A DNA stretch of 64,000 nucleotides from Candidatus Magasanikiibacteriota bacterium (GTDB taxonomy: Bacteria; Patescibacteriota; Patescibacteriia; Magasanikbacterales; GWA2-37-8). This document shows, piece after piece, positions 1 to 64,000 of this stretch. The notes beneath the pieces were generated by a model. The model searched no databases. It was given only the letters and a program-made list of their open reading frames with translations, and was not told where the DNA came from. The stretch is taken from positions 6,834 to 70,833 of the forward strand of contig JBKJTY010000032.1 in assembly GCA_046590235.1 (NCBI GenBank), in the 5' to 3' direction. The translations under genes and the position numbers were made by a program. Every line of letters starts with the position of its first letter. Positions within the stretch are counted from its first letter, which is position 1.

Positions 1-263
1 CGTTTGGTCTTCGAGAGTGGGCGGCATTCCACAAACTTAACGGTTTCGCCAACTTTCGCAGTATTTTTTTCATCGTGTACGTGGTACTTCTTACTGACAC
101 GAAACTTCTTCTGGTATTTTTCGTTCATTTTCATCGCGTCAACGCGTACAGTAATAGTTTTCTGCATGCTTGTTGAAGTAACGGTACCGATAAAGGAGCG
201 TTCGTTTTTAACGACAACTTCTTTTACTGGTTGTTCTTTTTTTGTAACTTTCTTTTTTTCCAT
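1..263 (-). CDS. rpsQ: 30S ribosomal protein S17 (partial, runs off window start)
   Basis: RC of 1-263 translates MEKKKVTKKEQPVKEVVVKNERSFIGTVTS...KVGETVKFVECRPLSKTKR; ATG at 263-261; conserved L16-L29-S17 order; no stop in window so not in ORF track. Confidence 0.8.
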   Translation of the reverse strand, partial: MEKKKVTKKEQPVKEVVVKNERSFIGTVTSTSMQKTITVRVDAMKMNEKYQKKFRVSKKYHVHDEKNTAKVGETVKFVECRPLSKTK

Positions 264-274
264 AGTAATAAGTA

Positions 275-463
275 TTATTTCGCTCGGTTAGCTAAAAGCA
301 TTTTGATCTGAGCGATGGTTTTGCGCTTCAAGCCAAACTCATGGACTTGCTTGATCTGTTTTGTCTTCATTGCAAAGCGCAAGCCATGAAGTTCAGTTTC
401 GAGCTTAGCGAGTTCTTCTTTTAATTCGTTCTCGCCTTTGTTTTGTAAATCAGCAAAGTTCAT
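275..463 (-). CDS. rpmC: 50S ribosomal protein L29
   Basis: 62 aa, L29-like coiled-coil sequence, position between L16 and S17. Confidence 0.9.
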   Translation of the reverse strand: MNFADLQNKGENELKEELAKLETELHGLRFAMKTKQIKQVHEFGLKRKTIAQIKMLLANRAK

Positions 464-474
464 AGTAGTGAATG

Positions 475-891
475 TTAGCGTAACTTTTCAATAAACTTAG
501 TCTTGAGACCAAATTTATATCCGGCCATATCCATAGCTTCAACAGCTGATGCGCGTGGCACACCGACCATTTCAAAGAGGACTGTACCTGGTTTCACGAC
601 TGCAACGTAATGATCCGGAGCACCCTTACCACCACCCATAGGAGTTTCGTTACCTTTTTTGGTAACTGGCTTATCTGGGAAGATACGGATCCAAATCTTA
701 CCACCACGGCGGACGTAACGAGTCAACACACGGCGAGCAGCTTCAATTTGACGGCTGGTTACCCAACCATAACTCAAACTCTTTAAACCGCAATCACCGA
801 AATCAATCGAGTTGGCGCGAGTAGCGACGCCCTTTTGGCGACGGCGACCCTTGTGCCATTTACGGTGTTGTACTTTTTTAGGTAATAACAT
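475..891 (-). CDS. rplP: 50S ribosomal protein L16
   Basis: [18 protein letters not shown]... typical L16 N-terminus and length. Confidence 0.95.
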
Positions 892-912
892 ATAAGCAAA
901 TCCTTAGGTCGA

Positions 913-1602
913 TTATTTATGCTTCTTGGTTTCTTCGGTCTCTTTCTTCGCGAACTTATCTTTCTTACCAAAGACTTCACCATTGTAAATCCAAACTTTA
1001 ACACCAATTTTACCTTGCAAAGTGTGTGCTTCCGCGAGAGCGTAATCAACATCACTGCGCATGGTGATCAAAGACATCTTACCTGCAGCGAGCATTTCGC
1101 GGCGAGCAATTTCAGCACCGTTCAAACGGCCGGACATCGCGATCTTCACACCCTTACCACCAGCTGCCATGACTTTTTCAATAGCTTGCTTCATGATGCG
1201 GCGGAATGGAAGACGTTTTTCAATGTCAGCTGCAGCATTCTGTGCAACGATAGCAGCAGATAATGCTGGTTGGTTGACAGGCTGGATGTTTAATTTAACT
1301 TTGACTTTAAATTGCAAAATCTTCTTTTCGATTTCCTTACGGATTACTTCGAGGCCTTCACCACCGCGACCGATCACCACGCCTGGCTTAGCTGCCAAGA
1401 TAGTAACCACAACTTCTTTTGAAGTGCGTTCAATACTAATTGCATCAACGCCTGCTTCTTTTAGTTTCTTTTCCAAGAATTCGCGGATAGCAATTTCTTG
1501 CTGCAAATACTGAGCGTATAATTCTCGTTTAGCGAACCAGCGAGAATCCCAAGGAAAGATAAATGGGGTGCGGTGAATTTTCGGATGGACTTTGTGACCC
1601 AT
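913..1602 (-). CDS. rpsC: 30S ribosomal protein S3
   Basis: MGHKVHPKIHR... KH domain pattern, 229 aa, operon position. Confidence 0.95.
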   Translation of the reverse strand: MGHKVHPKIHRTPFIFPWDSRWFAKRELYAQYLQQEIAIREFLEKKLKEAGVDAISIERTSKEVVVTILAAKPGVVIGRGGEGLEVIRKEIEKKILQFKVKVKLNIQPVNQPALSAAIVAQNAAADIEKRLPFRRIMKQAIEKVMAAGGKGVKIAMSGRLNGAEIARREMLAAGKMSLITMRSDVDYALAEAHTLQGKIGVKVWIYNGEVFGKKDKFAKKETEETKKHK

Positions 1603-1611
1603 AGGTAAAAA

Positions 1612-1998
1612 TTATTGTTTCTTAGACTTTGCTGGCGCCTTAGCAGTCTTCTCAGGTTTTGGGAAGCTAGCTAAAACCAAGCTGATGTGTGATGTGCGTT
1701 CTCGAACTGGAGTAGCACGGCCATGAGCTTTTGGCATGGAACGTTTAATCATTGGACCACCATCAACAGTGACTGTTTTGATCACTAAATCTTCTGCTTT
1801 ATAGGAGTGGTTGTGTTTTGCATTCGCAATTGCGGATGACAAAACTTTGGCCATGATTTTAGCAGTCTTTTTGTTGATAACTGCCAAGTTATCCATAGCA
1901 CGAGCGACGCGCTTACCTCGAATCAAATCAGCGATCAAACGCATGCGGCGAGGAGAAGAGCGAACGTAGTTTAATTGTGCGGTTACTTCCGTGTTCAT
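1612..1998 (-). CDS. rplV: 50S ribosomal protein L22
   Basis: SSPRRMRLIADLIRGK motif typical of L22. Confidence 0.95.
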   Translation of the reverse strand: MNTEVTAQLNYVRSSPRRMRLIADLIRGKRVARAMDNLAVINKKTAKIMAKVLSSAIANAKHNHSYKAEDLVIKTVTVDGGPMIKRSMPKAHGRATPVRERTSHISLVLASFPKPEKTAKAPAKSKKQ

Positions 1999-2008
1999 AC
2001 GCTATAGA

Positions 2009-2329
2009 TTATTTTTTAGCGGCTGGAGCAGCGGCAGCAGGTGCTGCAGCTTTTGCATCGTCCTTCTGCATCTTACCACCGTGACGAATGAATTTACGTG
2101 TTGGTGAAAATTCGCCTAAGCGATGACCAACCATATTTTCATCACATAAAACAGTGAGAAAATCCTTGCCGTTGTGTACCAAAAAGGTAACACCGACCAT
2201 TTCTGGAGAAATGACGCAAGCGCGGGACCAGGTTTTAATAGAGCCACGTTTACCACTCTTTTTAAGCGCTTCAACTTTCTTGATAACGCGAGGGTCAATG
2301 TAGGCACCTTTTTTTTGACTTCGTGACAT
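2009..2329 (-). CDS. rpsS: 30S ribosomal protein S19 (Ala/Lys-rich C-terminal tail)
   Basis: [12 protein letters not shown]...[14 protein letters not shown]...HNGK matches S19. Confidence 0.95.
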
Positions 2330-2339
2330 AGGTTATATA

Positions 2340-3191
2340 TTAGGCAAGCGAGTTCTTGGAACGACGGGATTGAATAATGAACTTGTCGCTCCACTTTTTT
2401 GGCTTACGGGTTTTAACACCGCGAGCTGGTTTACCGTATACAGTTTGTGGACCACGTTTCTGACCGATAGGACTATGGCCTTCACCACCACCGTGCGGGT
2501 GATCAACAGGGTTCATATTCTTACCTTTAACAGTTGGTTTGATACCACGGTGACGCATGCGACCTGCTTTACCCCAGCGGATCAAGCGGCGGTCTGGGTT
2601 AGAGAGCACACCGATTGTTGCCATACATTCTTTAATGATGGAACGAGTTTCGCCGGATGGTAAACGGATTTGAGCGTATTCACCTTCTGTACCAATGAGC
2701 TGAGCTGAAAGACCAGCACCACGAGCCAACTGACCACCTTTACCAGGAGTCATTTCAACGTTGAAGATGAAGAGACCAACTGGAATGTTTTTGAGTGGCA
2801 TGCGGTTGCCGGATTTTGCTTCAATAGTACCTGCGGATGAGCGAACGACTTCGCCAACTTTCAACGCTTCTGGAGCCAAGATATAAGACTTGGTACTATC
2901 AGTGTATTGAATCAAAGCGATGCGAGCACCACGGTTTGGATCGTATTCAATTGCCAAAACAGTAGCGTCCATGTCGTATTTGTTCTGCTTGAAATCTACC
3001 AAGCGGTAGTATTTCTTTGCGCCACCACTCTTGTGGCGAACAGTGATAACACCTTGGTTATTGCGACCAGAATGTGGTTGCAAAAACTCTACCAGACTTT
3101 TTTCTGGTTCCCATTTGGTAATATCTGCAAACGTGTCGGAGCTGGAGTTGCGGCGACCCGGTGATGTTGGTTTGTAAACTTTAATCGGCAT
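2340..3191 (-). CDS. rplB: 50S ribosomal protein L2
   Basis: MPIKVYKPTSPGRR..., GGGEGHSPIGQ motif. Confidence 0.95.
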   Translation of the reverse strand: MPIKVYKPTSPGRRNSSSDTFADITKWEPEKSLVEFLQPHSGRNNQGVITVRHKSGGAKKYYRLVDFKQNKYDMDATVLAIEYDPNRGARIALIQYTDSTKSYILAPEALKVGEVVRSSAGTIEAKSGNRMPLKNIPVGLFIFNVEMTPGKGGQLARGAGLSAQLIGTEGEYAQIRLPSGETRSIIKECMATIGVLSNPDRRLIRWGKAGRMRHRGIKPTVKGKNMNPVDHPHGGGEGHSPIGQKRGPQTVYGKPARGVKTRKPKKWSDKFIIQSRRSKNSLA

Positions 3192-3202
3192 ACTTTTGTA
3201 GA

Positions 3203-3637
3203 TTAGACACCTTCATGAATCGTAATCGTCTTACCTTTAGGAAGGGTGACAATAGCTTTTTTCATATCAGCTTTTCGGCCCAAGTTTTTGCCAAAGCGGA
3301 CGCGGTGACCTTCGACGTTAACAACGTTAACGGCAATCGGATCAACATTATATAATTCTTTGATCGCCACTTTAACTTGGTTCTTCTTCGCAGAAGCAGG
3401 AACGATAAAGGTATATTTGTTGTTTGTACTTTGTGCTAATGCTGCTTTTTCAGTAACAACCGGGCGGAGCAAAATAGTGTGAGCAGTCTTTGCAGTGGTA
3501 GCGGTAGTTGTAGCAACAACTTCAGTTTCAGCTTTTGGCGCTGCCTTTTTGGTAGCACGAGCTTTCTTTGGAGCTGCAGCTTTTACTTCGCTAGCTGGTT
3601 TAGCTGTCTTTTTTGAAATGCGGTCGATGATTCCCAT
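3203..3637 (-). CDS. rplW: 50S ribosomal protein L23 with Lys/Ala-rich N-terminal extension
   Basis: C-terminal 95 aa L23-like; operon position between L4 and L2. Confidence 0.85.
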   Translation of the reverse strand: MGIIDRISKKTAKPASEVKAAAPKKARATKKAAPKAETEVVATTTATTAKTAHTILLRPVVTEKAALAQSTNNKYTFIVPASAKKNQVKVAIKELYNVDPIAVNVVNVEGHRVRFGKNLGRKADMKKAIVTLPKGKTITIHEGV

Positions 3638-3646
3638 AATCGTTCA

Positions 3647-4276
3647 TTATTTAATAAGAACCTCTTCCAACTTCTTCAAACCTTCAACACTAGTGATAAT
3701 AGCTTGCTTGGAAAGAAGTGATGCAACGTTTGCATCTTCTGCGCGCATTGTATCAACTTTTTTCAAGTTGCTAGTCATGCGGAGCACTTTCGCGTCCTTA
3801 CCTGGGGTAAGAATCAAGAAACTGTGTTGCTTAGCTGGAAGCGCTTTTAACAACGCTACAAAATCTTTAGTTTTAGGTTCAGCAAATCCGAAATTTTCAA
3901 GAATCCACAAGGAACCATTTTGTGCTTTGTCGGACAATACCATCTTGGTAGCCAAACGGCGGGTTTTCTTGTTAATTTTTGTTTTATAGTTGCGTTCAGC
4001 TTTTGGACCAAAAGTCACGCCGCCGCCCTTCCAAATTGGAGAACGTGTGGAACCGTGACGTGCGCGGCCTGTACCTTTTTGTTGCCATGGTTTTTTACCA
4101 CCACCGCGAACATCGCCGCGGCCTTTAGTATCAGCCCATGATTCACGAGCGTTGTTTGTCTGAGCGACAAAAACTTCGTGGACAACTTCTGGTCTAACGG
4201 CAACATTAAAAATGTCATCGTTCAAAGCGACGTCGCCTTTTTCTTTACCAGCTAATGTGTAAACGGTAAGTTTCAT
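3647..4276 (-). CDS. rplD: 50S ribosomal protein L4
   Basis: L4-like GTGRAR/WQQKGTGRARHGS region; start moved to internal ATG (MKLTVY) at 4276 to avoid overlap with rplC. Confidence 0.9.
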   Translation of the reverse strand: MKLTVYTLAGKEKGDVALNDDIFNVAVRPEVVHEVFVAQTNNARESWADTKGRGDVRGGGKKPWQQKGTGRARHGSTRSPIWKGGGVTFGPKAERNYKTKINKKTRRLATKMVLSDKAQNGSLWILENFGFAEPKTKDFVALLKALPAKQHSFLILTPGKDAKVLRMTSNLKKVDTMRAEDANVASLLSKQAIITSVEGLKKLEEVLIK

Positions 4277-4292
4277 ATATGTATAGTGGTGA

Positions 4293-4976
4293 TTATGCAG
4301 CTGCTGGAGCATTTTCTGCAGGTTGTGCTGCTACAGGAGCTGACTTCTTTGCAATCTTTAATTCACCAACACCTTGGATGATGAGTAAACCATTTTTACC
4401 ACCTGGAACTGCACCCTTAATGAGGAGTTCGTTAGTAGCTGGATCTACTGCAACAATTTCTAAATTTTTAACAGTAACGCGATCGCCACCCATACGGCCA
4501 GCCATACGCATACCTTTGAAAACGCGTTGCACACCACCGGCACCGATAGAACCTGGAGCACGGAGATCGTGTTTGTGACCGTGAGTTGCAGGAGCACCAC
4601 GGAAATGGTGACGCTTAACAACACCGGCAAAACCTTTACCTTTTGATGTACCGATAACTTCAACAACATCACCTGGGACAAATGTGTCTACAGTAATGAA
4701 GTCGCCGCGTTCGATACCATCAACTTTTTCCATACCGAATTCGCGCAAATCTTGCACGGCTTCGAGGCCTTTTACGTGACCAGCGTGAGGTTTACTCATG
4801 CGGAATTCACGCATTTCGCCAAAACCAACTTGGAGCGAAACTTGGTTATCTTTCGTTCCATCCTTTACTTGCGTGACCTGGCAAGGTCCTGCGAGAACTT
4901 TGGTAACTGGAATTACGTCACCGTTCTGGCCGAAAACTTGAGTCATGCCTACTTTTTTTCCGAGAATGAATTTCAT
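4293..4976 (-). CDS. rplC: 50S ribosomal protein L3
   Basis: MKFILGKKVGMTQVF matches L3 N-terminus; ORF-track start at 5027 is probably upstream of the real start. Confidence 0.9.
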   Translation of the reverse strand: MKFILGKKVGMTQVFGQNGDVIPVTKVLAGPCQVTQVKDGTKDNQVSLQVGFGEMREFRMSKPHAGHVKGLEAVQDLREFGMEKVDGIERGDFITVDTFVPGDVVEVIGTSKGKGFAGVVKRHHFRGAPATHGHKHDLRAPGSIGAGGVQRVFKGMRMAGRMGGDRVTVKNLEIVAVDPATNELLIKGAVPGGKNGLLIIQGVGELKIAKKSAPVAAQPAENAPAAA

Positions 4977-5029
4977 ACAAGTAATTAAATACATTGTTCC
5001 TACCCCGGGTTTTTCGTAAAGGAACACCT

Positions 5030-5290
5030 CAGCATCTTTGTAGAGATGTCCATCGGCGAATTACCGCGGTAGCTTTTCAATGTGAACAGACTCTTAATTC
5101 TACTTAACAAAAAACTAGAAGCGCTGACACTGAGAGAAACTCAGTCCTGACGCCTCTAGCCTTCCTCGACCGCCGAAGCTTAAGCGAAGGAGGTCCCATT
5201 GTAAGGGCACCTTGCTATAACTTGTTAGGTCACGTCAACAGAAACCTGCGACGCAGAATGGCTTTTTGTAGTAAAATGTTAAGTTAATTC
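5030..5290. ncRNA. Candidate structured RNA or leader in the unusually long rpsJ-rplC spacer (identity unresolved)
   Basis: ~400 nt non-coding gap inside a normally tight operon; 5040-5290 is GC-elevated with several imperfect helices (5126-5147 actgag/ctcagt; ccttcctcg...cgaaggagg; ctgcgacgcag); no ORF >=60 aa on the coding strand. Confidence 0.25.
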
Positions 5291-5434
5291 TCCTGAAAAT
5301 AAAGCTATCCGGTTTAAATGTTTTCTTGGCTAAGATTAGCCTAAGATCTTATTTACTGAAAAGCATTATTTTTACGTAGTTCGAGTATACCTCGTATCAA
5401 CGTATTTGTCAATACCTAGCCTAAAAGCTAGACA

Positions 5435-5782
5435 TTACATTTTGATTTCGATATCAACACCAGCTGGAAGGCTGAGACTCATCAATGCGTCAACACACTT
5501 TGGGTTAGCATTCATGATATCTACCAAACGCTTGTGGACGCGCATTTCGAACTGTTCACGAGCGTCTTTGTGGACGAAAGTAGAACGGTTAACAGTGAAT
5601 TTCACCTTTTCGGTTGGGAGTGGTACTGGACCAACTACCTGTGCGTCGTGGCGTGTAGCTGTTTCAACAATTGTCTTCGTTGCTTGGTCGATAATACGGT
5701 TATCGTAAGCGCGGATTTTGATGCGAATACGGCTGCCTGCTTCTTCTTTCTTGGTTTGGGTTGTTTTTGCTGCAGTAGACAT
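5435..5782 (-). CDS. rpsJ: 30S ribosomal protein S10
   Basis: [14 protein letters not shown]...[14 protein letters not shown] typical of S10. Confidence 0.95.
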
Positions 5783-5797
5783 GTTATTTAATTAAAG

Positions 5798-5832
5798 AAC
5801 ATTAATGAACAAAACCAAGGGGGCCACTTTTC
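5798..5832 (-). terminator. Hairpin plus U-run between tuf and rpsJ (possible attenuator/terminator)
   Basis: minus strand: tgggggtcgctgaaaagtggccccc followed by ttggttttgttc. Confidence 0.4.
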
Positions 5833-5849
5833 AGCGACCCCCATGATCC

Positions 5850-7040
5850 TTATTTTGTAATTTTAACAACGACACCTGAACCAACTGTGCGTCCACCTTC
5901 GCGGATAGCAAAGTTCATCTTTTCTTCGATAGCAACTGGAACGATGAGTTTAACCTTGATAGACACGTTGTCACCAGGCATAACCATTTCAACACCAGCT
6001 GGGAGTTCGATTTCACCAGTTACATCAGTTGTGCGGATGTAGAACTGTGGTTTGTAACCCTTGAAGAAAGGTTTGTGGCGACCACCTTCGTCTTTTGTCA
6101 AAACGTAGATTTCACCATCAAATTCAGTGTGAGCTTTAGCAGTACCAGTCTTAGCTAAGACCATACCACGTTCAACTTCTTCTTTCTTTGTACCACGGAG
6201 CAAGATACCTGCGTTATCACCAGCTTGACCTTCTTTCAACTGTTTGTTGAACATTTCAATACCAGTAACGACAGTTTTCATGTTGTCTTCGCGGAGACCA
6301 ACGATTTCGATTTCGTCGTTGATTTTGATCATACCACGTTCGATACGACCTGTTACCACAGTACCACGGCCTTCAATAGAGAAGACATCTTCAACTGGCA
6401 TGAGGAAAGGTTTATCAGTAGCGCGAACTGGTTCTGGGATGAATTCATCACAAGCTTTCATGAGATCCAAAATTGGCTTGGAAGCTGCTTCATCAGTTGG
6501 GTTAGCCAACGCTTTTGAAGAAGAACCGCGGATAACTGGCACTTTGTCGCCAGGGAAGCCGTATTTAGTCAACAAATCACGAACTTCAGCCTCAACGAGG
6601 TCAATGAGTTCAGGGTCAGAAACCATGTCAACTTTGTTCAAGTAGACAACGATTGTAGGCACACCAACCTGTTTAGCAAGCAAGATGTGTTCGCGAGTCT
6701 GAGGCATAGGACCATCAGCTGCTGAAACAACGAGGATAGCACCGTCCATCTGAGCTGCACCAGTGATCATGTTTTTAACATAGTCAGCGTGGCCAGGACA
6801 GTCAACGTGTGCGTAGTGTCGCTTATCTGTTTCGTATTCTACGTGAGCGGTAGAAATGGTAATACCACGAGCTTTTGACTCAGGACTCTTGTCGAGACCA
6901 TCAACGCCAATATCTTTAGCACTGCCTCCGCGGGAGGAGAGCACTTTCAAGATAGCTGCGGTGGTAGTGGTTTTGCCGTGGTCGACGTGACCAATGGTAC
7001 CAATATTCACGTGTGGTTTGGACCGAATAAAATCAGCCAT
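5850..7040 (-). CDS. tuf: Elongation factor Tu
   Basis: [25 protein letters not shown]..., 396 aa, unmistakable EF-Tu. Confidence 0.97.
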
Positions 7041-7156
7041 ACAAATATATATCGCGACACTGTCCCGAGTGGTCGGTCCAGATTTGTTTCCCAGTCGCTT
7101 TTTTTATGATTTTTGAAAAAAATAGTTGCTAAATCTCACTTAGAATTAGCGAGTCG

Positions 7157-7185
7157 ATTATAACAGAAAGCCTCTATCTTGGCAA
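7157..7185 (-). promoter_or_regulatory. sigma70-like promoter upstream of tuf (TTGCCA-17-TATAAT on minus strand)
   Basis: minus-strand ttgccaagatagaggctttctgttataat. Confidence 0.4.
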
Positions 7186-7226
7186 GAGCTTACCCATGTG
7201 GACAAGCTGTGGGTTGAATACGTTTT

Positions 7227-7652
7227 TTACTCAACTGGTTCTAAATAAAACTTTTCCTCTTCACCATCGTTCGGTACGTCAGCCAAATTTTCTTCGTTTT
7301 CTTGGCGAACTACTGGCGTTTCTCTTACTTCTGGTAAAGGTTCTAAATGCGGTTCAGACTCAATGGTTGGCGCCTTCCCAGCATTTCCCACTTCCCCGAC
7401 TTCTGTCGGAACCTGTGGCATCACTTCCACTTTTGGCTCTTTTTCCTGCGTATCGATCAGATCATCGAGCACATAGTCATGCAGACTGTCGTCGTCGGAA
7501 TCTTTTGGATCGTCTTGAACACTAATCATATCCTCATACTGGTTGAGGTTCATCATCATGAAGACATCATCACTTTCCATATCCATCACAAAAGCCTTGT
7601 CCCCTGTCGCACGCATTACGCTGAGCATTCGTTGCAATTGTTTCTCGCGCAT
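7227..7652 (-). CDS. Hypothetical highly acidic protein (islet 1, gene D)
   Basis: 141 aa, D/E-rich (DDPKDSDDDSLHDYVLDDLID), no recognisable domain; higher GC than flanks. Confidence 0.6.
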   Translation of the reverse strand: MREKQLQRMLSVMRATGDKAFVMDMESDDVFMMMNLNQYEDMISVQDDPKDSDDDSLHDYVLDDLIDTQEKEPKVEVMPQVPTEVGEVGNAGKAPTIESEPHLEPLPEVRETPVVRQENEENLADVPNDGEEEKFYLEPVE

Positions 7653-7736
7653 ACCTCAAAAAATTAGTTTACAAGCCTCTTATAATTAACACATGTATTT
7701 CGTCCCGTCAATACAGAGACGAACAGCCGAACGCAA

Positions 7737-8054
7737 TTAATCGCGTTCGGCATTTTCCCCTTCTTGTAATAGTGTTGTTTCCTCCTTTTTTTCCTCTACC
7801 CAGAGTCCGCGCAATTTAAGCGCGATTAGAATAGTTTCCCACTCATGATACCAGGTCGCCTGATTAAACCTCGTTTGTTCCTCTTCCGGTGGAAGAAGGA
7901 CAAACATGAGTTTTATTTCAGCAGTCATTACGAGCCGATGACCGCTTTCCTCGTGCTTCATCGTGTACGGATCTATGCGGTAGGCAAAGGTCCACCCTGC
8001 TTGCATAAGCTTTATCCGAAACTCTCTGAACTGATCATTGAGCCTACGCCGCAT
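7737..8054 (-). CDS. Hypothetical protein (islet 1, gene C)
   Basis: 105 aa ORF, AGGAGG SD 6 nt upstream of ATG, GC-richer codon usage. Confidence 0.6.
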   Translation of the reverse strand: MRRRLNDQFREFRIKLMQAGWTFAYRIDPYTMKHEESGHRLVMTAEIKLMFVLLPPEEEQTRFNQATWYHEWETILIALKLRGLWVEEKKEETTLLQEGENAERD

Positions 8055-8147
8055 GACGTCCTCCTGGTGAGTGGTAAGCGTGGCATAATTTTACTCTTTT
8101 ATACTGCAAAGTCAATGTATAAAAGATAAAGCTGCAATCAAATTTTG

Positions 8148-8193
8148 TATAAAAAGAAAGCGACCCCGGTTCGTTGTAAGACGTACCGGGGTC
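8148..8193 (-). terminator. Rho-independent terminator after islet gene B
   Basis: minus strand gaccccgg-loop-ccggggtc followed by gctttctttttat. Confidence 0.6.
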
Positions 8194-8226
8194 GAATGTT
8201 CACTGACACTTCTTTAAGTGTGTTCG

Positions 8227-8634
8227 CTAATGCTTGGTTGGAGAAGTCGGGGTGAATCCACCAGGGATCCGCCCATCCTCGATGCCGAGCTCTTCATCGC
8301 TCGGACTGCCGAGAGGTGTGATCTCAATAGTCACGTCATCGGTGAACTTGAAGTTGAATGACAGAGTCAGGTATGGTCCCATTACCTCTGCCTTATCGAG
8401 CACGGTAAATTCATCGATCTTCACCAGACTCTTATTGATCTCGAGGCGTTCGGTGGCCCCATTGCCGAAGATGAAGTCGATCACCACATCGTCGGGCTTT
8501 TCGTCCGGTTGCGGCGCTGGCCAGCCGGTGATGGAAATTTTGATCTGCCTCTTGTCCTCGCTGAAGATGAAACCTTCGTTGCTACGAAACCATACAACGC
8601 GTCCGCCTTCAACACGAAAACGTGTTCCAATCAT
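8227..8634 (-). CDS. Hypothetical protein (islet 1, gene B)
   Basis: 135 aa; ~53% GC with GGC/CCG/CGC-rich codons unlike the ribosomal genes; AGGAGA SD. Confidence 0.65.
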   Translation of the reverse strand: MIGTRFRVEGGRVVWFRSNEGFIFSEDKRQIKISITGWPAPQPDEKPDDVVIDFIFGNGATERLEINKSLVKIDEFTVLDKAEVMGPYLTLSFNFKFTDDVTIEITPLGSPSDEELGIEDGRIPGGFTPTSPTKH

Positions 8635-8726
8635 ATTCTTCTCCTGTTTACAGTGAACCGAAAGCCCACAATGTTGGGGACCATCCCCGAGTTGTAGAGC
8701 TATCAGCGGCTGTAAAGGAACAGTGG

Positions 8727-8756
8727 ATTATACACCTTTTTAGCGCTTTTGTCAAG
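8727..8756 (-). promoter_or_regulatory. Consensus sigma70 promoter for islet gene B (cTTGACAaaag-17-TATAAT)
   Basis: minus strand cttgacaaaagcgctaaaaaggtgtataatcc. Confidence 0.55.
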
Positions 8757-8763
8757 ATATACA

Positions 8764-8800
8764 CCTAAAAATGAAGCGCCACGCAGGATGAGTGCGTGGC
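8764..8800 (-). terminator. Terminator after islet gene A
   Basis: minus strand gccacgcactcatcctgcgtggc followed by gcttcatttttagg. Confidence 0.5.
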
Positions 8801-9025
8801 TTAGTGCTTCACTGTGTGATGGGTGGACTTGCGGCGGGAACGTCTTACTCCTCGTTCATTTTTCGGTGAAGTAAACTTTTCCATCTCCTGGAAAAGTGCG
8901 AGCGTAGCCGCATGGCACGCAAGCTCTTCGTCACCGACTTCGAAAATCATGTCATCCAGGATTTTGGATCCGATAGTTGCAGCGTGCCTAAACGCTTTTA
9001 TTTTCCGAGCAGTACTCGTTTCCAT
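8801..9025 (-). CDS. Hypothetical small protein (islet 1, gene A)
   Basis: Start placed at METSTARK (ATG 9025) because AGGAGG lies 7 nt upstream; 74 aa; own TTGACG-17-TATGCT promoter at 9058-9086. Confidence 0.55.
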   Translation of the reverse strand: METSTARKIKAFRHAATIGSKILDDMIFEVGDEELACHAATLALFQEMEKFTSPKNERGVRRSRRKSTHHTVKH

Positions 9026-9084
9026 AAGGATCCTCCTTTCACAGTGAACGTATCTGGAGCATACCACGGGTTTTTAGAGACGTC

Positions 9085-9123
9085 AAAAAATAAAAAACAC
9101 TCCCGAGCGGGAGTGTTTTGTTT
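9085..9123 (-). terminator. Bidirectional hairpin terminator at fusA 3' end
   Basis: cactcccgagcgggagtg flanked by A-run and T-run. Confidence 0.65.
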
Positions 9124-9135
9124 GAACTGTAAAGA

Positions 9136-11211
9136 TTATTTTGTGCGACCTGCGATGATTTGCGCAGCAACGTTGTTTGGAACGTCTGCGTAATGATCGA
9201 ATTCCATAGAAGAGGAAGCGCGACCCTGAGACATGGAGCGCAAGTTGGTTACATAACCAAACATACTTGCGAGAGGGACCATAGCACGGACAACTTTCAT
9301 TGTACCGCGATCGGTCATTTCAAGGATTTGACCGCGTTTAGCATTCAAGTCACCGATCACATCACCCATGAATTGTTCTGGAGTCAAAACTTCAACTTTC
9401 ATGATAGGTTCCATGATAACTGGGTTTGCTTTTTTACAAGCAGCCTGGAAAGCCATTGAACCTGCCATTTTGAAGGCGATTTCAGAAGAGTCAACTTCGT
9501 GGTAGGAACCGTCGAAAACAGTTACCTTTAAGTCCACTACTGGGAAGCCAGCTTGGATACCGCGAGACAAACCTTCCTTAATACCTTTTTGAATAGCTGG
9601 GATAAATTCGCGAGGAACGACACCACCTTTAACTTCATCAACGAATTCAAATGGTGTACCTGGTTCAACTGGTTCAACTTTCAACCAGCAATGACCGTAT
9701 TGACCACGACCACCAGACTGTTTGACGTATTTACCTTCAGCTTCAGCAGCGACGCGAATAGTTTCTTTATACGCAACTTGAGGAGCACCGACGTTTACTT
9801 CAACCTTGAATTCACGCTTCATGCGATCAACCAAGATATCGAGGTGCAATTCACCCATACCAGAGATAATAGTCTGGAGCGTTTCTTCGTCAGTGTGGAT
9901 GTGGAAAGTCGGATCTTCTTCAGCCAATTTCTGCATAGCCATACCAATTCTTTCTTGGTCAGCTTTTGTCTTTGGCTCAATAGCCATTGAGATAACTGGT
10001 TCAGCAAAAGTTGGACGTTCCAAGATAATTGGATTTTCTTCAAAACACAATGTGTCACCGGTTGTAACTTCTTTCAAACCGATAGCAGCTGCGATTTCAC
10101 CAGCGTAAACTTCCTGTACATCTTCGCGGTTGTTAGCATGCATACGCACGATACGACCAAGACGTTCTTTAGTACCTTTACTGGAGTTGTAGACGTAACT
10201 ACCTGCAGTAACGACACCGGAATACACGCGGAAGAAAATAAGCTTACCAACGAATGGATCAGTAGCGATCTTAAACGCAAGCGCAGCAAAATGTTCTGTA
10301 TCAGAAACTTTTCGAACTTCTTCAGCTTCAGTGTCTGGGTTAGTACCTTTCAAAGCTGGAACATCCAACGGAGATGGCAAGTAATGCACGACGGAGTCCA
10401 ACATGAACTGCACGCCGATGTTGCCAAGCGCGGAACCACAGATGACAGGGTAAATAGTACCCTTGAGCACCATAGAGCGAATAGCTTTGCGAATTTCATC
10501 GACAGAAAATGATTTACCGTCGAGGAAACGTGCCATCATATCATCGTTTGCTTCTGCAACTTTTTCGATGAGTTTAGCACGGAATTCAGCAACCTGTTCT
10601 TTCATTTCTTCTGGGATTGGGAATTCAGTAATATTCTGACCCTTTTCACCATCGAATTTATAAGCTTTTTCTTCAATCAAATCAACTAACGCGCGGAATT
10701 CACTAGACTGACCAACTGGCAATTGGATTGCAACTGCGTCCTTAGTCAAACGTTCGTGAATAGAGGCGAGACACATAAAGAAGTCAGCGCCGAGTTTGTC
10801 CATTTTGTTGACGAAAGCAACGCGAGGCACGTTGTATTTATCAGCTTGGTGCCAAACAGTTTCAGATTGTGGTTCAACACCTTGAGAAGCGTCAAATACA
10901 GCAACCGCACCGTCGAGAACGCGAAGTGAACGTTCAACTTCAACAGTAAAGTCCACGTGACCTGGGGTATCGATCAAGTTAATGCGATGACCTTTCCAAA
11001 AACAAGTGGTGGCAGCAGAAGTGATAGTAATACCACGTTCTTGTTCCTGTTCCATCCAGTCCATGGTAGCTTCACCTTCGTGCACTTCACCGATTTTGTG
11101 TTTTTTACCGGTATAGAAAAGCACGCGTTCTGATGTGGTTGTTTTACCAGCATCGATGTGCGCCATGATACCGATATTGCGTGTTTTATCTAGGGGATAT
11201 TCACGAGGCAT
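9136..11211 (-). CDS. fusA: Elongation factor G
   Basis: [25 protein letters not shown]..., 691 aa. Confidence 0.97.
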
Positions 11212-11261
11212 AAATATAAATAGGAAAACCCGCCGTCGCTAAAGCTATGGCGGGCGAAGAA

Positions 11262-11738
11262 TTATTTCGCAAAGCGAGCAAAGTGAGCAAACGCTTTGTT
11301 AGCTTCCGCCATACGGTGCATGTCGTCGCGTTTTTTCATCGCGTCGCCGAGACCTTGGCTGGTTTCGAACAAGATTGTAGCTAATTTCTGGGCCATTGGC
11401 TGACCTTTCTTTGCGCGAGCTGCATCAATGATCCAGCGGAATGCAAGTGCATTCTGGCGGTCACCACGAACTGGCATAGGAACCTGGTAGTTAGCACCAC
11501 CAACGCGGCGGGAGCGAACTTCCATTTGTGGAGAAATAGTTTTGATAGCATCTTCGAATACTTTTACTGGATCTTTCTTAGCTGTTTCAGTAATGATATC
11601 GAAAGCACCGTAAACAACGGACTGTGCAGTAGCTTTCTTGCCTTTGCGCATAACGTTGTTGATGAGTTTTGCGACGAGAACGTTGCCAAATTTAGGATCT
11701 GGCTTGATGTCGCGTTTTTTTGCTTGTTTACCACGCAT
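11262..11738 (-). CDS. rpsG: 30S ribosomal protein S7
   Basis: KRDIKPDPKFGNVLVAKLINNVMRKGKK typical S7. Confidence 0.95.
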   Translation of the reverse strand: MRGKQAKKRDIKPDPKFGNVLVAKLINNVMRKGKKATAQSVVYGAFDIITETAKKDPVKVFEDAIKTISPQMEVRSRRVGGANYQVPMPVRGDRQNALAFRWIIDAARAKKGQPMAQKLATILFETSQGLGDAMKKRDDMHRMAEANKAFAHFARFAK

Positions 11739-11829
11739 ATGTTTTCATTTAGTAATGGAATGTGAAAGCGATTTCATTTTTTTCATATTTGCCGCAGCAA
11801 CTTTGAAAAAAATGAAACGCTGAGCATCT

Positions 11830-12258
11830 TTATTTCTTAGCTGCCTTTGGACGCTTGTTGCCGTACAAAGAGCGGCCGCGACGACGAGCTGCGACACCCT
11901 GAGTATCATAGATACCACGAACAATGTGGTAACGCACACCTGGTAAATCTTTTACACGACCACCGCGGATGAGCACGATAGAGTGTTCCTGAAGGTTGTG
12001 ACCTTCACCAGGGATATAAGCGATAACTTCCATACCGTTGGAAAGGCGAACCTTTGCAACTTTACGTAAAGCGGAGTTAGGTTTCTTTGGGGTGGTTGTA
12101 TACACTTTTGTACAAACGCCACGCTTGAAACTACTACCTTTTGGGTAAATAGTGGTGCGGCGGTGCAAGTTATCAACCGTAAATTGCAAAGCTGGGGTCT
12201 TTGTTTTGCGGACCTTTGCCTTACGTGGTTTTTTGATCAACTGACTAAGTGTTGGCAT
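11830..12258 (-). CDS. rpsL: 30S ribosomal protein S12
   Basis: [13 protein letters not shown]...[11 protein letters not shown]... typical S12. Confidence 0.95.
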
Positions 12259-12497
12259 AGTCTAAATAATGAATAACTTCTTAATAATTTAATAGTTGTT
12301 TGGCTCTATAAAACATTGAAATCCGCATTAGGCGGATTTGCTACTCCATCGAAATTGTAAGTTCAAACTTGTACAATTACGGCTGAGTAACAAAACAAGA
12401 ACGGATTACTTAACTCAGCCACGAGCCCGCTTAGATAGCGGATTAGTTTTCGTTCTGGTGAAAAGTATACCCATCAATACATTTTTTGTCAATAGTA

Positions 12498-12526
12498 TTG
12501 ACTTCTGGCCCGATTAAGGCTATACT
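12498..12526 (+). promoter_or_regulatory. sigma70-like promoter TTGACT-17-TATACT for islet 2 gene 1
   Basis: ttgacttctggcccgattaaggctatact, followed by AAGGAG SD before ATG 12576. Confidence 0.5.
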
Positions 12527-12575
12527 GCTCGCGTTTTAGCTCTCCAACCTTTCACCCCTATATAAGGAGTAGTGC

Positions 12576-13016
12576 ATGCGATTTGGTAAGCACATCAGTT
12601 CTGATCCTGGTCTTGTCCCTGACGGTGTCTCTGGCGTGACTGCAAGGATCAGGCGCACACCGCACTACGCTCCCCTTACGGAGGAAATGATTGAACGTCT
12701 CCCGTCCGGTACTTTCCTGGAACGAGTTCGAGCCTACTACGCCTTTCGCAAACTGAGCGTTCAGCTCTATTCGTTTGGCCATGACATCATTGGTGTCCGT
12801 AATAATAACAACGGCCGCAATGAAGTCCTGTTCGATCTGGCGCGGTGGCAGGTCAAGTACATCACCAAAGGTCCGAAGCAGGGAATTGGACGTTACGAAA
12901 ACCTGTCTGCGATGGGTGGTATGGGCGACGTCTTTGAATGTGCAAAACGGCAGATCGTGCCGCGTTCACGCACCAAGCACTGGAGCGAGAAGCATACGCT
13001 CATCGAGAACAACTAA
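12576..13016 (+). CDS. Hypothetical protein (islet 2, gene 1)
   Basis: 146 aa, strong SD, GC-rich relative to flanks, no recognised domain. Confidence 0.65.
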   Translation: MRFGKHISSDPGLVPDGVSGVTARIRRTPHYAPLTEEMIERLPSGTFLERVRAYYAFRKLSVQLYSFGHDIIGVRNNNNGRNEVLFDLARWQVKYITKGPKQGIGRYENLSAMGGMGDVFECAKRQIVPRSRTKHWSEKHTLIENN

Positions 13017-13021
13017 AACAA

Positions 13022-13060
13022 CCTGTACGAGCACTCTCTCAAAAAGAGGGTGCTCGTACA
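13022..13060 (+). terminator. Long perfect hairpin after islet 2 gene 1 (followed by C-run rather than T-run)
   Basis: ctgtacgagcactctc-tcaaaaa-gagggtgctcgtacag. Confidence 0.45.
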
Positions 13061-13156
13061 GCCCCCCCCCTTCTCTTGTCTTGGAAATGAAAAATAGCTT
13101 ATAGTATCTATAGATTATTTTTCCTTTCCATTCCGGAAAGGTAGGAGGATACGCCC

Positions 13157-13513
13157 ATGGATGGTACGGGAACTCCCGAACGAGGACAACGAAGGTTTAG
13201 CAGTTTGGTCGTGTACGAACACGCGATGGGATTTATGATTGCGTTCTGGGTCACACGAGAGGATGTGTGGGATGATATCCCCCTCTACTCTCAACGAGAC
13301 GCCTATAACCGGCTCTGGAAGCTCTGGGCTGACGGGGAGGTGAGCATTTTTCAGTTCTATAAGCTTCACCCACTCATTGATTCGTCCGATCTTCCTGAGC
13401 AATCAAGAGACACGCTTGCGTGTTTCCTCAAGCGCACGAAACCGCTTATCGGACCGGGCGAATGCAACGCAGTTTCCCTGCGAGTCCAGCTGAACCCACG
13501 TCGGGCAGCTTAA
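13157..13513 (+). CDS. Hypothetical protein (islet 2, gene 2)
   Basis: 118 aa, AGGAGG SD 8 nt upstream, GC-rich. Confidence 0.6.
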   Translation: MDGTGTPERGQRRFSSLVVYEHAMGFMIAFWVTREDVWDDIPLYSQRDAYNRLWKLWADGEVSIFQFYKLHPLIDSSDLPEQSRDTLACFLKRTKPLIGPGECNAVSLRVQLNPRRAA

Positions 13514-13587
13514 AAACAACATTATACCGTACTGGCACTGGGAGGCGGTGCTAGTACGGACCCCTCTTCGCACCGCACAGGTGTTTT

Positions 13588-15513
13588 TTATTTATGATCG
13601 ATCGGCAAAGAAAAAGCAAAGGTGCTCCCCTTCCCCGATACGCTTTCAACTAATTCTATTGAGCCACCCATAGCCTCCACCATGAGTTTTGAAATGTAGA
13701 GCCCTAAACCAGTCCCTTTCGTCACATCACGTGTTAATATTTTCTCACCTGCTTGCTGGAATTTTCTGAAGAGTAAGGCTTGATTCCCGGGTGAAATACC
13801 CTTGCCTGTATCGGTCACTACCACCCTAAGCAAAGGGCTTGCTTTTTCAATCATCACCGTGATTCCACCCTGTTCAGTATAATTAATCGCGTTACCCAAA
13901 AGATTAAACAGGACTTGTGTTGTTCGATCGACATCGCCATACACCATTGGTAGCCCTTTAGGCGGCTGCTTAACGGTAAATGTAAGATGCTTGGCAGTCG
14001 CCAATGGTTCAATCTTAGAAGTTACCCCCTTCAGGGCAACCACCAAATCAAAAGGTTCCTTTTTAAAAGTAATTTTCCCTTGCTCCAATCGCGACACATC
14101 CAAGAAGTCATTCACGATAGCAATTAAACGCGTGCTCGCATCGTAGGTATCCTGAATAATTTCAGCCTTATCCTTAACCTTTAATTTATTTGTAAAATCA
14201 CGGAACATTTCCATGTTACCGCGAATTGCAGTGAGGGGCGTACGTAGTTCGTGAGAGGCTAGAGCAAAAAATTCTTCACGAGAGCGTTCCAGAACTTTTG
14301 CCTCAGTAATATCTTCGAACAACAAAACATAGCCGATCATTTTTTTATCATCTTCAGCAATAATAATAGGTGCGACAATGCCACGTAGCGATTTTCTGCC
14401 AAAAATAATATTTTTTATTTCACAAATAACCTTGCCTTTAAGGCATTTTTCTATTTGAGACTGAACATCAAAACTCTCACCCAGTATCTTGGCAATATCT
14501 GCCACCGAAGAAGCTTTAACACTCTTCTCCCCTAAGAGTTCGCCCATAGCTTTATTCTTAACCAGAATCATATGGTTTGTATCAGCGATCACGAACCCAA
14601 AAGAGAGGCTGTTGATCGAGGCCAGCAGGCGGGCTTTTTCAGCTTGCAACTCAGAAGTGCGTTCCACCACAATCTGGTCCACTTTTTTCTTTTCAACATC
14701 AAGATCCTCGAGCAGGTTAAGGATGGCGGATTTTGATTTCTCCACTTCGATTACCTTAAGCGATAGATCAGCCGTCTTCTCCTTTATCTTTTCATCTAAA
14801 TGTTGATATGTTTCGGCTAATTTTGCAGTCATCTCATTAAAAGCCGCTGCCACATCGCCAACTTCATCGTTAGAAGGCATGTAAATTTTCACGCCTAGTT
14901 TTCCCTCTTTAATCTTATTTACGTGTTCATGAAGTTTGTTTAATGGATTTAAAATGCCTCTGCTAAATAGCCAGGCAAAAAATAAGGCGATAACAATACT
15001 TAGGCTACTACCGATCGCAAGTGAACGAAGAACATTTGTTATACTCTGGTCTATCTGATTTTTAAAATACCCCACTCGAAAAATGCCCTTGTTATAGTCT
15101 AAACGTAAGGCAGTGTCATAGACTTCTCGACCATCTTCTTGTTTAATTAAAACAATACGTTTATTTTCCCCTTGCGGTAAAGTATTATATGACTGAACAG
15201 TTGCTTCGTCACCCACAACCAATGTACTGGCAAGCAAGCGGTTGTTTTCATCAATCACCAACATATAGGCGACATCCGTATGGGCAGCTTTTTGATTAAA
15301 AATTAAATTGATTATACTCTCTTTGTTATCTGTCAAAACAAAATTCGTCAAATCACTTATTTCTGCTTGGCTATTGTTGATAATCCTATTGATAAGATCA
15401 TTTGTTAAGTTATTTTTAACCGTATAGCCAGCAATAAACAAACTGCTAACAGAAGATATAAGAACAAGACTCAAAAAGAGAAGGGGGATCTTAATTTTAA
15501 GCTTAAAGGCCAT
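13588..15513 (-). CDS. Sensor histidine kinase (two TM helices, extracytoplasmic domain, HAMP, PAS, HisKA, HATPase)
   Basis: H-box ALASHELRTPLTAIRG; G-boxes GKGISPG and GTGLGLYISKLMVEAMGG at C-terminus. Confidence 0.9.
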   Translation of the reverse strand: MAFKLKIKIPLLFLSLVLISSVSSLFIAGYTVKNNLTNDLINRIINNSQAEISDLTNFVLTDNKESIINLIFNQKAAHTDVAYMLVIDENNRLLASTLVVGDEATVQSYNTLPQGENKRIVLIKQEDGREVYDTALRLDYNKGIFRVGYFKNQIDQSITNVLRSLAIGSSLSIVIALFFAWLFSRGILNPLNKLHEHVNKIKEGKLGVKIYMPSNDEVGDVAAAFNEMTAKLAETYQHLDEKIKEKTADLSLKVIEVEKSKSAILNLLEDLDVEKKKVDQIVVERTSELQAEKARLLASINSLSFGFVIADTNHMILVKNKAMGELLGEKSVKASSVADIAKILGESFDVQSQIEKCLKGKVICEIKNIIFGRKSLRGIVAPIIIAEDDKKMIGYVLLFEDITEAKVLERSREEFFALASHELRTPLTAIRGNMEMFRDFTNKLKVKDKAEIIQDTYDASTRLIAIVNDFLDVSRLEQGKITFKKEPFDLVVALKGVTSKIEPLATAKHLTFTVKQPPKGLPMVYGDVDRTTQVLFNLLGNAINYTEQGGITVMIEKASPLLRVVVTDTGKGISPGNQALLFRKFQQAGEKILTRDVTKGTGLGLYISKLMVEAMGGSIELVESVSGKGSTFAFSLPIDHK

Positions 15514-15521
15514 ACAAAAAG

Positions 15522-16727
15522 TTATTTGACCGGGACGAGAACAAAGTTTTTATTATTGAAATTAGTTAGGTACACCTTACCTAAACCCTGGTGATTCGTC
15601 GCACTAAATGATACATTAACACCGATGCCAGCGTCATAATTAGTTAGCGATTCCAGCGCTGTTATCAAACCTTCTCTGGTTGGATTTTTACCAGCTAACC
15701 TAATACCTTCAGCCAAGACTTTAGTATTTATATATCCTTCAAGTCCACCAAACGTTGGTTCTGTGCCAGGCGCATACTTTGCCAAGCTTTGATTATACGC
15801 TTTTACAGCTTCAAATAGCTCACTATAATAAGTGGGCGGCACTACCTGGGAAATAAATACATTATCAGTATTACCTTGAAGTTCGTTGATAAAGGCTTCA
15901 GACCCCACAAACGATACGCTTTCAAACAACATTGTTGGTTTCTTTGCCTTCACTAATTTAACAAATTTTGCCAAAGGAGTGTAGGTGCCGATCATTATTA
16001 TCGCTTGAGCGTCAGATGAAGTGATTGTTCCTACAGCTTCTTCGACTTGTGAAGTTCCCCTCTCGTAAGAACCGAGTGCTACTGTTTTTAAACCACGTTT
16101 ATTTAAAGCTATTTTTACCCCTTCTAATCCAGCCAAGCCAAAAGCATCGGCTTGATATAAAACAGCAACCTGCTTCAACCCAAGATTGTCTACAAAATAC
16201 CTAATCGCCAATTCAGTTTCTTGGTAATAGGAGCCTCGGATATTAAAGATGTATTTTTGCACAGGGTTTCGAAAAACCTCTGCCCCTGTGAACATACCAA
16301 CCAAAGGAATCTTTGCTTCCTCAACAAGTGGCATAACCTTCACTCCTGTTGGAGTCCCGACATAGTTGAACAGAGCAAAAACTTTATCCTGATTAATCAG
16401 TTTTTGGGTATTTTCGACTGCTTTTGGGGGGTCATACCGATCATCATAACTAACCATCTTTAACTGTCTCCCATTAATACCTCCTGCTTCATTAATTTCT
16501 TTTATAGCCACATTCGCGCCAGACAAAAGGTTGGTACCGAGGGTTGCCGCACTACCAGTGAGAGCTGCTGATGAGCCAATGAGAATTTGCGTATCGGTAA
16601 CACCATTAATTACTGTTTTTGTTGTATGAGAGTTGGATGACCCCTCCCAATTCTGTAAAAAAATATAATAGCCAATTCCAATTATGATAAGTAGGATAGC
16701 GCCTATAAAAAGAAATTTTTTATGCAT
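15522..16727 (-). CDS. Membrane-anchored substrate-binding protein, LivJ/type-1 periplasmic-binding fold
   Basis: N-terminal TM helix then ~370 aa alternating beta-alpha PBP1-like sequence. Confidence 0.6.
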   Translation of the reverse strand: MHKKFLFIGAILLIIIGIGYYIFLQNWEGSSNSHTTKTVINGVTDTQILIGSSAALTGSAATLGTNLLSGANVAIKEINEAGGINGRQLKMVSYDDRYDPPKAVENTQKLINQDKVFALFNYVGTPTGVKVMPLVEEAKIPLVGMFTGAEVFRNPVQKYIFNIRGSYYQETELAIRYFVDNLGLKQVAVLYQADAFGLAGLEGVKIALNKRGLKTVALGSYERGTSQVEEAVGTITSSDAQAIIMIGTYTPLAKFVKLVKAKKPTMLFESVSFVGSEAFINELQGNTDNVFISQVVPPTYYSELFEAVKAYNQSLAKYAPGTEPTFGGLEGYINTKVLAEGIRLAGKNPTREGLITALESLTNYDAGIGVNVSFSATNHQGLGKVYLTNFNNKNFVLVPVK

Positions 16728-16753
16728 ACGATACTGAATAGAATAAAATGCTT

Positions 16754-17998
16754 TTATAATCTTGTTTTAAGTTTGGCAATTTCTTTTTTAAGCTCAATCA
16801 TTTTTAACTCTCGGTCAACCATCATTTTATTGATGCGTTCCAAATCAGCTTGCTTCTTTACTAATTCTCCAACTTTTGTGGATAGTTCGTTGGTTTTTTG
16901 ATTCACCTTCTCTTCCAAATTTTCATATATTTCCTTTAACTTTAAAGCCATGTCGGAAAAAGAGTTGGCCATTTCACCAAATTCATCATTTGTTTTCACA
17001 CTTGCCTTACTATCAAAATTACCGGTCTTGATTTTGCTAATTTGCTCACGAAGTTGGCGAATAGGAGCGGTGATTGTTCGCCCTACAAAGTATCCAAATA
17101 ATCCCACTACGCAGCCGACAAGTATCGTGATTATAAACAAAATAATAAAGGTTTTTTGAATAGGCGCAAGCACTTCTGCTCTATCAATTTTAGTTACCAT
17201 ACAAAGTTTTGTATCGGGCAACCAATGCCAATACCCATATACCTCGTCTCCATGATAATCAATGCGCGTAGTAAACTTCGAATTACCTTCCAAACAGCTC
17301 TTTATCTGCGGCGAAAAAAATATTCTTTTCAGTGCCGCACCTGGTTCCTTCAAAAAATCGGTGATAACTAAATTTGAAGAATTAACTAAAAATGATTCCC
17401 CTGATTTTCCTAAACCAGATCTTTCAGCCATTAAATTACTGATCTCTTGCATGTCAAGCTTTCCCACCAGGACACCGAGGAACATACTATTTTTATCTTT
17501 GATGGGAGTGGCAATGAGCACTGTCGGCTGCTCTGTAGCAACATCGTAATAAAATTCTGGAACAATCAAGTCTTTTTGAGCATTTAAAAAATATGACTCA
17601 GTGGATTTTATTTTCCCTTCATCAACCTCATTTGTGGAAGCAATAATCTCACCAGTTTTATCTATGATAAAGATGCCTGGTAGCTTATGATGGATATTTT
17701 CAACCACTGTACCAAAAGCTTTTTTTCTGGTTTCATCATCTTTATTCAATAAAAACTGAACAATTAACTTTTGGGTACTCTCACTTTGGGCAGCAAAACC
17801 AATTTCAATAATTTTTTCATTATAATACCGTTTTAGGTTAAACTCCTTCAGCGCTACCACACTTTCCAATTGAGCTTTTATATTACTCTCAACTAAATCT
17901 TGCAAGATAAAAAAGAATGAGCCACCGCCTATAACAGCGACCAACACAACTACTACTTCAATCGTGAGAATAATTTTCTTGACCAAATTAAATCTCAT
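16754..17998 (-). CDS. Cache-like extracytoplasmic sensor plus HAMP plus coiled coil, no output domain
   Basis: TM1 aa 10-32, ~250 aa external domain, TM2 ~aa 285-305, HAMP (PIRQLREQISKIKTGNFD...EFGEMANSFSDMALKLKE), coiled-coil tail, ends without kinase/MCP domain. Confidence 0.65.
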   Translation of the reverse strand: MRFNLVKKIILTIEVVVVLVAVIGGGSFFFILQDLVESNIKAQLESVVALKEFNLKRYYNEKIIEIGFAAQSESTQKLIVQFLLNKDDETRKKAFGTVVENIHHKLPGIFIIDKTGEIIASTNEVDEGKIKSTESYFLNAQKDLIVPEFYYDVATEQPTVLIATPIKDKNSMFLGVLVGKLDMQEISNLMAERSGLGKSGESFLVNSSNLVITDFLKEPGAALKRIFFSPQIKSCLEGNSKFTTRIDYHGDEVYGYWHWLPDTKLCMVTKIDRAEVLAPIQKTFIILFIITILVGCVVGLFGYFVGRTITAPIRQLREQISKIKTGNFDSKASVKTNDEFGEMANSFSDMALKLKEIYENLEEKVNQKTNELSTKVGELVKKQADLERINKMMVDRELKMIELKKEIAKLKTRL

Positions 17999-18000
17999 AG

Positions 18001-19008
18001 TTAATTACTGTGAATGGCGTGTAAAAATTCCATGGTATAAGCATCTGTAATTATAATTGGTCTAGCTAATATTTTTTGTTCCAGCAAAATATTCTCCACC
18101 TGTTTCCACTGATCAATCTCCATCCAGCCAATAGCAGATTTACCAGTATGGATGAGCGGCACTGACGTGTGCAGCATGTAGGCTTCATGCTGTTTAGAAC
18201 TATTAGTGGCATATTGCAAGGTGATACCAACCGCCTCATCTTCGTGCTCAATTGCATATTGCCAACCCTGCAGCGTAGCTTTAAGGAAGCGTTTTACTAC
18301 ATCTGATTTGGACTGTATTGTCTCCTCGGTAGCAAACAATACATCGGCATACATATTAACCCCATAGTCAGCCATGAGAATAGTATTTACCTCCGCGCCA
18401 GCTTCCCTGGCCTGGTTTGGCTCATTAATAATATAACCTGTGGACACATCAGTTTTCCCAGATAAAAGCTCTGCGGCATCATAGCCAATTGCGACCTCTT
18501 TGATCTTACTGCGGTCAATTTTGAGCTTACTCATCATAGCTGAATAGAGATATTCAACATTTACCCCTTGTTCTAAGCCGACTGTTTTACCTATAAAATC
18601 TTGCGGTTTTATTATCCCACTTTTTTTCAAAGCATATGCCGTCACTGGATTGATTTTATAGATAACGGCAATCGCCTTAATTGGTAATCCCCTAGCTCGA
18701 GCTAACACTAGCTCATCTGCTCCGGTGATACCAAAATCTGCCCGGCCGGCAACAACCGCATCAATGGTTGGATCTTCAAAACTAAATGGAGTTATATTTA
18801 CTTTTAGCCTTTCATCAGCATAATACCCTTTTTCAACTGCTACATAATTACCTGCAAATTGCGCCTGATGCACCCACTTGAGCTTCAAGTTTACTTCTTG
18901 GACGGGGCCGCTATTTTTTTTATGAACAGTTCCTTTGTTATACTGTGTCCAAAATATGACTACACCAGTAAAAACGAGTAATGCAAAAAGAATAATTATT
19001 TTTTTCAT
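18001..19008 (-). CDS. Substrate-binding protein, NMT1/SsuA/THI5-like (ABC-type nitrate/sulfonate/bicarbonate family)
   Basis: 335 aa, N-terminal anchor, KWVHQAQFAGNYVAVEKGYY motif resembling SsuA-family SBPs. Confidence 0.55.
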   Translation of the reverse strand: MKKIIILFALLVFTGVVIFWTQYNKGTVHKKNSGPVQEVNLKLKWVHQAQFAGNYVAVEKGYYADERLKVNITPFSFEDPTIDAVVAGRADFGITGADELVLARARGLPIKAIAVIYKINPVTAYALKKSGIIKPQDFIGKTVGLEQGVNVEYLYSAMMSKLKIDRSKIKEVAIGYDAAELLSGKTDVSTGYIINEPNQAREAGAEVNTILMADYGVNMYADVLFATEETIQSKSDVVKRFLKATLQGWQYAIEHEDEAVGITLQYATNSSKQHEAYMLHTSVPLIHTGKSAIGWMEIDQWKQVENILLEQKILARPIIITDAYTMEFLHAIHSN

Positions 19009-19122
19009 ATGTAATTATAAAAATGAGACTATACTTTAGACTCATTAAACTCCTTATTCATATATAAAAGACTATTTAATTACACTTTAATATTGGTAAG
19101 TGTACTTTTTTAAAGCGAGCGC

Positions 19123-19509
19123 CTATCCACCGATAACTTGCTTAACCTTTTCAACAACCTCTTTTGGCGTATGATCACTTTTGACCAAATAACAGGCCGC
19201 CCCAAGTTTAAGCGCTTTCTTTGCATCTTCCGGGCCAGCTAAATTACTCAGGATAATGACAGGAATTTTTTTCGTTGCCTTATCGGTTTTAAGGCGTTCA
19301 AGCACTTCAAAACCATTCATTTTTGGCATCATCATATCCAGAAGAATAATAGCGGGCAACGGCGTTATTTTGGAAAGCTTTGCTAAAGCCTCTTCACCAT
19401 TTACAGCTGTCTGAACAGATTCAAAACCTGATAACATAAAGATCCGTTGGTACATCCGCATCATGAGCGGGTCATCTTCAACAATTAATACGGTCGTCTT
19501 TTTTTTCAT
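19123..19509 (-). CDS. Single-domain response regulator (CheY-like receiver)
   Basis: VLIVEDD...DMMMPKMNGFEVLERLK...K, conserved Asp pocket. Confidence 0.85.
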   Translation of the reverse strand: MKKKTTVLIVEDDPLMMRMYQRIFMLSGFESVQTAVNGEEALAKLSKITPLPAIILLDMMMPKMNGFEVLERLKTDKATKKIPVIILSNLAGPEDAKKALKLGAACYLVKSDHTPKEVVEKVKQVIGG

Positions 19510-19647
19510 AGATTTAAAAAACTAAATTGCTTTTTTTCTTTGCTTTAATTATAGCAGAAAAACAATCTTCCTACAAACTATCATTCTATAATTGATAACG
19601 TGTCCTCAAATGTGCTATACTGCAGATAAGTTATCATTACATTTTCT

Positions 19648-21297
19648 ATGATCAATGACAAGCAAATCAAAGAGATGCTCGTCAAACAAAATTACGCGAC
19701 CGTCGAGGAAGTAGCTCAGGCGGAAAAAAAGGCAAAAGCATATCACACTACATTAGTAGAAATACTGATAAATGATGGGCTGATTACCAAAGAATTTCTT
19801 GCTCAAGCCACCGCTGAATTGTATCGCGTCAACTATCTTAACCTGGCCAATAATCCACCCGGATCAGACCAGGTTAAAAAAATCCCTGAAGAAATCGCTA
19901 AACGACTTCATATTGTTTTGTCTGCGGAAACCAAAGGTCATGTTACGCTCGCCACTGACAATCCCGAACAAAAAGATATCCTGATACAAGCTAAAAAACT
20001 TTTTCCCGGGCACAAAATCACCATTGTTTTTACTCCCACCGAACAAATTGAAGCGGCATTTACCCATTACCGCAAACCATTAGAAACACGCTTCAGCACG
20101 ATCATTGCGGCACAACGAAAGGTTGCCCCCGAAATCATCGAAGAAATTATTGCTGACGCGGTACTATTTCGAGCTTCCGATATCCACTTTGAACCCCAAG
20201 CTAAATTGGTTGAGGTTCGTTTTCGTGTTGATGGCGTCTTACGTGAAGCAGGGAATATTCCTAAAGAATACTACAGTAATGTTGTTAACCGCGTAAAAGT
20301 GCTCACTCATTTGCGAATTGATGAACACACCAATCCGCAGGATGGTGCGATGCATTACGAAAAAAATGATCATCGCATTGACCTGCGCGTTTCGATTGTA
20401 CCCGTGTTAGACGGCGAAAAAATTGTCATGCGTTTACTTGGTTCGTACCTTAAAACATTTAACCTGCATGATATTGGATTGTCGACCACCAACGAAGCCA
20501 TGCTTGTAGCAGCGGCAAACAAACCGTTTGGGATGATTCTCGTCGTTGGTCCGACTGGTTCAGGCAAGACGACCACGCTCTATGGCTTGCTTAAAGTTCT
20601 TAACAGTCCAGATCTTAATATCACTACCATCGAAGATCCTGTTGAATATAAGATGGTTGGTGTTAACCAGATCCAGGTTAACTCTGCCACCGATCTCACC
20701 TTTGCTCGCGGCTTGCGATCTATCGTCCGCCAAGATCCTGATATTATTCTTGTTGGTGAGATTCGCGACGAAGAAACTGCCGAGATTGCGGTCAATGCCG
20801 CGCTTACTGGCCATCTTTTATTTTCTACGTTTCATGCTAATGATGCCGCAACAGCTATCCCCCGCTTGCTGGACATGGGTGTTGAACCATTTTTATTGGC
20901 GTCGACTATGGAGCTTATTGTGGCCCAACGTTTGGTACGACGCATCTGTGAACAATGCCGTTACAGCGTCTCTCTGACACCCGCAGCGCTCGCTAAACGC
21001 TTTCCAACAGTTGGCCAATACTTCAAAAAAAGAACTATTACTATTTGTGAGAACAAAGGTTGCGATGCCTGCTTACACACCGGATATATCGGCCAGGTTG
21101 CCTTATTCGAAATGATTGAAATGACACCGGATTTAAAAACACTCATTCTCACCAACCCTTCAACTAAACAGATTTGGGATCTCGCCAAACAACATGGGTC
21201 AAAGTATCTTTTTGAAGATGGTATTGAAAAAGTTGAAAGCGGACTAACTTCACTCGATGAGTTACTACGCATCGCTATTCCACCAGCTCGCACCTAA
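19648..21297 (+). CDS. pilB: Type IV pilus assembly ATPase PilB/GspE family
   Basis: Walker A GPTGSGKTTT, Asp/His boxes, tetracysteine motif CEQC...CDAC. Confidence 0.9.
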   Translation: MINDKQIKEMLVKQNYATVEEVAQAEKKAKAYHTTLVEILINDGLITKEFLAQATAELYRVNYLNLANNPPGSDQVKKIPEEIAKRLHIVLSAETKGHVTLATDNPEQKDILIQAKKLFPGHKITIVFTPTEQIEAAFTHYRKPLETRFSTIIAAQRKVAPEIIEEIIADAVLFRASDIHFEPQAKLVEVRFRVDGVLREAGNIPKEYYSNVVNRVKVLTHLRIDEHTNPQDGAMHYEKNDHRIDLRVSIVPVLDGEKIVMRLLGSYLKTFNLHDIGLSTTNEAMLVAAANKPFGMILVVGPTGSGKTTTLYGLLKVLNSPDLNITTIEDPVEYKMVGVNQIQVNSATDLTFARGLRSIVRQDPDIILVGEIRDEETAEIAVNAALTGHLLFSTFHANDAATAIPRLLDMGVEPFLLASTMELIVAQRLVRRICEQCRYSVSLTPAALAKRFPTVGQYFKKRTITICENKGCDACLHTGYIGQVALFEMIEMTPDLKTLILTNPSTKQIWDLAKQHGSKYLFEDGIEKVESGLTSLDELLRIAIPPART

Positions 21298-21306
21298 ACG
21301 ATTCTT

Positions 21307-22410
21307 ATGACGGTCGCTACACACTTACCGGACAAAAAAAGAAAGCGCCCTCAGCTTGTTTTTGGTTTAGGAAAAGAAAAAGATTATATTATTGAAAATT
21401 TAAGCCTGCTTATCGGTGCTGGTTTAGACGTGCTAACTGCGCTGACCCTGCTCAAATCTGATATCCGCTCCAGCGCCATGCGCCATGCGCTTGATGGCAT
21501 CATTAACGATATTGATAACGGATTATCTCTCTCTGAGGCGCTCGAAGACAGCGGCTTATTTCCATTATACATGGTTACAGTCATCAGAATTGGTGAAGGA
21601 AGCGGTAGGCTAGAAGAAAATCTTAAAGTGGTTGCGCTTCAAGACGAACGGGACAGATCTTTCCGCTCTCAAGTCCGTTCAGCCATGATGTATCCACTTT
21701 TTGTTTTTTCATTCACACTTATTATCGGTATTGGCATTGCCTGGTTTATTCTTCCGCGTCTAGCCACCGTCTTTGGCGGCCTTCATCTTAAATTGCCTTG
21801 GATTACCCGAGCGCTAATGGGTTTGGGTCAATGGCTCGGAATACACGGAGCTACAGCAGTTCCCTTGCTACTCCTGGCTAGCATGACCATTTTTTATTTT
21901 GCTTTCTTTTTTTCTCCAACTAAATTTATTGGCCAATGGTTCCTATTCCGGGTCCCTGGAATTAAAAAATTACTTCAAGAGTTGGAACTCTCCCGTTTCG
22001 GATATCTGCTCGGTACATTATTAAATGCTGGCATCCCAATCACAACTGCTGTTAATTCTCTAGTCCAAGCATCTTCTTTCCATAGTTATCGTAAACTGTA
22101 TACTCATTTGCAAGTGCAGCTTGAAGAAGGTAATTCAGTACAAAAAAGTCTCGCATCGTATCCACACAGTACTCGTCTCATCCCTTCACCGGTGCAGGGT
22201 GTGATTGCTGCCGGCGAACAGTCGGGTACCATGGCCACAGCACTCCTCAGACTGGGCCAAAACTTTTCTGCGAAGACTGAAGCGACAGCTAAAAATTTAA
22301 CAACACTTCTCGAACCGCTACTCTTGATTATTGTCTGGCTCGGGGTAATGGGTGTCGCGTTGGCTGTCTTTCTGCCTATTTATAACCTGGTTGGAGGACT
22401 TGATCAGTAA
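21307..22410 (+). CDS. pilC: Type IV pilus platform protein PilC/GspF family
   Basis: 367 aa polytopic membrane protein with duplicated GspF-like domains directly after pilB. Confidence 0.85.
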   Translation: MTVATHLPDKKRKRPQLVFGLGKEKDYIIENLSLLIGAGLDVLTALTLLKSDIRSSAMRHALDGIINDIDNGLSLSEALEDSGLFPLYMVTVIRIGEGSGRLEENLKVVALQDERDRSFRSQVRSAMMYPLFVFSFTLIIGIGIAWFILPRLATVFGGLHLKLPWITRALMGLGQWLGIHGATAVPLLLLASMTIFYFAFFFSPTKFIGQWFLFRVPGIKKLLQELELSRFGYLLGTLLNAGIPITTAVNSLVQASSFHSYRKLYTHLQVQLEEGNSVQKSLASYPHSTRLIPSPVQGVIAAGEQSGTMATALLRLGQNFSAKTEATAKNLTTLLEPLLLIIVWLGVMGVALAVFLPIYNLVGGLDQ

Positions 22411-22497
22411 CATATCGTTATAGAAAGACCGCAGGCTAAACGTATCCAGAAAGCCGCTCCAACCCCAACCTCAACACCGACTACAACTACCAAAAAT

Positions 22498-22959
22498 ATG
22501 TTTAACCAAAAGAGTAACCTACTGTATCAAGCTGGTTTTACCTTAGTTGAGATAGTTTTAACACTAGCAATTATATCGACTGTAGCCTTGATTTCCATGC
22601 CTATTTATTGGCAACTCAAGCCCGCCAACGATCTCGATACGACACTATCACTGGTTGTTCACAATTTGCGCCGCGCGCAAACACTGGCTATGGGAGTTGA
22701 GCATGATAGCACTTGGAGTGCCACTCTTGAACCCGGCACTATGACGCTGTACGCTACAGATACTAATGGGAATCGATTAGTAAATTACGACGAAGTTTTT
22801 CCTTTACCTGCTGCCATTACTTTTACCGGACAAAGCACTTTCGTTTTTGCCAAGCTAACTGGTAAGCCGGTTACCGCTGGTACTATCGTTCTTACCAACC
22901 CGCACAATAATGTTAGTAAAACTATTACAATTAACCAAGTTGGGGTGGCTAGTTACTAG
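22498..22959 (+). CDS. Prepilin-type N-terminal cleavage/methylation domain protein (pilin/pseudopilin)
   Basis: leader MFNQKSNLLYQAG then FTLVEIVLTLAII class III signal. Confidence 0.8.
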   Translation: MFNQKSNLLYQAGFTLVEIVLTLAIISTVALISMPIYWQLKPANDLDTTLSLVVHNLRRAQTLAMGVEHDSTWSATLEPGTMTLYATDTNGNRLVNYDEVFPLPAAITFTGQSTFVFAKLTGKPVTAGTIVLTNPHNNVSKTITINQVGVASY

Positions 22960-23371
22960 CACTACCAAGCAGTCCGGTTTTAGCTTGGTGGAAGCGCTGC
23001 TTTCCATTGCTCTTTTTGCATTGTTAATTGGCACCTTAATCAGTGGGGCGTTGTATGGTCAGCAGTCTGTTATTCTAGCCGGTAATCGCGAACGTGCCAC
23101 CGCGCTCGCTGAAGAAGGTCTGGAAGCCGTACGTAACTTACGTGATACGAGCTACACCAACTTGACTCCCGGTACCTACGGACTAGCAAATGATAACCAA
23201 AGATGGATATTGCAACCTTCACCTGATCAAACGGGAATTTTTGCGCGAAGCATTACTATTACATCCGTTGCAGAGGGTACAGCAGAAGTTGTTGCAACCG
23301 TCACTTGGCAATGGGTTACTACCCACAGTAATTCAGTCGTGCTTACTACCTATTTAACCAATTGGAAATGA
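22910..23371 (+). CDS. Prepilin-type protein (start uncertain: ATG 22910 or TTG 22940)
   Basis: KQSG then FSLVEALLSIALFALLIG prepilin signal; 5' end overlaps previous gene by ~50 nt. Confidence 0.7.
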   Translation: MLVKLLQLTKLGWLVTSTTKQSGFSLVEALLSIALFALLIGTLISGALYGQQSVILAGNRERATALAEEGLEAVRNLRDTSYTNLTPGTYGLANDNQRWILQPSPDQTGIFARSITITSVAEGTAEVVATVTWQWVTTHSNSVVLTTYLTNWK

Positions 23372-23883
23372 AACTTTTTCCTACTAGACAATCGATAAGT
23401 GGTTTCACACTCACAGAGGTGATTCTTTACATTTCTTTAGCGGCATTTACTTTGTTAGCCACTTCTACGCTATTTTTTTATGTGATTCAAGCCAAGATTA
23501 AACAACAAGCTATCTCTGAAGTTGAAGAACAAGGCAATACACTGCTTAGGGTTATCACACAAACAATTCGAAACGCACAAAACTTTGACAACCTGAGTCC
23601 AGGCACTACTAGCGCTACCCAGCTTTCAGTTACTTCGCCTTCAGGTACTTCGACGGTTTTTACTTTAGTTAATGGAACGTTGAATAGTAGGGAAAATGGC
23701 GGTTCGGACGTCGCATTGACATCTCCTCGAGTAATAATGACTAATCTTTTGTTTGAAAATTTGGGACAACCGACCACTATTGGCGCTATTCGAATCCGTT
23801 TCACACTAAGCACGGTTAATCAATCTGCTATACAAGAATTTTCTTATCAACAAACGTTTTATGGATCTGCTACAACCCGCTAA
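23362..23883 (+). CDS. Prepilin-type protein (minor pilin-like)
   Basis: SISG then FTLTEVILYISLAAF N-terminal signal. Confidence 0.7.
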   Translation: MEMKLFPTRQSISGFTLTEVILYISLAAFTLLATSTLFFYVIQAKIKQQAISEVEEQGNTLLRVITQTIRNAQNFDNLSPGTTSATQLSVTSPSGTSTVFTLVNGTLNSRENGGSDVALTSPRVIMTNLLFENLGQPTTIGAIRIRFTLSTVNQSAIQEFSYQQTFYGSATTR

Positions 23884-24277
23884 TAGCACCACCGGTTTTG
23901 CCACGCTCACCAACGTGATTATTTTGGGTGCAGTTGGGGCAACTATTACAACCACACTCTTAATTCTTGGGACGGGTGCTACGCGCAATAGTGGCATCGT
24001 CGAGCAGTCTGGTAAAGCTCGATCGCTGGCAAACGCTTGCGCGGAAACTGCCCTACTTCATATCAGACAAGATGGTTTGTTATCAGGAACCGATACCATT
24101 ACCTTGGGACAAGGTACCTGTACATATGCAATAACAGCAGCATCCGAGATTGCAGGAGAAGTATCTGCTACCGGACTTGTCGGAACTTTGAAACGAAAAA
24201 TACATATCGATCTCACTACAAATACCAGCACTCAAGCTATCAGCATTGGTTCCTGGCAAGAGGTAGCTGATTTTTAA
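23861..24277 (+). CDS. Pilus-associated protein with hydrophobic N-terminus (pilin-like)
   Basis: TTG then FATLTNVIILGAVGATITTTLLIL; last gene of the pilB-pilC-pilin run. Confidence 0.55.
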   Translation: MDLLQPANSTTGFATLTNVIILGAVGATITTTLLILGTGATRNSGIVEQSGKARSLANACAETALLHIRQDGLLSGTDTITLGQGTCTYAITAASEIAGEVSATGLVGTLKRKIHIDLTTNTSTQAISIGSWQEVADF

Positions 24278-24299
24278 AAGCACCCGGTTGGGTGCTTTT
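24276..24299. terminator. Bidirectional terminator between convergent pilin genes
   Basis: aaaagcacccggttgggtgctttt. Confidence 0.7.
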
Positions 24300-24321
24300 A
24301 AGTAGAAGTGTTACATTTTGA

Positions 24322-24807
24322 TTATCTAGTAATACGTATGGTTGCATCCAATTCAGCGTACGGCGCAGAAACGGTTACTCGATTGTTGCTTGTCAAAAAT
24401 ATCGTGTAACAGGCACTGTTACTGTCACTGTCCAAACACAGCTGTGCTGGATCATTCGGTATGCTTGTTAAGTATTTTTCGTTAAGCGTTAAATATGGAC
24501 CTAAATTAATCAAATTAGTACAATTAGGCTGCAAACTCGTTCTGCAAATCTCTGTTTCATTACTGGTAATTGTTGCTGGCAACACACCGTCATTATCAAT
24601 GGCGTATTGGTAGACTGCGTTCGCAATCGTATTAACGTCAGCGCGGCGCTGAGCGTTTCTTGCGCTAGCCAACTGCTTACTTGGGTTAATCGCAAAAATA
24701 ACGATGCCTGCCAAAATTGCGATCATCGCAACTACGAGAAGGATTTCAAGCAGAGTAAATCCAGCTTGTGTTTGTTTATTTTTTTGGAAAAGTCTGGTGA
24801 ATTTCAT
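24322..24807 (-). CDS. Type IV pilin (PilA-like, probable major pilin)
   Basis: MKFTRLFQKNKQTQAG then FTLLEILLVVAMIAILAGIV class III signal; two Cys pairs in C-terminal region; start moved to ATG 24807. Confidence 0.8.
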   Translation of the reverse strand: MKFTRLFQKNKQTQAGFTLLEILLVVAMIAILAGIVIFAINPSKQLASARNAQRRADVNTIANAVYQYAIDNDGVLPATITSNETEICRTSLQPNCTNLINLGPYLTLNEKYLTSIPNDPAQLCLDSDSNSACYTIFLTSNNRVTVSAPYAELDATIRITR

Positions 24808-24878
24808 ATACGAATTATAATGAAAGCAGTATACCACTCTTCATTATTTCTTACAATCTACTATTCGCAGCTAGCCTA

Positions 24879-26894
24879 TTATAGCTCATTTATATCTTTC
24901 AGAAAACTACCCGGACGACGTTTAGGCATTGGCGCATCTTCATCTACATATTGAATATCAGCACGGGGATCATTAAGGACAGTTGGATTGCTAAGCAATG
25001 AATGGTCTTCAATTAACTGATAATCGATTTCATCGAGGAACATACTTGGACCTGAAAGAAAATCACCATAAGCACCGCCCGCCATTGGATAAGTGAAATA
25101 TAGTAATTCTTTTGCGCGAGTGATTGCCACGTAAAATAATCGGCGCTCTTCTTCAATACCATTGTCTTCTTTCATAGCCCGATCGCTCGGGAATGAACCA
25201 CTTGAAAGATTTAAAATGAAAACCGCTTTCCATTCTAAACCTTTGGCTTGGTGAATGGTAGAGAGAACGACTCTGGCCTTACTGTCTTCTACGCTTGTGC
25301 TACGATGTGACTCTTGCAGTGTAGCGTCGCCGAGGAACGCGTCGAGGCTGTCATATTTTTCAGCGAATAATGCCAACTGCTTAATATCATTCAAACGATC
25401 TCGGCTGTCGACAAATTCACTTTCCAAATACTGTCGGTAATTTGATTGAGCCAGAACATCGATCAATGCGGTCGGCGAACGTACTGGTTCGCGCATCATA
25501 GCATCAAAGATTTTTAAAAAGTTATTCCATCCAGTCTGAGCTTTATTACCGAGCACTGTCCCGGCACGATAAACATCTTCCAAATTTTTTATTTCTTTCA
25601 TTTGTTCTATAACTTTTTGTGCTGCTGCTGGACCTACACCTTCTTCATGCATAAGCACACGAAGCCAAGCCGCAGTGTCGGCAAGGTTAGTCATCAATCG
25701 TAAATAACAAAGAATATCTTTGACATGAGCACGCTCAAAAAAGCGAACACCACCACGGTAATCATACGCGATACCGCGACGGACAAGCTCGACTTCAAGC
25801 ATCTGTGAATGGTGCGACGCACGGAACAACACGGCAATTTCGTTGGCCGGCGTCCCCTTTTCAATCAAATCAGCAATTTTTGCAGCAACAAAATTACCTT
25901 CGGATTGCTGGTCGAGTTGCGGATAGAGATATGGTTTTTCACTGGTTTTGATTGCCTTTAATGTTTTTTGAAACTGTGAACGATTGTTAGAAATAACATT
26001 ATTCGCGACATCGAGAATCTCTTTGCCAGATCGGTAATTGGTTTCCAGTTTAAAAATCTTGGTCCCAGGAAACGCATTCGGGAACTGTAAAATATTTTGA
26101 ATATCAGCCGCGCGGAACGAATAAATACTTTGCGCATCATCCCCTACCACCAAAATATTTTTGTTAATGGAGGCGAATTGATTGATAATAGACGCTTGGA
26201 TTTTGTTAGTATCCTGATACTCATCCACGAGCACATAATAAAATTGGCTCGCGTATTTTTCATGCACTTGCGGCTGGCGTAATAGCACCAATAGATTAAC
26301 AAGCAGGTCATCGAAGTCCATGGCGTTGGCTTCTTTTTTCTTTACTACATAGCCAGCGGCGATTTGTTTAATATCTTCAGCAAACGGAAACCATTGGAAA
26401 AATTTATTTTCTAAAACTGAATCAATCGTTGTTTCAGCATTGCGGGCATAGCTGATAACACTCGACACCGCGCTAGCGGAAGGAAATTTTTTCGCACCTT
26501 TAGCTTCAGGCTTCACTTCTTTAATGCAAAGCTTCAAAAGCGATTCACTATCGTCACTGTCGAGTACGGTAAAATTATTACCGTATCCCAAAAGTGGTGC
26601 GTAGATGCGTAAAATACGAAATGCAATATGATGGAACGTGCCTGACCACGGCAAAGCTGTTTGCATACCAGTGATTTGTTGCACGCGATGACGCATTTCT
26701 CCAGCAGCTTTGTTGGTAAATGTAACCAATAAAATATTTTCTGGTTTAACACCCTGCTCTAATAGAAAGGCAACACGAAAAGTAATGGTTCTTGTCTTAC
26801 CACTCCCCGCTCCAGCCAAAACTAAGCATGGACCGTCACCACCTTGCACAGCAGCAAGCTGTTCTTCGTTAAGTTCTTTTACAAAATCGATCAT
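24879..26894 (-). CDS. uvrD: ATP-dependent DNA helicase UvrD/PcrA family
   Basis: LVLAGAGSGKTRTIT Walker A, 671 aa, UvrD motifs throughout. Confidence 0.9.
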   Translation of the reverse strand: MIDFVKELNEEQLAAVQGGDGPCLVLAGAGSGKTRTITFRVAFLLEQGVKPENILLVTFTNKAAGEMRHRVQQITGMQTALPWSGTFHHIAFRILRIYAPLLGYGNNFTVLDSDDSESLLKLCIKEVKPEAKGAKKFPSASAVSSVISYARNAETTIDSVLENKFFQWFPFAEDIKQIAAGYVVKKKEANAMDFDDLLVNLLVLLRQPQVHEKYASQFYYVLVDEYQDTNKIQASIINQFASINKNILVVGDDAQSIYSFRAADIQNILQFPNAFPGTKIFKLETNYRSGKEILDVANNVISNNRSQFQKTLKAIKTSEKPYLYPQLDQQSEGNFVAAKIADLIEKGTPANEIAVLFRASHHSQMLEVELVRRGIAYDYRGGVRFFERAHVKDILCYLRLMTNLADTAAWLRVLMHEEGVGPAAAQKVIEQMKEIKNLEDVYRAGTVLGNKAQTGWNNFLKIFDAMMREPVRSPTALIDVLAQSNYRQYLESEFVDSRDRLNDIKQLALFAEKYDSLDAFLGDATLQESHRSTSVEDSKARVVLSTIHQAKGLEWKAVFILNLSSGSFPSDRAMKEDNGIEEERRLFYVAITRAKELLYFTYPMAGGAYGDFLSGPSMFLDEIDYQLIEDHSLLSNPTVLNDPRADIQYVDEDAPMPKRRPGSFLKDINEL

Positions 26895-26984
26895 AAATAG
26901 AAAAAATCTGTTTCATTATAACAGTCATGCTGTGCGCGGTCAAAGGCACATCTATTGTCATACCAAGCATATGTGTCATTCCCG

Positions 26985-27028
26985 CGAAGGCCATGCCTAC
27001 CGGCAGGCAGGCGGGAATCCAGGACACC
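26985..27028. repeat. Palindromic repeat element (GTCATTCCCGCG...GCGGGAATCCAGG with internal insert)
   Basis: gtcattcccgcgaagg-ccatgcctaccggcaggcag-gcgggaatccaggacacc; second copy at 55845-55876; degenerate half-copy gtcattctgaggaatc at 27041-27056. Confidence 0.7.
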
Positions 27029-27123
27029 ATAATGTCATTCTGAGGAATCGAAGAATCTTCCTATTATTCAATGTTACTTCACTATCGTTCTTCTCTTTTC
27101 TTGCTATTGCAAAGTGCGCATGT

Positions 27124-27208
27124 CACTTTCTTTATAACTAAAGGAAGGTAACCAAAGAAAGTTTCAGGGGAAAGTAAAACTCGCCCCGGCTCAAACAATT
27201 ACTTTCCC
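27124..27208. repeat. Two consecutive long hairpins adjacent to the repeat element
   Basis: aactttcttt...aaagaaagtt (27124-27166) and ggaaagtaa...ttactttcc (27170-27208). Confidence 0.4.
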
Positions 27209-27285
27209 CCGAACCCCACCTACTCGGAAGGAATTTTATAGTTACGCTTGAAAAATCCCTCCTCATATGGTAGCATTGCGCCGAT

Positions 27286-28455
27286 ATGTCATTTTTTAAA
27301 CTCCTCAAAAAAGATTCAAAAACCCACGCCCGCCTTGGCCAGATCACTACTGACCACGGTGTCATTGAGACGCCAATATTTATGCCGGTGGGTACACAAG
27401 CAACCGTGAAGACGCTCGATAGCGCTGACATGCACCAGATGAACGCCCAGATTATTTTAGGTAACAATTATCATTTACATTTACGTCCGGGTGAAGACTT
27501 GATTGCCGCAGCTGGTGGCTTACATAAATTCATGAACTGGAACAAACCGATTTTGACTGACAGCGGTGGCTTCCAGGTGTTTAGTTTGGGTTTACAAAAA
27601 GAGCAGCGGATAAATGGTAAGAATACCAACACAACTAAACTTGTTAAAATTACCGAAGAAGGCGTCGCCTTCCAAAGTCATATTGATGGCTCACGACATA
27701 TTTTCACTCCGGAATCCGCCATTTTGTGCGAACATAAAATTGGCGCTGATATCATCATGGCATTTGATGAGTGCACACCAGACTCCGCAACTCCAGAATA
27801 CACTCGCGAAGCCATGGAACGCACACACCGTTGGGCTGTCCGCAGCTTGGACGCGCATAAAGAAAATACCAAGTACCATGGTTATAACCAATTTATTTTC
27901 GGCATTATTCAAGGCGCTAATTACAAAGAATTACGTGAAGAATCCGCCCGCTACATTAGTAGTTTAGATTTTGATGGCATTGCGATTGGTGGTGAATCCA
28001 TTGGCTATAATATGGAAGCGACCGCCAACATCCTTGATTGGGTACATCCAATTATTCCAGAAGATAAACCACGATACTCCATGGGTGTTGGTCTAAATCC
28101 AACTGATCTTATTATTGCTGTTGAGCATGGTGTCGATATGTTTGATTGTGTTGCCCCAACTCGCCTCGCTCGCCACGGCATGCTTTTCACTTTTGATAGA
28201 ACAAATAAACATCGTCTCAACATTAAGAATGCAAAATGCGCCACCGATTTTAGTCCGATTGATAGCGCTTGTGATTGTCACACCTGTAAAAATTATTCCC
28301 GCAGCTACCTTCACCACTTATTTGATGCTGACGAGATGACCGGTATGCGCCTGGCTTCAATTCACAATCTCCGCTTTATGCTTAAACTGATGGAAAATGT
28401 ACGAGCTGCAATAAAGGAAGATCGCTTCACTGAATTTAAGGAACAATGGATGTAA
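27286..28455 (+). CDS. tgt: Queuine tRNA-ribosyltransferase (tRNA-guanine transglycosylase)
   Basis: LTDSGGFQVFSL, zinc site CDCHTC, 389 aa. Confidence 0.9.
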   Translation: MSFFKLLKKDSKTHARLGQITTDHGVIETPIFMPVGTQATVKTLDSADMHQMNAQIILGNNYHLHLRPGEDLIAAAGGLHKFMNWNKPILTDSGGFQVFSLGLQKEQRINGKNTNTTKLVKITEEGVAFQSHIDGSRHIFTPESAILCEHKIGADIIMAFDECTPDSATPEYTREAMERTHRWAVRSLDAHKENTKYHGYNQFIFGIIQGANYKELREESARYISSLDFDGIAIGGESIGYNMEATANILDWVHPIIPEDKPRYSMGVGLNPTDLIIAVEHGVDMFDCVAPTRLARHGMLFTFDRTNKHRLNIKNAKCATDFSPIDSACDCHTCKNYSRSYLHHLFDADEMTGMRLASIHNLRFMLKLMENVRAAIKEDRFTEFKEQWM

Positions 28456-28485
28456 ATTGCGCTTTCCAGGTGGTGCATAAGTAGA

Positions 28486-28514
28486 TTGACCATTTGCCTG
28501 TTCTGGAGTAAACT
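28486..28514 (+). promoter_or_regulatory. sigma70-like promoter TTGACC-17-TAAACT for islet 3 gene 1
   Basis: ttgaccatttgcctgttctggagtaaact; GAGGAG SD before ATG 28561. Confidence 0.4.
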
Positions 28515-28560
28515 TCGGCCTAATTCCATTTTGTCACCCCTAGGGTGAAGAGGAGAACGC

Positions 28561-28845
28561 ATGCAGCCGTTCGCACTGATCATTACGAAACCCGAACTGA
28601 TGCTGGTCACTAACCACCTTCCCACAACCCCCAACATGATCAAACCGATCGAAAAACTGGAGGTCGACGCCGACTGGGATGAGGCGGCCAAGTCTTACCT
28701 CGTTACCCCCGAAGTTTTTCTCGAGGCGCTCACGAAGATCAGCAAGACCGTTTCTGATTACTGGAACGGCATCCTGGCAAATTCGGGTATTGTGATTCTC
28801 ACCGTCCCCGAAAATGCCGCCTACCTTCCGATCGCTTATGCTTAG
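28561..28845 (+). CDS. Hypothetical protein (islet 3, gene 1)
   Basis: 94 aa, GC-rich, SD GAGGAG, no recognised domain. Confidence 0.55.
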   Translation: MQPFALIITKPELMLVTNHLPTTPNMIKPIEKLEVDADWDEAAKSYLVTPEVFLEALTKISKTVSDYWNGILANSGIVILTVPENAAYLPIAYA

Positions 28846-28945
28846 ACAAAATGAAATGGGGAGCAGGTGTGAGGGTCATATTCGACCCCACACCGCTCCC
28901 ACTTCATAATTTAGCTAATCCTAGCTAATTTTTTTATTATCAGGC

Positions 28946-28974
28946 TTGACAAAAGCCTGTTTTTGTTATATGCT
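28946..28974 (+). promoter_or_regulatory. sigma70 promoter cTTGACAaaag-17-TATGCT for islet 3 gene 2
   Basis: cttgacaaaagcctgtttttgttatatgct. Confidence 0.5.
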
Positions 28975-29022
28975 CTTGGCGTCACAACTTACCCTTCTTC
29001 ACTAAGAAGAGATTGGACATCC

Positions 29023-29370
29023 ATGTCAGCTTTGAAAGAGTTAAGGAGTCTTCTAGTCGTAAGCCGTCCGGCAGCATACCTTTACAACCGAGCTCTTCTC
29101 CGGAAAACCCCCATGACACCCGAATTTCGTGAGGCTATGATTGGGTTAGTCTGCATGCCAATCGGAAAGGAACGGCTGGCATCAAAGCAACCCAAGAATT
29201 TCGACTCAACCACCCCAGAGGAATGCTCGGGATGGTATCACGTTGCCTATAGCGATGTGATGGATTACTTTGAAAGGACAAACACGGGGTTGTACGCTGC
29301 GTGGGTTGCAACTCCAGTCAGCCAGAACGACGTTTTTCTCGTGAGTCCTGATCAGTGTAAAGTCGGCTAA
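29023..29370 (+). CDS. Hypothetical protein (islet 3, gene 2)
   Basis: ORF-track start 28963 is a TTG inside the promoter; first ATG (MSALKELRSL) at 29023; GC-rich; hairpin 29385-29412 follows. Confidence 0.5.
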   Translation: MSALKELRSLLVVSRPAAYLYNRALLRKTPMTPEFREAMIGLVCMPIGKERLASKQPKNFDSTTPEECSGWYHVAYSDVMDYFERTNTGLYAAWVATPVSQNDVFLVSPDQCKVG

Positions 29371-29431
29371 GCGGTGACAAAGGGGGCAGCGGTCAAATAC
29401 TGACCGCTGCCTCACCCACCCCATTATATAT

Positions 29432-29908
29432 ATGCAAACAATTCATATTATCGTCGTCGGAAAATTAAAAGAATCATATTGGAAAGAAGCTGAAGCTGAA
29501 TACCTCAAACGCTTACAGCCTTTTTGTAATGTTATCCTTCACGAACTCCGCGAAGAATCATTTAACGAAAAAGATCCTGTTGACCTCGTCAAAGAAAAAG
29601 AAGCTGAAAAAATTTTTGAAAAATTAGACGCCCTCAAACCAGCACTTGTGATCGCACTTGAAGAAAAGGGTAAATTATTCTCTTCTCCTGATTTTGCAAA
29701 AACATTTAAGAGTTGGCACGACGAAAACCACTCAATCGCGTTAATAATCGGCGGTCCACTCGGCATCCACCAAACTATTCGTGATCGAGCGCAAAAAACC
29801 CTCTCACTTTCTCCTCTTACTTTTACCCACCAAATGACCCGTGTTATCTTGCTGGAACAATTGTATCGTGCTATGATGATCAGCGGCAATCGACGTTACC
29901 ACTATTGA
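29432..29908 (+). CDS. rlmH: 23S rRNA (pseudouridine1915-N3)-methyltransferase RlmH (SPOUT)
   Basis: 158 aa, YbeA/RlmH-like sequence, ALIIGGPLG motif. Confidence 0.8.
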   Translation: MQTIHIIVVGKLKESYWKEAEAEYLKRLQPFCNVILHELREESFNEKDPVDLVKEKEAEKIFEKLDALKPALVIALEEKGKLFSSPDFAKTFKSWHDENHSIALIIGGPLGIHQTIRDRAQKTLSLSPLTFTHQMTRVILLEQLYRAMMISGNRRYHY

Positions 29909-29933
29909 CAAAAAGTAATAAAAGGTGTATACA
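29905..29933 (+). promoter_or_regulatory. sigma70 promoter aTTGACAaaaag-17-TATACA for islet 4
   Basis: ttgacaaaaagtaataaaaggtgtataca overlapping rlmH stop. Confidence 0.5.
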
Positions 29934-30011
29934 TGAACGTTTTGGCTTGAAGCTTTAGGGCTTTAGACCGGAACCGTTCACAACCACTTACCTGACCCTT
30001 GGAGGGCCGTC

Positions 30012-30488
30012 ATGCCGAAAAATTTTCGTTTGGTTACGACCGGCACTTTCATCTCTGGAGGAGTACTTCCGCGAGAAAAGATCAAGCTCGAAAAACTTCG
30101 CAAGTTCATTCTCCATGTGACGACATGGCTCTATGGCGGAGGCGCTCGTCACTACGAAATCGTCAAAGTGCTTTGCGGAGGAGTAGTGCGGGGCAGCACA
30201 TGTATTCTGCTCGGCAACATCAGGGCACCTTCGAACGTCATGGACCAGATGAGTTGTGATACTCTCTTGAAGATGCTCGATATGCTGCCCCACGACAAGG
30301 CCGTTGTGGTCGCAGACAGCGAGGTGTTCGAAGCGCTCGGCTACAAGCTTCAGCAGCTTTCGATCTACGAGATGACTCAACTCGCCGACGGCAAGTACGA
30401 TTTCACACCACTCGCCCTGAACGGTGAAGAGGTCAAGAAACCCAAACCCACTAGCAAAAGGAGGCAGAAGAAGCAGCGAGTGGCGTAA
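30012..30488 (+). CDS. Hypothetical basic-tailed protein (islet 4)
   Basis: 158 aa, GGAGGG SD 5 nt upstream, GC-rich, C-terminal KKPKPTSKRRQKKQR tail; preferred over overlapping minus-strand ORF. Confidence 0.6.
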   Translation: MPKNFRLVTTGTFISGGVLPREKIKLEKLRKFILHVTTWLYGGGARHYEIVKVLCGGVVRGSTCILLGNIRAPSNVMDQMSCDTLLKMLDMLPHDKAVVVADSEVFEALGYKLQQLSIYEMTQLADGKYDFTPLALNGEEVKKPKPTSKRRQKKQRVA

Positions 30489-30503
30489 TACCGGGTACAA
30501 TCG

Positions 30504-30543
30504 CCCCGGCTGTGCATTATGCGCAGCCGGGGCTTCTACTTTA
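30504..30543 (+). terminator. Terminator after islet 4
   Basis: ccccggctgtgcattatgcgcagccgggg followed by cttctacttt. Confidence 0.55.
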
Positions 30544-30602
30544 TATAAGCATTTACAAAGGGAACGTGTTCCAGTACACTATCCACGAATCTATTTTTTC
30601 TT

Positions 30603-31586
30603 ATGCAACCAGCTGTTATCGTTTCAGGTATCCAACCAACCGGCAATCTCCATATTGGCAACTATTTAGGTGCTGTCCAAAATTGGGTTAGCCTTCAAAA
30701 AAGCAGTAAATATAAATTATTTATTTTTATTGCCGACCTCCACTCTTTGACTGGCGACATGACTGCTGAACAACGCCGCAAACAAGTCATGACTACCGCT
30801 GCCGAACTTATTGCTGCAGGTATCAACCCAGAACAAGCAACTTTTTTTGTACAATCACACGTTCCAGAACACACTGAATTGGCTTGGGTTTTTAATACTC
30901 TGACTCCAGTTACAGAACTCTACCGCATGACTCAATTCAAAGATAAGTCTGAACGCCAGGAAAAAAATATTAATACTGGCCTTCTTACCTATCCAGTTTT
31001 GCAATCTGCTGATATTCTTTTATACCGCGCTACGCAAGTACCAATTGGACAAGATCAGGTACAGCATCTTGAACTCACACGCGATGCCGCTCGCTGGTTT
31101 AATAACAAGTACGGCGAATACTTTAAAGAAGTAAAACCACTACTCACCGAAGTACCAAAAGTGATGAGCTTACTTGAGCCGACCAAAAAAATGAGCAAGA
31201 GTCTTGGACAAGGTCATGTTATCGAACTTGCCGATGAACCAAGTGTCATTTTGAGTAAGATTAAAAAAGCCGTAACCGCTTCTGAAGGCGGCGAAGGTGC
31301 GCCTGGTGTTCAAAATCTCATCATGCTTCTTAAACAATTCGCCGGCAAAGAACAGCAAGCAAAATATATCGCTGCTGAAAAAGATGGTAGCATCCGCTAT
31401 GGTGAATTGAAAGAAACATTAGCAACTGCAATTAGTGCACACTTTGCTGATTTCCGTGCCAAACGCGCAGAACTTTTGGCTGACACTACTAAGCTTGAAA
31501 GTATTTTGGCCGAAGGTGCAGCGACAGCAAAAGAAACAGCTTCACAAACATTAGCTGAAGTCTATAAACTTGTTGGTTTGCGCTAA
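30603..31586 (+). CDS. trpS: Tryptophan--tRNA ligase
   Basis: class I HIGH-type motif (TGNLHIGNY) and KMSKS, 327 aa. Confidence 0.92.
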   Translation: MQPAVIVSGIQPTGNLHIGNYLGAVQNWVSLQKSSKYKLFIFIADLHSLTGDMTAEQRRKQVMTTAAELIAAGINPEQATFFVQSHVPEHTELAWVFNTLTPVTELYRMTQFKDKSERQEKNINTGLLTYPVLQSADILLYRATQVPIGQDQVQHLELTRDAARWFNNKYGEYFKEVKPLLTEVPKVMSLLEPTKKMSKSLGQGHVIELADEPSVILSKIKKAVTASEGGEGAPGVQNLIMLLKQFAGKEQQAKYIAAEKDGSIRYGELKETLATAISAHFADFRAKRAELLADTTKLESILAEGAATAKETASQTLAEVYKLVGLR

Positions 31587-31669
31587 TACTTTGGTTACTT
31601 GCCGTAAAGTCATCCGTTATATACAATATACTCATTCTCCTGCTACGGGAGTTATAACTTATATCATGT

Positions 31670-32044
31670 ATGGAACAAGACGCTTCAAAATCTACCATCG
31701 CGACAGTTATTAAATACTTATATTATTACATCGTATCAATCGTGGCGTTGTTCATGATCGTCTTCTCAGTTGTTGATATGGTGAATCTCGGTCTTAGGAC
31801 TTTCATCTTCCCTAAAGCTGATCATAATTTTTACGGTTATTACGGCACTTGCCCTGTCGCTGTTGACGCTAGCTCAACCAAACCAGATCCAAACTGCCTC
31901 TCCAGAGAACAACAAGAAAAGATTGATCGCGATAACTCTGTTTCACAAAAGCAAAAAGATTTAGTTCGTGATATTTCATTTATTCTCGTTGCTGTACCGT
32001 TGTTCGCCTACCATTGGCGTATCATCCGTAGACGCGACATGTAA
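31670..32044 (+). CDS. Hypothetical membrane protein
   Basis: 124 aa, two hydrophobic helices. Confidence 0.55.
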   Translation: MEQDASKSTIATVIKYLYYYIVSIVALFMIVFSVVDMVNLGLRTFIFPKADHNFYGYYGTCPVAVDASSTKPDPNCLSREQQEKIDRDNSVSQKQKDLVRDISFILVAVPLFAYHWRIIRRRDM

Positions 32045-32047
32045 ATT

Positions 32048-32368
32048 ATGAAAAAAGAATCTCCACAGTTATCTTTTGGCGCAGAAGCAAAGCCGCTCAA
32101 TAAAAAAGAAGTTCGAGATAAATTAAAAAACGAGTATCGTCGTGAAAAAATACTTTTGGACAAGATCTTCCTGTCCGAGGTGAAAAACGACTCCCTGAAA
32201 CAAAAGGTATACCTGCTCAGCTCCGCGAAGGACAAGGACTTGTTATCGACACCCCAAATGACGGGCTCGACGACGAGCCGTCCCTGCCAGCAGGCGCCGA
32301 ATGGAAACATAAACGACAATAAAAAATATCAAAACCCGACTCCTGTAGGCGGGTTTTTTTGTTGGTAA
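32048..32368 (+). CDS. Hypothetical small protein (doubtful)
   Basis: ORF reads through a terminator-like hairpin (32331-32362) and has a GC-shifted 3' half. Confidence 0.25.
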   Translation: MKKESPQLSFGAEAKPLNKKEVRDKLKNEYRREKILLDKIFLSEVKNDSLKQKVYLLSSAKDKDLLSTPQMTGSTTSRPCQQAPNGNINDNKKYQNPTPVGGFFCW

Positions 32369-32511
32369 TACACAACCTACTTAAACGTCGCATATAGCAT
32401 CGCTTTTACCATTTTGGCTGACCCTAGACAAAACATTTTGGCTATGCCCACAATATAGTATGGGTCGAGTTATTAGCCTGTAAGAACATCATCTACTAAC
32501 CGTCTACTACT

Positions 32512-33030
32512 ATGCAACAACCTGCTGACGCCATTCGCCAAGCCTTTTTGGAGGCTTACGACAAGCATAGCGATGCTATTTTTAAACACTGCTATTTTCG
32601 GTTATTTAACCGTGAACGAGCTAAAGAGATTATGCAGGATACCTTTATGCGTGCCTGGGAGCAGATGAAGAAAGGCACGGAAATCCTGAATGTTAAGGCT
32701 TTTTTGTACCGAATTGCTACCAATCTGATTATTGACGATACGCGCAAGAAGAAAATGGGCTCACTAGATCAGTTGCAAGAACAGGGATTTAACCCATCAG
32801 TTGCCGACGACCGCGAAAATATTATGAACCGCATGGAAGGCCAGCGGCTAAAGGAAATTATTCAACACATTGATGAGAAATACAGCTCTGTTATTCTACT
32901 CCGCTATGTCAACGATCTCAGTATTAAAGAGATTGCGGAACAGCTCGGGGTGACGGAAAACGTAGTTTCTGTGCGTATTCATCGTGGACTTAAAGAAGTT
33001 AAAAAATTAGTATCATATGCGAACGACTAG
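32512..33030 (+). CDS. RNA polymerase sigma factor, ECF (sigma-70 regions 2 and 4)
   Basis: FLYRIATNLIIDDTRKK region 2 and LSIKEIAEQLGVTENVVSVRIHRG region 4 HTH. Confidence 0.85.
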   Translation: MQQPADAIRQAFLEAYDKHSDAIFKHCYFRLFNRERAKEIMQDTFMRAWEQMKKGTEILNVKAFLYRIATNLIIDDTRKKKMGSLDQLQEQGFNPSVADDRENIMNRMEGQRLKEIIQHIDEKYSSVILLRYVNDLSIKEIAEQLGVTENVVSVRIHRGLKEVKKLVSYAND

Positions 33031-33202
33031 ACCAGACTTCCTGAATGACCTTCAGCGAGTCAAAGAGCAAGCCACCTTGTCTGTCCTTGAGAAAGAACAG
33101 ATCAAACAGGCGCTTATCTCTACAATGCAGGCACCGCCGGAAGAATCAATTCCGTTCACCATCGCAACGGACAAACCTTCTCCAGCTGGAACTGCTTCAT
33201 AA
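33017..33202 (+). CDS. Small ORF overlapping sigma-factor stop (possible anti-sigma-like partner)
   Basis: 61 aa, translationally coupled position; no TM; function not supported by sequence. Confidence 0.3.
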   Translation: MRTTRPDFLNDLQRVKEQATLSVLEKEQIKQALISTMQAPPEESIPFTIATDKPSPAGTAS

Positions 33203-33207
33203 CATGA

Positions 33208-33235
33208 AACCCGCCATTGTGCGGGTTTTTTGTTT
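33208..33235 (+). terminator. Rho-independent terminator
   Basis: aaacccgccattgtgcgggtttttt. Confidence 0.7.
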
Positions 33236-33253
33236 ATCCTTAGCCTATCTATT

Positions 33254-33282
33254 GACATTTATGCTGTTTTTAGCTACACTGA
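33254..33282 (+). promoter_or_regulatory. sigma70 promoter TTGACA-17-TACACT upstream of rplA
   Basis: ttgacatttatgctgtttttagctacact. Confidence 0.5.
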
Positions 33283-33349
33283 GGCTACTTAAATAACGGT
33301 GGGACCTTGAAACATTCAGGGGTTATTACCACTAACATACCATACCAGT

Positions 33350-34033
33350 ATGTCCAAACGAATGGTTGCCCTCAAGGCAAAAGTAGACAAAAATAAAGTC
33401 TACGCAATTGACGAAGCTGTTAAGCTCGCCAAGGAAACTAGTGGCGTTAAATTTGACGCTTCTATCGAAATCCACGCTAACTTGGGTATTGATCCTAAGA
33501 AAGGTGAACAGCAAATCCGCGCTACTGTTTCAATGCCTAACGGCACTGGCAAGAGCAAAGTTATCGCTGCTTTCGTTGCTCCTGAAAAAGAAAAAGAAGC
33601 AAAAGATGCAGGTGCTGACTTCGTTTATGGCGAAGAAGAAATCAAGAAAATCAAAGACACTGGCAAATTCAACTTTGAAATTGCAGTGACTACTCCAGAC
33701 ATGATGCCTAAAATGGCCGGCGTTGCGAAAGTGCTCGGTCCAAAAGGTCTCATGCCTAACCCAAAGACTGAAACTGTTTCTCCAAACCTCACTAAGATGA
33801 TTACTGAGTTGAAGAAAGGTAAAATCACTTTCAAAAACGATGATACATCTAACGTGCACGTTTCTGTTGGTAAAGTAAGTTTCACAGAAGCACAGCTCAA
33901 AGAAAATGTAGTAACATTTGTTGAAGCGTTGAAGAAAGCAAAACCAGGCACTTCAAAGGGTACTTTCATCAAATCATTGACCCTCAAAACAGCTATGGGT
34001 CCTGCAATCCGCCTCTCTTCCGAAACTGTCTAA
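33350..34033 (+). CDS. rplA: 50S ribosomal protein L1
   Basis: 227 aa typical L1; stands alone (no rplK/rplJ adjacent). Confidence 0.93.
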   Translation: MSKRMVALKAKVDKNKVYAIDEAVKLAKETSGVKFDASIEIHANLGIDPKKGEQQIRATVSMPNGTGKSKVIAAFVAPEKEKEAKDAGADFVYGEEEIKKIKDTGKFNFEIAVTTPDMMPKMAGVAKVLGPKGLMPNPKTETVSPNLTKMITELKKGKITFKNDDTSNVHVSVGKVSFTEAQLKENVVTFVEALKKAKPGTSKGTFIKSLTLKTAMGPAIRLSSETV

Positions 34034-34049
34034 TCTCAGAAGATTTAAA

Positions 34050-34079
34050 AAAACTCCGAGTAATCGGAGTTTTTTATTT
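34050..34079 (+). terminator. Rho-independent terminator after rplA
   Basis: aaaactccgagtaatcggagtttttt. Confidence 0.7.
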
Positions 34080-34095
34080 GTTATTTTTCTGACCG

Positions 34096-34133
34096 CTCTC
34101 GCTTAATCTACAGAAAAATAGACTAAGCGAGAG
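34096..34133. repeat. 15-bp-stem near-perfect hairpin
   Basis: ctctcgcttaatcta-cagaaaaa-tagactaagcgagag. Confidence 0.5.
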
Positions 34134-34180
34134 TCGAGCGGCCAGAAATGCACCGCGCAACGCTCGTTACCAAGTAAAGT

Positions 34181-34630
34181 TTATACCATGCGCACACCAC
34201 CACCCTCATTTTCCCTGAGCTGACGGAGGCGTGCTTCCTCCGCCTTTCGCTCCTCCTTTCTACGGCGTTCACGATACTGCCTATATTTCATCCGAATGAG
34301 TTCCGCCGGAACAATAATCGGCCACAGGGCAGCATACATAACGCAAAAGCAGATGAAAAGCCCTAACACCACAAAAACATCCAACGGATCAGCAAAAAAT
34401 TCCTCGCAGAAATCATAGATCTTATCACCTGCCGGCTTAACGATGTCCGGAGTGAACCACATCTCCTTGCTTTGCCCAGCATAAACGATCCAGCTTACGC
34501 CTGGCGACAAGTAGCCGATGACAGCAAAGATATAAATTAACGTTAGCATGCGACATGTCCTTCCTGAGGTTTCCCCCAGGCGATAAAAGCCGGGATCATT
34601 CCCAGACCGCAATAATTTAGCATTAACCAT
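34181..34630 (-). CDS. Hypothetical membrane protein, GC-rich (start uncertain, possibly ATG 34549)
   Basis: 149 aa ORF, two TM helices, Arg/Glu-rich tail; composition resembles the islets. Confidence 0.45.
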   Translation of the reverse strand: MVNAKLLRSGNDPGFYRLGETSGRTCRMLTLIYIFAVIGYLSPGVSWIVYAGQSKEMWFTPDIVKPAGDKIYDFCEEFFADPLDVFVVLGLFICFCVMYAALWPIIVPAELIRMKYRQYRERRRKEERKAEEARLRQLRENEGGGVRMV

Positions 34631-34697
34631 TGCTTTTGTCCACCGTTTGACACCCCCTTCTCTTCTGCTATACTAGCCACAATTAATCTTTCCTTCT

Positions 34698-35183
34698 ATG
34701 CAGCAAGCTCGAACGAATGCGATATCTTGGGATGAATGTTTTATGCGTATGGCACACGTCATCGCTGAACGCTCTAAAGATCCAACTACACAAGTTGGTG
34801 CGGTTATCGCTGACCAAAATAACATCGTTGTCGCCTTAGGGTACAATGGTTTCCCTCGTGGCATAGCCGACGGAACACTTCCTTGGGAACGAGAAGGTAA
34901 TTTCCTGGATACTAAATACGCTTATATCTGCCATGCTGAAGAAAATGCTATTTATAACTCCAATAATAAAACATACGACTGTAAAATCTACAGCACCCTC
35001 TTCCCTTGTAATGAATGCGCAAAGACACTAATCCAGAATGGTATTACAGAGGTTATTTACGAAAATGATAAATACCGCGATACCGATTCGTGTATCGCTT
35101 CTCGACGCTTGTTTGCTGCTGCCGGAATTAACGTCCGTCAATATGTGAGTGATTGGACAAAAGAATCTGTTACTGTTAAATAA
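34698..35183 (+). CDS. dCMP deaminase (CMP/dCMP deaminase zinc-binding family)
   Basis: HAEENA and PCNECA zinc-ligand motifs. Confidence 0.85.
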   Translation: MQQARTNAISWDECFMRMAHVIAERSKDPTTQVGAVIADQNNIVVALGYNGFPRGIADGTLPWEREGNFLDTKYAYICHAEENAIYNSNNKTYDCKIYSTLFPCNECAKTLIQNGITEVIYENDKYRDTDSCIASRRLFAAAGINVRQYVSDWTKESVTVK

Positions 35184-35185
35184 CT

Positions 35186-35740
35186 ATGCAAAAAATTATT
35201 TTTGGATTTACTGGGTTGTTGGCTAGCGGTAAAGGAACTGTCGCAAAATACTTTGAAGAAAAGTACCAGGCTAAGAGTTTTCGGTATTCTACTATTCTTC
35301 GTGATTTAAGTAATCGTATTTATCTCGAAGAATCGCGCGATAACCTTATTAAGATGTCTGAAACGATTCGAACCACTTTTGGTGAAGATATTTTGGCCAA
35401 AGCAATCGCTGGTGATGCTGCAAAATCTAATAACGAATTAATTATCGTAGAGGGCATTCGCCGCATGGCAGATATTGAACATCTTAGTCGCTTACCAAAT
35501 TTTGTTCTAGTAGAAATATGTGCCGATCCAAAAATTCGCTTTGAACGAATGGTGAAACGCAACGAAAATAAGGGTGACGCTGAAAAAACCTACGAACAAT
35601 TTTTAGCAGACCACCAACGTTCAACTGAATTAACTATTCCTGAAGTTATTTCCCACGCTACAGAACATATCGACAATAACGGAACTGTAAAACAGCTCTA
35701 TCAATCGCTTGAATTACTCCTCAACCGCCATAAAAACTAG
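35186..35740 (+). CDS. P-loop NTPase, putative nucleotide/deoxynucleotide kinase
   Basis: FGFTGLLASGKGTV Walker A at N-terminus, 184 aa, sits in dTTP-synthesis cluster. Confidence 0.5.
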   Translation: MQKIIFGFTGLLASGKGTVAKYFEEKYQAKSFRYSTILRDLSNRIYLEESRDNLIKMSETIRTTFGEDILAKAIAGDAAKSNNELIIVEGIRRMADIEHLSRLPNFVLVEICADPKIRFERMVKRNENKGDAEKTYEQFLADHQRSTELTIPEVISHATEHIDNNGTVKQLYQSLELLLNRHKN

Positions 35741-35766
35741 ACTCTGCTCGCAGAGTCTTTTTTATT
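35739..35766 (+). terminator. Rho-independent terminator
   Basis: agactctgctcgcagagtcttttttatt. Confidence 0.7.
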
Positions 35767-35797
35767 ATGGTATACTAGTACAATATAACTTGTTTTT

Positions 35798-35971
35798 ATG
35801 AAAAAAAATACTTACAAACAATTTTTAAAGGCTATCCAATCTGAAGCGGATGAACTCTATATGCACTACGTCAAAAAAATGAAGGTGCTCGATAAAAAAG
35901 CGCATGCCATGCTTGAAGAAGTTGAAAGTAAAAAAGTAGCTGCCTTACGCAATAAGATCAAAAAGATATAA
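35798..35971 (+). CDS. Small hypothetical protein (57 aa, below ORF-track cutoff)
   Basis: atg at 35798 right after TATACT -10; MKKNTYKQFLKAIQSEADELYMHYVKKMKVLDKKAHAMLEEVESKKVAALRNKIKKI. Confidence 0.3.
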   Translation: MKKNTYKQFLKAIQSEADELYMHYVKKMKVLDKKAHAMLEEVESKKVAALRNKIKKI

Positions 35972-35981
35972 ATAGCCCCGT

Positions 35982-37424
35982 ATGACTAAACAACGGCCAG
36001 AGATTTCACTAGACCACAGCGAAGTAATTCCGTTTGAATCACCTACAGAGTCACATACTGACTTAGCACACGAGGTGAATCATCATTTAAACGCCAATGA
36101 ATCGGCGGCTGTTGGCTTACACGAACGAGCACTTAGCGCCATCAATAAACTCTCAAAAATGAAAGAAAGTGGTGACTTTGAGAATGGTGACAAATTGAAA
36201 GAAATTGAAGAAGAAATTGATAGTTTACTTGCTGAATTCAAGGCAAAAAATGCTGAACTTAACCGCAAGGTTGAAGTTGCTGAAACTCGTTTTAACGATG
36301 AGCCAGATGAAGCGATTGCCAATGAAGCTATCTTAAAAGAAGAAGAAGAATCATACGATGAGCCAAAGGATGCCGATAACATTGAAGCTTTTAGCTCTAA
36401 AAAGGAACTTGAAAATAAATTGGTTGATGAGGCAATGAAAGACTACCGCACTAAACGCACAGCTTCTGGTCGCGTACGACTCGAAAAATCTCTCGTCGAA
36501 CGAACAGAGCGTAAAAAGGCTGGCAAATCTTTTGATATTAACGTTGGCAAATTTAACAAAGAAATAGCTGAACACCACAAAAAGAAGCTGGCTGCTAAAA
36601 AAGCTTCTGACGTACCATGGAAAACTGATGACACGCTTATAACAAAAGACGCGTCACATGACGGTATGAGCGTAAGTGAAGCTGCGGCCCTTTATGAAGA
36701 TACTGACAGCACCTGGTCAAAAGCTCTATCTTCAAAGGATGTACCATGGGATACTGAAGAAAATACGAAGCCTGAAGCGTCGGTTTCAAAGACGCGCAAT
36801 AAAGCCGAAAAAGCTGACGACGAAAATGGTTTCACTGCTTACGGAGATGATTTCCAACAGCTCCCAAGCGCAAAAGAGAGATTTAAGGGATCTGCCTCAG
36901 AGAAAGCGGTAACTCCTACTCCTACCAAAAAAGAACGCACTGCATCCGCTGAAGAAATTCGTAAAGCTGAGATAGCCCTTGAGAAGAAAGAACAAGCCGC
37001 ACGCAAGACAGAACAGTCTATTATCGAAAACCTGCGTGGTCAAGATGTAAATACGATTAATTTCAAAGATAAAAAAGTTAAGAACGCTTTGGTTGATATT
37101 TTGCTTGAATATGACCATGTGTACCACCAGAGCCTTTCCAAGGCTATGCAGGAAGAAGGTACGCTTAACCCAAGAAACCCAGAGGCAATTGAAGCCGCAA
37201 TGACCGATTCTATCGAAACATTGATGGGTCGAGGTGTAGACTACAAACTGGCAGATGCTGCGATTCAGCATTATGGTGTTGCTACCGATTATTTCCCAAA
37301 AAGTGAATCTGAATACTCGCACTATTCATCCGCAGTTGAGGAGCGTACGCCTAAACCTCCAAAAAAGGAGAAAAAACCTGGCATTATAGCTAGATTCTTC
37401 AATAAACTGCTTGGCAAAGAATAG
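35982..37424 (+). CDS. Hypothetical Lys/Glu-rich, probably coiled-coil or disordered protein
   Basis: 480 aa low-complexity sequence, no catalytic motif recognised. Confidence 0.6.
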   Translation: MTKQRPEISLDHSEVIPFESPTESHTDLAHEVNHHLNANESAAVGLHERALSAINKLSKMKESGDFENGDKLKEIEEEIDSLLAEFKAKNAELNRKVEVAETRFNDEPDEAIANEAILKEEEESYDEPKDADNIEAFSSKKELENKLVDEAMKDYRTKRTASGRVRLEKSLVERTERKKAGKSFDINVGKFNKEIAEHHKKKLAAKKASDVPWKTDDTLITKDASHDGMSVSEAAALYEDTDSTWSKALSSKDVPWDTEENTKPEASVSKTRNKAEKADDENGFTAYGDDFQQLPSAKERFKGSASEKAVTPTPTKKERTASAEEIRKAEIALEKKEQAARKTEQSIIENLRGQDVNTINFKDKKVKNALVDILLEYDHVYHQSLSKAMQEEGTLNPRNPEAIEAAMTDSIETLMGRGVDYKLADAAIQHYGVATDYFPKSESEYSHYSSAVEERTPKPPKKEKKPGIIARFFNKLLGKE

Positions 37425-37522
37425 TATTTAAAAACTCTCCCGCTCGGGAGAGTTTTTGCTTTTTAAAGCATTTGGCAAACAGACACTTTTTTGCTACCAT
37501 GGGTTGAACTTAACTACCCTCT

Positions 37523-37945
37523 ATGAACGTTACTATAAAACGTATTGATACCTCTCTCCCCCTTCCGGAATACCAGACTCCAGGCGCTGTGGCTTTTGAT
37601 CTTATTACCCGCGAAACAACGGTTGTCCCTGCCCGTGGCATTGGTCGTGTTCCAAGTAACGTTGTAGTGAAAATTCCAACCGGCTACATGCTTCTCCTCC
37701 GCGATCGTTCGAGTACTTCCAAAAAGAAGGGTCTTTTTTGCACTGCCGGTGTTATTGACCAGGACTATTGTGGTGAAAATGATGAATTACTGGTCCAATA
37801 CTTCAATTTTACCGACGCTGATGTTATAGTTGAACGTGGCGAGCGTTTAGCGCAGGCTATTTTTATTAAAATAGAAAAAGCTGAGTGGAATGAAGCGCTT
37901 ACTATGACCACCCCGAGTCGTGGCGGCTTTGGAACTACAGGCTAA
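37523..37945 (+). CDS. dut: dUTP diphosphatase (trimeric dUTPase)
   Basis: dUTPase motifs GAVAFDL, RSSTS, GVIDQDYCGE, C-terminal RGGFGTTG. Confidence 0.85.
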   Translation: MNVTIKRIDTSLPLPEYQTPGAVAFDLITRETTVVPARGIGRVPSNVVVKIPTGYMLLLRDRSSTSKKKGLFCTAGVIDQDYCGENDELLVQYFNFTDADVIVERGERLAQAIFIKIEKAEWNEALTMTTPSRGGFGTTG

Positions 37946-37949
37946 CTCT

Positions 37950-38450
37950 ATGGAAAATCTTCAATACAACCCACTCGAAGCACGTAAATCCGTTGAAAAG
38001 ACGGATATTCCTGATTTACCATCAGAAATTATTATCACCGAAGATTCACTGAAGAAACATGACACGGTAGAAGGACCTGAAAGTCATAAAGATATCATGG
38101 TTGATTATAATAGCCTTTCAGATGCTTCAAAGGAGCTGAATAATAAGTTTATGTACTTGTTGTCAAAAGGACGACCGGGTGGAATGGGTGTACAAGAAGC
38201 TATCTTTAAGTTTGGTATAGAACATACAATTCCTAATGATTTAAAACAGTTTATTTCAAAGACGTACGGAGACACCGAATTTCCCGAAGTCCCGGGGGCA
38301 GCTCTCTTTGCTAAAAAGCTTGATGAAAGGACGATAGCACTAAGAACAAGACAAATTTTGGACTCTGAATTCCATACACCTGAAGTAGAGCCCCCGCCAC
38401 CGACCGCTTGGCAGAAATTTAAAAACAAACTACCGAAAATTTTTAAGTAG
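37950..38450 (+). CDS. Hypothetical protein
   Basis: start at MENLQYNPL just after dut stop; no domain recognised. Confidence 0.5.
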   Translation: MENLQYNPLEARKSVEKTDIPDLPSEIIITEDSLKKHDTVEGPESHKDIMVDYNSLSDASKELNNKFMYLLSKGRPGGMGVQEAIFKFGIEHTIPNDLKQFISKTYGDTEFPEVPGAALFAKKLDERTIALRTRQILDSEFHTPEVEPPPPTAWQKFKNKLPKIFK

Positions 38451-38465
38451 ATATTATCCTAAGCT

Positions 38466-40097
38466 ATGCCACACTTTACTGAGGAGGAGAAAAAACAATT
38501 GCTGAATTACGTAACAACGACTGAAGGTGATATTTTTGCTCTAAAAAACCTCCAAGGCATTGCTGGAGCAGTCTATGCTCGCTACAGTCGCGCGAAGACC
38601 GGCTTTCGTGAAACGCTTCTAAGAGAATTTATTGAAGCAGGCCAAATTGATGCGGTACATGCGAACGAGCTTATTGAACGCGTGCTTGTCGCCTACGGGG
38701 ATGATTCTGTCGGTGAACTTGAAGGGGCGCATGTTTCTTTTGAAAATATTTCAATTATTGCCACCAAAGAAATTGAAGACCGCCGTATTGGTGGCTCCCC
38801 TATTGAGAAGTCCACTCGCTATGTTTTCTTTGATGAAAAGGACGCAGAAGGAAAATATAAATACGTCCGTGAACCAAAAATTATGGCTTCACGTCATGCG
38901 GCCGCTTACGAGCAGACCATGGATTTTGTTTTTGACACTTACAGCAATCTTATCGAGCCAATGCAGCAATTTTATGCAGCACGCTTCCCCATCGAACAGG
39001 CTGAATACGATATCTTAGGTAAAGGTGGCAAACAGAAATTAGCTGATTTAACTGAGGAAAAAGACCTAAAATCATTTCGCATCACTTATAAAATCGACAT
39101 GAAGACGAAGGCGTGCGATTCACTGCGTTGTCTTTTACCGCTCGCAACTAAAACCAATGTTGGCATGTTTGGTAACGGACGTTACTTTCAGATGCTTATC
39201 TCACACCTTATTAGCACACCCTATCCAGAGGTTGTTACTATCGGTGAAAACACAAAAACAGAATTATCTAAACTTATCCCCCAATACGTTCGCCGTGCAG
39301 CCAAAAAAGAATATACCATAATCGTTGAGGAAAACATGAAGGCTTTGACTGCCGAACTTTTCAAAGGGATTAAAGCTAATCCAGCTGAATCGGTAGCTAT
39401 CGTACCAAACGAACAAGTTCACAACGAAACTTCTCTTGTTGCGCACATGCTTTACGCTTATGCCGAACTGCCGTTTGCCCAAATTTATAGTTTTGTCGCT
39501 TCACAAGATCAGGCCACAATTGACCGTATCAAGGCAACCTATGTTGGGGCGCGTAAAACACGTCGTGATCGCCCTGGTCGCGCGCTTGAAGCAGGCTACA
39601 CCTACACTGTCGATCTTTTTGCTGACTACGGAACTTACAAGGACTTAGAGCGCCACCGCATGACCACCCAATTACGCCAACCATTCAGCCCACGTCATGG
39701 CATGGTTGTGCCAACTGACATTACTGCCGCCGGTTTTGAAGAAACCGTTTTGAACGTTCATAAAAAAATTGAAGAAGTGTACGAAACCATTTTTGCTGAC
39801 CTCGGCGAAGTCGCCTCATACATTACTTTGCATGGTACCCGTGTACGTTGGATAATGGGCTTTAACGATCGTGAAGCTATGCACCTCCTTGAGCTCCGCA
39901 CTGCTAAACAAGGCCACCCACAGTATCGCAAACTTTGCCAACAGATTCACAGAGCAATTGCCGCAATTGATCCATGGCGCGCAAGCATCATGCAGTTTGT
40001 AGACCACAATGATTATGATAGCGCACGCGGCGACAGTGAAGCTCGTCAACGCGTAAAAGAACGTGAGCTTGATGAAAAATTCTCTAAATCCGTCTAG
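38466..40097 (+). CDS. thyX: Flavin-dependent thymidylate synthase ThyX-like, tandem-duplicated (543 aa)
   Basis: Two ThyX-like halves: N-half has degenerate motif EDRRIGGSPIEKSTRY, C-half has ERHRMTTQLRQPFS; LLPLATKTNVGMFGNGRYFQML resembles the ThyX VLPLNLYT helix; dUMP-to-dTMP gene context. Confidence 0.5.
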   Translation: MPHFTEEEKKQLLNYVTTTEGDIFALKNLQGIAGAVYARYSRAKTGFRETLLREFIEAGQIDAVHANELIERVLVAYGDDSVGELEGAHVSFENISIIATKEIEDRRIGGSPIEKSTRYVFFDEKDAEGKYKYVREPKIMASRHAAAYEQTMDFVFDTYSNLIEPMQQFYAARFPIEQAEYDILGKGGKQKLADLTEEKDLKSFRITYKIDMKTKACDSLRCLLPLATKTNVGMFGNGRYFQMLISHLISTPYPEVVTIGENTKTELSKLIPQYVRRAAKKEYTIIVEENMKALTAELFKGIKANPAESVAIVPNEQVHNETSLVAHMLYAYAELPFAQIYSFVASQDQATIDRIKATYVGARKTRRDRPGRALEAGYTYTVDLFADYGTYKDLERHRMTTQLRQPFSPRHGMVVPTDITAAGFEETVLNVHKKIEEVYETIFADLGEVASYITLHGTRVRWIMGFNDREAMHLLELRTAKQGHPQYRKLCQQIHRAIAAIDPWRASIMQFVDHNDYDSARGDSEARQRVKERELDEKFSKSV

Positions 40098-40099
40098 CT

Positions 40100-40816
40100 A
40101 TGAAGAAAGGTTGTTACATCATGATTGATGGAATAGATGGCAGCGGGAAAGATACTGTTGCCAACTCATGGAAGGATTTTTTAAGCAAAGAAGGAAACGC
40201 GCTTTTTGATCTACGTGAATACTGGAAAAAGAATGGGACCTACCCAGATTTTAACGAATTAAAATCGTATGATTTTATATTTACCGCAGAACCTACGTAT
40301 GTCGGAGTGGGTAAAGTTATTCGTGAAGAACTAACCCGTAACGGCACTAACTATCCAGATATCGCCATTGCACATGCATTTTCACTTGATCGGCTTGTGC
40401 ATTACCATAAAATTATTATTCCAGCTCTTAAAGAAGGTAAATGTATTATTCAGGTTCGCGGTGTTAGCACCTCACTCTGTTACCAAGCTGTTTCAAGCGA
40501 TCTTAGCCTTGAACTTATCGCTTCTTTACCAGGCAACAGTTTAGCTTTAGAGCATCGCCCTGATCACCTGGTTCTAATGGACGTAACTCCAGAAATTACT
40601 CTACGTCGTTTAGGCATGCGAGCTGAAAAAGATGATAATGCCATCTTCGAAAAAAAGGACTTTCTTGATAAAGCCAATAAAATGTTTAGCAATCCTACTT
40701 ACCAGTCTCTTTTCACTTCACGTGGCAGTATGATTCATTATTTGCCAGCAGAGGGCGAAATTGATACAATGAACGCGAAAGCGCACGCTTTATTAACTTC
40801 ACTTATCACACCATAA
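40100..40816 (+). CDS. tmk: Thymidylate kinase-like (dNMP kinase family)
   Basis: IMIDGIDGSGKDT P-loop typical of Tmk; LDRLVHY / CYQA DRY-like region; 238 aa. Confidence 0.55.
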   Translation: MKKGCYIMIDGIDGSGKDTVANSWKDFLSKEGNALFDLREYWKKNGTYPDFNELKSYDFIFTAEPTYVGVGKVIREELTRNGTNYPDIAIAHAFSLDRLVHYHKIIIPALKEGKCIIQVRGVSTSLCYQAVSSDLSLELIASLPGNSLALEHRPDHLVLMDVTPEITLRRLGMRAEKDDNAIFEKKDFLDKANKMFSNPTYQSLFTSRGSMIHYLPAEGEIDTMNAKAHALLTSLITP

Positions 40817-40819
40817 ATT

Positions 40820-41605
40820 ATGCTTATTAGCATTTCGGAACTCATGAGTAAAAGCTGGGAAATTTATAAAGCAAATTTCAAACGCTTTTTACCTTACATG
40901 TTCCTTTTATTTGCGCCAAGCCTCGTCATGATGGCGGGTGCTTTTGGGCTTGATTATTTGGAACAATACTCTATCAGCACGGGCGCTGGCGCTGGAATTA
41001 GCGTTGCCCTCATGATTATTCGGTTAGTTCTGGTGCTTTGGGTAAGTGTTTCCATTATGAAATTTGTTGGTACATTTATTAAAACATCAACTTTTTTGTC
41101 ATGGCGCGAATCGTTTGGACTTACTGCAGGACTTTTATTAGCATTAATAATTAATGCTATATTAGCTTTTATCGCTTTTTTCTTTGGCTTCCTTCTCTTA
41201 ATTATTCCTGGCATCATAATCTCAACTTGGTTGGTATTTACTACAAGTGAAGTAGTCTTCAATAAACAAGGGAGTGGTTTAGTGGATGTCGGTGCGCTAT
41301 CTCGCAGTAAACAATTGGTTAAAGGGCGTTGGTTTGATATCTTCTTTGCATTCTATATACCACCATTTATCTTTGGTCTTATCTTCGGTGTAATTAACAT
41401 TGTTTTAGTAATCACCTTCTCTTTGCTTGGTTCTCTCATCTCTACAACAACTGGCGTTTTGGTCGGAGAGGTTGTCGGAGCTATTGGTGGTGCTATTTTC
41501 GCTCCACTTCCAATTATTTCTACTGTCTTACTCTATTTCAGCGCAAAAGAAAATCCAGTTGCTTTGCCTACTCCATCGGCGCCAAGTGCTCCAAAAGCAG
41601 CATAA
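40820..41605 (+). CDS. Hypothetical polytopic membrane protein
   Basis: 261 aa, ~6 hydrophobic helices, Ser/Ala/Pro-rich tail. Confidence 0.6.
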   Translation: MLISISELMSKSWEIYKANFKRFLPYMFLLFAPSLVMMAGAFGLDYLEQYSISTGAGAGISVALMIIRLVLVLWVSVSIMKFVGTFIKTSTFLSWRESFGLTAGLLLALIINAILAFIAFFFGFLLLIIPGIIISTWLVFTTSEVVFNKQGSGLVDVGALSRSKQLVKGRWFDIFFAFYIPPFIFGLIFGVINIVLVITFSLLGSLISTTTGVLVGEVVGAIGGAIFAPLPIISTVLLYFSAKENPVALPTPSAPSAPKAA

Positions 41606-41620
41606 TCAACCATCTATATA

Positions 41621-41647
41621 AACCCGCTACTCAGCGGGTTTTTTGTA
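41621..41647 (+). terminator. Rho-independent terminator
   Basis: aacccgctactcagcgggttttttg. Confidence 0.7.
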
Positions 41648-41699
41648 TTGCCAAAAGAAACGGGAGATGTTACCCTATGAGCGTATCTTATACCTTTTT

Positions 41700-43226
41700 A
41701 TGCCTAAACTTATCCCGATTATCGGTCTTGAAATCCATGTTGAATTGAAGACTAAATCAAAAATGTTTTGTTCGTGCGCAAATAACCCATTTATCGACAC
41801 ACCAAACATTAATATCTGCGAAGTCTGCCTAGCACATCCTGGCACGCTACCTGTTCCTAACAAAGAAGGTATTATTTGGGCTATGAAAGTAGCCAAAGGT
41901 CTTGGTTGCACCATTAATGAGCTCTGTAAATTTGACCGAAAACACTATTTTTATCCTGATTTACCAAAGGGTTACCAGATTTCTCAGTTTGACCAGCCGA
42001 TTGGCGAACATGGCAAAATCGAGCTCAGCTTTCCAGATGGCAAAAATCATCGCCAAACGGCCCTAATCGGCGTTACGCGTGTTCATTTGGAAGAAGACAC
42101 AGCCAAGCTCAATCACGGCACTGGAGGCGTTTCCTTGGTAGATTTTAATCGTGCAGGTGTTCCACTTGTTGAAATTGTTTCAGAACCTGATATTCAAAGT
42201 GCTGCTGAGGCCAAAGCATATGGCCAAGAATTACAAATGATCTTCCGCTATCTTGGCGTCAGTGATGCTGACATGGAAAAGGGGCAGATGCGCTGTGAGG
42301 CTAACATCTCACTTCAAGAAGAAGGTTCTTATGTTAATGAAAATGGCATGATTAAGCCGTTGCCAGGCCGCACGCTTCATCCAAAGGTTGAGGTCAAAAA
42401 CATCAATTCTTTCCGTGCTGTTGAAAAAGCGATTGAATTTGAAATAAAACGTCAGACCGACATGATTGAAAAAGGCGAAGGCTGGCGACAGGAAACACGT
42501 GGCTGGGATGATGTAAAACAAGGTACCGTTCACCAACGCTACAAAGAAACATCTGCTGATTATCGCTATTTCCCAGAACCAGATATTCCTCCATTTAGAC
42601 CATTTGACCTCTCACCTACAATTGCAACCGGTGAAATGCCTATCGAACGTCGAAAGCGCTTTTTTGCTGAATATGGTTTTTCCATGGCTGATGCTTATCT
42701 TTTAACCTCCGATAAACATTGGGCGGAGTTTGTAGAACACACCATGAGCGAACTCGACGCATGGCTTGAAACTTTGTCCGAAAAGAAAGATCGTACAGAG
42801 GTCGCTCGCCTAGCAGGTGGTTGGATCACCACCAAACTCATGGGTGCAATGAACGAACGTAAGATTGATATTCGTGTACTCAAAATTAAACCAGAAAATT
42901 TTGCAGAGCTTATCGCGCTCATCTCTTCAAATCGTGTTAACTCTACCAACGCGTCAAAGATTTTGATTGAAATGCTTGAATCCGGCGTTGATATGGACCC
43001 AACGCATATTATGGAAGAAAAAGGTTACGGCCAAATTAGCGACCCTGCTAAATTAACTGCCGTAGTCGATGAAGTTATTAGTAACAACCCACAACAAGTT
43101 GCTGCTTTTAAAGCTGGCAAAGAACCCCTTATTAAATTTTTGATTGGCATGGCCATGAAAGCCACCGAAGGCAGCGCTGACCCGGTTGTCGTTGAAACAA
43201 TGTTGCGTGAAAAACTCAAAGTATAA
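41700..43226 (+). CDS. gatB: Asp-tRNA(Asn)/Glu-tRNA(Gln) amidotransferase subunit B
   Basis: IIGLEIHVELKT...FCSC, GatB; ORF-track start 41643 is TTG; ATG 41700 (MPKLIPIIGLE) fits GatB N-terminus; ATG 41667 also possible. Confidence 0.85.
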   Translation: MPKLIPIIGLEIHVELKTKSKMFCSCANNPFIDTPNINICEVCLAHPGTLPVPNKEGIIWAMKVAKGLGCTINELCKFDRKHYFYPDLPKGYQISQFDQPIGEHGKIELSFPDGKNHRQTALIGVTRVHLEEDTAKLNHGTGGVSLVDFNRAGVPLVEIVSEPDIQSAAEAKAYGQELQMIFRYLGVSDADMEKGQMRCEANISLQEEGSYVNENGMIKPLPGRTLHPKVEVKNINSFRAVEKAIEFEIKRQTDMIEKGEGWRQETRGWDDVKQGTVHQRYKETSADYRYFPEPDIPPFRPFDLSPTIATGEMPIERRKRFFAEYGFSMADAYLLTSDKHWAEFVEHTMSELDAWLETLSEKKDRTEVARLAGGWITTKLMGAMNERKIDIRVLKIKPENFAELIALISSNRVNSTNASKILIEMLESGVDMDPTHIMEEKGYGQISDPAKLTAVVDEVISNNPQQVAAFKAGKEPLIKFLIGMAMKATEGSADPVVVETMLREKLKV

Positions 43227-43229
43227 TAT

Positions 43230-43571
43230 ATGTCTGAGCTATCACCACAATTTGAAAGGGGTAATTTTGAAATGGAGCTTTTAAGCCGTCTGGACGATGT
43301 GAATGACGAACATATCGAATCATTCCGTAACAGCCTTCAACCGATTTTTGCTAAGAATTTTGACCGCCTGTCGGAAGAAAAAAAGATGATTATTTCAAGT
43401 TTAGCCGACTTACCCTTTAATAAGTTGCGATCTCTTGTCGATATAGTTACTACGTCTGACGGTAAGAAATTGGATTCAATGGGCATCCACGATTTAAAAG
43501 GTGCGCTACAGCTTGTTGCCATCTACAAGGAAGGTCGCAAAGATACGGACATCCTAAATCAAGCTGCGTAA
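43230..43571 (+). CDS. Hypothetical protein, paralog 1 of tandem pair
   Basis: 113 aa; shares FRNS...LS.EK....L......L......L.G..L.....IY pattern with next gene. Confidence 0.55.
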   Translation: MSELSPQFERGNFEMELLSRLDDVNDEHIESFRNSLQPIFAKNFDRLSEEKKMIISSLADLPFNKLRSLVDIVTTSDGKKLDSMGIHDLKGALQLVAIYKEGRKDTDILNQAA

Positions 43572-43578
43572 ATATCTT

Positions 43579-43887
43579 ATGCCAAACCATTCTCGCGAAA
43601 CTAAATCACAAATGCCTTTTGATTTTGCATTAGTATCAACTGCTTCAGCTATTACACCGGAGGATCTTAGGAAATTTCGTAATTCAATTGCAGAAAAGTA
43701 CCAGTTACTATTTGATGAAATGGCACCCGAGAAACAACGACTCATGACTACATTAGACATGATGTCAAAAGAAGAACTTGATGCATTTATCGAGCTATCG
43801 ACAGATAGTAAGAATTTGAGCTTAACTGGTGCAAATGAATTAAACAACATTCTTCAAGTTTTGTTAATTTATCGTGAAAAAGTTTAA
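43579..43887 (+). CDS. Hypothetical protein, paralog 2 of tandem pair
   Basis: 102 aa, similar helical pattern to 43230-43571. Confidence 0.55.
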   Translation: MPNHSRETKSQMPFDFALVSTASAITPEDLRKFRNSIAEKYQLLFDEMAPEKQRLMTTLDMMSKEELDAFIELSTDSKNLSLTGANELNNILQVLLIYREKV

Positions 43888-43899
43888 AACTAAAGTAAT

Positions 43900-43931
43900 A
43901 AAAAAGCTCTACACCAGGTAGAGCTTTTTTA
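43900..43931. terminator. Bidirectional terminator
   Basis: aaaaagctctacaccaggtagagctttttt. Confidence 0.7.
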
Positions 43932-43932
43932 T

Positions 43933-44514
43933 TTATCGAATATTTCGCAAAGCTTCACGCAGTAACTGCTCGCTATTTTTTCCCTTCGTATCAAGCTTGT
44001 TTACTACATCTCGCGCCTGTAAAACTGAGTAGCCGAGTGTTACCAACCCGTCAATAACATCACTGATTGCGTCATTAATCACCGGCATGCTAATACCACT
44101 ATCTTTCAGCCCCTTCGCGACTTTTGATTTAAGATCCACGACAATGCGTTCTGCGGTTTTTTTACCAATACCACTGACTTTAGTGAGATATTCAACATCT
44201 CCTCGGCCAATCGCCATAGTAGTTTCTTCAACACTGCCAAGCTCTAATAGATGGAGCGCGGTCTTTGGACCAACACCATTTACTGTTAAGAAGTTTTTAA
44301 ATAATGCTTTTTCAGCACCGTTCGCGAAACCAAATAATGTATGCGCATCTTCTTTGATGGACAAGAATGTCTCGAGCATTACGTCATTCCCTACAGTAGC
44401 CAGGTTAAATGCTGTCGGACTGACAAGCAATCGATAACCAACTCCACCGGTTGTCATTATTACCATTTCACCGTTAAATTTACTAACGATTTTTCCTTGT
44501 AGCAATGCGATCAT
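43933..44514 (-). CDS. ruvA: Holliday junction DNA helicase subunit RuvA
   Basis: MIALLQGKIV...GVGYRL, HhH motifs GVGPKTA and GIGKKTAERI. Confidence 0.9.
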   Translation of the reverse strand: MIALLQGKIVSKFNGEMVIMTTGGVGYRLLVSPTAFNLATVGNDVMLETFLSIKEDAHTLFGFANGAEKALFKNFLTVNGVGPKTALHLLELGSVEETTMAIGRGDVEYLTKVSGIGKKTAERIVVDLKSKVAKGLKDSGISMPVINDAISDVIDGLVTLGYSVLQARDVVNKLDTKGKNSEQLLREALRNIR

Positions 44515-44516
44515 AC

Positions 44517-45488
44517 TTATTTCTTTTTACCCTTGTTTCGACTAACACGGATTAAGCCGCCGCACGGAACGATTTCAATCCCCTGTTTTTCTAGTTCATC
44601 TAACCATATGTTCATACCGAGTGAATCCGAAGCCATGTGCCCAGTGATAATAACATTTAAATTAGTATCGCTTGCCTTCTGGATTGCATCTTCTTTCATA
44701 TGCATACCAATCACAGTGCTAACACCGTAATTTGATAATGGCTGATACACTTTACTTGATGGGTTGGTGCCACCAGTCATTTCTACATACCATTTTCCAA
44801 CTCGGTGATGACCACTTCCAGCTACCATTTTTGGTCCAGCGTTATATTTCTTAGTGATTTTGTATTCAGGCTCTTCCAGTACAGCATCGAGAATGTCACT
44901 GATATAATATGGCTTCTTTTTTTCAAAGAGTTTTATAAGATAATCGTTTACCATGTTATCCGTAATCGTGTGTGTCGACATAAAATTAACACCTAAAAGA
45001 CGAGCTGCGTCGACCACAGCAAAGTGATTGGCAGGATGAACATTGCGACCCACCTCTCGGACGCGTTCCTCAAACATCTTTTCAGCAATATGCACCGGCA
45101 CACCCATTTGTTCGTAGACTTCCACAGTCATACCCATGACTTCGTGTAAATTTGCTAAAGCTTTTCCAACCGGGTGATGGGTAATAACTAAATCAATCGG
45201 CTTACCCGTTTCACCAAGCTTTTTAGCTAGCAGCAGATCGCTAATACCGATGTCGATACCAGCCATAACACGCTTAACCTTGGTTTTACCATCATCAACA
45301 TGGATTCCGCAATCTAAATAGGGATTTGTGAGACGATCAACATCATAATACTCTCTATCTTCTGGTTTGAGCTTAGCGTATGCCTTTTTTGCCCGTTCTA
45401 GTTGCTTTTCGGCAGCTTTTTTACCCCGTGGATCATGCTCCATTCCGAGTCTTACTCCAAGATCAAAGATTTGCTGTACAGTCATCAT
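44517..45488 (-). CDS. Nif3-like dinuclear metal centre protein (YbgI/YqfO family)
   Basis: LVITHHP near N-terminus and ITGHMASD near C-terminus are typical Nif3 metal-ligand motifs; 323 aa. Confidence 0.5.
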   Translation of the reverse strand: MMTVQQIFDLGVRLGMEHDPRGKKAAEKQLERAKKAYAKLKPEDREYYDVDRLTNPYLDCGIHVDDGKTKVKRVMAGIDIGISDLLLAKKLGETGKPIDLVITHHPVGKALANLHEVMGMTVEVYEQMGVPVHIAEKMFEERVREVGRNVHPANHFAVVDAARLLGVNFMSTHTITDNMVNDYLIKLFEKKKPYYISDILDAVLEEPEYKITKKYNAGPKMVAGSGHHRVGKWYVEMTGGTNPSSKVYQPLSNYGVSTVIGMHMKEDAIQKASDTNLNVIITGHMASDSLGMNIWLDELEKQGIEIVPCGGLIRVSRNKGKKK

Positions 45489-45565
45489 ACTTTTACAATT
45501 ATTATCAAGCTATTTGCTCTTAATAGTAGAGAAAAATAGCCGCGCTGTCAAACCTTCTTTATGAT

Positions 45566-45594
45566 TGACAAAACCACCTCTTTTTGGTATACTG
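45566..45594 (+). promoter_or_regulatory. sigma70 promoter TTGACA-17-TATACT driving the ATP-grasp/Fem locus, 140-nt leader
   Basis: ttgacaaaaccacctctttttggtatact; leader ends in hairpin agctatcattcatagct plus T7 at 45703-45726 just before ATG. Confidence 0.5.
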
Positions 45595-45734
45595 TCCACG
45601 TGTGAAACATGCTACCTTTTACAGTACAGTGTTCAACACTACGATACAATTTCAGTCTATCCCTGGTATCTATTTTTTGGCTAGGATAAGGTAAATTATA
45701 CAAAGCTATCATTCATAGCTTTTTTTATTTCATT

Positions 45735-48122
45735 ATGGAATTAAAGGAACAAAATGGCTTAGCGGGTCACACAATACTTGTTGTCCACGCTGGCAGTCCT
45801 AGCAAGCGATTTATCATACACAAACTCAAGAAATTGGGTTTGCATATCGTTTGTTTGAACAAAGAGAAGGTCGCTTCCCTCCAACCGTATGTTGACCACT
45901 GGATTATTGCTGATTTAAACAATAAAAAAGAAAGCTTGGAAGCAGTAAAAATGTTTCGCGCCTCACACCCGAAAGTCGCCATGGAAGGTGCTGTTACTTT
46001 TTGGGATGAAGCGGTTTTGCTGACCTCTCAAATTACTGATATGTTCAACTGGATCGGTATTCCTTTTGAAATTGCAAATCGTGCTAAAAATAAATATCTC
46101 TTCCGTGAATTTTGTCATCAGAACAACATTCCTGCACCAAAACACAAAATGTTTTCAGGTAAAAAGTCTATTGCTAAAGTTGAGAAAGATCTCAGCTACC
46201 CAATGGTCATGAAACCTATTTACGGTGCTGTCAGTTACTTCGTTGTTAAAGTGGCCAACCGAAAAGAAGTTGAGGAGACCTACGAATATATTAAAAATAA
46301 TATTAAATCCAACTGGCTTGCCCCTGAATGGGAAAGTTTTGATTTATTAGTGGAAGAATACGTTGATGGTGACGAGGTTGATATCGATATCATTCTTCAA
46401 AACGGTAAAATCAAGTTTTACTCTATTTCTGATAACTTCAATAAGACTCATGAACGCTTTTTCCTTGATAGCGGACAAGCTGTTCCTTCTGGTCTACCAG
46501 AAACGGATCAACAAAAAATGATTGATAACGCCGAAGAAGTTATTGAGAAGCTTGGCATCCAAAACGGTATCATCCATTTTGAAGCTAAAATTTCTAAAGG
46601 TGTCTCCTACCCTATCGAAGTGAACTTGCGCATGGGTGGAGATTATATTTATTCCTACCTAAAAGGTGCTTGGGGCGTCGACTATGTTGAATACGCCGCA
46701 AAAATTGCGCTTGGTATCCATATTAAGAAAATTGAAAAGACAGCTCCTCGTAAATACATTGTTGGCTGGGACTTACAGCCTGAATACTCCGGTATTTTGG
46801 TTGAGCTCGATGTTAACGAAGAATTAAAGTTGAAAAAATACTTAGAAGACATGCAGCTCTTTAAAGAAATCGGAGACCCTGTTCTTCACCCGCCCGAGGG
46901 TTACGAAAGTTTAGGCTGGTTAACTGTTTCTGGTGATAACTTGCTTGATGCACAAGATAACCTTCGTGAGGCTTTGACGTTTATCCGTTATAAAATCGCG
47001 GAGTTCAACGAAGAATCTTCGCTTGGTAAAACGGACCGCAAGAGCCGCTTGTCTGCCGCTGTCATGAAAAAAGATTTATTGTTGCAAGTCGCTAAGATTG
47101 AAAAGGTGCGTCATATTTCTCTCAAAGACCAGCGTCGTTTACATATTGGTATCGCTGCAAACATAGCTAACCATAAAATGAATATTGACCAAGGTCTTTC
47201 TGCGCTTGAAATTGAAAAGAAGTTACGCGAGCTTGGTTATTACACTACCTTGCTCGATTTCAATAGCTTGTCTAAGACTTTTTATAAGCTTAACCATAGC
47301 GATATTGATTTGGTACTCAATTTAACTGAGGGTATCAACAACGATGAAACACTTAAACCACAAGCGACGGCAATGTTGGAGAGCCTCCATATTCCGTTTA
47401 CAGGTACCAATTCGATCAACCTAGCGCTTTGCAATGATAAAATTCGCATGAAGAAACTGCTTAGTTACCACAGTATCCCGACAGCGAAATGGGACTACGC
47501 GTACACCATGAACGATACCATCAATCCGGAATTACGTTATCCGCTGATTGTAAAACCAGGTAATACCGATGACTCCATTGGTATTACGAATGCTTCCGTT
47601 GTTACCAATAAAAAACAACTGGAAAAACAATTGAAGAAAATCATTGTCGATCTGGGCCGCCCGGCACTTGTAGAGGAATATATTGAAGGCGATGAATTTG
47701 TTGCCCACATTATCGGCAACAGTAGTCATGACTTACGCGTCTTACCACTCTCACGCTCTACTTTTGGTAAAATGCAAAAAGGCTATTGGCACATCTTTAC
47801 TCGTGAAAGTCGCGAAAAATCTAACAAGGCCTATGACCGCGTAGTCACACAGTACCCAGCGAAAAATATTAGTGAAAAATTACAGGCGCTTATCACTGAA
47901 ATTGCTCTTGATACCTATCAAATCATGCGCTGTCGCGATTACGGCCGCGTTGAAATTCGCATTGATAAGGACGATAACCCATATGTGCTTGAAGTTGACC
48001 CTAATCCAGTGGTTGATAGCCACTCCCCGTTCATCAAGACTGCCAAACTGATCGGCATGGACTATGGCAATGTGCTTGAAGAAATTATTGGCGTTGCGAT
48101 TAAGCGATTCCAGAAAAAATAA
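45735..48122 (+). CDS. Fusion protein with two ATP-grasp ligase domains (C-terminal domain D-Ala-D-Ala-ligase-like)
   Basis: N-half: ATP-grasp pattern (SYPMVMKPIYGAVSYFVVKV, EEYVDGDEVDIDII, IHFEAKI..IEVNLRMGGD); C-half: Ddl-like (RYPLIVKPGNTDDSIGI, EEYIEGDEF, CRDYGRVEIRIDKDDNPYVLEVDPNP). Confidence 0.7.
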   Translation: MELKEQNGLAGHTILVVHAGSPSKRFIIHKLKKLGLHIVCLNKEKVASLQPYVDHWIIADLNNKKESLEAVKMFRASHPKVAMEGAVTFWDEAVLLTSQITDMFNWIGIPFEIANRAKNKYLFREFCHQNNIPAPKHKMFSGKKSIAKVEKDLSYPMVMKPIYGAVSYFVVKVANRKEVEETYEYIKNNIKSNWLAPEWESFDLLVEEYVDGDEVDIDIILQNGKIKFYSISDNFNKTHERFFLDSGQAVPSGLPETDQQKMIDNAEEVIEKLGIQNGIIHFEAKISKGVSYPIEVNLRMGGDYIYSYLKGAWGVDYVEYAAKIALGIHIKKIEKTAPRKYIVGWDLQPEYSGILVELDVNEELKLKKYLEDMQLFKEIGDPVLHPPEGYESLGWLTVSGDNLLDAQDNLREALTFIRYKIAEFNEESSLGKTDRKSRLSAAVMKKDLLLQVAKIEKVRHISLKDQRRLHIGIAANIANHKMNIDQGLSALEIEKKLRELGYYTTLLDFNSLSKTFYKLNHSDIDLVLNLTEGINNDETLKPQATAMLESLHIPFTGTNSINLALCNDKIRMKKLLSYHSIPTAKWDYAYTMNDTINPELRYPLIVKPGNTDDSIGITNASVVTNKKQLEKQLKKIIVDLGRPALVEEYIEGDEFVAHIIGNSSHDLRVLPLSRSTFGKMQKGYWHIFTRESREKSNKAYDRVVTQYPAKNISEKLQALITEIALDTYQIMRCRDYGRVEIRIDKDDNPYVLEVDPNPVVDSHSPFIKTAKLIGMDYGNVLEEIIGVAIKRFQKK

Positions 48123-48127
48123 GCTTT

Positions 48128-49021
48128 ATGCTCTCATTCAAAGTAGTAACCGACCTTGAAGAAGCAAAAAAATGGTGGGAAATGTTTTCACCAAAGTTGA
48201 ATGTCTATGATAATTGGGAGTTTCGCGCTTCTTTTCATAGTCATTTTAATAATCCGTTGCATTTTATCATTGGGTACGAAACAGAAACTCCGGTAGGCTT
48301 ATTACCGCTTCAAAAACACTTCGAAGGACAGTACCTCGAATTCTTTGGCGGTGCCTACATGGAAGATAATCGTATTTTTTTGAAGCCCGGTTTTGAACAA
48401 TACACTTCCGAATTCTTCGCAAGCATTACTGTGCCGGCAAAACTCGATTTTATACTTGGCACTGATGAATTTACAAACGCTTTACCCATTCGCGATCAAA
48501 AATACACTCTTCAACTGACAGACTACGGCGACTATGAAGGCTACTTCATAAATGCTTTTAGCAGCAAGACTCGTGCCAACATTAAAAAACAGCTAGCGGC
48601 AATTACCGAAGCTGACATCACTGTTGTAACCAGTCGTTTTTCAGATATTGATCAGATCTTTGCGCTCAATATTGCTACGTTTGGCGGCGAATCAACATTC
48701 CACTTCCCAAAACGACAAGATCAATTGCGTGGTATTTTGAAACTTGATGAAACACAATCGCATCTCCTTTCGTTCATGCAAAACGGACAAGTTGTTGGTG
48801 CTTCCTTGATGATCCAACACGGTGATTACTTCGCTTATTTAAACGCCGGTTCAAAGGCGCAAGAAATCCCAAACTTGGGAACGTTTATTTATTTCAAAAA
48901 CATTGAACTCGCCTTTCAATTACAAGCAAAAATGCTTGATGCCCGCGCCGGATCATTTAATTGGAAAGAGCGATTGCATTTCACTCCACATCGGCAGCAT
49001 TATTTTTTTAACCAAGCCTAA
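48128..49021 (+). CDS. Fem/CelD-like GNAT-fold protein (BioF2-like acetyltransferase domain), paralog 1
   Basis: 297 aa; paralogous to next two genes (W..FSP...FD.WEFR, GY....PVGLLPLQ, LEFFGG.YMEDNR.F.KPG); FemABX/CelD similarity is from pattern recognition only. Confidence 0.45.
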   Translation: MLSFKVVTDLEEAKKWWEMFSPKLNVYDNWEFRASFHSHFNNPLHFIIGYETETPVGLLPLQKHFEGQYLEFFGGAYMEDNRIFLKPGFEQYTSEFFASITVPAKLDFILGTDEFTNALPIRDQKYTLQLTDYGDYEGYFINAFSSKTRANIKKQLAAITEADITVVTSRFSDIDQIFALNIATFGGESTFHFPKRQDQLRGILKLDETQSHLLSFMQNGQVVGASLMIQHGDYFAYLNAGSKAQEIPNLGTFIYFKNIELAFQLQAKMLDARAGSFNWKERLHFTPHRQHYFFNQA

Positions 49022-49023
49022 GT

Positions 49024-49935
49024 ATGAACCAGCTTACTTTTAAGGTTATTAAAGACGTTGCTGAAGCTGAAAAGCTTTGGAAATTACTGTCGCCGGCAGA
49101 AACTATTTTTGATGATTGGGATTTTCGTGCTGATTGGCATCGCCACCAACAACAGGAACTCTATTTCATTGCCGGCTATGATGGCACAACCCCTATTGGC
49201 TTACTTGGCCTCCAATATAACGCCACACGCAGCTGTATTGAAGCATTTGGTAGTAACTACATGGAAGATAATCGAGTATTTATCAAGCCAGGTTATGAAG
49301 CACAGATTCCCGGCTTTTACGAACAGGCAAAAACCCTTGGCAAACCGATTAATGTAGAGTATATCCGCGGTAATGATCCGTTTACCATTTCCCTTCCGCT
49401 TGACGGCTATAAATATGTCTTACCGATTGATTTTAAGACAACCGACGAATATACCGAAAAACTTTTTAGCGGGGAAACTCGTAAAAAGCTGATGAAGCGT
49501 ATTAAAAAAGTGTCTGAATTAGGTCTCACTATTACTGAAAATGACTTTGCTGATATTCCATTATTCATGCAATGGAACGTGAATGCCTTTGGTGGCGAAG
49601 CAGCGTTTGAAGACCGTCCGCATCGTAATGAAATTTTTACCGACTTACTCACCAAATCACACGCGACTTTCAAACCCAGCCTACTTACCTTCCGTATTGG
49701 CGGTGAGATCCAAGCGATAACGATGGGTTTGGTGTATAATGGCCATACTTATTGTTCCGTCAACCGAGGCTTTAACCCAACAGCTGACAAAAACTTACGC
49801 GAACTGGTACATTTAAAAAAGGTAGAAGACGCTCTCAAACACAACTGCACATCCTTTGATGCTTTTGCGGGTGACTACGGTTGGAAAGAACGCTGGGGGT
49901 GTCAAAAAATCGCACAATATAAATTTATTGCCTAA
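49024..49935 (+). CDS. Fem/CelD-like GNAT-fold protein, paralog 2
   Basis: 303 aa, same conserved blocks as paralog 1. Confidence 0.45.
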   Translation: MNQLTFKVIKDVAEAEKLWKLLSPAETIFDDWDFRADWHRHQQQELYFIAGYDGTTPIGLLGLQYNATRSCIEAFGSNYMEDNRVFIKPGYEAQIPGFYEQAKTLGKPINVEYIRGNDPFTISLPLDGYKYVLPIDFKTTDEYTEKLFSGETRKKLMKRIKKVSELGLTITENDFADIPLFMQWNVNAFGGEAAFEDRPHRNEIFTDLLTKSHATFKPSLLTFRIGGEIQAITMGLVYNGHTYCSVNRGFNPTADKNLRELVHLKKVEDALKHNCTSFDAFAGDYGWKERWGCQKIAQYKFIA

Positions 49936-49944
49936 CTCAATCCT

Positions 49945-50853
49945 GTGATCACTATTCGCTGTATTAAAAACTTTGACGAAGCAGAGGAGCTTTGGCGGCG
50001 CCTTAGCCCTAACGCTAGTCTTTTTGACGCTTGGGAATTACGTTACTGTTCCTACAAGCATACCAACGACGAACTTTTTTTCTATACCGCTTTTGACGGA
50101 GACGAACCAGTTGCCCTTCTCCCGTTACAGTTAACTACCGCTAAAGGTTACTTAGAATTTTTTGGCGGTGTCATGATGGAAGATAATCGTTTCTTTTATA
50201 CACCGGGCCACGAAGCCGTATTGTCACACTTAGTTGCGGCAATCCAACAACCCGCCCGACTTTGCTACATGGTTGGCTCTGATCCATTTACCACCTCACT
50301 CACCCCGATGGAAGACGGTAAGTATGTACTTAACCTCACTGAGCATCCAAGCACTGATGAGTACATTCAACATGTTTTTAGCGGTGAAACAAAAAAGAAA
50401 TTTATTAAACGAATACGTAAAGTGGCGGAGACTGGTGATGTAACAATCGCTCGCGGTCACGCTCCCGATTTAGAATTATTATTTGAGTTTAATATTAAGA
50501 AGTTTAAAAACGCCTCCATCTTTAACCTGCCTTTCCGTAAAGACATTTACCGCGAAATGTTTACTGCGTTCCCATCATCGCTTTTGACCTATAGTGTTGG
50601 CGGACAGAAGCAGGCAGTGGGATTTGGTGTCATTTATAACCATGGATTCTATTCGTTTAACACCAGCGTTAATCCAGGATCACTTCCAGACCTGAGCACC
50701 TACGTCAGAATTAACAAAATAGACGAAGCGATCGCCCTCGGAGCCACACTGTATGACGCGATGGCAGACGATCTTGGCTGGAAACGAAACTGGCACTTAA
50801 CGATGGTTCCTCTCTACGAAATAATTCTCCCAAATAAAAACCGACCGCTGTAA
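49945..50853 (+). CDS. Fem/CelD-like GNAT-fold protein, paralog 3
   Basis: 302 aa, same conserved blocks. Confidence 0.45.
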   Translation: MITIRCIKNFDEAEELWRRLSPNASLFDAWELRYCSYKHTNDELFFYTAFDGDEPVALLPLQLTTAKGYLEFFGGVMMEDNRFFYTPGHEAVLSHLVAAIQQPARLCYMVGSDPFTTSLTPMEDGKYVLNLTEHPSTDEYIQHVFSGETKKKFIKRIRKVAETGDVTIARGHAPDLELLFEFNIKKFKNASIFNLPFRKDIYREMFTAFPSSLLTYSVGGQKQAVGFGVIYNHGFYSFNTSVNPGSLPDLSTYVRINKIDEAIALGATLYDAMADDLGWKRNWHLTMVPLYEIILPNKNRPL

Positions 50854-50939
50854 ACGGCCGGTTTTTTATTATGCTTATAATTGTTTGGTGAGTTTACGAC
50901 TTGTTTTTCTATATATCCTATTTATGGTATACTATTACT

Positions 50940-52025
50940 ATGAATGAATTTATTACACCTGCACTTGCCGCACTGCTGATTGTTGTCGCAGGATTTTTTT
51001 ATTTGTTTACCAAAAAAGCATCCTACACTAAAACAAGTGGAGGAGCTACGCCGTTTCTAAACCAGTACACTACTGATTACACTCTTTTAGCAGCACAAGG
51101 AAAGATTGACAGCGTCATTGGACGTGATAATGAGATCAGAAAACTGACTCAAGTGTTGTCTCGTCGCGGCAAAAATAACGCTTTGCTTGTTGGTGACCCT
51201 GGTGTTGGTAAAACCGCCATTGTTGAAGGCTTGGCTCAACGGATTATTAGCGAAGAAATCCCTCAAACCTTACATAATAAACGTGTTTTAGCGTTAGACG
51301 TCACTCATTTACTATCCGGTACAAAATATCGTGGTGAATTTGAAGAGCGTGCAAAGAAAATTGTTCATGAAATCACTGCTTCCGAACGTTCTATCATCCT
51401 CTTTATCGACGAGGTGCATGCCGTAATCCAATCACAAGGCACAGAGGGCTCAATTAACTTTTCTGACATCTTAAAACCAGCTTTAGCACGTGGTGATTTA
51501 CAACTAATCGGTGCTACAACCCATGAAGAATACGAAAAGTACATCAAAACTGATCTTAGTTTGGAGCGCCGCTTCCAACCTATTGATGTTGAAGAGCCAA
51601 CCGCTGAAGAAACACTTACTATTTTAGAACGAGTAAAAGATAAGTATCGTGATTACCACAAAGTGGAATTTACCGATGCGGCACTAAAACAAGCCGTAAA
51701 ACTCTCTCAAAAGCTTATTAAGGACCGCAGACTACCTGACAAAGCGCTCGACGCGCTTGACGAAGCCGGTGCTATGGTCCGTATTAGCCACCTCCACCCA
51801 GTTGTCGCCCCTCTTCTCTACCAGACTGCTGTTTCTGCACATCCAGAAGTGGCTACTTTATGGAAACAAGTTCAAGATTTGGATGATAAAATAATGCGTG
51901 AACCACATAATGCTAAAAAATTATCATTAAGACGCGAAAGGATTGAAGAAACGCTTCGTACAGTAAGCGTTATTGCAGTTGATACCGATGATGTCCAAAA
52001 AGTTATTAAAGAATGGTTATTTTAA
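50940..52025 (+). CDS. Membrane-anchored AAA+ ATPase resembling Clp/Hsp100 D1 module only
   Basis: N-terminal TM helix (ALAALLIVVAGFFYLF), then ClpA/B D1-like core GRDNEIRKLTQVLSRR..NALLVGDPGVGKTAIVEGLAQRI, DEVH Walker B; no D2 or N-domain; ORF-track start 50901 is TTG; ATG 50940 lies 6 nt after TATACT -10 (possibly leaderless). Confidence 0.65.
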   Translation: MNEFITPALAALLIVVAGFFYLFTKKASYTKTSGGATPFLNQYTTDYTLLAAQGKIDSVIGRDNEIRKLTQVLSRRGKNNALLVGDPGVGKTAIVEGLAQRIISEEIPQTLHNKRVLALDVTHLLSGTKYRGEFEERAKKIVHEITASERSIILFIDEVHAVIQSQGTEGSINFSDILKPALARGDLQLIGATTHEEYEKYIKTDLSLERRFQPIDVEEPTAEETLTILERVKDKYRDYHKVEFTDAALKQAVKLSQKLIKDRRLPDKALDALDEAGAMVRISHLHPVVAPLLYQTAVSAHPEVATLWKQVQDLDDKIMREPHNAKKLSLRRERIEETLRTVSVIAVDTDDVQKVIKEWLF

Positions 52026-52055
52026 TTTTTATTACTTCAAGAAAGATTATTTATT

Positions 52056-54893
52056 ATGCCTCCATCAATAAAATCAGCAGGGACTTCGTCCACAAAAACG
52101 CAATCACAGACCACCACCTCACTACAGCTTATTTTGGCTATAGCACTTCTTGCAATCTCGGGCAGTGCAGCATTCGTTACTGCTCCATCAATTAACGTAT
52201 CATCCAACCTTACTTGTAAAGATACCGACGGTGGCAACATGCCAAATGTTTTTGGTGAAATTGTTATAACCAACAAACTTACCAATGTCCGCAAGACGGT
52301 AGCTGCTGATACTTGTATTTCAGACCTCATCATCTCCGAAACAATCTGTAACGCAAAAGAAAAAAGCGGCCATTCTACTGCACCTTCCAAATGTTCCAAT
52401 GGTACATGCCAAAAAGGTGTTTGCGTCCCTACTAAAGTAGCGCCTCCGTTACCTGTAACTAGTTTTAATTTTTTAAAACATCCGAGTTCAACACCTATTA
52501 CCGTTCTTCCAAGCATGTCGAACGTGATATTAGGCCGTTTTATCGCCCGCTCTACGGGAGCTGAAGTCATTTTAGGTGAAATCGGATTAAGTTTTGTAGT
52601 TAATAAACCAAATCTTTTGTACGGTAATTATGTCGTAAAGCTTAACGGCACACCAATTAGCACAGATGCTGTTACCAGAATTGCTAATTCTGGCTCTCAA
52701 CTAACAACTATAACACTTACCACTCAACGTGCCCTGCCAATCGGTGATAATACTATTACCGTGGAGGCTTCCATAGGTAGCTCTGCCATGAATGGCGGAG
52801 TAATCCTCACTTATCTTGATTTAAGTAAGATAAAACAAGTGGGGGCCGGACAAATGTATTATGACCCGGGTGTGCAGTCGCTCAGTAGTGATGCGGTTAC
52901 CGTTCAAACAGGTGCACTCCAGGTTACAACTTTACCAAGCCCTCCTGCGCAAACCGTAGAAGTTGGCACAAGCAATGTTACTCTAGCAATGTTTGAACTT
53001 AATGCCGGCACAGTTTCGTCTGGTGATGATGTAAAGGTTACCAAGCTAATTTTTACCGACAAATTAGGTGGCACAGCTGCTTTTACCAATATTCGTAATT
53101 TAGTTTTACTCGACCAATCCGGCAACCCACTAGCTACATCAGCTGCTACAACTGTTAATAGCGCTGCTACTACCTTTACCCTTGTTAATCCTCTTATTGT
53201 TCCAAAGACTGGTTCTCTAACCCTCACCTTAAAGGGTGATGTTGTTGGTGGAACAAATGGCACACACACCTTTAGCATCTCCAGTGTTGCTAATGTTAAA
53301 GCCCAAGAAAAAAGTACAGGAAACTTGATTTCTCCAGTACTGGGTACCGGCGCTGGTCAAATGATTACCCTTAAAGTTACTCCACCGCCAGTAGCTGGCG
53401 CTGGTGCTTTACGAGTCACCACACTATCAACGCCGCCAGCACAAACTGTAGCTATTAATAGTACCAACGTTGTTTTGGCCATGATAGAACTTAATGCTTT
53501 AGCTGTTTCTTCCGGTGAAGATGTTAGAATAAGTAAGGTAGTAGTAAATGACAAGTTAACTGGTGCTGCGCAATTTTCAGATATTGGTAACTTAGTTATC
53601 TATGACCCAAATGGAAACCCACTACTTACAACCGGTAATACAGCAATGAATTCAGCAACAACCGCTTTCACTTTTGTAACTCCTTTGGCAGTGCCTAAAT
53701 CAGGATCAATTACACTTACTCTTAAAGCGGATATTATTGGCGGGGTAGGCGGAACTCACACCTTTAGTGCAAGTAGCCAGTCGTCAGACATGGTTGCTGT
53801 CGGGAAGGTAAGCGGTAACACAATTATCCCTACCTTTGGTACTGGTACCGGTCAACCGATTACTATCGATAATAGTTCACCTAATCTAGCATTTTCACTT
53901 GTATCTGGAAGTAACGCTAGCCCAAGCCTTAGCCAGAATGTTATCCTCGATCAGAAAAATGTACCTGTTTTTGCTTTCAAAATGACAGCCTTAACAGAAC
54001 CGATCAAACTGACTTCGCTCAAACTTACAGCTGCTGGAAAAATTAGTCCTTATGATTTTGTTAATATCCGCCTATATAGAAACAATGAAACAACTCCCTT
54101 TGCTTCTGCTTCCCAACTTTCTCCATGTACAAGCAGCGGCTGTTCCTTTACTTGGCTAGCTACTGATAATTTATTACCAAACCCTATTCAACTGGGGGCG
54201 CCTGTAACAGTGTATGTTAAAGCCGACATTGGCCCAGTAGGTGCGGCGGCACTTGGTGACAGTGTTGTCTTTTCACTAACTGACGCAACCAGCGTTTCAG
54301 CTAAGGGTACTGTCTCGGGAATAAACGCTAACGCACAAGGTTTACCTATTCGGTCAGCCGGCACTCTCTTTATTAACCCGTTCAGTGTTACAATGTCGCC
54401 AGACTATCCTTCTTCTGGATCGAGTCAAACTCTCGCAATCATAAACAACAGTCCAATTGCTCGTTTTAAAATAACGAATAATGGTACAGCAAAAATCTCT
54501 CTTGAACGAATTGCTTTCACCGATTTAGGAACGCACACTGGTAACACCACATTGTACAGCTTAAAATACTCTCACCAAAATAGTTCAAATAGTCCGGTTA
54601 ATACTGCTATCGCTTCAAATAACGACGGATTAAATTTCAATCTTCCAGAAGATAAAATCACTATTGATGGTGGCGCGTACCGCTACATTACTGTAAGTAT
54701 CGCAAACATTGGCGGTGCTGTTTCTGAAGATGCGTGGCAACTTTCTATCAAACCAATCGACAATGTTTGGTTCAGTGCTTTAGAAGCTGACCTTGGTTAC
54801 GACGCTAACGGCTCCGGAACACTTTCTGGCAAAACCACCCATTTATATCCTGATGGTGGCAACCAAATGGTTGGAGCTATCGTAAAACAATAA
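52056..54893 (+). CDS. Large secreted/surface protein with ~160-aa tandem repeats
   Basis: signal-anchor LQLILAIALLAISGSAAFVTA; two near-identical-architecture repeats (aa ~288-450 and ~451-612; nt ~52917-53405 and ~53406-53892) plus diverged copies either side; Thr/Ser/Gly/Asn-rich beta-strand pattern. Confidence 0.75.
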   Translation: MPPSIKSAGTSSTKTQSQTTTSLQLILAIALLAISGSAAFVTAPSINVSSNLTCKDTDGGNMPNVFGEIVITNKLTNVRKTVAADTCISDLIISETICNAKEKSGHSTAPSKCSNGTCQKGVCVPTKVAPPLPVTSFNFLKHPSSTPITVLPSMSNVILGRFIARSTGAEVILGEIGLSFVVNKPNLLYGNYVVKLNGTPISTDAVTRIANSGSQLTTITLTTQRALPIGDNTITVEASIGSSAMNGGVILTYLDLSKIKQVGAGQMYYDPGVQSLSSDAVTVQTGALQVTTLPSPPAQTVEVGTSNVTLAMFELNAGTVSSGDDVKVTKLIFTDKLGGTAAFTNIRNLVLLDQSGNPLATSAATTVNSAATTFTLVNPLIVPKTGSLTLTLKGDVVGGTNGTHTFSISSVANVKAQEKSTGNLISPVLGTGAGQMITLKVTPPPVAGAGALRVTTLSTPPAQTVAINSTNVVLAMIELNALAVSSGEDVRISKVVVNDKLTGAAQFSDIGNLVIYDPNGNPLLTTGNTAMNSATTAFTFVTPLAVPKSGSITLTLKADIIGGVGGTHTFSASSQSSDMVAVGKVSGNTIIPTFGTGTGQPITIDNSSPNLAFSLVSGSNASPSLSQNVILDQKNVPVFAFKMTALTEPIKLTSLKLTAAGKISPYDFVNIRLYRNNETTPFASASQLSPCTSSGCSFTWLATDNLLPNPIQLGAPVTVYVKADIGPVGAAALGDSVVFSLTDATSVSAKGTVSGINANAQGLPIRSAGTLFINPFSVTMSPDYPSSGSSQTLAIINNSPIARFKITNNGTAKISLERIAFTDLGTHTGNTTLYSLKYSHQNSSNSPVNTAIASNNDGLNFNLPEDKITIDGGAYRYITVSIANIGGAVSEDAWQLSIKPIDNVWFSALEADLGYDANGSGTLSGKTTHLYPDGGNQMVGAIVKQ

Positions 54894-54902
54894 TTTGTAA
54901 AC

Positions 54903-54934
54903 AAAAAACCCAGTCACATCGACTGGGTTTTTTA
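54903..54934. terminator. Bidirectional terminator between surface-protein gene and ileS
   Basis: aaaaacccagtcacatcgactgggttttt. Confidence 0.75.
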
Positions 54935-54941
54935 ATTCATA

Positions 54942-57860
54942 CTATTTTACTAAGCTCACTTTTAACTTTTGTCCATCAACATCAAGTTCTACCCCATCAT
55001 TCTGTTTCTCAACTAATTCTTTAGCTGAGACATTCTTTAGTAGTTCGACTACTGATTCTTTAATAAGAGCTTTGATGTCTGCACTTGAGGTTTCGTATTC
55101 GATTACGACCTTGTCTTCGATAGTTAATTTTTGTTCTTTGCGTAATTGATTGATAGTACGAATAATTTCGCGCAATGTACCCTCTTTTTTAAGTTCAGGT
55201 GTGATTTCTGTATTGAGGGCGACAGTGAACTGATTTTCTGTCTTTGTTTTCCATTGTGTACCAGAAGGATTCTTTGCTGCATTCACAATGACAGCAGACT
55301 TCACATTCAACTCATCGGCGATAATCGTTAGCATATCTTTATGCAACTCACCACCAACATCAGACCAAACAGTTTCAATTGCACTGATCGTAAATTCACC
55401 GAGTGCTTGGCGCACCTTCATACCTGTTTCAGCACGAAGGGCTAAGCCGTATTCAACTAGTTTACGCACAGTTCCCATCTGCTGCAGTAATGCTGTATCA
55501 AGTGCTTTCTTGTTAACCGTCGGCCAAACTTCTAGATGCACACTCTTGTTTTCGCCTTCTAATGTTTGGAAGATTTTTTCTGCAATGAAAGGTGTAAACG
55601 GCGCCATAACTTTGGATAGCGTCAATAAAACTTCACGAAGCGTACCGAGCGCTGCCTGCTTGTCGTCAGCGTCATCACCTTTGAAACGATCACGTGAACG
55701 GCGGACATACCATTGTGATAATTCGGTGACAAATTCAAGGATCGGACGCGGAGCTTGAGCTAATTCGTAGCGCTCCATATGCTCAGTTACATCGCTCACG
55801 AGTGTCTCGAGCTTTGCCATGACCCATCGATCAAGCACATGGGTGTCATTCCCGCGCAGGCGGGAATCCAGGATACCATCACCGGCAAACATGCTGTAAA
55901 ATTCGAGCACGTTGGTCGTAGTGTTGATCAATTTACTGAAAACTTCACGCACACCCGCCTCAGTAAAATTTAGAGCTTCAGCTGCCACGACCGGTGAAGA
56001 CATCAAGTAAAAACGTAGCGCGTCAGCACCATACTTTTCGAGTACCATGTTTGGATCTGGATAGTTCTGCAACTTTTTACTCATCTTTTTACCATCTTCA
56101 GCGAGTACGATACCATTCACAATGACATTCTCAAACGCCACTTTTCCAAATAGAGCGGTGCCTAGTACATGTAGGTAATAAAACCACGCACGTGTCTGGT
56201 CCTGACCTTCCGCGATGAACTGCGCTGGAAAAGTATCATCAAATTTTTTCTTATTTTCGTATGGGTAGTGCACCTGCGCGTACGGCATGGAACCGGAATC
56301 AAACCAGGTATCAAGCACATCTGGAATACGCTTCATCGTGCCACCGCATTTACATGGGAACATGACTGCATCCATAACATGTTTATGCAGGTCGGTGACT
56401 TTTTGTCCGCTTACTTTTTCAAGTTCAGCAGCTGAACCAAATGCTTCAAACTTTTTACACTCACCGCACTTCCACACCGGCATCACACTCGCCCAAAAAC
56501 GCTGGCGAGAGATAGACCAGTCGCGCGCACCCTCGAGCCATTTACCAAAACGACCTTCTTTAATATGCTCCGGTGACCAATTAATGTTTTTAGCAAGCTT
56601 GAGAGCTTTATCTTTAACTTCAGTCACTTTTACAAACCATGACGATGTTGCATAGTTCAAAAGCGGGGTGTCACAACGCCAGCAATGTGGGTAACTATGT
56701 ACGAGATTTTGCTTCAAGAAAAATAAATTGTGTTCTTGAAGATAGCGGATAATATTAATATCTGTTGCAAGGCGCACCTTATCGTCATCTGAACGTGGCT
56801 TCACTTCCTGCCCAGCAAAATCAGTCACTTCCGGCTTGAAGCGACCATCCATACCAACATGTTGCACGAGCGGAACCTGTTCACGCTTACCGACTTTAAA
56901 GTCGTCTTCACCGAACGCTGGAGCGATATGCACGACACCAGTACCGTCAGTCGTTGTAACGAAATCACCAGCTACGATACGGAAGGCGTTTTTAGTATCT
57001 TTGTAATATGGGAAGAGTGGATTGTATGATTTACCAACTAAGTCTTTAGTTTTTACAAACTTCGTCTCCCCTGTTAATTTCATTCGAGCAAAAGCAGTTT
57101 TTTCAAGGATATATGTTTCCGTTTTTCCCGCTTCAGTGGTGGCGGTGTATGAAACATATTCCAAATCTGGACCAACCGCGAGCGCAACGTTGCCTGGCAA
57201 CGTCCAAGGAGTGGTTGTCCAAGCAAGCACAAACGTACCTGGCTGTTCCACGAGCTCAAATTTCACAAACACCGAAATATCTTTTACATCCTTATACCCT
57301 TCGCTCACCTCTTGTTGCGACAGCGTCGTTTCGCAACGCGGACAAATATGCATGGTGCGATAATCTTCGTAGACCAACCCCTTGTCCCACAGCTGCTTGA
57401 ATACCCACCAGACCGATTCCATATACTCAATATCCATGGTCTTGTACGCATTTTTCATATCCACCCAGCGACCGAGACGGCGAATGGTTTTTTCCCAATC
57501 CTCAACATAGCCGAGCACTTTCGAGCGACAGAGTTCATTAAATTTTGCCACACCCATGGCTTCAATTTCTTTTTTTGTTTTAGTACCGAGTTCTTTTTCA
57601 ACGATATTCTCGATAGGTAGCCCGTGACAATCCCAGCCCCATTTGCGCTCCACCTGGTACCCACGCATTGTGAAATAGCGCGGCACAACATCTTTCATAG
57701 CCGAGCCGACAAGGTGACCATAGTGAGGAGAGCCGGTCGCAAATGGCGGACCATCATAAAAGACATACGGCTTGCCTTTACGGGCGACGGATTTTTCGAA
57801 AGTTTGGTCTTTATCCCAGAACTCGAGGATTTTTTGTTCTTCAAGGTTGGCGTTATACAT
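54942..57860 (-). CDS. ileS: Isoleucine--tRNA ligase (class I)
   Basis: GPPFATGSPHYGHLV HIGH-region, KMSKKL KMSKS motif, editing domain; start moved to MYNANLEEQKILEFW (ATG 57860); upstream ORF extension is TTG-initiated leader. Confidence 0.9.
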   Translation of the reverse strand: MYNANLEEQKILEFWDKDQTFEKSVARKGKPYVFYDGPPFATGSPHYGHLVGSAMKDVVPRYFTMRGYQVERKWGWDCHGLPIENIVEKELGTKTKKEIEAMGVAKFNELCRSKVLGYVEDWEKTIRRLGRWVDMKNAYKTMDIEYMESVWWVFKQLWDKGLVYEDYRTMHICPRCETTLSQQEVSEGYKDVKDISVFVKFELVEQPGTFVLAWTTTPWTLPGNVALAVGPDLEYVSYTATTEAGKTETYILEKTAFARMKLTGETKFVKTKDLVGKSYNPLFPYYKDTKNAFRIVAGDFVTTTDGTGVVHIAPAFGEDDFKVGKREQVPLVQHVGMDGRFKPEVTDFAGQEVKPRSDDDKVRLATDINIIRYLQEHNLFFLKQNLVHSYPHCWRCDTPLLNYATSSWFVKVTEVKDKALKLAKNINWSPEHIKEGRFGKWLEGARDWSISRQRFWASVMPVWKCGECKKFEAFGSAAELEKVSGQKVTDLHKHVMDAVMFPCKCGGTMKRIPDVLDTWFDSGSMPYAQVHYPYENKKKFDDTFPAQFIAEGQDQTRAWFYYLHVLGTALFGKVAFENVIVNGIVLAEDGKKMSKKLQNYPDPNMVLEKYGADALRFYLMSSPVVAAEALNFTEAGVREVFSKLINTTTNVLEFYSMFAGDGILDSRLRGNDTHVLDRWVMAKLETLVSDVTEHMERYELAQAPRPILEFVTELSQWYVRRSRDRFKGDDADDKQAALGTLREVLLTLSKVMAPFTPFIAEKIFQTLEGENKSVHLEVWPTVNKKALDTALLQQMGTVRKLVEYGLALRAETGMKVRQALGEFTISAIETVWSDVGGELHKDMLTIIADELNVKSAVIVNAAKNPSGTQWKTKTENQFTVALNTEITPELKKEGTLREIIRTINQLRKEQKLTIEDKVVIEYETSSADIKALIKESVVELLKNVSAKELVEKQNDGVELDVDGQKLKVSLVK
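55845..55876. repeat. Palindromic repeat copy inserted in-frame within ileS
   Basis: gtcattcccgcgcaggcgggaatccaggatac; encodes ILDSRLRGNDT in IleRS frame and VIPAQAGIQ on the other strand. Confidence 0.7.
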
Positions 57861-58040
57861 AAGAAAAATAAAAACACGTCTTTTAAACGTGCCAAGAGTC
57901 CCAATGGGACGATACCATCTTGTGCTTTCACTTAATGACGGCGCTGACGGGCCTACCCGCGGGGATCTACTAGCCGTTTCCGCCAAGTGGCGGAGGCGTT
58001 CTGCCCCGAGCTCCCTGGTGATGCCAGGTGAAATGCTTCT
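57861..58040 (-). promoter_or_regulatory. ileS 5' leader, candidate T-box-like riboswitch
   Basis: Promoter TTGACA-17-TACTAT at 58047-58075 (minus) gives ~180-nt leader; 3' part folds as AAGA[UGGUAUC]GUCCC-AUUG-GGGAC UCUU (7-nt bulge beginning UGGU, complementary to tRNA-Ile ACCA), then hairpin CACGU-loop-ACGUG plus U-run, then ATG. Confidence 0.35.
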
Positions 58041-58074
58041 ATCCACATAGTACGCCCAAAACAGCACTTTGTCA

Positions 58075-58116
58075 AAAGCAAACAGGGTGGGATGGCGGCG
58101 CCTGAACCGCCATCCC
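58075..58116 (-). terminator. Terminator after GC-rich lipoprotein gene
   Basis: minus strand gggatggcgg-ttcaggcg-ccgccatccc then accctgtttgcttttg. Confidence 0.6.
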
Positions 58117-58121
58117 TTAGG

Positions 58122-58463
58122 TCAAAAAACAAAGGTTCCCTGGTGTACGCCCCGATCATCAATTATGACCGGATCGTTTTCTGGCATAGTAATAATAAAA
58201 CCAGTAGCAGTCCGCCGCAAAGCACTCGGGTATCCGTGCACCACCCGCCGGTTTGGAAACCGCTCTATTATCAATTTCCCCTGCTCCAACCGCACAATCC
58301 CAACCATCAAATGCAGGTCGTCGGACAACAAGGTCCAAGCGTCGCCCTCCGCTGTTCCTGGACCAATGTTTTCCGGAGCAACCTCTATCTCTGGTGAGGA
58401 AAATCCCTGCCGATGAGTGGCGCATCCACCCAATACGAGTACTAAAACCAGCCTCCAACCCAT
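58122..58463 (-). CDS. Hypothetical lipoprotein (islet 5)
   Basis: MGWRLVLVLVLGGCATH signal peptide with LGGC lipobox; GGGAG SD; GC-rich; ORF-track 5' extension is TTG-initiated. Confidence 0.6.
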   Translation of the reverse strand: MGWRLVLVLVLGGCATHRQGFSSPEIEVAPENIGPGTAEGDAWTLLSDDLHLMVGIVRLEQGKLIIERFPNRRVVHGYPSALRRTATGFIITMPENDPVIIDDRGVHQGTFVF

Positions 58464-58574
58464 GTTTTTCTCCCTGCGGCACCTGCCGCGCCAAGACTGT
58501 AACAAAGGCCACTTCAAGACAGGATAAAGTCCTTCTTTTTTGCTTTATATAAGCCAAAATATTCTAATACAGCC

Positions 58575-58603
58575 TTGACAAAAGAGCTTTTTTATGCTAT
58601 AAT
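58575..58603 (+). promoter_or_regulatory. Perfect consensus sigma70 promoter cTTGACAaaag-17-TATAAT
   Basis: cttgacaaaagagcttttttatgctataat. Confidence 0.6.
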
Positions 58604-58748
58604 TGCACGTTACAATATGCTTGTAATCAGGTATATTGTACTTGTTCTTTACAACGAACTTTGGTCCTTATAACGCCTACCCGGGCTTTGCAAGGACCGC
58701 AGTTCCCCACCCCCCCCATTTTGCGTCATCATGACGCGGAGTACCACC

Positions 58749-59240
58749 ATGAATTTCCTGAACTGGCTCTCGGACAAGTCGCAGGCTGGATCCAGCCTCA
58801 TGGGTCTGCTCATGATCCTCACGATCGGAGCTTGGCTCGTGTTTGATTTTTTTCCCGCCTTCGTTCATCACTTTTCCAAGAAGGAATTTGTGATCAAGGA
58901 GTACTTCCGAAACGCGCCCCTGAACTTTGCACTCGCGGTTGTTGCTGGCGCCTGGTTGCTCAGCGGAATCTTCATGACCATGGCGCTCAGCTGTTCTGAT
59001 GCCCACCGCTCAGATCCTCGGAATGCCTGCCAGAATATGCCCTCGGCGTATGTGATTGAGCGCGAAGGCTACCTCCGAAGCTTGCTCCACTACGCAGGCA
59101 GCATCCTCGCCTTCTTGGTCCTGACAGCCTTCTTGGTTGGCATGGCGTATCTTCTCTATTGGCTGTGCAAACAGGCAGTGAGACGCATGCTCAGCCCAGC
59201 CTGGCGCTATATTCGATCCTTCAAGCTGAAGGTGGGGTGA
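58749..59240 (+). CDS. Hypothetical membrane protein (islet 5)
   Basis: 4 predicted TM helices, GC-rich; GGAG SD before ATG 58749 (alternative ATG 58731); terminator hairpin 59247-59277. Confidence 0.55.
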   Translation: MNFLNWLSDKSQAGSSLMGLLMILTIGAWLVFDFFPAFVHHFSKKEFVIKEYFRNAPLNFALAVVAGAWLLSGIFMTMALSCSDAHRSDPRNACQNMPSAYVIEREGYLRSLLHYAGSILAFLVLTAFLVGMAYLLYWLCKQAVRRMLSPAWRYIRSFKLKVG

Positions 59241-59386
59241 AACACTGGGGTGTCGGTGGATTTTCCGTCGACACCCCGCAAGACCAGTTTTCTGAAATTA
59301 TTCAGGAAGCTGGTTTTTTATTTAACCATTGCCAAACCAAAGGAGCGTGCTATAATTACCGTGTTTACTAATCTACATGCTTATAT

Positions 59387-59665
59387 ATGCGTGAAACTTT
59401 TGTACGGGAGGAACGTGACTTAACCACCTTAAAACAGCACTACATTGAATTAATTGAGCAAGGTTTGGCAGTTACCAAAAAAGAAAGTCGCGACCGTTAT
59501 CGCACTATGCTATCTGAATCTCTAAAAAGTGAAGAAACTTCAATTAAAGTGCAGGACCTTATTAAGATTGCTAATGATATTGGTATTGCAAGCCCGGTAT
59601 TTGTTAAAGAGGGCCCAAAAAATATGTTTGAAATTGTTGACGCTATCTTACCTGCTATTAAATAG
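59387..59665 (+). CDS. Hypothetical protein
   Basis: 92 aa ORF with host-like composition. Confidence 0.45.
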   Translation: MRETFVREERDLTTLKQHYIELIEQGLAVTKKESRDRYRTMLSESLKSEETSIKVQDLIKIANDIGIASPVFVKEGPKNMFEIVDAILPAIK

Positions 59666-59677
59666 GTCTTTAGTTGT

Positions 59678-60118
59678 ATGATTTACATCGCCTCCGACCA
59701 CGCCGGCTTTCAGCTCAAAAAAGCCCTGATTACCTATCTCCAAAAAGTTCTTAAGCTTGAAACAGAAGATCTTGGCCCTGAAGCGTACAACCAAGATGAT
59801 GATTATCCTGATTTTGCCGCTCCAGCAGCTAAGAAAGTAGCTGAGAACAAAGGATCCCTTGGTATTTTGATCTGCGGCTCAGGTCATGGCATGACTATTA
59901 CCGCTAACAAGGTTGCCGGCATTCGTGCTGTACTTGCCCCAAGTATTGAATCCGCTGAATTTGCTCGTAAAGAAGATAATGCCAATGTCCTCTGTCTTGC
60001 AGGTCGTGTTTTATCCGATGAACATGCTCGTGCGATCGTAAAAGCCTTTATTGATAAACCATTTAGTGGCGATGAGCGCCACGCCAGACGTTTAAGAAAA
60101 ATTACCGAACTCGAATAA
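59678..60118 (+). CDS. rpiB: Ribose-5-phosphate isomerase B (RpiB/LacAB family)
   Basis: MIYIASDHAGF...LICGSGHGMTITANK typical RpiB. Confidence 0.85.
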   Translation: MIYIASDHAGFQLKKALITYLQKVLKLETEDLGPEAYNQDDDYPDFAAPAAKKVAENKGSLGILICGSGHGMTITANKVAGIRAVLAPSIESAEFARKEDNANVLCLAGRVLSDEHARAIVKAFIDKPFSGDERHARRLRKITELE

Positions 60119-60120
60119 GT

Positions 60121-60762
60121 ATGTCCGAACCAGTTATTATCCCAGCTATTCTCACCGATTCATTTTCAGAACTCCGAAAACAAATTCAACGTCTTGATAA
60201 AACGTTTAAACACATTCACATTGATATCCTCGATGACACACTTGTGCCCGGTTTAACATTTGACGATGTTGAATTTGTTAAAACCATTTCAACAACTGCC
60301 AAATTAGAACTTCACTTCATGGTTAATAATCCATTAGAGCATATTCCTTATTGGGAAAATGTTACTAGCGTCTTTCGCATTCTCGTACACGTTGAAGCAA
60401 CATGTGATATAAAAGAAACTATCAATGCCGCACGTGAACGAAACTGGCAAGTTGGTATCGCACTTAATCCCGAAACACCGCTTGAAAAAATTAATCCTTA
60501 CCTCAAACAAGTTGATACTGTTCAATTCATGACAGTACACCCTGGTGGCCAAGGCGCCCCATTTGTTCCGGAAGTTATTGAAAAAATTAAGAAATTCACT
60601 AGCAGCCCACATCACCCCGTTTGCGCAGTTGACGGTGCGATGTCTGAGAAAACTATCAAACAGTTGCGCGATGCGGGTGTTACTCAGTTTGTAGTTGGTA
60701 GCTATTTTGCTAAATCTACCGATCTCGGACAAAGTTTACAAACATTACAAAAATTACTCTAG
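60121..60762 (+). CDS. rpe: Ribulose-phosphate 3-epimerase family protein
   Basis: IIPAILTDSF...HIDILDD...MTVHPGGQGAPF TIM-barrel Rpe-like pattern. Confidence 0.7.
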   Translation: MSEPVIIPAILTDSFSELRKQIQRLDKTFKHIHIDILDDTLVPGLTFDDVEFVKTISTTAKLELHFMVNNPLEHIPYWENVTSVFRILVHVEATCDIKETINAARERNWQVGIALNPETPLEKINPYLKQVDTVQFMTVHPGGQGAPFVPEVIEKIKKFTSSPHHPVCAVDGAMSEKTIKQLRDAGVTQFVVGSYFAKSTDLGQSLQTLQKLL

Positions 60763-60765
60763 AGT

Positions 60766-61713
60766 ATGTACGATCTGATTATTATTGGAGGAGCTGCAGT
60801 TGGTTGTAGTGCTGCTGTGTATGCTGCCCGCCGTGGACTTAATTTTAAAGTTGTTACTGATAACATTGGTGGCGAAGTTGCCCTTTCCGGTGTTGTTAAT
60901 AATTGGCCTGGTATTATTGATATCCAAGGCTATGAATTAGCGCAAAAATTTGCAGAACATGCTAAATCATACGGCGTACAATTTGATGAAGGTTGGAAAG
61001 TGACTGATATCACACCAATCGGAAAACACCATGTCGTAAAAGCAAAGAATGCTATCGGTGATGAACGTACCTACGAAACTAAAGCGGTGATCGTTGGTAC
61101 AGGTATTCACCCTCGCCATCTTGGTGTTCCTGGTGAAGACGCACTACTCCACAAAGGTGTCACCTATTGTACTGTTTGTGACGGCCCTCTCTACCGAAAT
61201 AAAACTACCATAACTGTTGGAGCTGGAAATAGTGCGCTCGAGTCAGCTTTGATGATGGCGACACTCGCTAAAAAAGTATACGTACTGACTAAATTTCAAA
61301 ATATTCCTGAAACCCAAGGAGGTTTTCCTAAAGGTGAACGTATTTTAATTGATAAACTAAAAGCGTGTGTAAATGTAGAAATTATTTACGCAGCACATAC
61401 TACAGAAATTGTTGGTCCTAGTCGTGTTACATCGTTAAACTATACTGATGCGACTGGTGGCACACATTCTATTGCCGCAGATGGTGTGATGGTGCACATT
61501 GGCATGATACCAAATTCTCAATTTGCAACATTGCTTGATAAGAATAAACAAGGGGAAATTATTGCTGATACCCGCTGTCGCACTAATGTGCCTGGGATCT
61601 TTGCAGCTGGCGATGTTACCGATATTCCATACAAACAAATTGGTATTGCTGCTGGACAAGGCATTGTTGCCGCATTGTCTGCTATCGAACACATTAATAT
61701 GTGGACTGAATAA
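60766..61713 (+). CDS. trxB: Thioredoxin-disulfide reductase
   Basis: FAD motif IIIGGAAVGCSAAVYAAR, redox CTVCDG, NADPH motif GAGNSALE. Confidence 0.85.
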   Translation: MYDLIIIGGAAVGCSAAVYAARRGLNFKVVTDNIGGEVALSGVVNNWPGIIDIQGYELAQKFAEHAKSYGVQFDEGWKVTDITPIGKHHVVKAKNAIGDERTYETKAVIVGTGIHPRHLGVPGEDALLHKGVTYCTVCDGPLYRNKTTITVGAGNSALESALMMATLAKKVYVLTKFQNIPETQGGFPKGERILIDKLKACVNVEIIYAAHTTEIVGPSRVTSLNYTDATGGTHSIAADGVMVHIGMIPNSQFATLLDKNKQGEIIADTRCRTNVPGIFAAGDVTDIPYKQIGIAAGQGIVAALSAIEHINMWTE

Positions 61714-61769
61714 TTTTTTATTAAGGCCCACCTTCGCTTTTTGGAGCTACGGCGGGTAAGAGAGGAAAT

Positions 61770-62756
61770 ATGCATCATTTTATTACCATTGGCGATCCAG
61801 TGCTCGACACACTCGTGCAGCTATCTGACGATACTGCTAAATTACGAGTAAACCCTGCACATGAATTAGAGCTGTGTTTGCAGTACGGCAGCAAAGTGCC
61901 GATTCTTGATAGCTTTCAAGCTCTTGGTGGTAATGCTGCTAACGTTGCTGCTGGTGTTGCTCGACTTGGACACACTTCCGCAATTGTAACCACATTAGGC
62001 AAAGATGATCTTGCTATGATGGTGGTTGATCTTCTTAAAAAATCCAGCATCGATACGCAGTACATTACACATGATGCTAAAACAAAAACACGCTACTCAA
62101 TTGTCCTCAATTATCAAACTGACCGCACCATTCTTTCCTATTCTGATGCAAGGAACTATGTATGGCCAAAAGATATAAAGGCTGTTGACTGGATTTACTA
62201 CACGGGCCTGAGCGAAGGCTACGAATCTCTTCAACAGGAAGTATTGGATTTTCTCAAGAAGCATTCATCGGTAAAAATGGCCTTTAATCCAGGTTCAAAA
62301 ATGCTTCAAAACGGCATTGCCCCACTCAAAGATCTTTTAACACGAACAGATGTTCTCATTGTTAATTTAGAAGAAGCTGAAATGTTGGCTAAAACTAAAT
62401 TAGCCGAAACGAAGACTACCTCTTCCCTGCTCCATAAACTACTTGAGCTCGGACCTGACGAAGTGATAATTACTGACGGTGAAAATGGTGCTTGGGCCGG
62501 AAATCACGAAACGATTTGGCACCTTCAAAGTTTTCCTGTAACAGTTATTTCAAAAGTCGGCGCGGGTGATGCTTTCTCTGCAGCATATCTCGCTGCACGA
62601 CAAGCCGAACATGATATTCCGCGCGCTCTTCAGTGGGGTGTGGCTAACAGCTCAAGCGTCATTCAAGAGCTTGGCTCACAAGCTGGTCAACTTGACCAAA
62701 GTGGCATGCAAAAAATGCTTGCGAAGTATAAAACAATTACTCCAACCCAAATATAA
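61770..62756 (+). CDS. PfkB-family carbohydrate/ribokinase-like kinase
   Basis: GG motif LGGNAANVA and C-terminal GAGDAFSAAYL ATP-binding motif. Confidence 0.75.
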   Translation: MHHFITIGDPVLDTLVQLSDDTAKLRVNPAHELELCLQYGSKVPILDSFQALGGNAANVAAGVARLGHTSAIVTTLGKDDLAMMVVDLLKKSSIDTQYITHDAKTKTRYSIVLNYQTDRTILSYSDARNYVWPKDIKAVDWIYYTGLSEGYESLQQEVLDFLKKHSSVKMAFNPGSKMLQNGIAPLKDLLTRTDVLIVNLEEAEMLAKTKLAETKTTSSLLHKLLELGPDEVIITDGENGAWAGNHETIWHLQSFPVTVISKVGAGDAFSAAYLAARQAEHDIPRALQWGVANSSSVIQELGSQAGQLDQSGMQKMLAKYKTITPTQI

Positions 62757-62758
62757 TG

Positions 62759-62797
62759 TAAAACCCGATCGTTTAAAGCGATCGGGTTTTATTTTTT
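62759..62797. terminator. Bidirectional terminator
   Basis: aaaacccgatcgtttaaagcgatcgggttttatttttt. Confidence 0.75.
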
Positions 62798-63506
62798 AGT
62801 AGAATCGTTGTGGAAGATGTGCTCCACGCATACGGTTTAATTCCGACTTTCTTCCTTTGAAGAAATCAACCGACTCACAGACTGCGTGATACTCAAGCTC
62901 AGGCGCAAGAAGGCATAAACCATGCTCAAAATGCTCCACTCGTGCACGAATTTCATCGGCTAACGTTGGATGATCTTGTTCTTTTGCAGCTAGATCGCGG
63001 AGATGGTTTAATGTTTCTTTAATTTCTTTGAGAAGCACTTTAAATTCTGCAACTCGTTCCATATATCGTTTTTTTCCAACACCGATTACCTCACGACCAA
63101 CATATTCACGTAAATCGTATTGCATTTCAACTAATTTTACACATAATTCATTTCGTTCTTCTAGCGCGAAGAAATCCGCAGGACGACCAGAGTGTAACTC
63201 ACGGAATGTGCCACCATATTTTTTAAAATCCTGATATTTTTGCTGCATTTCTGGGGACAGTCGTGGGATCAAAAAGTGTTCACCAACTTCAGATTCAGCA
63301 AGCGCCATAAACTCACGATATGCTTGGTTCCAAGGCCAAATTTCATAACCAAAGGCAATCATAGTCTCTTCAACATGATCAAGCGTAATTGTCTGGTCAT
63401 TTTTTAAATGCGTCAAAGCATGCTCCATCTTCCGTTTTGTTTCTTGAGGAAAGAGTGGAGGAATATTTTTGTACAAATGCTCAAAGAGAGCGATGGTTGA
63501 TTGCAT
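62796..63506 (-). CDS. Hypothetical protein
   Basis: 236 aa, helical; no domain recognised. Confidence 0.55.
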   Translation of the reverse strand: MQSTIALFEHLYKNIPPLFPQETKRKMEHALTHLKNDQTITLDHVEETMIAFGYEIWPWNQAYREFMALAESEVGEHFLIPRLSPEMQQKYQDFKKYGGTFRELHSGRPADFFALEERNELCVKLVEMQYDLREYVGREVIGVGKKRYMERVAEFKVLLKEIKETLNHLRDLAAKEQDHPTLADEIRARVEHFEHGLCLLAPELEYHAVCESVDFFKGRKSELNRMRGAHLPQRFY

Positions 63507-63508
63507 AT

Positions 63509-63988
63509 TTATTTGATTGTACCGAGTTTGTGGCTGATTTCGTACATTGCCACGCCGCCAGCAATACTGACATTAAGGCTTTTTTTTATACCCGCCATCG
63601 GCAAATGCACCACAGCATCACAATACTGTAAAATATTTTTGGTGATACCCGTCTTTTCATTGCCAACAATCAAAGCGATCGGCGCTTCCGGTTGCCACGT
63701 GTATATACTAACACTATTTTTAGTCTTTTCCAAGCCAACAATTTTGTATCCTTCACTTTTTAACTTCTTTAGGAGGCGTGTGGTCTGTTTATAATGCTCC
63801 CATGGTACCACTTTTTCTGCGCCAAGCGACACTTTATCAACCTGCGTATGTGGCGGGCATGGTGTGTAGCCAACGAGATAAATTTTGTTTACTCCGCAAC
63901 CATCGGCGGTGCGAAACATAGCACCAACATTATGACCGCTACGTATATTTGGTAAAATAAGAATGAATTTTTCTTTATCTATACTCAT
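63509..63988 (-). CDS. tRNA/rRNA 2'-O-methyltransferase, SpoU/TrmL-like (SPOUT)
   Basis: 159 aa, GHNVGAMFRTADGCG and LIVGNEKTGI motifs of the SpoU/TrmL family. Confidence 0.75.
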   Translation of the reverse strand: MSIDKEKFILILPNIRSGHNVGAMFRTADGCGVNKIYLVGYTPCPPHTQVDKVSLGAEKVVPWEHYKQTTRLLKKLKSEGYKIVGLEKTKNSVSIYTWQPEAPIALIVGNEKTGITKNILQYCDAVVHLPMAGIKKSLNVSIAGGVAMYEISHKLGTIK

Positions 63989-64000
63989 ATTTTATTTAAA

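Follow-up and report, generated by a model that had tools for sequence, protein, structure and literature searches.

The fusA-tuf interval of a Candidatus Magasanikiibacteriota genome: a native gene ahead of tuf and, probably, a variable slot for orphan accessory genes

The str cluster is one of the most conserved gene orders in bacteria. In the window, which is the whole stretch of 64,000 nucleotides analyzed here (Candidatus Magasanikiibacteriota bacterium, assembly GCA_046590235.1, contig JBKJTY010000032.1), fusA and tuf are separated by 1.9 kb containing four ORFs, A to D, all on the minus strand. These ORFs had been pointed out in a preliminary description of the DNA and are indeed present in the ORF list, the same ORFs being returned by independent gene callers. 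The Logan copy of fusA, an identical gene, has the Pfam domains of EF-G on record. The features are given below in the direction of transcription; "heptamer" refers to either half of a short inverted repeat, "second slot" to the place occupied by B, and L082 to one of the congeners described later.

11830-12258, minus strand: rpsL
11262-11738, minus strand: rpsG
9136-11211, minus strand: fusA (EF-G), a 691-aa ORF, upstream edge of the interval
9094-9119, minus strand: intrinsic terminator of fusA, 11-bp stem and T run (terminator scan)
9058-9086, minus strand: promoter of A, TTGACG-17-TATGCT with TG extension, 9/12
9042-9048, minus strand: cassette A, left heptamer TTCACTG, extending to 9 bp as TTCACTGTG; the ATG lies 23 nt downstream
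8801-9025, minus strand: gene A, 74 aa
8808-8814, minus strand: cassette A, right heptamer CAGTGAA, extending to 9 bp as CACAGTGAA, within the last codons of A
8778-8800, minus strand: terminator of A (terminator scan), conserved in L082
8727-8755, minus strand: promoter of the second slot (B), TTGACA-17-TATAAT, 12/12, consensus
8648-8726, minus strand: structured 5' leader hairpin of the second slot, with the left heptamer (G)TTCACTG at its 3' end (8651-8658)
8227-8634, minus strand: gene B, 135 aa
8199-8205, minus strand: cassette B, right heptamer CAGTGAA(C), the point from which the congeners are similar again
8161-8194, minus strand: terminator of B, inverted repeat followed by a T run (inverted-repeat search)
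8088-8115, minus strand: promoter of C, TTGACT-16-TAAAAT, 10/12
7737-8054, minus strand: gene C, 105 aa
7726-7751, minus strand: palindrome overlapping the C stop codon, similar to a terminator, with a weak T run (inverted-repeat search)
7682-7711, minus strand: promoter of D, 9/12
7227-7652, minus strand: gene D, 141 aa
7157-7185, minus strand: promoter of tuf, TTGCCA-17-TATAAT with TG, 11/12
5850-7040, minus strand: tuf (EF-Tu), downstream edge of the interval and constant neighbor of D

As had been described, Shine-Dalgarno sites are visible in the sequence and a promoter-like site is located directly upstream of each gene (9/12 to 12/12); it should be noted that the 8-kb region holds 22 promoter-like sites, compared with 11.0 ± 3.5 in shuffled sequences. 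The further claim of a terminator for every ORF holds for A and B, but the palindrome at C has no clear T run and no terminator of D is detectable. The leader of the second slot has a folding energy of −34.4 kcal/mol (z −3.6), and in a three-genome alignment 5 of its 29 predicted pairs have compensatory changes on both sides. Rfam gave no match anywhere in the interval, leader included (E ≤ 1), and exact-pattern scans for the leader found none in JGI metagenomes or IMG/VR.

The composition of the four genes was compared with that of length-matched windows from 36 long genes of the 64-kb window. The p values for GC3 are 0.027 for A, <0.0002 for B, 0.011 for C, and 0.056 for D, whereas the codon-usage distance is abnormal for B alone (p < 0.0002; 0.38 for A, 0.08 for C, and 0.61 for D). 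The GC3 of gene B is 0.62, and values in the slot range from 0.44 to 0.86, compared with about 0.38 for the host. The interval had been described as compositionally foreign and heavy in GC-rich codons; this stands for A-C as regards GC3, strongly in B only, but D is host-like, and of the three codons named, only CCG is enriched, not GGC or CGC. Deviant composition is beyond doubt for B only.

None of the four proteins had a significant match when scanned directly against Pfam, PHROGs, NCBIfam, and PADLOC, in agreement with the absence of recognizable domains noted earlier. The product of A is basic and soluble, and its only known relative is A', a protein of 74 residues encoded at the same place in L082; scans with patterns from the alignment of A with A', the sole database search for A, were negative in JGI metagenomes and IMG/VR. 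The product of B is acidic and predicted to be all-beta; it matches only itself among 1.84 billion representatives, a scan of GTDB genomes found nothing, and because the AlphaFold2 model from the single sequence has a pLDDT of 47, it was kept out of the fold search. C matches only itself among 5.8 billion proteins. All slot proteins form singleton clusters, no close relatives of A-D were found in IMG/VR, and a blastn search of INPHARED phages with the entire interval returned nothing. A concatenated A+B+C+D query also gave no match, but this null is unreliable because it missed a relative of D with 83% identity; B, C, and the D profile were searched separately. Genes A-C form transcription units of their own and have raised GC3, each of them monocistronic and encoding a small soluble protein.

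The content of the interval differs among close relatives. The comparison with congeners relies on short Logan contigs (L082, L089/L083, and L092) that come from only a few samples and whose EF-G is 97% identical. In L082 the slot holds A', 35% identical to A, followed by ORFs of 126 and 134 aa; in L089/L083 it holds ORFs of 226 and 76 aa, and in L092 ORFs of 81 and 166 aa. Thus A is replaced by a divergent allele or absent, B is replaced by other cargo, and C, which is an insertion specific to the present genome and lies between the terminator of B and the promoter of D, is missing. The noncoding scaffold around the slot is 80-95% identical among the congeners. Its conserved blocks comprise the fusA terminator (conserved in L082 and L089) with the A promoter, which lies in a block 89% identical in L082; the 3' end and terminator of A, a 62-bp block 95% identical in L082 that includes the right heptamer; the promoter and leader of the second slot, 80-83% identical in L083/L089 and L092, where they stand ahead of different ORFs; the B terminator, homologous to the terminator directly ahead of the D promoter in L082, L089, and L092; and the D promoter itself, conserved in L082, L083, L089, and L092. 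Part of the scaffold (a promoter or the slot-1 terminator) also differs in L082 and L092. A multi-copy repeat (MITE) origin of the scaffold was rejected, the intergenic pieces being otherwise single-copy in the 64-kb window; the sole exception, at 37431-37457, is a sequence that resembles the fusA terminator. Because slot content differs at 97% EF-G identity, A-C are accessory genes, probably exchanged horizontally.

An inverted repeat of 7-9 bp, TTCACTG…CAGTGAA, flanks both the A-type and the B-type cassettes, and the left heptamer of cassette A belongs to a palindrome, TTCAC-T-GTGAA. In all four genomes the heptamers occur at cassette edges only and in strict alternation, and two units, C and the 226-aa ORF of L089, are without them. 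Similarity between congeners ends abruptly 2 nt past TTCACTG and begins again with CAGTGAA; the breaks are not at the start or stop codons. Pairing of the heptamers between the 5' and 3' ends of the mRNA has a predicted probability ranging from 0 to 1 according to cassette, which neither explains the repeat nor excludes such pairing as its explanation. No recombinase was found among 20 ORFs scanned (13.5-37.4 kb of the window), nor was a donor or an empty site found for the cassettes. The repeat, short as it is, hints at site-specific exchange of cassettes.

The differences between congeners could also have arisen if A-C were old residents that diverged extremely fast in place, driven by diversifying selection and not by transfer from elsewhere, until orthology was eroded beyond recognition. 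A and A' are homologous and equal in length and position, with a dN/dS of about 0.5; B is weakly collinear with the 134-aa ORF of L082 (z 5.0, p ~9e-4), and the 166-aa protein of L092 and the 76-aa protein of L083 have a C-terminal patch in common, all of which would suit such a history. It would not readily accommodate cargo that differs in number, length, and order (135; 76; 166; 126 + 134 aa), the lack of any counterpart for C and the 226-aa ORF, or similarity that breaks at the heptamers, and a GC3 of 0.6-0.86 against a genome value of 0.38 is unexpected after long residence. Divergence in place is therefore considered unlikely, and horizontal exchange is preferred for A-C.

Gene D has a different history. 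A tblastn search with D retrieves its ortholog in L002, and D can be aligned with the ORFs in the spacers of L002-L005 and L080; a family profile built on these sequences retrieved about 960 proteins, all unnamed or "hypothetical," and those with a named organism come from Patescibacteria lineages or an unclassified "bacterium." A family profile found no member in about 70 non-CPR loci. Members combine an N-terminal domain like that of Phd/YefM with an acidic linker, which is disordered, and with a conserved motif at the C terminus (…EEKFYLEPVE), which appears throughout the match list in the acidic/aromatic form EEDRQYLEDVxF or EEEKFYLEPVE. The N-terminal module of D has the family pattern …KKTGDR.IV.D…V.M.L.EYE.L and its C terminus, …NDGEEEKFYLEPVE, carries the family motif, whereas the central conserved helix of the family, LTEDELLDKINRDIAIWK, is present in D and its congeners only in the degenerate form SLHDYVLDDLIDTQ. 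A resemblance of this helix to the WH2 repeats of N-WASP (E = 0.018) was set aside as most likely a chance similarity between amphipathic helices.

An ORF resembling D separates fusA from tuf in L002-L005, L080, L084-L088, L082, L083, L089, and L092, in lineages that include Saccharibacteria, Falkowbacteria, Parcubacteria, and others, and it is immediately upstream of tuf in all 13 loci (13/13) that have downstream sequence. Where fusA is displaced, D stays with tuf: in L091 the gene ahead of D encodes an FtsX-like permease, and in L006, 3.4 kb of other genes separate fusA from D. The dN/dS of D is 0.08-0.09 in three pairwise comparisons, indicating purifying selection. D is thus a native gene, the local ortholog of an uncharacterized family found across the Patescibacteria. 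The preliminary description had assumed that rpsL-rpsG-fusA-tuf is normally contiguous; this premise fails in Patescibacteria, where the fusA-tuf gap is 0.47-2.6 kb, as against 24-260 bp in other bacteria. Because D is native and fixed immediately upstream of tuf, the str cluster of this phylum is natively fusA-D-tuf, in which fusA ends in a terminator and D and tuf each have a promoter of their own. The fusA terminator and the tuf promoter, whose −35 region is conserved as far as L002, do exist as described but are not consequences of a recent insertion, since D occupies the same place throughout the phylum, with host-like composition and a dN/dS of about 0.09. In the full-text literature no description was found of an antitoxin-like gene ahead of tuf in the str cluster.

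The interval is therefore likely to be a composite in which the native gene D is accompanied by the accessory orphan cassettes A-C in a hypervariable slot at the fusA|D junction. It had originally been regarded as a single foreign islet, in which all four genes were acquired together as a moron-like unit that split fusA from tuf, the fusA terminator and tuf promoter being gained afterwards. The promoter of each unit, the terminators of A and B, the raised GC3 of A-C, and the domain scans without matches all fit that origin, and foreignness in the sense of accessory, probably exchanged genes is retained for A-C. For D it is contradicted by the phylum-wide position, host-like composition, and purifying selection just described. 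Furthermore, Patescibacteria without A-C still have D, with a D-tuf spacer of 120-360 bp, and A-C turn over independently of D. The proposed resemblance to phage morons also found no support, in that there are no PHROG, IMG/VR, or INPHARED matches, no tRNA in the window, and no flanking direct repeats or integrase ORF in the interval. A joint acquisition of all four genes is accordingly very improbable.

It is still less probable that A-C are noncoding, their ORFs having arisen by chance in a long spacer that is regulatory or encodes RNA. Such a spacer would explain why B and C have no homologs, the low-confidence model of B, and the presence of a structured, covarying leader RNA, but it would leave unexplained the promoter and correctly spaced Shine-Dalgarno site of each ORF, the terminators of A and B, the same-length homolog of A with dN/dS below 1, the agreement of independent gene callers, and the combination of GC1 > GC2 with raised GC3 that is usual for coding sequence. 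An assembly chimera, in which foreign reads were joined between fusA and tuf, might be suspected from the atypical composition and from an organism known from metagenomes only, but it can be practically dismissed: the Logan assembly of SRR31159418, made with another assembler, is 100% identical over 6,994 bp from rpsL through tuf, spanning both junctions, and the fusA-side and D-side junctions recur with different cargo in three further samples.

If the composite reading is correct, the fusA|D junction would be a hot spot of insertion and replacement. A and B would fill two "sockets," whose scaffold, conserved among the congeners, is made up of promoters, a structured leader, terminators, and inverted repeats at the edges, and the cargo between the socket edges would be swapped wholesale; C would be an additional insertion private to this genome. 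The raised GC3 and the lack of homologs may reflect acquisition from donors that are richer in GC and unsampled, or a pool of cassettes with strong recombination, and the cargo proteins may be strain-specific conflict or host-interaction factors rather than housekeeping proteins. A more far-reaching proposal, that the junction is a dedicated exchange platform of an undescribed kind, with orphans edged by TTCACTG…CAGTGAA swapped site-specifically into resident expression sockets (consensus promoter, covarying leader hairpin, and conserved terminator) beside an EF-Tu-coupled, toxin-less Phd/YefM-like gene, is speculative and, taken as a whole, doubtful.

The antitoxin likeness of D derives from its family. 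PF02604 matches 38 of 49 family members (best E-value 1.4e-7) but does not match D itself, which is too diverged for the Pfam model, and the comparison of the family profile with YefM (2a6q) is weak (E = 0.55). The AlphaFold2 model of D has an alpha-beta-beta-alpha N-terminal domain (pLDDT ~80-87), the remainder being disordered; in a Foldseek search with this model YefM ranked 30th and was not significant, because the folded part comprises only about 45 residues. No cognate toxin gene (Doc, YoeB, and similar) was found beside D-family genes: the downstream gene is tuf at every locus, and upstream are cassettes, fusA, or other genes, depending on the locus. D may tentatively be viewed as a toxin-less Phd/YefM-type protein, which would act as a dimeric DNA-binding module with a disordered tail that docks on a partner. 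EF-Tu or another translation GTPase would be the most economical candidate, so that either D-tuf expression or the activity of EF-Tu would be coupled to the partner; the suggestion is one of low confidence, and for EF-Tu gene adjacency is its sole basis. Doc, the toxin neutralized by Phd, inactivates EF-Tu by phosphorylation (PMC9207808). The parallel is a curiosity, and nothing here connects it with D.

Patescibacteria have reduced genomes and unusual ribosomes, and in the lineages sampled the core str cluster carries an extra, strongly conserved antitoxin-like gene before tuf, which suggests that EF-Tu is controlled or protected at a level specific to this lineage. The slot is a fixed address at which small orphan genes are exchanged within conserved regulatory scaffolding with inverted-repeat edges, and if this exchange is site-specific, it would be a new route by which episymbionts diversify their accessory functions. 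It should also be recognized that a gap in a supposedly universal operon does not by itself indicate a foreign insertion and that synteny within the phylum should be checked first.

The slot can be compared with several known mobile systems. Like phage morons, A and B are autonomous promoter-gene-terminator units of atypical composition, C and D having a promoter without a clear terminator, but they lie outside a prophage, have no phage homologs, and are neighbors of core translation genes. The interval likewise shows none of the hallmarks of a classical genomic island, namely an integrase, a tRNA target, and direct repeats at its flanks. Integron cassettes and CALINs are similar in consisting of small, mostly orphan ORFs in one orientation, each bracketed by short inverted repeats, with cargo that is exchanged on a conserved platform. 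Integron core sites have a GTTRRRY core 5' of the ORF and an inverse core, RYYYAAC, 3' of it; the slot repeats GTTCACT and AGTGAAC are similarly placed but deviate from the consensus at 2 of 7 positions. The slot cassettes also differ in carrying or following their own promoters and terminators, and no intI with attI and Pc promoter is present at the locus, which is bounded by fusA and D-tuf. The attC sites of integrons are imperfect hairpins of 57-141 nt with R''-L'' and L'-R' boxes (PMC2727003, PMC3053210). An attC-type fold is absent from the inter-cassette segments (CAGTGAA to the next TTCACTG, 95-174 nt), in which pairing is confined to the terminal 7-8 bp and the rest is taken up by terminator, promoter, and leader structures. 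In the plasmid dif (pdif) modules of Acinetobacter, accessory genes flanked by recombination sites are shuffled between backbones (PMC6449649, PMC13141974), and the accessory genes of the slot are likewise discrete modules with flanking repeat sites. However, the pdif sites are 28-bp XerC/XerD sites placed inversely at the two ends of a module, whereas the slot edges are complementary over 7-9 bp only, with no dif-like arm structure and no match between the bases flanking the repeat, and the slot is chromosomal, within a translation-factor cluster.

For D, the comparison is with Phd/YefM antitoxins (PF02604), which the family resembles in its alpha-beta-beta-alpha N-terminal module, with the weak match to Escherichia coli YefM, and in its disordered C-terminal part with a conserved helix and terminal motif; in antitoxins it is the C-terminal region that binds the toxin (PMC9207808). 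The D family differs from these antitoxins in being toxin-less, with tuf always downstream, and from mobile toxin-antitoxin pairs in being single-copy, syntenic across the phylum, and under purifying selection.

On the minus strand of the window the gene order is rpsL, rpsG, fusA, A, B, C, D, tuf, rpsJ, rplC, A to D being four small ORFs between the genes for EF-G (fusA) and EF-Tu (tuf).

Genes and sigma-70-like sites of the fusA-tuf region (all minus strand)
11830-12258, rpsL
11262-11738, rpsG
9136-11211, fusA
9086-9058, sigma-70-like site of A, match 9/12
8801-9025, A, 74 aa
8755-8727, sigma-70-like site of B, match 12/12
8227-8634, B, 135 aa
8115-8088, sigma-70-like site of C, match 10/12
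7737-8054, C, 105 aa
7711-7682, sigma-70-like site of D, match 9/12
7227-7652, D, 141 aa
7185-7157, sigma-70-like site of tuf, match 11/12
5850-7040, tuf

Each of the four ORFs has a Shine-Dalgarno sequence and a sigma-70-like site (the 8-kb region has 22 such sites versus 11.0 ± 3.5 in shuffles); all four products are soluble with no hydrophobic segment, and none has a significant domain match in Pfam, PHROGs, NCBIfam, or PADLOC. The preliminary description was largely correct, but the terminator that it assigned to every ORF is present only in part: a hairpin with a T run is found at the 3′ ends of fusA, A, and B, whereas the palindrome at the end of C lacks a clear T run and no terminator is detectable after D. 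The arrangement is not an assembly artefact, because the Logan assembly of SRR31159418 matches the window at 100% identity over 6,994 bp that start upstream of rpsL and run into tuf. It should be noted that a 27-nt, 93%-identical copy of the fusA terminator hairpin (9094-9119) lies at 37431-37457 (plus strand), after the ORF at 35982-37424. The rpsJ-rplC spacer (4973-5435, minus strand; ~400-460 nt, free of ORFs) contains a promoter with an 11/12 match (5412-5384) as well as a hairpin resembling a terminator, and nothing in Rfam matches it. It could be a leader, attenuator, or small RNA, and is also long in other Patescibacteria (277-500 bp in the comparison loci L084, L086, and L088). Ribosomal protein L23 (3203-3637, minus strand) has an N-terminal extension of ~50 residues rich in Ala and Lys.

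The proteins encoded by fusA, tuf, and A to D are all singleton clusters (90% identity, ~15 billion proteins). In a scan of GTDB species representatives, the best match to EF-G is the MAG L002 (81%), followed by Falkowbacteria, Moraniibacteriota, and other Patescibacteria at 66-68%; judging from this pattern, the window comes from a sparsely sampled Patescibacteria (CPR) lineage. L002 is the closest genome, with EF-Tu at 83% and a homologue of D. Its label, “uncultured Gammaproteobacteria bacterium,” looks wrong because the gene content of L002 at the fusA-tuf locus points to Patescibacteria.

The proposal that an insertion had split a contiguous fusA-tuf pair does not hold: the split is ancestral to the phylum. 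Across 80 loci the fusA-tuf gap is 466-2,635 bp in Patescibacteria versus 24-260 bp in non-CPR bacteria, and a D-like ORF lies within the gap in each of L002, L003, L004, L005, and L080. These ORFs have a common N-terminal block (e.g. KKTGDRIIVFD…VVMSLDEYEKL), an acidic, low-complexity middle, and a motif at the C-terminal end (EEDRQYLEDVxF or EEEKFYLEPVE). When a profile was built from six such sequences, 960 proteins matched it at E ≤ 0.001; all bear the name “hypothetical protein” and come from Falkowbacteria, Parcubacteria, “Patescibacteria group,” or unclassified “bacterium”; members on long contigs show the order rpsL-rpsG-fusA-D-tuf-rpsJ. When all ORFs of 88 loci and the window were searched with the family HMM, matches were confined to Patescibacteria loci, with none in ~70 non-Patescibacteria loci. 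D stays beside tuf even where fusA is displaced, as in L091, in which the upstream gene encodes an FtsX-like permease. This phylum-wide synteny, the family distribution, and a dN/dS of 0.08-0.09 (window versus two congeners) establish D as an old, selected gene and fusA-D-tuf as the native Patescibacteria cluster; the fusA terminator and tuf promoter, previously taken as new acquisitions, therefore belong to the native layout. Full-text literature searches turned up no published account of this arrangement. D likewise stays beside tuf in L006, a Moraniibacteriota MAG, where unrelated genes spanning 3.4 kb stand between fusA and D, which indicates that this junction is an insertion site in other lineages too. 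The segment (8254-11417) codes for an acidic product of 204 aa, a membrane protein of 532 aa, and a 241-aa product that by eye reads like a family-2 glycosyltransferase.

The Pfam family PF02604 (Phd/YefM antitoxin) is matched by 38 of 49 D-family members (best E-value 1.4e-7), and the family profile weakly matches Escherichia coli YefM; the window's own D is too diverged for a direct match to PF02604. The AlphaFold2 model of D built with the family alignment has a helix (2-16), strands (19-23 and 31-35), and a second helix (36-44) at pLDDT ~80-87, the remainder being disordered; Foldseek gave nothing significant with this model. The near-invariant central helix of the alignment, LTEDELLDKINRDIAIWK, weakly matches N-WASP WH2 actin-binding repeats (E = 0.018), probably a chance likeness of amphipathic helices. 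By analogy with Phd/YefM proteins, D may dimerize, bind DNA, and use its disordered tail to bind a partner. In Phd it is the C-terminal domain that binds Doc, a toxin that targets EF-Tu (PMC9207808). Because tuf is the only constant neighbor of D, the simplest hypothesis, offered tentatively, is that D acts as a regulator of the D-tuf unit or as a binding partner of EF-Tu or a related GTPase.

Foreign composition had been claimed for all four genes. Each was compared with length-matched windows from 36 long window genes (mean GC3 ~0.37).

GC3, with p for GC3 and p for codon-usage distance
A: 0.50; 0.027; 0.38
B: 0.62; <0.0002; <0.0002
C: 0.50; 0.011; 0.08
D: 0.45; 0.056; 0.61
A-C pooled: 0.55; <0.0002; 0.04

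By these p values B is clearly atypical and A and C mildly so, but D is not. Small GC3-rich ORFs are not unique to this interval, since several others occur in the window (e.g. 12576-13016, 13157-13513, 28561-28845, and 58731-59240), the first and last with strong promoter-like sites upstream; such GC-rich orphan units seem scattered through the genome. The ORFs at 12576-13016 and 13157-13513 (plus strand; 146 and 118 aa, GC3 0.59 and 0.56) have the rpsL promoter on one side and a histidine-kinase gene on the other, with divergent promoter-like sites at 12464-12492 (minus) and 12498-12526 (plus); both are singleton clusters with no match in Pfam or PADLOC. GC3 is 0.57-0.71 in the ORFs at 28561-28845, 29988-30500/30012-30488, and 58731-59240, the last of which has a 12/12 promoter (58575-58603), is followed by a strong terminator (59280-59317), and is predicted to encode a membrane protein.

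Three more genomes with 97% identical EF-G (89-92% in nucleotides) were found as short Logan contigs. The slot between fusA and D is hypervariable, its content differing among these congeners.

Content from fusA to D
Window: A, B, C
L082: A′ (74 aa, 35% identity to A), 126 aa, 134 aa
L089/L083: 226 aa, 76 aa (GC3 0.86)
L092: 81 aa (partial), 166 aa (GC3 0.71)

In L002, a more distant genome, the position is taken by a 267-aa ORF with a weak likeness to CYTH, together with further ORFs. All of these slot proteins are singleton clusters; B has no homologue besides itself among 1.84 billion representatives, nor C among 5.8 billion. Besides A/A′ only two cargo relationships were seen, both weak: B with the 134-aa ORF of L082 (Smith-Waterman z 5.0, p ~9e-4), and a short C-terminal patch common to the 166- and 76-aa proteins. 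A to C are accessory orphan genes, each transcribed on its own and turning over fast, and they sit in a hot spot whose regulatory scaffold is conserved. Horizontal acquisition, proposed for the whole islet, is supported in part, being probable for A to C but not for native D; the products of A to C may be strain-specific, their genes having been obtained from a GC-richer, unsampled pool or exchanged with it.

Unlike the cargo, the non-coding scaffold is conserved among congeners. It comprises the fusA terminator with the A promoter; the final 27 nt of A with its terminator (95% over 62 bp); the 12/12 promoter and ~80-nt leader upstream of B (80-83% identity in L089 and L092); and the B terminator, homologous to the one abutting the D promoter in L082, L089, and L092. 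This last alignment shows C, together with its promoter, to be an additional insertion that only the window's genome has. The leader (8648-8726, minus strand; L089 1941-2020; L092 340-416) is predicted to form a long hairpin (−34.4 kcal/mol, z −3.6), 5 of whose 29 pairs are retained through two-sided changes in the three-genome alignment; it has no Rfam match. A perfect consensus promoter lies on its 5′ side, and the ORF on its 3′ side is a different, unrelated one in each of three genomes (B, the 76-aa ORF of L089, and the 166-aa ORF of L092); in the window the 5′ arm of the hairpin is predicted to be able to pair with the B Shine-Dalgarno site.

On the gene strand of each of the four genomes, the heptamer TTCACTG and its reverse complement CAGTGAA occur, alternating, at cassette edges only.

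Left (TTCACTG) and right (CAGTGAA) heptamers
Window A: 9048-9042; 8814-8808
Window B: 8657-8651; 8205-8199
L082 A′: 831; 1062
L082 126 + 134 aa: 1150; 2002
L089 76 aa: 2012; 2295
L092 81 aa: off the contig; 241
L092 166 aa: 408; 940

The repeat is 9 bp long at A and 8 bp at B, and elsewhere in the 64-kb window the frequency of each heptamer is about one per 10 kb on each strand. In the slot that follows the leader, between-genome similarity ends 2 nt past TTCACTG and returns at CAGTGAA. The picture is not perfectly clean, because C and the 226-aa ORF of L089 are without the repeat and part of the scaffold also differs in L082 and L092. A palindrome, TTCAC-T-GTGAA (9039-9049, minus strand), between the −10 box and Shine-Dalgarno site of A has an operator-like look and also resembles a fused pair of the heptamers. 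Predicted 5′-3′ pairing of the two heptamers in mRNA ranges from 0 to 1 in probability, depending on the cassette. No recombinase was found among 20 ORFs scanned at 13.5-37.4 kb of the window; site-specific cassette exchange is a live hypothesis rather than a finding.

As single-stranded DNA, the inter-cassette segments are predicted to pair at their ends only and are unlike attC sites. Cargo that varies this much between conserved flanks is a pattern typical of conflict or host-interaction loci; scans showed no domain of the defence, anti-defence, or toxin kind. Two known kinds of feature meet at this locus, a Phd/YefM-domain family that lacks a toxin and is fixed in a core operon, and an accessory-gene hot spot; the bounding of its cassettes by an inverted repeat could be new.

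What the first reader, a model, noticed from the sequence alone, without database searches (positions are those of the whole stretch)
26975..27060. Palindromic repeat element GTCATTCCCGCG(N)GCGGGAATCCAGG of the VIPAKAGIQ/LDSRFRGND peptide type
The element has ATTCCC...GGGAAT inverted termini around a variable loop, here expanded by a nested palindrome tgcctaccggcaggca. An adjacent collapsed half-copy gtcattctgaggaatc is also present. Translation gives the VIPAKAGIQ / LDSRFRGND-type peptides that I recall as spurious hypothetical proteins from short palindromic repeats in several intracellular and symbiotic bacteria. This is from memory, not a search. A second copy lies inside ileS (see 55845). 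ATTCCC-N8-GGGAAT also resembles the Neisseria dRS3 core, but the genomic context argues against that identity.
Basis: partly seen in the sequence, partly recalled or inferred. Interest (0 to 1): 0.55.

Follow-up and report, generated by a model that had tools for sequence, protein, structure and literature searches.

The report
NTS/dRS3-type hairpin repeat copies
These are copies of a known short hairpin-forming DNA repeat, the "NTS" that contains the Neisseria dRS3 core and is cut by small Ssn nucleases; here it sits in a Candidatus Magasanikbacteria genome, once between genes and once translated in frame inside the essential ileS gene.

Summary
Copy B (55844-55872) matches the published 28-nt Neisseria Transformation Sequence (NTS, which contains dRS3) at 27 of 28 positions. 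Copy A (26974-27023) has identical arms and flanks, but its loop is expanded to 25 nt by a nested hairpin.

The family is already described (Chenal et al. 2025, PMC11893778). It is an oriented hairpin repeat that small GIY-YIG Ssn nucleases bind and cut only as single-stranded DNA, and it is found in many phyla.

No ssn gene lies in the 64-kb window. Whether the nuclease system operates in this genome is therefore untested.

The 16-nt "half copy" A' fits a sister family (GTCATTCTGAGCGAAGCGAAGAATC) better than a collapsed NTS.

The part I could not find in the literature concerns ileS. Copy B is read in frame (LDSRLRGND) in an inter-domain linker of IleRS. Five of 120 Magasanikbacteria IleRS orthologues carry NTS-type inserts in this same linker. 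They differ in orientation and subtype, and their nearest relatives lack them. Similar in-frame copies occur in Tgt, GatB, a probable P-type ATPase, UvrA and TruB elsewhere. This resembles the Rickettsia palindromic elements.

The parts
26974..27023 (+). Copy A, a loop-expanded NTS-type hairpin repeat. Left arm ATTCCCGC is at 26978-26985 and right arm GCGGGAAT at 27011-27018. The 25-nt loop holds a nested hairpin (TGCCT/AGGCA, 26994-27009). The orientation-giving flanks are (T)GTC at the 5' end and CCAGG at the 3' end.
   Evidence: Sequence. Pattern statistics. ssDNA fold of -17 kcal/mol, z = -4.1. Loop-expanded copies with nested hairpins recur in other genomes (L075, L103, L105, L117 and others).
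26973..27030 (+). Extended unit of copy A. The outer stem GTGTC (26973-26977) pairs with GACAC (23-27 of 270xx) across a CCAG internal loop. The 3' flank GGACACCAT is shared with copy B and with the ileS copy in L253.
   Evidence: This flank is not part of the cross-phylum consensus, so it appears to be specific to this lineage.
27034..27049 (+). Copy A', GTCATTCTGAGGAATC. It is probably an internally deleted copy of the sister family GTCATTCTGAGCGAAGCGAAGAATC. It does not form a stable hairpin.
   Evidence: The sister family has 12 copies in 2 Mb of NTS-bearing loci against about 1 expected. No mini-forms of this kind occur in 829 kb of loci.
26957..26964 (+). GTCATACC, a possible orphan 5' arm 18 nt upstream of copy A. 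This is a weak, post-hoc observation.
   Evidence: In other genomes, GTCAT[TA]CC arms lacking the full strict pattern lie within 60 nt upstream of full copies 17 times, against about 0.7 expected from their background density. Some of these may be the 5' arms of variant full copies.
55844..55872 (+). Copy B, a canonical NTS (tGTCATTCCCGCGCAGGCGGGAATCCAGG). It has an 8-bp stem and a 4-nt loop, contains an exact dRS3 core, and matches the SRM search motif. It lies antisense to ileS and is translated in frame as (I)LDSRLRGND(T).
   Evidence: The consensus comes from PMC11893778.
55872..55879 (+). 3' flank GATACCAT of copy B. Together with 55841-55846 it forms an outer stem. It matches the flank of copy A.
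54942..57860 (-). ileS (type-2 IleRS, 972 aa from the ATG at 57860). The copy B insert corresponds to residues 663-673. This lies between the catalytic domain (PF00133, residues 10-630) and the anticodon-binding domain (PF08264, residues 677-819).
24879..26894 (-). UvrD/PcrA-type helicase gene. Its start is 81 nt from copy A. A promoter-like site (26943 to 26915, 11 of 12 matches, TG-extended) lies between the gene and copy A.
27286..28455 (+). tgt (tRNA-guanine transglycosylase), transcribed divergently from the helicase. Copy A lies in the 391-bp region between the two genes.

Best explanation
Identity (shown, about 0.9). The finding consists of copies of the NTS / Ssn-related-motif family of short, oriented, hairpin-forming DNA repeats. 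This is the 28-nt element that contains the Neisseria dRS3 core. The genome is a Candidatus Magasanikbacteria (Patescibacteria/CPR) genome.

Published mechanism (Chenal et al. 2025). One strand of the element folds into a GC-rich hairpin. The GTC on its 5' side and the C just after its 3' arm give it an orientation. Small single-domain GIY-YIG nucleases (Ssn, cd10448) bind this hairpin and cut a few nucleotides upstream of it. They do so only when the DNA is single-stranded. In Neisseria this restricts incoming transforming DNA. ssn genes flanked by NTS copies look like mobile cassettes.

Inference for this window.
- Copies A and B are passive descendants of such an element. They carry a lineage-specific longer flank (CCAGGAYACC).
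- Copy A sits in a hypervariable intergenic spot, upstream of two divergent promoters. It has acquired a second hairpin in its loop.
- Copy B landed in, and is tolerated in, an inter-domain linker of IleRS, where it is translated as LDSRLRGND.
- I put the chance that they are still substrates of an Ssn nuclease encoded elsewhere in this genome at about 0.4-0.5. No ssn gene lies in the 64 kb available.
- How the repeat copies itself is not known for any member of the family.
For: - Copy B equals the NTS consensus at 27 of 28 positions, contains dRS3, and matches the SRM search motif. That motif gives 1 hit in the window against 0.14 in random sequence.
- Copy A has identical arms and flanks.
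- Exact-arm copies occur in at least 120 genome stretches from at least 17 phylum-level groups, including Neisseria and Magasanikiibacteriota, and in at least 120 IMG/VR contigs.
- 155 of the first 176 copies have a 4-nt loop. About 1 such match would be expected by chance in the whole collection.
- Positions not specified in the search pattern are conserved: Y at -1, and C, A, G/T at +1 to +3 at 88%, 88% and 83%.
- Stem variants are mostly compensatory double changes. At stem position 3, C-G occurs 22 times. At position 7, A-T occurs 32 times against 4 broken pairs. The hairpin itself is therefore what is conserved.
- Five of 240 loci carry a GIY-YIG (PF01541) ssn homologue, each less than 60 nt from an NTS. 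L043 shows the NTS-ssn-NTS arrangement.
- A and B fold as ssDNA hairpins.
- The experimental mechanism is taken from PMC11893778.
Against: - No ssn or other Ssn-like GIY-YIG ORF lies in the window. tblastn gave a best E of 0.57, and a profile HMM found nothing at E <= 10.
- Only 2-3 copies occur in 64 kb, so high copy number in this genome is unproven.
- Copy A's 25-nt loop falls outside the published NTS and SRM definitions. Cleavage of such a variant has never been tested.
- No target-site duplication or clean empty site could be defined for either copy.
- The rest of the contig or genome could not be retrieved.
Confidence: 0.8

Rival explanations
1. The copies are REP/REPIN-type elements. 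These are mobilised by a RAYT (IS200/IS605-like Y1 transposase) that recognises hairpins in single-stranded DNA, not by an Ssn nuclease.
For: The general look is the same: short extragenic hairpins, often in inverted doublets 40-110 bp apart in other genomes. Examples are the head-to-head doublets in L124 and L252. Chenal et al. themselves draw this analogy.
Against: In these loci the gene found next to the repeat is a GIY-YIG ssn, in 5 of 240 loci and always within 60 nt. The published genome-wide association is also with ssn. I did not run a RAYT search, so absence of a RAYT is not shown.
Confidence: 0.07
2. The hairpins serve as attachment or target sites for an IS110/Piv-family recombinase. 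In Neisseria, dRS3 is the integration site of the Nf filamentous prophages. They would matter here mainly as landing pads for mobile DNA.
For: dRS3 is described as the target of a specific phage recombinase in Neisseria (PMC11893778 introduction). Copy A lies at a spot where close relatives carry different, unrelated ~240-aa genes: L127 compared with L128 and L129. That is the kind of variable site expected around integration targets.
Against: No insertion is present at either copy in the window. No recombinase was looked for or seen near them. Copy B lies inside an essential gene, where an integration would be lethal. This role would add to the Ssn explanation and would not replace it.
Confidence: 0.08
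3. Copy A is a regulatory or terminator hairpin acting on RNA for the helicase or tgt genes. Copy B is an unrelated coincidence.
For: It is a stable GC-rich hairpin in an intergenic region.
Against: - Copy A lies upstream of both divergent promoter-like sites, so it is probably not transcribed. No T-tract follows it, and the terminator scan does not call it.
- Rfam finds nothing, even at E <= 1.
- The same sequence with the same flanks lies inside ileS and in hundreds of unrelated contexts.
Confidence: 0.03
4. The copies are chance palindromes or assembly artefacts.
For: None beyond the small number of copies in the window.
Against: Shuffle tests reject chance. The two copies share flanks outside the palindrome. 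In-frame copies in the same IleRS linker appear in five independent assemblies from different sources (NCBI, ENA, JGI, Logan), with the reading frame preserved in each.
Confidence: 0.01

Closest known systems
Neisseria Transformation Sequence (NTS), which contains the dRS3 repeat, and its cognate Ssn nucleases (Chenal et al. 2025, Nat Commun 16:2388, PMC11893778)
   Same: Copy B matches the 28-nt consensus at 27 of 28 positions. It has the same 8-bp stem, a loop allowed by the consensus (GCAG), the same 5' GTC and the same 3' C-C-A-G. It forms an ssDNA hairpin. Copy A has the same arms and flanks.
   Different: - The host is a CPR bacterium. Patescibacteria are not mentioned in the main text of the paper.
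- No ssn gene lies within 64 kb.
- Copy A's loop is 25 nt with a nested hairpin.
- Both copies carry an extra outer stem and flank (GGAYACCAT).
- Copy B is inside an essential gene and is translated. In N. meningitidis only 2% of NTS copies are intragenic.
Ssn-related motifs (SRM) of Wolbachia, Rickettsia, Rhizorhabdus, Sphingomonas, Povalibacter and Devosia (same paper)
   Same: This is the same superfamily of GTC-prefixed hairpins. Copy B satisfies the SRM search motif. Povalibacter, Devosia and Sphingomonas loci were recovered with the exact NTS pattern.
   Different: Copy A (loop longer than 5 nt), copy A', and the sister family GTCATTCTGAGCGAAGCGAAGAATC do not satisfy the SRM search motif.
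Rickettsia palindromic elements (RPE). This comparison rests on my own knowledge of Ogata et al. 2000 and 2002 and was not checked here.
   Same: Both are palindromic repeats inserted in frame into conserved protein-coding genes, at positions where the protein tolerates extra residues. Copy B and the inserts in IleRS, Tgt, GatB, the probable P-type ATPase, UvrA and TruB behave this way.
   Different: RPEs are about 100-150 bp long, unrelated in sequence, and were described as peculiar to Rickettsia. The inserts here are about 28-60 bp and occur across phyla.
REP / REPIN elements with RAYT transposases, and BIME/NIME mosaic clusters
   Same: These are also short hairpin repeats that often occur as inverted doublets and cluster with other hairpins in intergenic regions. 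Here A, A', H3 and H4 all lie within 240 bp.
   Different: The associated protein is a different class of enzyme: a GIY-YIG nuclease, not a Y1 HUH transposase. REP sequences are usually species-specific, whereas this core is the same across phyla.

Membership tests
NTS (Chenal et al. 2025) | Match to CGTCATTCCCGCGMAVGCGGGAATCYRG with at most one mismatch | tested here: met
   Copy B (55844-55871) has one mismatch, T for C at position 1. Copy A fails as written because 21 extra nucleotides sit in the loop. All 24 arm and flank positions of copy A match.
NTS (Chenal et al. 2025) | Contains the dRS3 core ATTCCC-N8-GGGAAT | tested here: met
   Copy B has ATTCCCGCGCAGGCGGGAAT at 55848-55867. Copy A has N29 in place of N8.
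NTS (Chenal et al. 2025) | Forms a hairpin as single-stranded DNA | tested here: met
   A folds at -17 kcal/mol (z = -4.1) and B at -10.9 kcal/mol (z = -3.7). Family-wide compensatory stem changes support the hairpin.
NTS (Chenal et al. 2025) | Non-palindromic flanks that give orientation: three nucleotides upstream needed for cleavage, and a C just after the palindrome needed for binding | tested here: met
   Both copies have GTC immediately 5' of ATTCCC and a C immediately 3' of GGGAAT.
NTS (Chenal et al. 2025) | Many copies in the genome | tested here: inconclusive
   The window has two clear copies and one degenerate copy in 64 kb. The rest of the genome could not be retrieved.
NTS (Chenal et al. 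2025) | A cognate ssn (cd10448 GIY-YIG) gene in the same genome, often flanked by the repeat | tested here: inconclusive
   No such gene lies in the window. The genome outside the window is unavailable. In the paper, 81% of genomes with more than 200 SRM copies have ssn, so absence is also possible.
NTS (Chenal et al. 2025) | Bound and cut by Ssn only as ssDNA | not testable with these tools
   This is a biochemical assay.
SRM search motif | HGTCWY-N(0-2)-YYVSBRH-N(0-5)-WNVSBRG-N(0-2)-RNCYNB | tested here: met
   Copy B matches. It is the only hit in the window, against a random mean of 0.14. Copies A and A' do not match.
REP/REPIN-RAYT | A linked RAYT (Y1 transposase) gene and species-specific REP sequences | not tested
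   No RAYT search was run. The core is shared across at least 17 phylum-level groups, unlike typical REPs. The linked gene found is ssn.
Rickettsia palindromic elements | A 100-150 bp palindromic unit of the RPE sequence families | tested here: not met
   The units here are 28-58 nt and NTS-like in sequence. Only the behaviour of in-frame insertion is shared.
MITE | Terminal inverted repeats plus a target-site duplication | tested here: not met
   Comparison of the filled site with the nearest empty site in ileS shows no duplication. It shows replacement of linker sequence with a net gain of 12 nt.
Intrinsic terminator | A GC-rich hairpin followed by a T-run at the 3' end of a gene | tested here: not met
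   There is no T-run. Copy A lies between two gene starts, copy B lies inside a gene, and the terminator scan calls neither.

The most novel reading that the evidence does not exclude
NTS-type hairpins and their sister families act as cross-phylum "protein-coding palindromes". In Patescibacteria and elsewhere they repeatedly insert in frame into permissive loops of essential proteins. The same IleRS inter-domain linker was hit at least 3-5 separate times, in both orientations. Two loops of Tgt, and sites in GatB, a probable P-type ATPase, UvrA and TruB, are also hit. This points to an active and still undescribed copying mechanism, possibly driven by the GIY-YIG Ssn nuclease acting on single-stranded DNA. 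It would generalise the Rickettsia RPE phenomenon to much of the bacterial world.
Probability: 0.3. Interest if true: 0.65.

Novelty: new member of a known kind. Interest (0 to 1): 0.4.

Why it matters
For the element itself, the main value is annotation. These 28-50 nt hairpins should be labelled NTS/SRM repeats and not left to produce spurious VIPAKAGIQ- or LDSRLRGND-type hypothetical proteins. Their presence suggests that the Ssn-hairpin system extends to CPR bacteria, which are thought (my own knowledge) to depend on DNA uptake.

The more interesting point is that the repeat is translated inside essential genes and has entered the same IleRS linker several times independently. If that holds up, it gives natural "before and after" pairs for working out how the repeat copies itself, which is unknown. 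It also marks loops in conserved enzymes that tolerate insertions.

Tried and rejected
- **Rfam:** nothing at gathering thresholds over the whole window, and nothing at E <= 1 over 26850-27330. No tRNA genes were found.
- **ssn in the window:** a remembered consensus, two real Ssn proteins and a five-sequence profile HMM all found nothing.
- **Extending the contig beyond the window:** the exact IleRS ORF product is not on record. Proteins near the window ends occur only on 2.7-3 kb Logan contigs. The cluster look-up gave no accession.
- **An empty site for copy A:** the two closest relatives each carry a different, unrelated ~240-aa gene between the helicase and tgt. Homology to the window starts only about 30 nt before tgt.
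- **Target-site duplication at copy B:** none. The linker is too diverged from the 89.6%-identical orthologue.
- **Metagenome scan for the lineage-specific flank** (GCGGGAATCCAGGAYACCAT): only two hits, neither from this organism.
- **Orientation of the cleavable strand against local GC skew:** no bias in 168 genomic and 177 viral-contig copies. The window itself has uniformly negative skew.
- **Mini-forms like A'** (GTCATTC-N2-8-GGAATC): none next to NTS copies in 829 kb of loci. This led me to the sister-family explanation.
- **Literature:** the peptide strings are in no paper of the held library. No paper links palindromic in-frame insertions with Patescibacteria. The supplementary tables of the Ssn paper are not held.
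- **NCBIfam:** no model matches the Ssn proteins. Pfam GIY-YIG does.

Full report
**What is in the sequence.**
- The region 26975-27023 reads GTCATTCCCGC, then 25 nt, then GCGGGAATCCAGG. The 25-nt loop contains the small palindrome TGCCTACCGGCAGGCA.
- Ten bases further on lies GTCATTCTGAGGAATC (27034-27049).
- A compact version, GTCATTCCCGCGCAGGCGGGAATCCAGG, lies at 55845-55872.
- ATTCCC-N-GGGAAT occurs twice against 0.07 expected. GTCATTC-N-GGAATC occurs three times against 0.05 expected. No shuffle reached the observed count in either test.
- As single-stranded DNA, copy A folds at -17 kcal/mol (z = -4.1) and copy B at -10.9 kcal/mol (z = -3.7). The 16-nt piece A' does not fold better than shuffled sequence.
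- A and B also share sequence outside the palindrome: TGTC upstream and CCAGGAYACCAT downstream. The folds pair GTGTC with GACAC across a CCAG internal loop. The two copies therefore descend from one unit that is longer than the palindrome.

**Context.**
- The best hits of IleRS and Tgt are Candidatus Magasanikbacteria / Patescibacteria proteins. The window has about 43% G+C, whereas copy B is 68% G+C by direct count.
- Copy A lies in the 391-bp gap between a UvrD/PcrA-type helicase gene (24879-26894, minus strand) and tgt (27286-28455, plus strand). The two genes are transcribed divergently.
- A strong promoter-like site for the helicase (26943 to 26915, 11 of 12 matches) lies between copy A and that gene. 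A weaker one for tgt lies at 27248-27276. The terminator scan does not call copy A, and no T-run follows it. Copy A is therefore most likely a DNA-level element and not an RNA signal. Rfam finds nothing.
- In the two closest relatives, this same gap holds a ~240-aa gene. The gene in L127 is unrelated to the gene in L128 and L129. The site is therefore hypervariable, and I could not define a clean empty site for copy A.

**What it is.**
- A full-text search for the sequence led to Chenal et al. 2025 (PMC11893778). They define the 28-nt Neisseria Transformation Sequence, CGTCATTCCCGCGMAVGCGGGAATCYRG. It contains the 20-bp dRS3 repeat, ATTCCC-N8-GGGAAT.
- They show that SsnA binds it and cuts just upstream of it, only when the DNA is single-stranded. 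SsnA is a 94-aa single-domain GIY-YIG nuclease (cd10448).
- The three bases before the palindrome matter for cutting. The C just after the palindrome matters for binding.
- In N. meningitidis the system lowers transformation by NTS-bearing DNA.
- Related "Ssn-related motifs" (SRM) flank ssn genes in many phyla.
- Copy B matches the NTS consensus at 27 of 28 positions. It contains an exact dRS3 core and is the only match to the SRM search motif in the window, against 0.14 expected.
- Copy A has the same arms and flanks but a 25-nt loop.

**Independent support from public sequence.**
The hosts include:
  - Pseudomonadota, Bacteroidota, Chloroflexota, Planctomycetota, Nitrospirota, Acidobacteriota and Verrucomicrobiota;
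  - Elusimicrobia, Gemmatimonadetes, Zixibacteria and Latescibacteria;
  - several Patescibacteria lineages, including Uhrbacteria and Magasanikiibacteriota;
  - a Nanoarchaeota MAG, Neisseria lactamica and N. dentiae.
- Of 176 copies, 155 have a 4-nt loop, mostly GAAA, GAAG or GCAG. For that spacing, about one chance match is expected in the whole 596-Gb collection.
- Positions I did not specify are conserved: C or T at -1 (97%), then C (88%), A (88%), G or T (83%) after the right arm.
- Variants of single stem pairs are overwhelmingly compensatory. This is what a structure-dependent recognition site predicts:
  - stem position 2: C-G 13 times against 2 broken pairs;
  - stem position 3: C-G 22 times;
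  - stem position 7: A-T 32 times against 4 broken pairs.
- Five of 240 loci contain an ssn homologue with a Pfam GIY-YIG match (E = 2.5e-13 and 2.7e-10 for the two I tested). Each lies within 60 nt of an NTS. L043 shows NTS-ssn-NTS.
- Loop-expanded copies with a nested hairpin, like copy A, recur in unrelated genomes: L075, L103, L105, L117, L063 and L085.
- The element also occurs in at least 120 IMG/VR contigs.

**What could not be shown for this genome.**
- No Ssn-like ORF lies in the 64 kb. tblastn gave a best E of 0.57, and the profile HMM found nothing at E <= 10.
- I could not reach the rest of the contig or genome.
- Whether these copies are live substrates of a resident nuclease or relics is therefore open.
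- The forward strand of both copies is on the strand with negative GC skew. Across 345 copies elsewhere there is no orientation bias against local skew, so I draw no conclusion from this.

**The ileS copy.**
- Copy B lies antisense in ileS and is read as ...FAGDG-ILDSRLRGND-THVLDRW....
- These are residues 663-673 of the 972-aa protein. They fall in the gap between the catalytic domain (PF00133, 10-630) and the anticodon-binding domain (PF08264, 677-819). This stretch varies in length among orthologues and aligns with gaps to solved IleRS structures.
- The closest orthologue is 89.6% identical over conserved columns and has a different, 4-residue-shorter linker with no element.
- Among 120 orthologues, five carry NTS-type peptides, and all five are in this linker. 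DNA confirms four of them besides the window:
  - L123 has a forward copy of the C-G stem subtype, GTCATCCCCGCGAAGGCGGGGATCCAG.
  - L124 and L252 have head-to-head doublets: an NTS plus a GTCATCCCCGA...TCGGGGATCC copy.
  - L253 has a forward copy with three substitutions in its left arm but the same CCAGGATACC flank as the window copies.
- Each carrier's nearest relatives (85-90% identical) lack the insert.
- L124 and L252 may share one ancestral event. Even so, there are at least three or four separate gains, in both orientations.
- Only one of the six reading frames of the element contains a stop (my translation of the consensus). This makes such survival plausible.
- The simplest reading is frequent insertion, filtered by what the protein tolerates. 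A true target preference for this site is not excluded.

**The same behaviour elsewhere.**
- In low-G+C genomes, exact NTS copies lie inside long ORFs whose products look like these proteins by eye. I did not run a domain search on these ORFs:
  - a P-type ATPase (L119, Magasanikiibacteriota);
  - GatB (L033, Saccharibacteria);
  - Tgt (L044, Parcubacteria; a doublet plus a half copy);
  - a DNA methyltransferase (L099).
- Copies also lie in UvrA (L087) and TruB (L102).
- Magasanikbacteria Tgt orthologues carry NTS and sister-family peptides in two loops.
- The paper reports only 2% of NTS copies inside genes in N. meningitidis. I found no paper that holds these peptide strings or describes such inserts in Patescibacteria.
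- From my own knowledge, the closest precedent is the Rickettsia palindromic elements.

**The short piece A'.** All 16 bases of GTCATTCTGAGGAATC are explained as the two ends of GTCATTCTGAGCGAAGCGAAGAATC. This sister repeat is present 12 times in 2 Mb of NTS-bearing loci, against about 1 expected. A collapsed NTS would leave TGAG unexplained. No comparable mini-forms occur near NTS copies elsewhere. I therefore read A' as an internally deleted sister-family copy, but with modest confidence.

**Verdict.** The element belongs to a family that is already described, both at the sequence level and biochemically. This is a new host lineage with a slightly longer unit and one loop-expanded copy. The recurrent, translated insertions in IleRS and other housekeeping proteins are the only part that goes beyond the literature I could search, and they deserve a systematic survey.

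Noticed in passing
window 27122-27209: Two more hairpins sit in the same intergenic region as copy A. H3 has GTC followed by 9-bp arms, ACTTTCTTT (27125-27133) and AAAGAAAGT (27154-27162). H4 has 11-bp arms, GGGGAAAGTAA (27167-27177) and TTACTTTCCCC (27199-27209). H3 has the GTC-stem-loop-stem layout of the repeat superfamily. The independent Logan contig L001 ends at about window position 27183, inside H4.
   Followed up: partly
L127 3339-4061; L128 3692-4426; window 26895-27285: The helicase-tgt gap is a variable site. Two close relatives each hold a different, unrelated ~240-aa gene of unknown function there, on opposite strands. The window holds only hairpin repeats.
   Followed up: partly
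P0170, P0183, P0189, P0232, P0205, P0226, P0195, P0237 (Tgt orthologues; alignment): Magasanikbacteria Tgt proteins carry 20-45-residue inserts in two loops. Their sequences look like translations of several palindromic repeat families, for example ...SSRAAKGGVANPQ...IASTSSRND, VISNEVRNL, VILSETKNP, CHPRESGDL and LDSRFHGND. P0195 appears to contain three different elements in a row.
   Followed up: partly
L014, L045, L197, L011, L064: A sister repeat, GTCATTCTGAGCGAAGCGAAGAATCT, co-occurs with NTS in Nitrospirales, Dehalococcoidia and a viral contig. It does not satisfy the published SRM search motif, so the superfamily is probably wider than that motif.
   Followed up: partly
L039, L069, L071, L115; counts: A bare 5' arm (GTCATTCCCGC) often sits 19-23 nt upstream of a full copy on the same strand. 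GTCAT[TA]CC arms lacking the full strict pattern are about 25-fold enriched within 60 nt upstream (17 observed against about 0.7 expected) and are rare downstream (2). Some may be the 5' arms of variant full copies. This may be a footprint of how the element is copied or cut.
   Followed up: partly
L099 (Nanoarchaeota MAG) 1511-1534: An exact NTS and a second related hairpin (peptide MDSCFRRND) lie in frame inside what looks by eye like a DNA methyltransferase ORF of a MAG labelled Nanoarchaeota. Either the family reaches DPANN archaea or the contig is misbinned.
   Followed up: no
L150, L146, L197 (IMG/VR contigs): Some viral or prophage contigs carry dense arrays of NTS copies. The scan counted 13 matches for L150; the 8 positions printed fall within about 1.1 kb. 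L146 and L197 have 5 copies each.
   Followed up: no
window 19648-24837: A run of ORFs upstream of the helicase includes at least one with a type IV pilin-like N-terminus (FTLLEILLVVAMIAILAGIV, 24322-24837, minus strand). This may be relevant because the Ssn-NTS system acts on DNA taken up by competence machinery in Neisseria.
   Followed up: no

Follow-up and report, generated by a model that had tools for sequence, protein, structure and literature searches.

The window analysed here is a 64-kb stretch (64,000 nt) of a Candidatus Magasanikiibacteriota contig. Its minus-strand gene ileS (54942–57860) encodes a type-2 (eukaryote-like) isoleucyl-tRNA synthetase (IleRS) of 972 aa. The host open reading frame (ORF) extends over 54942–58067 on the minus strand; the true start of ileS is the ATG at 57860, and the 69 codons upstream are a conserved leader that is read through. 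The gene is intact. Its product has the PHYGH and KMSKK motifs, the Pfam domains tRNA-synt_1 and Anticodon_1, best named matches in Candidatus Magasanikbacteria and a match to solved IleRS structures with an E value of 1e-231, and it retains the invariant columns of an alignment of IleRS orthologs. Within this gene lies a short palindromic repeat of the NTS/CGTC-1 type (55844–55872, plus strand), identified by its sequence, a perfect 8-bp hairpin and the component parts of CGTC-1.

Read on the plus strand, the 29-nt repeat consists of the tag TGTC (55844–55847), the left arm ATTCCCGC (55848–55855), the loop GCAG (55856–55859), the right arm GCGGGAAT (55860–55867) and the tail CCAGG (55868–55872), in that order. 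The 32-nt string gtcattcccgcgcaggcgggaatccaggatac, which the initial annotation had placed at 55845–55876 within the IleRS ORF, is present there on the plus strand, and its description as an in-frame palindrome holds, but the element proper measures 29 rather than 32 nt. The arms pair in a perfect 8-bp stem around the 4-nt loop (RNA, −13.0 to −13.7 kcal/mol; DNA, about −8.8 to −8.9 kcal/mol), and its two ends, a TGTC head and a CCAGG tail, are asymmetric and non-palindromic, which makes this an oriented hairpin. It was the sole perfect GC-rich short-loop hairpin of at least 8 bp deep within a gene of the window, the remaining hairpins of this kind being terminator-like and intergenic. Each half of the element occurred exactly twice in the 64 kb (0.04–0.05 occurrences expected from shuffles). 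The element is GC-rich, the GC content of the window is 42–44%, and five of the six reading frames of the repeat are open. Searches of the window against Rfam gave no match at the gathering score; around both copies there were only chance sub-threshold hits to FtrB (25 bits; gathering score 66), CRISPR-DR and miRNA families.

Translated from the minus strand, the repeat supplies ten codons, I663-L-D-S-R-L-R-G-N-D672 (55845–55874; residues numbered from the M at 57860), in the context ...GDG-ILDSRLRGND-THVLDRW... of the synthetase. In an AlphaFold2 model of the protein (whole-model pLDDT 84; 58 for the block of residues 661–670) these residues fell in a coil, 659–674, between helices 634–658 and 675–696, so that the repeat segment is modelled, with low confidence, as a coil with no secondary structure where the anticodon-binding domain begins. 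The length of this loop column varies across 120 orthologs and eukaryotic IleRS. The behaviour that had been likened to that of Rickettsia palindromic elements (RPE), i.e. a palindromic interspersed repeat lying in frame within ileS with the gene left intact, is indeed what the locus displays. The 64-codon ORF on the opposite strand (55779–55973, plus strand) that contains the peptide VIPAQAGIQ also exists, but it loses its value as evidence, being the open frame of the repeat on that strand; as a gene it was rejected, since it lies wholly within conserved ileS coding sequence and is explained by the open frames of the repeat.

Compared to its orthologs, the window ileS was continuous in alignment on both flanks of the repeat and differed at the loop itself. 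The closest ortholog (P0002, 87% identical) and the next (P0003, 74%) have 24–27 nt of unrelated sequence at the loop site, with no detectable remnant of the element; local alignments of these loops to it were no better than those of shuffled sequence (p = 0.37 and 0.57). An insertion of about 11 aa had been proposed; the element is absent from the closest ortholog, but the net gain is only 12 nt (4 aa). Since the loop is only four residues longer than that of P0002, these sequences indicate that earlier loop codons were lost or that the ancestral loop was shorter; on the same comparison there is no clean empty site, and the event was something other than a simple addition of 29–35 nt. Neither target-site duplications nor direct repeats were found at the junctions of the ileS repeat. 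A metagenome search for closer relatives returned only IleRS of at most 60% identity, and scanning metagenome contigs for the ileS flanks separated by a gap of 10–40 nt gave no matches. The suggestion that the repeat is or was mobile in this genome has only the two copies in 64 kb to support it, and no population polymorphism was found.

The window has no copies beyond these two. The second (26974–27023, plus strand) is intergenic, and its neighbours are a UvrD-like helicase gene (24879–26894, minus strand) and tgt (27286–28455, plus strand). It had been recognised in the initial annotation, but at 26985–27028, which we corrected. It has the same tag (TGTC, 26974–26977), arms and tail (CCA, 27019–27021) as the ileS copy, and its 25-nt loop with an inner palindrome, GCCTACCGGCAGGC, departs from the 4-nt loop of CGTC-1; the same long-loop variant was found upstream of ileS at another locus (L009). 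Head-to-tail with this copy is a degenerate repeat, TGTC ATTCTGAGGAATCGAAGAAT of the TGTCATYCTGAG type (27033–27056, plus strand), which resembles palindromes of the form TGTC ATCCTGAG...CTCAGAAT GACA in the IleRS loop of two orthologs (P0064 and P0103). Both window copies also have about 10 nt of flank in common on each side, CAAGCAYATG upstream and AYACCAT immediately after the CCAGG tail.

The closest known relatives of the repeat are the NTS/SRM repeats, whose 28-nt consensus, CGTCATTCCCGCGMAVGCGGGAATCYRG, was defined with one mismatch allowed by its authors (Nat Commun 2025;16:2388, PMC11893778). The window copy, TGTCATTCCCGCGCAGGCGGGAATCCAG, matches it at 27 of 28 positions, with T for C at position 1. 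As described there, the associated ssn gene is typically flanked by repeats and encodes a small GIY-YIG protein (cd10448) that acts by strand-specific cleavage of single-stranded DNA (ssDNA) next to the repeat; for SsnA, that paper shows ssDNA cleavage and not transposition, and it reports that in Neisseria transforming DNA integrates less readily where NTS repeats lie near genes, an effect exerted through SsnA. The likeness extends from the near-identical sequence to the hairpin, the oriented unpaired 5' tag, the variable loop and, in other genomes, small GIY-YIG genes bracketed by repeats. The differences are the first base, the lack of an ssn gene among the window ORFs scanned, a low copy number here compared to hundreds of copies in Neisseria, a host belonging to the Patescibacteria (a word absent from the main text of PMC11893778), and the translation of the copy within an essential gene, which is not discussed in the passages of PMC11893778 drawn on here.

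The repeat also has the anatomy of CGTC-1, a member of the CGTC superfamily that includes dRS3 of Neisseria, and in which RPE-6 was equated with CGTC-1 and RPE-4 with CGTC-4 (Di Nocera et al., BMC Genomics 2013;14:522, PMC3733652). CGTC-1 was described as an interspersed multi-copy repeat, often in head-to-head dimers, with an unpaired CGTC tag (TGTC and CCTC as variants), an 8-bp stem with complementary A/T at its first and second positions, a 4-nt loop and a 3-nt unpaired tail of consensus CCA (PMC3733652). The ileS copy has the TGTC tag variant, an 8-bp stem starting with AT, a 4-nt loop and the CCA tail, and dimers with the tags outside occur in two orthologs. Intragenic in-frame CGTC repeats, some of them in tRNA synthetase genes, are documented in that study, no dedicated transposase is known for them there, and mobility of the family is demonstrated neither in it nor in the passages of PMC11893778 drawn on here. 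The five phyla from which CGTC-1 was reported do not include any of the candidate phyla radiation (CPR), to which the present host belongs, and recurrent use of one protein loop across lineages was noted only for recB of Xanthomonas (PMC3733652).

With RPEs the ileS repeat shares an in-frame palindromic repeat, a loop position and an essential gene that remains intact; the obligate intracellular alphaproteobacterial hosts of RPEs differ from a free-living or episymbiotic CPR bacterium. The classic RPE-1 is about 100–150 bp in length, and assignment of the ileS repeat to RPE-1 was rejected because it is too short. RPE-1 is a longer palindromic insertion (PMC3733652), compared to 29 nt and a net gain of 4 aa here, and a possible link to a named RPE family consists of the equation made in PMC3733652 together with an exact core in one Rickettsia-associated genome (described below). 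GTAG REP sequences and their RAYT genes have in common with the present family a short GC-rich hairpin, an unpaired tetranucleotide tag, a layout in which repeats bracket the gene of a small nuclease, and a presumed action on ssDNA hairpins. They differ in the tag (GTAG rather than TGTC/CGTC) and in the enzyme (HUH/Y1 of the IS200/IS605 kind rather than GIY-YIG), and this assignment was rejected because of the TGTC tag and because no Y1_Tnp domain or RAYT was found among the scanned ORFs. Bacterial MITEs, such as Correia elements and QMITE1/2 of Coxiella (PMC5896051), are likewise small, non-autonomous and able to overlap or extend ORFs, but they span 100–400 bp and have terminal inverted repeats and target-site duplications, whereas the element here is a single 29-nt hairpin. 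A MITE or IS remnant was rejected, since the hairpin is not bounded by additional terminal inverted repeats and the target is not duplicated.

The exact 29-mer core was found at no fewer than 120 loci from many phyla, in genomes of 32–70% GC, including 12 Patescibacteria loci and the chromosome of a Rickettsia endosymbiont (L058). Copies also lie in frame elsewhere, in a Roizmanbacteria GatB and in the glutamyl-tRNA synthetase (GluRS) of a metagenome-assembled genome (MAG) of 33% GC; in the GluRS of L099 the repeat is positioned just before the anticodon-binding domain. An inverted partner was located within 60 nt of 56 of the 133 copies examined elsewhere, and the only conserved trend in the flanks of these 133 copies was an excess of pyrimidines upstream of the tag; the CPR copies likewise had no flank consensus. 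GIY-YIG genes (Pfam PF01541) were immediately flanked by repeats at four loci (L101, L093, L017 and L031). At a fifth, the end of a Magasanikiibacteriota contig (L097), a repeat-flanked GIY-YIG gene assigned by Pfam is represented by a C-terminal fragment only, and the repeat's tag provides the TGA with which it terminates. Within the window, neither a GIY-YIG nor a Y1-transposase gene was detected by Pfam on 35 ORFs (about half of the total, the other half being mostly ribosomal or large housekeeping-looking genes), by regular expressions or by tblastn with two GIY-YIG proteins. A profile search for Ssn led into a very large GIY-YIG family, with no CPR-labelled protein among the 120 matches listed.

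The IleRS loop has been occupied repeatedly. All nine NTS/SRM-type peptides in 120 Magasanikbacteria IleRS orthologs (nine proteins) mapped to this one loop, and none to the region of the editing domain at about residues 305–340, although that region is more variable in length. At the DNA level, palindromes were found in the same loop in eight other assemblies. One ortholog carries a copy in forward orientation (P0036; TGTC ATCCCCGC GAAG GCGGGGAT CCA), one a decayed copy with a decayed left arm (P0010), two carry dimers with tags outside (P0009 and P0038), two carry palindromes of about 85 nt (the TGTC ATCCTGAG...CTCAGAAT GACA type of P0064 and P0103), and one has a third palindrome type (P0019). 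The ortholog P0051 has kept only a tail reading ...AQNDK. The sisters P0036 and P0103 have a common left junction, CGCG|TGTCATCC, with different bodies. Relative to the other NTS-type copies in the loop, the window copy is inverted, and the carriers are scattered on a neighbour-joining tree of the orthologs. Taken together, the two orientations, the mixture of monomers, dimers and longer palindromes, and the scattered branches indicate at least six separate events. An order-of-magnitude estimate, biased by the choice of loci, starts from three NTS-like copies per roughly 19 kb of intergenic sequence in Magasanikbacteria and predicts about 0.007 copies per 45-nt loop, compared to 5 observed in 120. 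On this estimate the loop may be a hotspot in excess of permissiveness.

Overall, we consider that the ileS repeat is an NTS/CGTC-1 copy that was gained in this lineage, is tolerated in a variable loop, is translated and is most likely neutral, a reading to which we assign a probability of roughly 80%. The copy would have become fixed in ileS after this Magasanikbacteria lineage split from its nearest sampled relative, having landed in, or replaced part of, a variable, solvent-exposed inter-helix coil at the entry to the anticodon-binding domain. Its survival can be attributed to the permissive, variable coil, to the five of six frames that are open and to a net change of 12 nt that keeps the frame; the repeat would simply be translated as ILDSRLRGND, probably with no consequence for IleRS. 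By analogy with the Ssn system, the family may have spread in connection with small single-domain GIY-YIG ssDNA nucleases, with ssDNA hairpins as the presumed substrate, and the NTS-ssn-NTS arrangement resembles REP/RAYT units. Recurrence in the loop is best explained by selection that removes insertions except at a small number of permissive coding sites of gene-dense CPR genomes, this loop among them, and an existing hairpin may attract or seed further copies.

A rival explanation is that the DNA site of the loop, or a hairpin already there, is favoured by the repeats or by whatever enzyme mobilises them, such that recurrence would reflect specificity and not only tolerance. The restriction of all nine peptides to this loop and their absence from the more variable editing-domain region point in that direction, as do the dimers, the replacement of one element by another at an identical junction, the flanks shared by the two window copies and an occupancy that is, on a rough estimate, several-fold above intergenic density. 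However, orientation and exact junctions vary between lineages, neither the 133 copies nor those of CPR genomes share a flank consensus, and the numbers are small and come from a biased sample of loci, and we regard such targeting as rather unlikely. The same occupied loops could instead descend from one palindromic repeat that entered the loop early in Magasanikbacteria and was since turned over, inverted, replaced or eroded, with the window copy as a survivor or a refreshment by gene conversion. Occupation on many branches would be expected of such a history, and the common junction of P0036 and P0103, the AQNDK tail of P0051 and the decayed arm of P0010 can be read as a series of decay and turnover at one site. 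Against this, the window copy is intact, with a perfect stem and canonical tag and tail, and is inverted relative to the other NTS-type copies; its two nearest relatives have no remnant, and many element-free lineages lie between the carriers on the tree. Inheritance of this kind appears quite unlikely.

A selected function could take the form of Ssn cleavage at the hairpin, which would limit recombination or transformation at this gene, of an mRNA pause where two domains meet, or of a beneficial peptide. Such a function would accord with the reported effect of NTS repeats near Neisseria genes on integration via SsnA (PMC11893778), with the intactness of the copy, with its position where the catalytic body gives way to the anticodon-binding domain, and with the similar placement of the GluRS repeat in L099. 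It is very improbable, given that the repeat is absent from most orthologs, including the nearest, that peptide, orientation and element type vary among carriers, some of which have decayed copies, and that the segment has low confidence and no secondary structure in the model. The hypervariability of the loop and the small net change in length are all that speaks for a palindrome arising by chance in a loop that was ancestrally variable, or for an artefact of assembly. The match to the consensus at 27 of 28 positions plus a second window copy against an expectation of 0.04 in shuffles, the core at 120 or more other loci, the analogous in-frame repeats in independent assemblies from NCBI, ENA, JGI and Logan, and flanks continuous with the orthologs leave this reading effectively refuted. 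A more specific scenario, in which the IleRS loop is a true preferred landing site in Patescibacteria and the ileS copy served as the template for the intergenic window copy, along with some 10 nt of ileS flank on either side, strikes us as distinctly improbable; if both parts were true, the locus would record an actual copying event and the target preference of a repeat family presumably spread via Ssn GIY-YIG nucleases.

The translation of a hairpin repeat in the IleRS loop is a real but largely already-explained phenomenon. These results show that the translation of hairpin repeats within essential genes, already known from elsewhere, also occurs in the CPR, and they give the initial RPE-like impression a definite counterpart in a system characterised only recently, the NTS repeats and their Ssn ssDNA nucleases. 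For annotation, the peptides VIPAKAGIQ, LDSRLRGND and SFPRRRES in CPR proteins or in small 'hypothetical' ORFs can be read as signatures of such repeats. The new part is comparative: within one candidate phylum, palindromes of two or three families have come to occupy the same IleRS surface loop on at least six occasions, and in either orientation. Copies that are intact, dimeric, replaced or decayed form a natural series at one homologous site, which could be used to gauge rates of arrival and erosion, target preference, and the gain of loop material by proteins in streamlined genomes.

The palindrome reported at 55845-55876 was found there on the plus strand, within the minus-strand ORF 54942..58067. 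The product of this ORF is a type-2 isoleucyl-tRNA synthetase (IleRS), which matched IleRS chains of solved structure with E-values from 1e-219 to 1e-231, keeps the invariant columns of the family and has its best database relatives among the IleRS of Candidatus Magasanikbacteria (Patescibacteria/CPR). The repeat proper is 29 nt long (55844-55872; TGTC / ATTCCCGC / GCAG / GCGGGAAT / CCAGG) and forms a perfect hairpin with an 8-bp stem and a 4-nt loop. No other GC-rich hairpin of this kind in the window lies deep within a gene, the rest being intergenic and terminator-like, and each half-pattern of the repeat occurred exactly twice in the window versus 0.04-0.05 expected. Translation by ileS keeps the frame, as the initial annotation held, and reads ...FAGDG-ILDSRLRGND-THVLDRW...; the opposite-strand ORF at 55779-55973 (64 codons) does contain VIPAQAGIQ but is itself spurious.

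In the alignment of 120 orthologs, the segment fell in a block of length-variable columns just ahead of the conserved (H/N)-VLD-x-W motif. Where the window protein reads GDGILDSRLRGNDTH, its nearest ortholog, P0002 (87% identical), has DDTVGKQASKH, and the aligned GAT and CAT codons lie 24 nt apart in P0002 versus 36 nt in the window. The net lengthening is thus 4 residues rather than the 11 first proposed. The loops of P0002 and P0003, the next relative, resembled the element no better than shuffled sequence did (p = 0.37 and 0.57). The element is thus missing from the closest relatives while a further copy stands elsewhere in the genome, the pattern that an insertion predicts, with these two loops serving as the comparison in place of a clean empty site; the JGI metagenomes searched held no closer relative and no allele without the insert. 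For the net gain to be so small, about 7 earlier codons of the loop must have disappeared during or after the event, unless the ancestral loop was shorter. An AlphaFold2 model of the window IleRS on 60 orthologs (mean pLDDT 84, pTM 0.79) placed the segment in a coil (residues 659-674; pLDDT 58 for block 661-670) flanked by helices 634-658 and 675-696, where the helical anticodon-binding domain is entered. Alignment to solved chains showed a longer loop at the same point in eukaryotic IleRS.

The true start of ileS is the ATG at 57860, because the orthologs and a conserved leader point there; the 69 codons upstream are leader read through, by which the 1041-aa ORF 54942-58067 (minus strand) over-extends the gene, and the public protein collection stores the same form (P0001). 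The leader (57861-58075, minus strand) is conserved across Magasanikbacteria (alignment A2) and also precedes ileS in the ortholog loci L001, L002, L004, L005, L009 and L010. On the minus strand it comprises TTGACA (58075-58070), TACTAT 17 nt further on (58052-58047), a short hairpin CCTGG-CATCA-CCAGG (58028-58014) with the Ile codon ATC and a following A in its loop, conserved GC-rich blocks past this hairpin that end in AAGATGGTA(C/T)CG, resembling the T-box UGGUACCGCG motif, and a terminator hairpin with a T-run directly before the ATG. Judged by sequence, the leader looks like an atypical T-box in which stem I is very short; Rfam returned no match to it even at E ≤ 1. Elsewhere in the window, three tandem paralogous genes of ~300 aa each (48128-49021, 49024-49935 and 49945-50853) share a 76-nt block at ~900-nt spacing (family D1), and their neighbour, a 945-aa ORF (52056-54893), had no Pfam match.

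CGTC-tagged REP-like repeats carry an unpaired CGTC tag, with TGTC and CCTC variants, a stem of 8-9 bp with A/T at its first two positions, a loop of 4-5 nt and a CCA tail (Di Nocera et al. 2013, PMC3733652). The CGTC-1 family has an 8-bp stem and a 4-nt loop, and the ileS element fits this description in tag, stem, loop and tail. The same study equated Neisseria dRS3 with CGTC-1, and Rickettsia RPE-6/RPE-4 with CGTC-4 and CGTC-1 (RPE-6 being CGTC-1); it also recorded copies within genes, tRNA synthetase genes among them, and detected no dedicated transposase. The element also fits the published definition of the NTS repeat, CGTCATTCCCGCGMAVGCGGGAATCYRG, at 27 of 28 consensus positions; as described in its source (Nat Commun 2025;16:2388, PMC11893778), this repeat is the target of SsnA, a 94-aa protein with a single GIY-YIG domain that cleaves single-stranded DNA only, beside the hairpin, and whose genes typically have repeats on both sides. 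Rfam holds no family for the repeat. A sub-threshold match centred on it (55819-55904, plus strand) was to the Francisella sRNA FtrB (25 bits versus a gathering score of 66, E = 0.02), the seed of which may hold a similar hairpin repeat.

When one genome per species was scanned for exact matches to the pattern TGTCATTCCCGC-N(4-30)-GCGGGAATCCAGG, at least 120 loci with at least 133 copies were returned. Hosts among the matches listed included Nitrospirota, Planctomycetota, Chloroflexota, Actinomycetes, Acidobacteriota, several proteobacterial classes, Bacteroidota/Ignavibacteria, Omnitrophota, Atribacterota and a Rickettsia endosymbiont, with locus GC from 32% to 70%; at least 12 of these loci were patescibacterial (Magasanik-, Falkow-, Buchanan-, Morani-, Roizman- and Nomurabacteria, Paceibacterota, or 'Patescibacteria group' only). 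The commonest loops among the matches listed were GAAA (33), GAAG (29) and GCAG (18), and 56 of the 133 copies had an inverted partner within 60 nt. In a tblastn search, 6 of the loci listed encoded homologs of a GIY-YIG protein whose own gene is flanked by the repeat. The repeat adjoins or overlaps the GIY-YIG gene in five (L101, L093, L017, L031 and L097), bracketing it on both sides in L101 and L093, and in L126 the nearest copy found lay ~5.8 kb away. L097, a Magasanikiibacteriota contig, starts inside its GIY-YIG gene, the stop of which is the TGA of the repeat tag; the encoded fragment shares 72-85% identity with proteins from a very large GIY-YIG family. No such gene was present among the ORFs scanned in the window. 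By analogy with other systems, hairpin-acting ssDNA enzymes may spread the repeat; transposition of the family is not demonstrated in PMC3733652 or in PMC11893778.

The second copy in the window is intergenic, as annotated, but occupies 26974-27023 rather than 26985-27028 and encloses a 25-nt loop between ends like those of the ileS copy. The UvrD-like helicase gene beside it adjoins a cluster of small genes with N-terminal prepilin-type methylation motifs (22498-24837; pseudopilin or type IV pilin-like). Long-loop variants were seen in the window (26986-27010), in L009 (9949-9992), the ileS locus of ortholog P0103, and in L066, L075, L102 and L124. One subtype, with the inner palindrome GCCT(A/G)CCGGCAGGC, includes the second window copy and that in L009, which follows the terminator of the ileS leader and precedes the start codon; another has an inner hairpin followed by GGTAAACTCC(A/G), and in a third the loops are 9 nt long, as in ATGCTTTTA. 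Ssn cleavage survives replacement of the hairpin loop, as stated in PMC11893778, which may explain the tolerance of long loops. Beyond the 29-nt core, both window copies have ~10 nt of flank per side in common, namely CAAGCACATG (ileS, 55832-55843) versus CAAGCATATG (intergenic, 26964-26973) on the left and ATACCATCAC (55873-55882) versus ACACCATAAT (27024-27033) on the right, with a chance probability of ~1e-6 by our own estimate; such flanks were not present at the other CPR or pan-bacterial copies compared. Since the ileS flanks are ancestral coding sequence, also found in P0002, the ileS copy with its flanks may have served as template for the intergenic one; otherwise a target motif is common to both sites.

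The most interesting result is recurrence in one loop. Ortholog DNA drawn from independent NCBI, ENA, JGI and Logan assemblies contained palindromes in exactly the same IleRS loop. That of P0036 (TGTC ATCCCCGC GAAG GCGGGGAT CCA) is of the same family as the window copy, in opposite orientation and with a compensated stem variant; P0010 has a decayed left arm and keeps GCGGGAAT CCAGGATACC; P0009 and P0038 hold dimers with the tags outermost; P0064 and P0103 hold ~85-nt palindromes (TGTC ATCCTGAG...CTCAGAAT GACA); and P0019 has an unrelated CCCCTC...GGGGAG palindrome. Repeat-encoded peptides were found by regex scan in 9 of 120 proteins, all nine in this loop, and the even more length-variable editing-domain region (residues ~305-340) had none, save one doubtful candidate in P0059. 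In an NJ tree with the loop masked, carriers were scattered and their sisters usually element-free, and by our count TGTC-tagged repeats account for at least six separate events (window; P0010; P0009+P0038; the P0036/P0103/P0051 clade; P0064; P0100) and a third palindrome type for about two more. P0036 and P0103, which are sisters, have the junction CGCG/TGTCATCC in common but differ in body, which suggests that an occupied site underwent replacement or turnover. P0103 also has a second lineage-specific insert, SASAPAGLRRDE, past the conserved RDRFK motif (residues ~754-765), with GC-rich, self-complementary coding DNA (GCCCCTGCGGGGC); the P0059 editing domain reads ...ATLRPRNDG..., and PHPTLSL stands near residue 836 in P0044/P0046. 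It follows that other small palindromes do occasionally land at other IleRS sites.

This recurrence may reflect mere tolerance of insertions, consistent with the differing junctions and orientations among carriers and with the 133 copies listed, in which no flank consensus was seen except a pyrimidine-rich bias at -8 to -1. It may also involve something more, that is, targeting of the loop: ~3 NTS-like copies in ~19 kb of intergenic Magasanikbacteria DNA predict, by our rough estimate, ~0.007 copies per 45-nt loop versus 5 carriers observed in 120, although this occupancy estimate comes from tiny counts at non-random loci.

In-frame copies were also found in two other genes of the translation apparatus. 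A repeat dimer is translated within GatB of a Roizmanbacteria genome (...AVIPAKAGIQDKKGNNRLDPLLRGDD...; L084, 5685-5760), and another within GluRS of a 33% GC MAG, just ahead of the anticodon-binding domain (L099, ~1290-1377), its core identical to that of the window ileS copy, loop GCAG and tail CCAGGAT included. With these copies and the intragenic CGTC repeats catalogued in 2013, the ileS case is typical of known behaviour. The initial finding is thus real, and its likeness to Rickettsia palindromic elements is supported, with the corrections to length, coordinates and residue gain, with a loop that is variable, and with current mobility no more than a possibility. The ileS repeat is one more case of a known behaviour; the new part is that its host belongs to the CPR and that one IleRS loop has been occupied repeatedly.
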